A stretch of DNA of 14,864 nt from the IMG/VR virus record IMGVR_UViG_2703718837_000007; one strand, 5' to 3'. The position numbers were made by a program, and so were the translations under genes. This stretch comes from a virus. Taxonomy: Duplodnaviria > Heunggongvirae > Uroviricota > Caudoviricetes. Below, in pieces: positions 1-14,864 of the stretch; the first letter of the stretch is position 1; the number at the start of each line of letters is the position of its first letter. The notes beneath the pieces were generated by a model, which was not told the origin of the DNA, ran no database searches, and was given only the letters and a program-made list of their open reading frames with translations.

Positions 1-90
1 ATATAGGGGCAAATCCACATAATCACCAGACCATCCACGCATTGTTTTTTCTTTTGCAATATTTCCAGAACCGCATTTTGGACAAGACAT
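1..90 (-). CDS. 5'-proximal fragment (first 30 codons) of a hypothetical protein with a CPKCG zinc-ribbon-like motif; continues past the window start
   Basis: Minus-strand ATG at 90..88 with GGAGG 7 nt upstream; frame open to window edge (MSCPKCGSGNIAKEKTMRGWSGDYVDLPLY...). Absent from the ORF track because it is cut by the window. Confidence 0.3.
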   Translation of the reverse strand, partial: MSCPKCGSGNIAKEKTMRGWSGDYVDLPLY

Positions 91-186
91 ATCACTACCT
101 CCAAAGCATGAGTGAGATGACAACGTAACATTGATTGGAGATTAACAATAGATTGCTGATGTAAAAGATATGTATAAGCTTCGCTT

Positions 187-816
187 TCAAAGTGGAGGCT
201 CTGGTAGCGGCATCCAGTGAGTTACGTCATCCAAGATATATCCTGATAAATACGTGAAAGCTCTATATTTTTTGTAATCAATTGGATTTATAACCCAGTT
301 CCAATATGCGGCCACGATTTTACCTTGACTAAATGCCAGTAACATTTTGGTGTCTTCCGGCATTCGATCACTACAGCTTATCCAACCATCCGGAGTTACC
401 GGAGAGTTGCCGGGTTCTTTAATGTGCAAGCGAGGCTCACCATCTTTTGGCTCAGGCCACTGGCGCTCCATGTTGATCTTCAATTTATTTTCCATAGCAG
501 CGGTAATTTCAGCATCACTGATACCAGCACGGCGCTGTGCATCCCACAACAGGAACTGCATATCAGCCCACTCGCTGAGATCGTCAGGTTCGGCTGCGGC
601 TTCCAGTGCCTCTTTTGAGAGGTGTTTCAGTGGACCAATGGGGCCAACGCAGCCAAATGTGGAGTCAGACCATTTGGCATGCTCGTGGCGAATCTGTTCG
701 CGTTCCAGTGATGCCAGTGCAATTCGTGCCAGTTCCATTTGTTCGCCACGAGTAAGTCCGTTATCAAGCGGATTTTTAATGAATAATTTGATACGTTCTT
801 TGGTTATAGCGCTCAT
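187..816 (-). CDS. Phage Ead/Ea22-like protein with C-terminal DUF551-type domain (209 aa)
   Basis: ORF track 187..858; preferred start is the ATG at 816..814, one nt after the upstream TGA and preceded by GGAG. C-terminus ...DGWISCSDRMPED...VTHWMPLPEPPL matches the DUF551 signature as I recall it from enterobacterial prophage proteins. Confidence 0.6.
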   Translation of the reverse strand: MSAITKERIKLFIKNPLDNGLTRGEQMELARIALASLEREQIRHEHAKWSDSTFGCVGPIGPLKHLSKEALEAAAEPDDLSEWADMQFLLWDAQRRAGISDAEITAAMENKLKINMERQWPEPKDGEPRLHIKEPGNSPVTPDGWISCSDRMPEDTKMLLAFSQGKIVAAYWNWVINPIDYKKYRAFTYLSGYILDDVTHWMPLPEPPL

Positions 817-817
817 A

Positions 818-1225
818 TCACTCTCCTTTGATGCGAATGCCAGTAGCGCGGATTGCATCGATGACTTCAGAAACTTTGTATGCCATTACCGTTTGGTAAT
901 CATCGTGAAAATCTGTTCGATGAAGCATGCTGCTACGTTCCGGGAGCAGTATTTCCCGCGCTTTCAGTTCTGCAATGCGCTTTTTTGCTGCTTCCAGTTC
1001 ATCCAGTAATTCCAGCACGGTAGCCGGATTAGCCTTGGCAACAAAATCCCGGACTTGCTTACAATCAATCTCCGCAATGGGTTGATACGATGTGTAGCCA
1101 TGCTGTCTTGTATAACTACCGTGACGAATAACGAAAAAATCACCATTTATTTTTTTAGCCTGCCACTTATCTTCACCGGCTTTCTCTGCCGCTTCACGCA
1201 GTGCCTGATAGTCAATCTTGTTCAT
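818..1225 (-). CDS. Hypothetical phage early protein, possibly Ead/Ea22-like (135 aa)
   Basis: ATG at 1225..1223 lies 1 nt after the upstream TGA, with GGGTG upstream. N-terminus MNKIDYQALREAAEKAGEDKWQA resembles Ea22-like N-termini (recalled, not verified); central coiled-coil-like stretch. Confidence 0.5.
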   Translation of the reverse strand: MNKIDYQALREAAEKAGEDKWQAKKINGDFFVIRHGSYTRQHGYTSYQPIAEIDCKQVRDFVAKANPATVLELLDELEAAKKRIAELKAREILLPERSSMLHRTDFHDDYQTVMAYKVSEVIDAIRATGIRIKGE

Positions 1226-1226
1226 A

Positions 1227-1526
1227 TCACATCACCCTGAAGCCGTTGCATTTACGTAAAAAATCGCAGATATAGCCCTTCATTTTTTCGTGCCAATCTC
1301 GATCATTCCCATTGCACCAACCATCAGGTGGAGTCCAGTTTTCTATCAGAGCAGCCATTTTCTTTGCTTTCGCCGGAGTAGCTGTTGCGGTATCGCAGTA
1401 ATGACGAGTGTCAACCAACGCATCCATACCATCGATATCAAGTACGCAAAACCATGTGTGATTCGGAATTCCTACAGGTGGTATTTGTTGCCCACGTCGA
1501 CGTTTATCAATAAGATATACACTCAC
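1227..1526 (-). CDS. Hypothetical protein (99 aa), GTG start
   Basis: The track shows a 163-aa ORF (1227..1718) whose 5' part overlaps Lar in another frame. An internal GTG at 1526..1524 is preceded by AAGGAGG with a 6-nt spacer, giving VSVYLIDKRRRGQQ...CNGFRVM. No family recognised. Confidence 0.45.
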   Translation of the reverse strand: MSVYLIDKRRRGQQIPPVGIPNHTWFCVLDIDGMDALVDTRHYCDTATATPAKAKKMAALIENWTPPDGWCNGNDRDWHEKMKGYICDFLRKCNGFRVM

Positions 1527-1746
1527 TGTTTGCCTCCTTTGCTCGCTGATTCCACTCTGCTCTAACCTCTGAATAAAAAATCGCGCAGTCATTTCCAGGC
1601 GCTGCATATTTGCTACCAGATTGAGCGCGACACGTACCGCATCGAACGAAATAGAATCGACCGCCAGAGCCATATTCAGGGTGATCTGCTTCGCTGGCAA
1701 CGTGCGCTGCACCGCCACAGAATGGACATGGTAGTAGGTTGCTCAT
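1507..1746 (-). CDS. Lar-family restriction alleviation protein (79 aa)
   Basis: [12 protein letters not shown]...FVRCGTCRAQ: CPFCGG plus CxxC spacing typical of Lar-family small zinc-binding proteins. Start ATG 1746..1744 overlaps the upstream TGA as ATGA (translational coupling); the track ORF 1507..1779 carries an 11-codon N-terminal extension that I reject. Confidence 0.6.
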   Translation of the reverse strand: MSNLLPCPFCGGAAHVASEADHPEYGSGGRFYFVRCGTCRAQSGSKYAAPGNDCAIFYSEVRAEWNQRAKEANSECISY

Positions 1747-2303
1747 GAATGCACTCCCTTGTGAAGCTGTTCCGCACAATGCAGCAGGGCGTCAGTCGCC
1801 TCTTTCACCGTAACGCAGTCGCCATCGTCCAGCCCGGACACCGACGCGTGCTTAACGAACGCCGCGCAAAGGTCATCAAACGCCTTAGCCCGGACTTCAG
1901 CCAGGAAAGCATCGGTGGCTGGGGTGTCAACACGGATGCTGTCGCGCAAGATGAAAAATGCATTGAGCATTCCAGTCTCTGGCACTTCATCCTGATGCTT
2001 CTCATACGCATCAAGAGCCTTCATCATCTCATGTCCGAATGGTTGAGGGTGCGCAGCCTTCAGCCCAGCATTCTCCGCCGCCAGCACTGAAAACTTCTCG
2101 TGTGCCAACTTAACAGCCGAATCAGCCTGCTTAATTGACTCAATCGCTCTCTGTTGGTCTTCGGACAGAGCCGAAATCTTGGCCTCCGCTTCAGCAAATT
2201 TACGCACCAGATATTCAGCGTTTGTTTCGTTAACCTTTAAATCTCGTGGAATGCATTTACCTTTCAGAAATCCATCCATCTCAATTAGTGTCATTTGTTT
2301 CAT
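1743..2303 (-). CDS. Hypothetical phage early protein, coiled-coil N-terminal half (186 aa)
   Basis: ORF track 1743..2321 starts on GTG; the ATG at 2303..2301 overlaps the upstream TGA as ATGA and has GGAG/GGGAAG upstream. No family recognised with confidence. Confidence 0.5.
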
Positions 2304-2464
2304 TTCTTCCCACTCCGCCACATCGCATTCAGATATTTGTTTTGATTCACTGATGGAAAAGAATTTCTCTTAAGCAATTCCTCTCTCGATGGCATTGGCT
2401 TTACGCGTTGGCGAATAATCATTTCTGCCGGAAGAATTCCGGGATTGTATGCAAGTCCTCTCAT
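2300..2464 (-). CDS. Small hypothetical protein (54 aa)
   Basis: Track ORF 2300..2614 overlaps the upstream gene; the internal ATG at 2464..2462 has GAGGAA 7 nt upstream ([20 protein letters not shown]...). An alternative start at 2482 lacks an SD. Confidence 0.3.
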
Positions 2465-2474
2465 GGTAAATTCC

Positions 2475-2768
2475 TCAGTCATTACTGATAGCGCCATAGC
2501 GTGATCGGTAATTACGCAGGCGCGGGTCAATTTCATGGAAGTGGGTATATGTGGCTTTGCGGAATGGTCGGATTGATGTCTGGTAAATTCGCTCGCGTTC
2601 TTCTTTCTCTGCAAGCCATATACAGTGGCGAAATTCCTTTTCCTCTTTCGTTTCCTGCGGTAGAGACATTATTCGATCGTAGTTTTTTCTGAATTTATCC
2701 AGCACCTCCGATACGGAATTGCCGGAACAGCGGCGCGCGTCGTCCGCACCATACAGAGGCGCTGGCAT
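2475..2768 (-). CDS. Hypothetical protein (97 aa)
   Basis: ATG at 2768..2766 with AGGAGA 6 nt upstream, lying just downstream of the exonuclease stop. No family recognised. Confidence 0.45.
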
Positions 2769-2784
2769 GGTTTTCTCCTGTTGA

Positions 2785-3192
2785 TTATTTAGCTAACTTT
2801 TTCCAGATCGCTGAAACGTATTTGGCTTGGTGGATGGCATCATCAAGCGCGTTGTGGCGAGTTCCTTTGAATGGCATATCTCGCTTAGGATCGAATCCTA
2901 TTACCTTCCCAAGTTCGACGATTGTTCTTACGTCGCGGTCATTCCACCACTGCCACGGAACTGGCTGCCCTGTCAGCGAATAACTGTTGCGGAGAATAAC
3001 GCAGTCAAATGATGCTCCATTCCCCCAAACCTGAACGAGTTTGTGGTTGGCGTTCTTTATGATGAATTCAGATAACCATGAAAGAGCCGTTGAAAGCTCT
3101 TGAGTGTTGCTGGTTAGCGATTTTCTGGCTTCTTCACTCTGTTCCAGCCACCATAAAATCGTTGAAGCGTCAGGACGCGCCCGATATCGCAT
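2785..3192 (-). CDS. DnaQ-like (DEDDh) 3'-5' exonuclease domain protein lacking the N-terminal Exo I motif; possibly 5'-truncated (135 aa)
   Basis: Exo II-like [12 protein letters not shown] and Exo III-like [14 protein letters not shown] are present, but no DxE Exo I motif. In-frame stop 112 nt upstream of the ATG (3304..3306), no good SD, and no alternative frame upstream encodes a recognisable Exo I segment. Confidence 0.55.
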
Positions 3193-3281
3193 TGATGACT
3201 CAAGCGAGATATTTACCGAGAACTCTTCTCCTGTTTCTCCGGTATTGGTCAGGGTGTCAGATTTACCGACAGGAGGTACGA

Positions 3282-3458
3282 ATGAGACGACAGCGACGAA
3301 GTATCACCGACATCATCTGCGAAAACTGCAAATACCTTCCAACGAAACGCTCCAGAAATAAACGCAAGCCAATCCCAAAAGAATCTGACGTAAAAACCTT
3401 CAACTACACGGCTCACCTGTGGGATATCCGGTGGCTAAGACATCGTGCGAGGAAATGA
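3282..3458 (+). CDS. Candidate small, highly basic ORF (58 aa); uncertain
   Basis: ATG at 3282 preceded by AGGAGG with a 5-nt spacer; [30 protein letters not shown]... Lies in the putative deletion-junction region and overlaps the start of the gp10-like remnant frame; could be chance. Confidence 0.2.
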
Positions 3459-3696
3459 CAATGCTTTTAATTCAACCTGGATTGCGCAGTACGCCGACCG
3501 CCTGTTCCTCTCTGCAACCACTGACGGCATAAATTACGGGCGTGAGCAGATGATTGAGCAGAATGAACCGTTCGTTTACGACAAACGCGTTTTGTGGAAG
3601 CGAGTCGGGCGCATCAGGAAAAATGTCGGCTTCAAATTGCGCGTTATCACGAAGTCACCTGTCACTCTGTCTGGCGCTAAGATAAGGATTGAGTAA
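3439..3696 (+). pseudogene. Probable 3'-terminal remnant (about 85 codons) of a gp10-like tail hub / head-completion gene
   Basis: Frame opens after the TAA at 3436..3438 and ends in a TAATG overlap with the needle gene, as gene 10 precedes gene 26 in P22. Assigned by synteny only; P22 gp10 is about 470 aa, so at most the C-terminal fifth is present. The sequence itself was not recognised. Confidence 0.35.
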
Positions 3697-4544
3697 TGGC
3701 GGATTCGAATCTCAATGTGCCGGTAATCATTCAGGCTACACGGCTCGACACATCAGTCCTTCCACGCAATATCTTTTCGCAGTCGTATCTGCTTTACGTT
3801 ATCGCACAGGGTACTGATGTTGGTAACGTGGCTAACAAGGCCAACGAGGCCGGACAGGGCGCTTATGATGCACAGGTCAGGAACGATGAGCAGGATGTGA
3901 TTCTCGCTGACCATGAGCAGCGAATTTCTGCTGCGGAAGCAACGCTTGTTAATCATGAGGAGCGAATCAGCCAGGCAGAATCAACTCTTCAGGAACATGA
4001 AACGCGAATCGCTCAGAATGAAAGCGATATTGCGTCTCTTGATACCAGAGTTCAGTCGCTGGAGTCGCAGGTTTCAGACCATGAAACGCGCATCGATGCT
4101 CTTGAGTATGCCACTACTCGCAAGAAGTCAGAGGTTGTTTACTCTGGCGTATCTGTAACCATCCCGACAGCGCCGACCAACCTTGTTAGCCTGCTGAAAA
4201 CGCTCACGCCGTCATCCGGCACGTTGGCACCATTCTTCGACACCGTTAACAACAAGATGGTTGTGTTCAACGAGAACAAAACACTGCTCTTCAAGCTGTC
4301 GATTGTCGGCACGTGGCCCAGCGGAACCGCCAACAGGTCAATGCAGCTAACCTTTTCCGGCTCTGTTCCTGACACACTGGTAAGCAGCCGCAACTCGGCG
4401 ACAACAACCGATAACATCTTGTTAGCTACGTTCTTCAGCGTGGATAAAGACGGCTTTCTTGCCACAAATGGCAGCACGTTAACCATTCAGTCAAATGGGG
4501 CGGCGTTTACTGCCACAACCATCAAGATAATCGCGGAGCAGTAA
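3696..4544 (+). CDS. Tail needle (P22 gp26 family), 282 aa, with a C-terminal globular domain unlike P22's
   Basis: N-terminus [43 protein letters not shown]...[16 protein letters not shown] closely matches the recalled P22 gp26 N-terminus, followed by HExRI coiled-coil repeats. The C-terminal 140 aa or so differ from P22. Confidence 0.9.
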
Positions 4545-4999
4545 TGATTCAGTTCAAACCAACGCGAAACATCGACCTGATCGAAGCAGTCGGAAATCAC
4601 CCTGACATTATTGCCGGAAGCAACAACGGTGATGGATACGACTACAAGCCTGAATGCCGTTACTTTGAGGTTAACGTGCACGGTCAGTTTGGCGGCATTG
4701 TTTACTATCAGGAAATTCAGCCGCTTACATTCGATTGCCACGCCATGTACCTGCCAGAGGTTCGTGGATTCAGCAAGGAAATCGGACTGGAGTTCTGGCG
4801 ATACATTCTGACTAACACCACTGTTCAGTGTGTCACATCGTTCGCTGCGCGCAAATTCCGCCACGGGCAGATGTACTGCGCAATGATTGGCCTTAATCGT
4901 GTAGGAACCATCAAGAAATACTTCAAAGGCGTGGATGACGTGACATTTTACAGTGCTACACGCGAAGAACTAATCGAATTCCTGAATCACGGGAGATAG
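4544..4999 (+). CDS. gp14-like protein (P22 gene 14 position), 151 aa
   Basis: TAATG overlap with the needle gene; position between the gene-26 and gene-7 homologues. Assigned mainly by synteny. Confidence 0.55.
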   Translation: MIQFKPTRNIDLIEAVGNHPDIIAGSNNGDGYDYKPECRYFEVNVHGQFGGIVYYQEIQPLTFDCHAMYLPEVRGFSKEIGLEFWRYILTNTTVQCVTSFAARKFRHGQMYCAMIGLNRVGTIKKYFKGVDDVTFYSATREELIEFLNHGR

Positions 5000-5001
5000 C
5001 C

Positions 5002-5697
5002 ATGTTATATGTATTTAAGCTGGGCAGAAAACTGCGCGGCGAGGAACCTTATTGCCCTGAAAAAGGCGGGAAAGGTGGCAGTTCTGATAAAAGCGCAAAG
5101 TATGCCGCAGAAGCTCAGAAGTATGCAGCAGACCTGCAAAATCAGCAGTGGCAGACGATCATGAAAAACCTTGCTCCGTTCACGCCGCTTGCGGAGCAGT
5201 ATGTTAACCAGCTTCAGAACCTTTCCAGTTTAGAAGGTCAGGGGCAGGCACTTAATCAGTATTACAACTCTCAGCAGTATAAAGACCTTGCAGGTCAGGC
5301 TCGTTACCAGAGTCTTGCTGCTGCGGAGGCGACGGGTGGACTTGGTTCGACAGCCACAAGCAATCAACTGGCTACGATCGCGCCGACACTCGGTCAGTCT
5401 TGGTTATCAAATCAGATGAGCAATTACAACAATCTGGCAAACGTTGGGCTTGGTGCGCTGCAAGGTCAGGCAAACGCCGGGCAGACGTACGCCAACAACA
5501 TGAGCAGCATTGCACAGCAAAGCGCAGCACTTGCCGCTGCTAACGCCAATAAACCATCAGGCCTTCAGACAGCAATTAGCGGCGGAGCTTCAGGGGCTAT
5601 GACTGGCGCTGCTCTTGGCTCTATTGTTCCCGGACTTGGCACTGGATTAGGTGCGGCAATTGGCGGCGGACTTGGCCTGCTTGGATCGTTGTTTTAA
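5002..5697 (+). CDS. Ejection (E) protein, P22 gp7 family, 231 aa
   Basis: N-terminus MLYVFKLGRKLRGEEPYCPEKGGKGG resembles recalled gp7; Gly/Ala-rich C-terminus; GGGAGA SD; length close to P22 gp7 (229 aa); correct synteny. Confidence 0.75.
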   Translation: MLYVFKLGRKLRGEEPYCPEKGGKGGSSDKSAKYAAEAQKYAADLQNQQWQTIMKNLAPFTPLAEQYVNQLQNLSSLEGQGQALNQYYNSQQYKDLAGQARYQSLAAAEATGGLGSTATSNQLATIAPTLGQSWLSNQMSNYNNLANVGLGALQGQANAGQTYANNMSSIAQQSAALAAANANKPSGLQTAISGGASGAMTGAALGSIVPGLGTGLGAAIGGGLGLLGSLF

Positions 5698-5706
5698 GGG
5701 GTAATC

Positions 5707-7038
5707 ATGGCTACTTGGCAGGGAACAAATGGCGGATTGTTGGCTGGTATCGGTGGTATCAACTCAAACGCTCCGAGCGTAAATGACATCGGCAACACGC
5801 TTCAGCTTATCAGGCAGAACAATGATATTGAGCGTTCAGGCGCTAACAATGTTGGGCTGACAGCTTTGCAAGGTCTTTCTGGTATTGCGGGGGTGTTTCA
5901 GCAGGAAAAGCAGGCTCAGCGGCAGAAAGAATTTCAGCAGGCGTACGCTAATGCTTATGCGTCTGGTGATCGCGGTGCTTTGCGTCAGTTGGCTACTCAA
6001 TATCCAGACCAGATTGAATCCGTTCGTAAAGGCATGGGATTCATTGATGAAGAGCAGCGTAATTCTATCGGCACCTTAGCTGCTGGCGCACGCCTTGCGT
6101 CATCGTCTCCAGAAGCAATGCAATCATGGCTGCAAAACAACGCCGGTGAGTTAGCTCGTGTTGGCGTTAATCCTCATGACGTCGCTCAGATGTACCAACA
6201 GAACCCGCGGCAGTTCGGCGAATTTGTCGATCACCTGGGGATGAACAGTCTCGGGCCCGAAAAATACTTTGACCTACAGGATAAAATGCAGGGTCGCCAG
6301 GTTACCATGCGCGGTCAGGATCTGGATTCGCAAACCGCCGCTCGGAATCAGGCAATCACAATGCGCGGACAAGATATCCAGGCGAATTTAGGTCAGCAGC
6401 GCATTAATCTGGACGCAGAAACAAACCGCATTAACAACGAAAATAAGCGCCTTGACCGGATGCTATCAGCAGAAACTAACGACCTGAAGCGCCAGGAAAT
6501 ACAGAGCCGCATAGCAGCCAACAACCAGCAGTTGCAGCAGAAGCAGCAAGCGCTAAATGATGGCTACAAAGACGGCATCAACACCCTCACAACCAGCATG
6601 TTCACTCTGAACGATATCGTTAGCTCTCCTTCACTTAAGAGCATTACAGGCTTACGTGGAGTAATCCCCAACGTTCCAGGCTCACAGGCTGCAGACACTC
6701 AGGCACGACTTGATACCTTTAAATCACAAGCATACCTGACAGCGGTTCAGGCCATGCGAGGCATGGGCGCACTTTCTGATGCCGAGGGCAAAAAGCTCGA
6801 CCAGGCTGTTGGTTCGCTGCAGAACTCGCAGAGCGAGGAGTCCTTTCGTCGCAACGCTGGCGTCATCCTGAACACGCTCAACCAGAAGCGTAATGAGGCG
6901 GTTGGTAAGTACGTTCAGCAAAACGGTATCAAGCGAGTGGAAGCGCCTCAGGCTTCTATAGATTACCTGAAGCAGCCCCCCGAGCTGTCAATCGACTTCA
7001 TTAATCGCTACGGATATCTTCCATCTTTGGGGCAGTAA
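5707..7038 (+). CDS. Ejection (E) protein, gp20-like, 443 aa
   Basis: AAGGGG SD; follows the gp7-like gene and precedes the gp16-like gene with a TAAATG junction; Q/N-rich coiled-coil-like sequence with repeated TMRGQD motif. Assigned by synteny and size. Confidence 0.65.
   Translation: MATWQGTNGGLLAGIGGINSNAPSVNDIGNTLQLIRQNNDIERSGANNVGLTALQGLSGIAGVFQQEKQAQRQKEFQQAYANAYASGDRGALRQLATQYPDQIESVRKGMGFIDEEQRNSIGTLAAGARLASSSPEAMQSWLQNNAGELARVGVNPHDVAQMYQQNPRQFGEFVDHLGMNSLGPEKYFDLQDKMQGRQVTMRGQDLDSQTAARNQAITMRGQDIQANLGQQRINLDAETNRINNENKRLDRMLSAETNDLKRQEIQSRIAANNQQLQQKQQALNDGYKDGINTLTTSMFTLNDIVSSPSLKSITGLRGVIPNVPGSQAADTQARLDTFKSQAYLTAVQAMRGMGALSDAEGKKLDQAVGSLQNSQSEESFRRNAGVILNTLNQKRNEAVGKYVQQNGIKRVEAPQASIDYLKQPPELSIDFINRYGYLPSLGQ

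Positions 7039-14864: not shown

Follow-up and report, generated by a model that had tools for sequence, protein, structure and literature searches.

A probable P22-like early accessory gene block stranded in a cryptic prophage

Accessory early-left regions and the gene block

The closest described systems are the accessory ('ea') regions of P22-like phages, namely eaA-eaI of P22, hkaD-hkaJ of HK620, genes 22 to 24 of Sf6, and EaA/EaD/EaE of HF4s. With the block described here they share the gene families that lie between abc2 and xis/int, as well as their order and orientation. The mechanism of the P22 anti-RecBCD protein Abc2 has been described, including the role of residue P68, which enters the active site of PpiB and so engages this host protein (PMC9836394). 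HK446 gp27 (Oad2) was reported in July 2026 as an inhibitor of the P2 OLD nuclease; it binds OLD, rescues OLD toxicity, and is 'related to P22 EaE', and a 54% identical homolog from HK75 fails against P2 OLD (bioRxiv 10.64898/2026.07.10.737580). In lambda and Stx phages, the exo-xis genes, including Ea22 with its Ead_Ea22 signature, tilt the phage toward lysogeny and influence both replication and the cell cycle of the host (PMC10834534). DUF550 proteins of Z-genome phages have been reported to convert dATP and dGTP to dNMP and PPi.

We analyzed a stretch of 14,864 nucleotides from a virus of the Caudoviricetes (IMG/VR record IMGVR_UViG_2703718837_000007), here called the window. Eight consecutive minus-strand open reading frames (ORFs) fill positions 187 to 3192, as an earlier sequence-only reading had described, and all eight have conserved homologs. 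That reading had also coupled all eight through ATGA or TGA-N1-ATG overlaps, which was correct for four of the seven junctions but not for a 20-nt overlap and for gaps of 10 and 16 nt. From stop to next start, the truncated exonuclease gene lies 16 nt from abc2, and abc2 lies 10 nt from the DUF2737 gene. Overlaps of 4 nt (ATGA) join the DUF2737 gene to the 186-aa gene and the 186-aa gene to the Lar gene, which in turn overlaps the 99-aa gene by 20 nt; single nucleotides (TGAtATG) separate the 99-aa gene from the 135-aa gene and the 135-aa gene from the 209-aa gene. Despite these mixed junctions, the packing of the eight genes is still operon-like. A ninth minus-strand ORF starts at position 90 and runs off the window.

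Very probably, the block comes from a P22-like temperate phage (Lederbergvirus-type) and represents the distal, accessory ('ea') portion of its leftward early (PL) operon, now carried in a cryptic prophage. Its gene families are annotated likewise in HF4s, HK620, and HK446, and 64% of window positions 1 to 3800 matches an intact Escherichia coli prophage at 98.9%. The order in the intact prophage is int, xis-like, further genes, Ead, DUF7739, Lar, 186-aa gene, DUF2737, anti-RecBCD, exonuclease, ssb, Rad52-like, kil, sieB-like, ral, further genes, cI, and cro. Matches to parts of the block occur in 3,203 of the 5,426 complete genomes of E. coli and in 590 phage records, and no complete E. coli genome holds at least 80% of the query in one place. 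In an intact phage, the block would have the recombination module (erf/ssb, abc) on one side and xis/int on the other. Its transcription from PL, with N as antiterminator, would begin within minutes of phage infection or prophage induction, and the tight gene spacing would let ribosomes move from gene to gene. Rfam returned no RNA families across the whole window, a repeat search detected nothing structural, and PADLOC defense-system profiles gave no component match, the sole hit being of the coiled-coil type, to JetC (E = 0.0047).

Gene families of the block

The 97-, 54-, 186-, and 99-aa proteins had been said to match no family, which was wrong: they belong to Abc2 (PF11043), DUF2737 (PF10930), EaE/HK97 gp37 (PHROG 614), and DUF7739 (PF24881), respectively. 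Nor do they qualify as the uncharacterized candidates that they had been taken for, since the families are catalogued, a structure is solved for one of them, and another includes a recently tested relative. None of the hits was to a housekeeping function, and conservation of the genes is wide, two points on which the anti-defense proposal turned. Small size alone (54 to 99 aa) could suggest that these ORFs are chance reading frames, a reading already refuted by their conservation and one to which we give practically no weight. Curated Pfam or PHROG families cover all of them (E = 1e-19 to 1e-63), their conservation extends across phages and prophages of Escherichia, Salmonella, Shigella, Serratia, and Plesiomonas, and DUF7739 folds confidently in prediction.

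The 97-aa gene (2475 to 2768, minus strand) is, by homology, the anti-RecBCD gene abc2. Its product matched PF11043 over profile positions 1 to 97 of 97 (E = 3.2e-63; 210.4 bits, with a cutoff of 25), and its residues 1 to 97 align to the P22 Abc2 of PDB structures 8B1T and 8B1U (E = 2.7e-57), end to end and with few substitutions. P68 is conserved and reads ...TSIRP68F... in the window protein. Unlike in P22, the erf partner recombinase and abc1/arf are no longer near abc2, because they have been deleted. The erf/ssb recombination module that lies next to abc2 in relatives is likewise deleted in the window; the missing neighbors reflect decay of the locus and have no bearing on the identity of Abc2.

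The 186-aa protein (1743 to 2303, minus strand) is a mosaic coiled-coil protein of the EaE/HK97 gp37/HK620 hkaH family (PHROG 614, E = 5e-54), and is 99.5% identical to the HF4s 'EaE protein'. Its homology to HK446 gp27 (Oad2) is full length, at 43% identity (E = 4e-38). The two proteins are near-identical over their first 32 residues and both have a 13-letter motif and a QLRKG tail, whereas the central and C-terminal segments are unlike; both genes lie just downstream of DUF2737 and abc2. The EaE family comprises more than 8,000 clusters, with a mosaic middle and an invariant 13-letter motif, and recombines with Ead/Ea22 modules. Structure prediction, which had been recommended for each unknown ORF, was confident for DUF7739 and poor for the 186-aa protein, whose AlphaFold model is helical with a long helix at residues 26 to 84 and adds little because its confidence is low (pLDDT 66.8). 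A PDB sequence search with the 186-aa profile found nothing.

Homology suggests that the 186-aa protein is most likely Oad2-like, and would bind an OLD-type ABC-ATPase/TOPRIM nuclease and block its activation. Nucleases of this type fire upon RecBCD inhibition, and the 186-aa protein would then cover the liability created by Abc2-type manipulation of RecBCD. Activity against OLD is not to be assumed for the window protein, because the HK75 homolog fails on P2 OLD at 54% identity and the link to the window protein is at 43%; P2 OLD itself is probably not the target allele. Translationally coupled (ATGA) to this EaE-family gene is the gene for DUF2737 (2300 to 2464, minus strand), a basic protein of 54 aa (pI 11.0) in the family of HK97 gp38, HK620 hkaI, and Sf6 gp23 (PF10930, E = 2.6e-31), for which a PDB sequence search gave no match.

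The recognition of a Lar-type gene (1507 to 1746, minus strand; PHROG 599) was borne out by Pfam. Its 79-aa product scored 38.4 bits against PF14354, above the cutoff of 28.6, yet fell below the subfamily cutoff of TIGR03655 (29.7 bits, with a cutoff of 39.6), the only NCBIfam hit returned, and it would be a divergent member of the family. The translation holds a four-cysteine zinc ribbon (CPFC...CGTC) formed by C7-P-F-C10 and C36-G-T-C39. Like Lar of the Rac prophage, it is a small four-cysteine zinc ribbon whose gene lies in the accessory early-left part of a lambdoid prophage, and by analogy with that prototype it would relieve type I restriction. A PDB sequence search with the 79-aa protein found no match.

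The 99-aa gene (1227 to 1526, minus strand) encodes DUF7739 of the Sf6 gene 22 family (PF24881, E = 4e-19), with 99% identity to Sf6 gp22. It has a GTG start at 1526 behind AAGGAGG, and the identical start is annotated in E. coli E189. The model of DUF7739 is a small alpha/beta fold that most resembles small protein-binding inhibitors, namely DMP12 and a CdiI immunity protein. A search of viral folds in BFVD gave no informative match, and a PDB sequence search with the DUF7739 profile gave nothing. Next to it is a 135-aa Ead/Ea22-like protein (818 to 1225, minus strand), based on PF13935 (E = 8.7e-18), PHROG 1667, and the E189 annotation; a PDB sequence search found no match for it.

A role other than anti-defense is possible, if doubtful, for DUF2737, DUF7739, the Ead/Ea22-like protein, and perhaps the EaE protein, which may instead modulate the lysis-lysogeny decision or host physiology. 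The precedent is lambda exo-xis, where Ea22 is pro-lysogenic (PMC10834534); the 135-aa protein carries PF13935, and recombination of the 186-aa family with Ead/Ea22 modules points the same way. Against it, a direct homolog of the 186-aa protein has been shown biochemically to bind and inhibit OLD. The two kinds of role are compatible and not exclusive. On the anti-defense side, it is possible, though less likely than not, that the small proteins include an undescribed counter-defense factor, the best candidate being DUF7739 and the other DUF2737, whose gene is in every case coupled in translation to that for EaE/Oad2, and that the divergent EaE variant acts on a member of the OLD/ABC-ATPase-TOPRIM group other than P2 OLD. 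If this were true, the target of the EaE variant would be another OLD allele, Gabija, or PARIS, and the mosaic middle would be a specificity cassette.

The last gene of the block (187 to 816, minus strand) encodes an EaA-like protein of 209 aa, with an N-terminal PF04447 domain (formerly DUF550, MazZ-like; E = 3.6e-42, 143 bits, profile positions 1 to 96 of 97) and a C-terminal DUF551 domain (PF04448, E = 4.3e-21). The N-terminal domain belongs to the dATP/dGTP pyrophosphohydrolase family and is predicted to have that activity. The 209-aa protein had no match in a PDB sequence search.

Deletion joints, the IS2 insertion, and the state of the operon

The first gene of the block had been called a DnaQ-like exonuclease remnant, and this assignment stands. 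It encodes a 5'-truncated 3'-5' exonuclease (Rv2179c-like, DnaQ fold) on the minus strand at 2785 to 3251, with the ORF at 2785 to 3192 and homology continuing to about 3246 to 3251. The match to PF16473 is confined to profile positions 47 to 177 of 177, and compared with the intact 182-aa homolog in E189, the window copy is without residues 1 to 29, including DLE. Of the three Exo motifs, the window copy retains Exo II (WGNGASFD) and Exo III (HNALDD) but has lost the DxE of Exo I, which is D7-L-E9 in the intact protein. Judged from these motifs, the gene is a nonfunctional remnant.

Beyond the exonuclease, the block adjoins late-gene fragments in the opposite orientation, an inverted ninE and the 3' part of gp10. 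A nin-region fragment (3243 to 3483, plus strand) is 99.2% identical to HK629/HK630 and holds a complete ninE (3282 to 3458; PF05322, E = 7e-44). The last approximately 75 codons of P22 gp10, the packaged-DNA stabilization protein, follow (3472 to 3696, plus strand; PF11134 profile positions 395 to 469 of 469), with homology beginning at 3471/3472 and intact tail-needle and ejection genes next. The nin fragment overlaps the exonuclease homology at 3243 to 3251 and the gp10 homology at 3472 to 3483, which points to two deletion joints with microhomology. One deletion, at a short microhomology, would have removed the interval from the exonuclease 5' end through ninB; the other, likewise at a short microhomology, would have begun just beyond ninE and stopped at the last 75 codons of gp10. 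The exact exonuclease/ninE joint had no match in a search of one genome per species. A deletion hotspot was considered, as the exonuclease breakpoint of a second remnant, at locus L003, is 7 bp from that of the window, and was set aside because L003 was found through its identical 135-aa ORF, which limits breakpoints to about 140 nt.

At the other end, positions 1 to 17 are the terminal 17 nt of IS2 (reverse complement, TGGATTTGCCCCTATAT). A 43-nt IS2 end starting with TGGATTTGCCCCTATAT matched at 100% in 3,070 E. coli genomes, annotated as 'IS3-like element IS2 family transposase'. The otherwise identical loci L002 to L006 match the window from position 16 onward and differ before it, and positions 16 to 219 are 100% identical to HK620. 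IS2 cuts the ninth gene, whose 5' part (1 to 90, minus strand) encodes an EaG-like CxxC zinc ribbon homologous to HK620 hkaD, annotated 'Eag protein'. In uninterrupted copies, the product is 59 aa and matches PF14354 weakly.

The upstream half of the early-left operon is deleted, a loss that takes in PL, N, ral, sieB, kil, erf, and ssb together with the exonuclease 5' end; the window does not hold the arrangement of an intact PL operon, with PL, N/nutL, and the proximal genes upstream. Repressor, replication, lysis, head, and other early genes were not found in the window. Decay spared the O-antigen-modifying gtr genes, the tailspike gene, and the ejection genes. Sigma-70-like promoter sites on both strands of positions 1 to 3800 numbered 0, with 4.9 expected, in a crude consensus test that leaves room for weak or read-through transcription. 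The block is probably no longer expressed as an early operon and is a fossil, an ordinary one rather than a new system, because the early promoter and most of the prophage genome have been lost. The placement of the block in an anti-defense early region had been right as to kind, that of an accessory lambdoid or P22-like early-left region with Abc2, a Lar ribbon, and an Oad2 homolog; with the upstream half deleted, it does not form a functional early operon.

It is unlikely, in our estimate, that the block still works, kept in a cryptic prophage for the host or for recombining superinfecting relatives, and expressed from an unrecognized promoter or by read-through. Of the eight ORFs, seven are intact and have good ribosome-binding sites, and many assemblies contain the remnant (98 index blocks). 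Cryptic prophages are also recombination reservoirs for incoming lambdoid phages. Against this stand the deletion of PL, nutL, and N, the absence of a promoter-like site in positions 1 to 3800, and upstream DNA made up of oppositely oriented late-gene fragments. Copies of the remnant, located by exact-protein look-up, showed 0 differences across four loci, and such near-identity makes their prevalence a sign of clonality rather than selection. An identical remnant in several assemblies fits a recent clonal origin and is compatible with some continuing use. In one otherwise identical copy, a 14-bp deletion shifts the frame of the 186-aa gene, and in the window IS2 sits in the ninth gene; both argue against a working module, and constitutive Abc2 would perturb host RecBCD. 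As a fossil, the window neatly illustrates how a prophage decays, here through two deletions at microhomologies and a single IS2 insertion.

Comparison with known accessory regions

The region is already known, with the same genes in named phages (HF4s EaE at 99.5%, Sf6 gp22 at 99%, and P22 Abc2 end to end). The idea of a counter-defense hotspot was right in kind, but others had already published that this hotspot holds anti-defense genes, and the candidates themselves belong to catalogued families and so are not novel. The supplements of Silas et al., searched for the families and sequences of the block, gave spurious matches only. In practice, the locus serves to direct attention to two families and one variant series: DUF2737 and DUF7739 adjoin Abc2, a Lar-like protein, and an Oad2 homolog in thousands of enterobacterial prophages, and the mosaic EaE family is a natural variant series with which to map the specificity of OLD-family inhibition.

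The exo-xis region of lambda and Stx phages (orf61, orf63, orf60a, orf73, and ea22) shares with the block its place in the PL operon, its mosaicism, and the Ead_Ea22 signature. The remaining genes differ, and the published phenotypes concern the lysis-lysogeny choice and not defense. Closer are the 'ea' segments of HF4s, HK620, N7, and many E. coli prophages, which are 96 to 99% identical to the window at the nucleotide level, and the combination of modules in the window is one among many 'ea' mosaics. Unlike the 'ea' regions of P22-like phages, the window block is severed from its operon, with its exonuclease truncated and an IS2 insertion at its end.

Gene content and spacing of the block

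We assigned genes from Pfam, PHROG and NCBIfam scans together with annotated relatives. ORF analysis of the window gave eight consecutive ORFs on the minus strand, at 187-3192, and a ninth minus-strand ORF that starts at position 90 and extends past the window edge. The sequence-only reading had left the 97-, 54-, 186- and 99-aa products without any family, which is false: they are Abc2, DUF2737, EaE/PHROG 614 and DUF7739, and two of the four belong to families with characterised members.

The block opens with an Rv2179c-like 3'-5' exonuclease of 135 aa (2785-3192), its match limited to profile positions 47-177. Abc2 (2475-2768), the anti-RecBCD protein 2 of P22, matches PF11043 end to end (E 3e-63). 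All 97 residues align to the P22 Abc2 chain (PDB 8B1T/8B1U, E 2.7e-57), a protein whose structure has been solved in complex with its target, and proline 68 of P22 Abc2 is conserved. The DUF2737 protein (2300-2464; PF10930; HK97 gp38, HK620 hkaI, Sf6 gp23) is a basic peptide with a pI of 11, always coupled to an EaE-family gene. That gene (1743-2303; EaE/HK97 gp37/HK620 hkaH family) encodes a protein that has no family in the Pfam scan and shares 99.5% identity with the HF4s phage "EaE protein".

The 79-aa product (1507-1746) is a putative Lar protein, based on Pfam and four cysteines (PF14354 above threshold, TIGR03655 below). It may alleviate restriction by analogy with the Rac Lar prototype, which was reportedly the work of King and Murray in 1995. 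The DUF7739 protein (1227-1526) is 99% identical to the Sf6 gene 22 protein and 98% identical to the HK75 copy. The last two genes encode an Ead/Ea22-like protein (135 aa, 818-1225; PF13935) and an EaA-like fusion of dATP/dGTP pyrophosphohydrolase, formerly DUF550, to DUF551 (209 aa, 187-816). DUF550 proteins hydrolyse dGTP and dATP to monophosphates (PMC12884076), and lambda Ea22 favours lysogeny (PMC10834534). Searched against defence-system profiles, the block proteins gave no match except a coiled-coil-type one to JetC (E 0.0047). A 30-nt direct repeat of 70% identity (364-393 and 1299-1328) encodes P-D-G-W in both copies, one lying where the DUF551 domain begins and the other within DUF7739; the match may have arisen by chance, or the repeat could act as a recombination linker joining mosaic modules.

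The spacing of the eight genes, measured from each stop to the next start, is operon-like. Joining of all eight by ATGA or TGA-N1-ATG overlaps, as first proposed, holds for four of the seven junctions: ATGA (-4) on either side of the 186-aa gene, and TGAtATG (+1) on either side of the Ead/Ea22-like gene. The other three are short gaps after the exonuclease (+16 nt) and Abc2 (+10 nt) genes and a 20-nt overlap (-20) between the 79- and 99-aa genes. The 99-aa GTG start at 1526 is preceded by AAGGAGG, and the CDS is annotated identically in E. coli E189.

Truncation of the prophage and its other copies

The window exonuclease starts at residue 30 of its intact 182-aa homologue, and comparison with that protein shows the D-L-E Exo I motif to be gone. 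Homology to the ea region ends at 3246-3251. The stretch 3243-3483 matches the ninB-ninE region of HK629/HK630 at 99% identity and contains a complete ninE on the strand opposite to the ea block. What is left of P22 gene 10 starts at 3471/3472 and covers Pfam profile positions 395-469 of 469, the last 75 codons. Between the truncated exonuclease gene and this gp10 fragment lies a 240-bp island with the inverted ninE. The parental homologies overlap at its joints by 9 nt (3243-3251) and 12 nt (3472-3483), and these overlaps fit two illegitimate deletions at microhomologies. A different P22-like remnant (L003:9880-10010, Logan ERR119421), adjoining sucrose-utilisation-type genes, carries an independent deletion with its exonuclease-side breakpoint 7 bp from the window's, joined to gp7 (…GGTATTCGGGTCA|CGCCGC…). 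This near-coincidence may reflect a GGTCA hotspot, or may result from retrieval via an identical 135-aa ORF.

The window is without PL, N, ral, kil, the recombination genes and the immunity region, as well as the replication, lysis, terminase, portal and coat genes. The right arm (3696-14864) is intact and carries, 3' of the gp10 fragment, the tail needle (282-aa knob protein, Sf6 type), gp14, ejection proteins gp7, gp20 and gp16, mnt, tailspike (723 aa) and gtrCBA. Keeping the serotype-converting gtr genes may explain its survival. The gtr segment (gtrC-gtrB-gtrA, O-antigen glucosylation) has markedly low G+C, 0.32-0.36 over 12001-14000. A consensus scan of both strands of 1-3800 found no sigma-70-like promoter, against 4.9 expected by chance, which agrees, if weakly, with a decapitated operon. 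The same interval holds a single terminator-like hairpin (3569-3587, minus strand), within the gp10 fragment.

At the left edge, window 1-17 is an IS2 terminus (its reverse complement equals the IS2 end), and homology to otherwise identical loci begins no earlier than position 16. The ninth gene, which codes for an EaG-like zinc ribbon, is cut by the insertion. Exact-protein look-up turned up the remnant across many assemblies (98 index blocks), and in loci L002 and L004-L007 (e.g. GCA_958307015.1 contig CATQZF010000006) it is 99.9-100% identical to the window's. Four loci show zero differences over 16-3800; beyond the cluster they run on into the 59-aa zinc-ribbon gene and then a lambda-type integrase, with pectinesterase, aconitase-family and Na/sulfate-symporter-family genes after it, a neighbourhood that we take to resemble ybhC beside the lambda attachment site. 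In L005, a 14-bp deletion (1972-1985) frameshifts the 186-aa gene. Given this near-identity, prevalence of the remnant reflects clonality and is uninformative on selection.

The EaE-family protein and Oad2

According to a July 2026 preprint (10.64898/2026.07.10.737580), inhibition of RecBCD triggers P2 OLD, an abortive tRNase, and HK446 gp27, named Oad2, binds OLD and keeps it from being activated. Its authors relate Oad2 to P22 EaE and describe the recombination-linked hotspot discussed here as a reservoir of anti-immunity genes. The 186-aa protein is 43% identical to HK446 gp27 (E 4e-38). The two share near-identical first 32 residues, an invariant 13-residue motif and a QLRKG tail, and each gene directly follows DUF2737. 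Alignment of 34 homologues showed conserved ends and a freely exchanged middle; a low-confidence model is helical throughout, residues 26-84 forming one long helix. With moderate confidence, the protein would inhibit an OLD-family nuclease in the manner of Oad2, complementing Abc2. Confidence is only moderate because a 54%-identical homologue did not inhibit P2 OLD (10.64898/2026.07.10.737580).

Place among P22-like phages

Nucleotide searches matched parts of the block in 3,203 of 5,426 complete E. coli genomes and in 590 phage records. Matches are typically 95-99% identical but piecewise, as expected of a mosaic hotspot. Gene calls on other contigs join DUF7739 to DUF2737, DUF7739 to Abc2, or DUF2737 to the EaE family (P0124, P0126, P0127, P0138, P0062), which points either to module orders that vary within the hotspot or to read-through calls.

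The first observation is confirmed in part, and its reading as a candidate anti-defence cluster is supported in part: the region is a counter-defence hotspot, though one long known and made of catalogued families. The region is already known, and what this window retains of the block is a remnant without a promoter, inside a prophage that has decayed.

The nucleotide matches assign the block to the accessory part of the operon that P22-like phages transcribe early and leftward. The best match, a prophage of E. coli E189 (98.9% over window 811-3251), runs from integrase, an excisionase-like gene and small ORFs through Ead/Ea22, DUF7739, Lar, the 186-aa gene and DUF2737 to anti-RecBCD, the 182-aa exonuclease, ssb and a Rad52-like annealing protein, then kil, a superinfection-exclusion gene, ral, and finally repressor and cro. 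HK620 (hkaD-hkaJ) and HK446 (gp27-gp30) have the same layout as the E189 prophage.

Follow-up and report, generated by a model that had tools for sequence, protein, structure and literature searches.

Rac, DLP12 and Qin are defective (cryptic) lambdoid prophages of E. coli in which, as at the locus described here, internal deletions have removed the immunity, replication, lysis and head genes, and the att sites, int/xis and accessory or conversion genes near the ends have been retained. Among intact phages and prophages, Sf6, HK620, IME10, Gally, CurroJimenez_Bas106 (Bas106) and the prophage of E. coli E189 resemble the locus in their arrangement (int-xis-ea-abc2-exo ... ninB-ninE ... 4-10-26-14-7-20-16-(mnt)-tailspike-conversion genes), with 92-99% DNA identity over the shared pieces, but they keep a stretch of ~10 kb between exo and ninB and another of ~14 kb between the post-ninE gene and gene 10, both of which are lacking here. 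In the laboratory, the nin region of Sf6 undergoes spontaneous deletions, some of them flanked by short direct repeats; these are 1-3 kb in size, are centred on IS911 and leave a viable phage (PMC5630979).

The window, by which we mean the whole stretch of 14,864 nucleotides that was analysed, comprises the larger part of a P22-like prophage (14.9 kb), and its segment 3193-3696 is a compound scar of a decayed prophage of the Sf6/HK620 type at the lambda attachment site of a K-12-like E. coli. Here three pieces, separated in an intact genome by ~10 kb and ~14 kb, have come to adjoin one another without change of order or orientation (Table 1), and we regard it as practically certain that the structure consists of two junctions and three collinear pieces in a defective prophage. 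Altogether ~24 kb is missing, ~10 kb from the 5' end of exo to ninB and ~14 kb from the post-ninE gene to about codon 400 of gene 10, and with it the recombination, kil, immunity and replication genes, most of nin, Q, the lysis, terminase, portal, scaffold and coat genes, gp4 and most of gp10. The remnant between the att cores measures 16.8 kb, compared with 38-40 kb in intact relatives. Of the set expected in a functional prophage (terminase, portal, scaffold, coat, gp4, lysis, repressor, replication), no member is found between the cores, and the element is unable to form particles or lyse the cell. Retained are the complete needle, ejection and tailspike block, gtrABC, int/xis, abc2 and the ea genes. 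The scar is a product of ordinary prophage decay and will not surprise a specialist.

Table 1. Features of the window, with the basis on which each was assigned
Feature	Position	Strand	Basis
Piece 1: leftward early operon ending in the exonuclease gene minus its first 29 codons	up to 3246		99.3% to mEpX2 abc2-exo
Piece 2: nin fragment, 241 bp	3243..3483		99.2% to HK629, HK630 and Gally nin regions
Piece 3: last ~70 codons of gene 10, then intact 26-14-7-20-16, mnt, tailspike, gtrABC	3471/3472 onward		
abc2 (anti-RecBCD), 97 aa, intact	2475..2768	-	99.3% to mEpX2 abc2; PF11043 on identical gene in L004
exo', 5'-truncated 3'-5' exonuclease gene, codons 30-182 of 182	2785..3246	-	PF16473
Junction 1, exo'/ninB': 4-bp overlap TATT common to exo and ninB	3243-3246		Three-way base-by-base comparison
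ninB 3' end, last 43 nt including stop	3243..3285	+	Gally GALLYPH_40; 99.2% to HK629, HK630, Gally
ninE, complete, 58 aa	3282..3458	+	PF05322 1-58 of 58, E=7e-44
Start of post-ninE nin gene, first 23 nt, ATG at 3461	3461..3483	+	Gally GALLYPH_42 start
Junction 2, nin/gp10': shared TT in 9-of-13 patch	3482-3483 (patch 3472..3483)		Allele comparison
gp10' remnant, last ~70-75 codons of 472-codon head-completion gene	3472/3484..3696	+	PF11134
Gene 26, tail needle, Sf6-type knob, 282 aa, intact	3696..4544	+	PF16532 1-175 of 175, E=7e-117
Gene 14, full length	4544..4999	+	Pfam on identical gene in L004
Gene 7, full length	5002..5697	+	Pfam on identical gene in L004
Gene 20, full length	5707..7038	+	Pfam on identical gene in L004
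Gene 16, SLT domain, full length	7039..9432	+	Pfam on identical gene in L004
mnt-like repressor	9522..9782	-	Pfam family
Tailspike	9904..12027	+	Pfam family
Type-specific gtr, 506 aa	12065..13585	-	No Pfam match on record
gtrB	13585..14505	-	Pfam family
gtrA	14502..14864	-	Pfam family

In megablast comparison with phage genomes, the counterpart of the left 3.2 kb is the stretch of the leftward early operon that holds ea, abc2 and the exonuclease in lambdoid and P22-like phages, and 3472-10244 matches genes 10'-26-14-7-20-16 of IME10, Sf6, Gally, HK620 and their relatives at 92-97%. The P22-like late order 10-26-14-7-20-16 followed by the tailspike is thus present, as judged from Pfam families, synteny and DNA identity to IME10, Sf6 and Gally. 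On the circular genome of the P22-like phage Bas106 the counterparts of the three pieces are found at 21940-23006 (minus-strand genes), at 33558-33770 and from 8311 onward; opened at att, this genome has the order and orientation of the window, with equal relative strands. The intact E189 prophage (int, xis, ea, abc2, exo, ssb, erf, kil, repressor, cro, cII, replication, ninB, ninE, ninX) likewise carries the left two pieces in the window's order and orientation. Measured against these references, the first deletion amounts to 10.6 kb on the Bas106 scale and 9.7 kb on that of E189, and the second to 13.6 kb on the Bas106 scale and 14.3 kb on that of Gally. In the E189 prophage itself (L013, 29045..31438), the DnaB-like helicase is annotated as split into an N-terminal pseudogene and an unusually long C-terminal part of 595 aa, which may reflect an insertion (e.g. 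an intein) or a frameshift.

The leftward early operon, of which abc2 is the final complete gene ahead of the scar, breaks off within exo. The earlier note had described an exonuclease on the opposite strand without its Exo I segment and had taken both genes flanking the break to be truncated, and it was right on each count. The longest ATG-initiated ORF of exo' (2785..3192, minus strand) encodes 135 aa, and exo' aligns to positions 30-177 of the 177-position profile of the Rv2179c-like, DEDD-type 3'-5' exonucleases (E=6.6e-56). Homologues are not normally ~135 aa long, an objection the same note had raised against itself: the genes of mEpX2, Bas106 and E. coli E189 encode 182 aa and their homology to exo' reaches 3246 and then ends. 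Full-length proteins start MNHLMVDLET..., and in the protein alignment with mEpX2 and Bas106 the window copy begins at residue 30. Among the matches listed in a search of 5,426 complete E. coli genomes, each one that includes the exo gene also ends at 3246. The 29 residues lost (MNHLMVDLETMGNGPYAPVISIGAVFFDP) contain the Exo I D-x-E motif (MVDLET); with two of the DEDD catalytic residues gone, general knowledge of the family predicts that the product should be inactive.

The ~250 bp that the earlier note had seen between the two truncated genes is DNA from a third place in the phage genome, which mapped on the Gally annotation comprises the 3' end of ninB, the whole of ninE and the first nucleotides of the next nin gene. 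The ninB stop overlaps the ninE start as ATGA, an AGGAGG ribosome-binding site stands upstream of ninE, and a 58-aa NinE gene was called in contigs L014, L019 and L021. The post-ninE gene, which follows ninE in Gally, HK629 and HK630, is here joined to gp10' out of frame; its frame closes at 3532 (ORF 3419..3532), and an in-frame fusion protein was rejected on these grounds. A 126-aa ATG ORF (3078..3458, plus strand) runs antisense through exo' and continues in frame into ninE; it is a junction artefact that gene callers could take for a long NinE.

The nin island also bears on the event that the earlier note had proposed, a single deletion of roughly 25 kb that joined the ea/early operon straight to the 3' end of gene 10 and took the nin region with it. 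The ~24 kb missing in total and the truncation of both flanking genes fit such an event, and the proposed size was close to correct as a sum, but it is split over two deletions of ~10 kb and ~14 kb. Alignment to intact relatives, which that note had suggested for placing the breakpoint, resolved two separate breakpoints to the base. Between them stand 241 bp of nin DNA with an intact ninE, which refute one simple deletion: the early operon joins ninB', and gp10' joins the 23 nt of the post-ninE gene. We therefore consider a single simple deletion very improbable.

To the right of the scar, the ~85 open codons noticed earlier ahead of the needle gene are the 3' end of gene 10, and they end in the TAATG coupling, with TAA at 3694-3696 overlapping the needle-gene ATG at 3696-3698. 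Similarity to the gp10 C-terminus, on which that assignment had been made to depend, is clear: in the ORF 3445..3696 (83 aa, GTG start), residues 9-83 align to positions 395-469 of the 469-position Phage_stabilise profile, i.e. its last 75 positions, with E=1.5e-41. From 3471/3472 on, the DNA matches the gene 10 3' end together with gene 26 of Gally, Sf6, HK620 and IME10 at 92-97% identity; for the gp10' remnant itself (3484..3696), identity to Gally, Sf6, IME10 and the prophage in L016 is 94-97%. Full-length gp10 of Bas106, Gally and IME10 has 472 aa and covers profile positions 1-469, a length the window copy falls far short of; gp10' is a gene fragment and not a member protein of PF11134. 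Its only start candidate is the GTG at 3445, which has no Shine-Dalgarno sequence, so that gp10' lacks a credible start and would be non-functional. For annotation this means that the 83-aa 'Phage_stabilise' and 135/155-aa '3'-5' exonuclease' ORFs of gene callers are gene fragments.

The late genes behind gp10' are undamaged, and the lengths of genes 14, 7, 20 and 16 match those in IME10 and Gally. Gene 16 encodes an ejection protein of 797 aa in which an SLT lytic-transglycosylase domain (PF01464) accompanies PF26808; alleles at related loci encode 602-665 aa without an SLT match. A consensus scan of 2700-3900 detected no sigma-70-like site, and a promoter created at the scar was rejected on that basis; nor did any Rfam family of structured RNAs match the window. 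Because PL, PR, Q and PR' are deleted and the scar has no sigma-70-like site, the late genes are probably now largely silent, with the needle, ejection-protein and tailspike genes poorly expressed though full length; this silence is deduced solely from the consensus scan at the scar, a point that we count against our preferred explanation.

Both junctions could be read at the base level. At junction 1, the window has CTCCGGTATTGGTCAGGGTGTC, against CTCCGGTATTCGGGTCAAAG in exo and CTGGGCTATTGGTCATGGTGTC in ninB; the crossover falls within the shared TATT, itself part of an imperfect patch (GGTATTCGGGTCA in exo, GCTATTGGTCA in ninB), with a second shared block, GGTCA, displaced by 2 nt. At junction 2, AATTCAACCTGGATT is followed by TGGCC in nin and by GCGCAG in the window. 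Four gp10 alleles (Gally, Bas106, IME10, L016) have TCAACTGG(C/A)GT(T/A) followed by GC(G/T)CAG at this point, and the patch aligns TTCAACCTGGATT of nin with TCAACTGG(C/A)GTT of gp10, its longest perfect block being TTCAAC and the crossover falling in the shared TT; the extent of this microhomology is based on related alleles, with that of Gally for nin, and not on the exact parental prophage. Base-by-base comparison revealed no filler bases, IS or long identity at either junction. The overlaps are of a few bases (4 bp and 2 bp), without filler, IS or recombinase site. IS-mediated deletion was rejected, as neither IS sequence nor extra bases occur at either junction, and so was homologous recombination, the longest perfect identity near a junction being 6 bp. 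The absence of filler, of IS remnants and of long identity is the signature of illegitimate short-homology deletion, and on established knowledge of such events the junctions would be the work of RecA-independent illegitimate recombination at short homologies. They illustrate cleanly how a prophage decays by deletion at very short homologies, and at the base level they are a precise marker for this E. coli lineage.

The 504 bp of 3193-3696 recur with zero differences, and always with both junctions, in 16 independently assembled contigs (NCBI, Logan, ENA, JGI and IMG/VR; up to 332 kb), which implies that the scar is real and of single origin. By exact-protein look-ups, the window was traced to gut metagenomes and to draft genomes of E. 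coli. Several assemblies are interrupted close by, at ~5781; this is indicative of repeats common to other prophages and could raise the suspicion of an assembly artefact or chimeric contig; with the identical segment in so many contigs from five sources and host genes on both sides, such an origin is scarcely conceivable. At 5781, inside gene 20, lie the ends of three independent metagenome contigs (L008, L010, L025), which suggests that assembly stopped at a repeat that another P22-like prophage in these samples also carries. Neither junction occurs in the 5,426 complete E. coli genomes, and the junction-2 27-mer had no match in the GTDB species-representative genomes.

Carriers of the identical scar differ elsewhere. 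The ea region varies among them: in place of the window's 163-aa DUF7739 gene (1227..1718, minus strand), L018 and L019 have, at 3783..4302, a 99-aa DUF7739 gene together with a 79-aa Lar-like gene. A further change affects the 186-aa gene in L007, and in L022 gene 20 is shortened to 390 aa. These differences indicate that decay or exchange went on after the deletions.

The remnant occupies the lambda attachment site, with ybhC on one side and ybhB (next to bioA, on the bio side) on the other. The 15-bp lambda att core GCTTTTTTATACTAA occurs once at each end, the two copies being separated by 16.8 kb (L004 14736; L014 8363), one copy between int and ybhC and the other between ybhB and gtrA. 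The integrase is of the lambda type (356 aa, PF09003) and the excisionase Xis has 72 aa (PF07825); the ybhC-ybhJ flank is 100% identical to that of E. coli K-12. Host genes flank the element, and the directly adjacent head and lysis genes that would have overturned the earlier reading are absent. That reading, a defective P22-like prophage whose att sites and integrase should be sought in the flanking genome, agrees with the gene order, the missing genes and the att sites, both cores being present along with int and xis.

The right arm of the remnant extends from 9522 to 14864, and the attR core lies 345 bp past the window end. The 506-aa gene adjoining gtrB and gtrA presumably encodes the serotype-specific glucosyltransferase. 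An identical protein, accompanied by the same tailspike, is encoded by P22-like prophages that appear intact at two further chromosomal sites, argW/yfdC (L015) and the dacD side (L016); 244 blocks of the collection list it. The gtrABC O-antigen glucosylation cluster, which lies beside attR, is the classic lysogenic-conversion module and would be the most plausible reason for the persistence of the remnant; it is the part of the element most likely to be relevant to the host, via serotype conversion.

How many events produced the scar, and in which order, can only be inferred. We favour, with moderate confidence, a course in which the middle of the prophage was worn away by successive deletions, at least two in number. 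Such deletions would have removed the recombination, kil, immunity, replication, Q, lysis and head genes one after another, with junctions formed via very short homologies (the 4-bp TATT, and the 2-bp TT in the 9-of-13 patch), and overlapping deletions repeated over time would shrink the islands left in an old prophage remnant. Two observations count against this course: no single-junction intermediate was found among the contigs covered (up to 48), and a 241-bp island between two independent large deletions is unlikely a priori (~1-2% per random endpoint pair, by our own estimate).

A single compound event is a possible, if rather unlikely, alternative. Replication template switching of the FoSTeS/MMBIR-like kind would have passed from exo to ninB, copied 241 nt and passed on to gene 10, which would accord with microhomology of 2-4 bp and no filler at both junctions, with the shortness of the retained island and with the invariable co-occurrence of the junctions. 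Single-junction intermediates were absent from up to 48 contigs, where those carrying the scar had both junctions (exact look-ups of the 83-aa and 135-aa scar ORFs, giving 14 loci, with two viral-contig scans and one metagenome scan). The recovered contigs all represent one nearly clonal remnant (99.87-100% identity), however, and the absence of intermediates therefore says little. Moreover, cryptic prophages commonly bear several independent deletion scars, and nothing in the sequence tells one event from two. A weaker variant of the single-event reading would have the intact ninE kept because of a benefit to the host. If true, a single event would provide a natural bacterial example of an MMBIR-like compound rearrangement, by which a prophage was inactivated in one step.

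The nin fragment could also be of mosaic origin, recombined or inserted into a single deletion junction from another lambdoid prophage. Lambdoid nin regions are highly mosaic, and the best matches of the fragment, HK629 and HK630, are lambda-like siphoviruses rather than P22-like phages; yet the same nin allele is found in the P22-like Gally, Kapi1 and Bas106, the position and orientation of the fragment are those expected of a leftover, and a 241-bp insertion would be an extra event for which no feature speaks. We consider this origin improbable and retain successive deletions as the preferred reading.

A second, independent P22-like remnant (L005, Logan ERR119421) offers a parallel. It lies at argW, with yfdC and an IntS-type integrase on one side and the csc sucrose genes and dsdA on the opposite one. 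At 9900-10010 exo' runs into the middle of gene 7 via a shared TCA (window 3251 joined to 5180), the exo break lying 7 bp further on than that of the window (GGTATTCGGGTCA followed by CGCCGC). Both remnants thus have the same exonuclease allele, truncated near codon 27-29, a microhomology junction into the late operon, and retained ejection genes, mnt, tailspike and an O-antigen-modification gene; L005 differs in having one junction, no nin island, and another integrase and att site. Its junction implies that deletions from the early left operon to the late operon recur in this phage type. The 7-bp closeness of the two breaks was rejected as evidence of a deletion hot spot in exo. Since the exact 135-aa ORF look-up requires a break within the first ~47 codons, closeness within ~140 bp was guaranteed and closeness within 7 bp had a chance of ~1 in 10; the coincidence is probably in large part an ascertainment effect, a genuine susceptibility to breakage in the 5' region of exo being a further possibility.

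Compared with the laboratory deletions of Sf6, those described here are larger (10-14 kb), involve no IS and have left a non-viable element. With respect to Rac, DLP12 and Qin, the remnant stands apart in being P22-like (Lederbergvirus-type) at the lambda att site, in having scars free of IS, and in retaining a complete ejection-protein, needle and tailspike block together with gtrABC.
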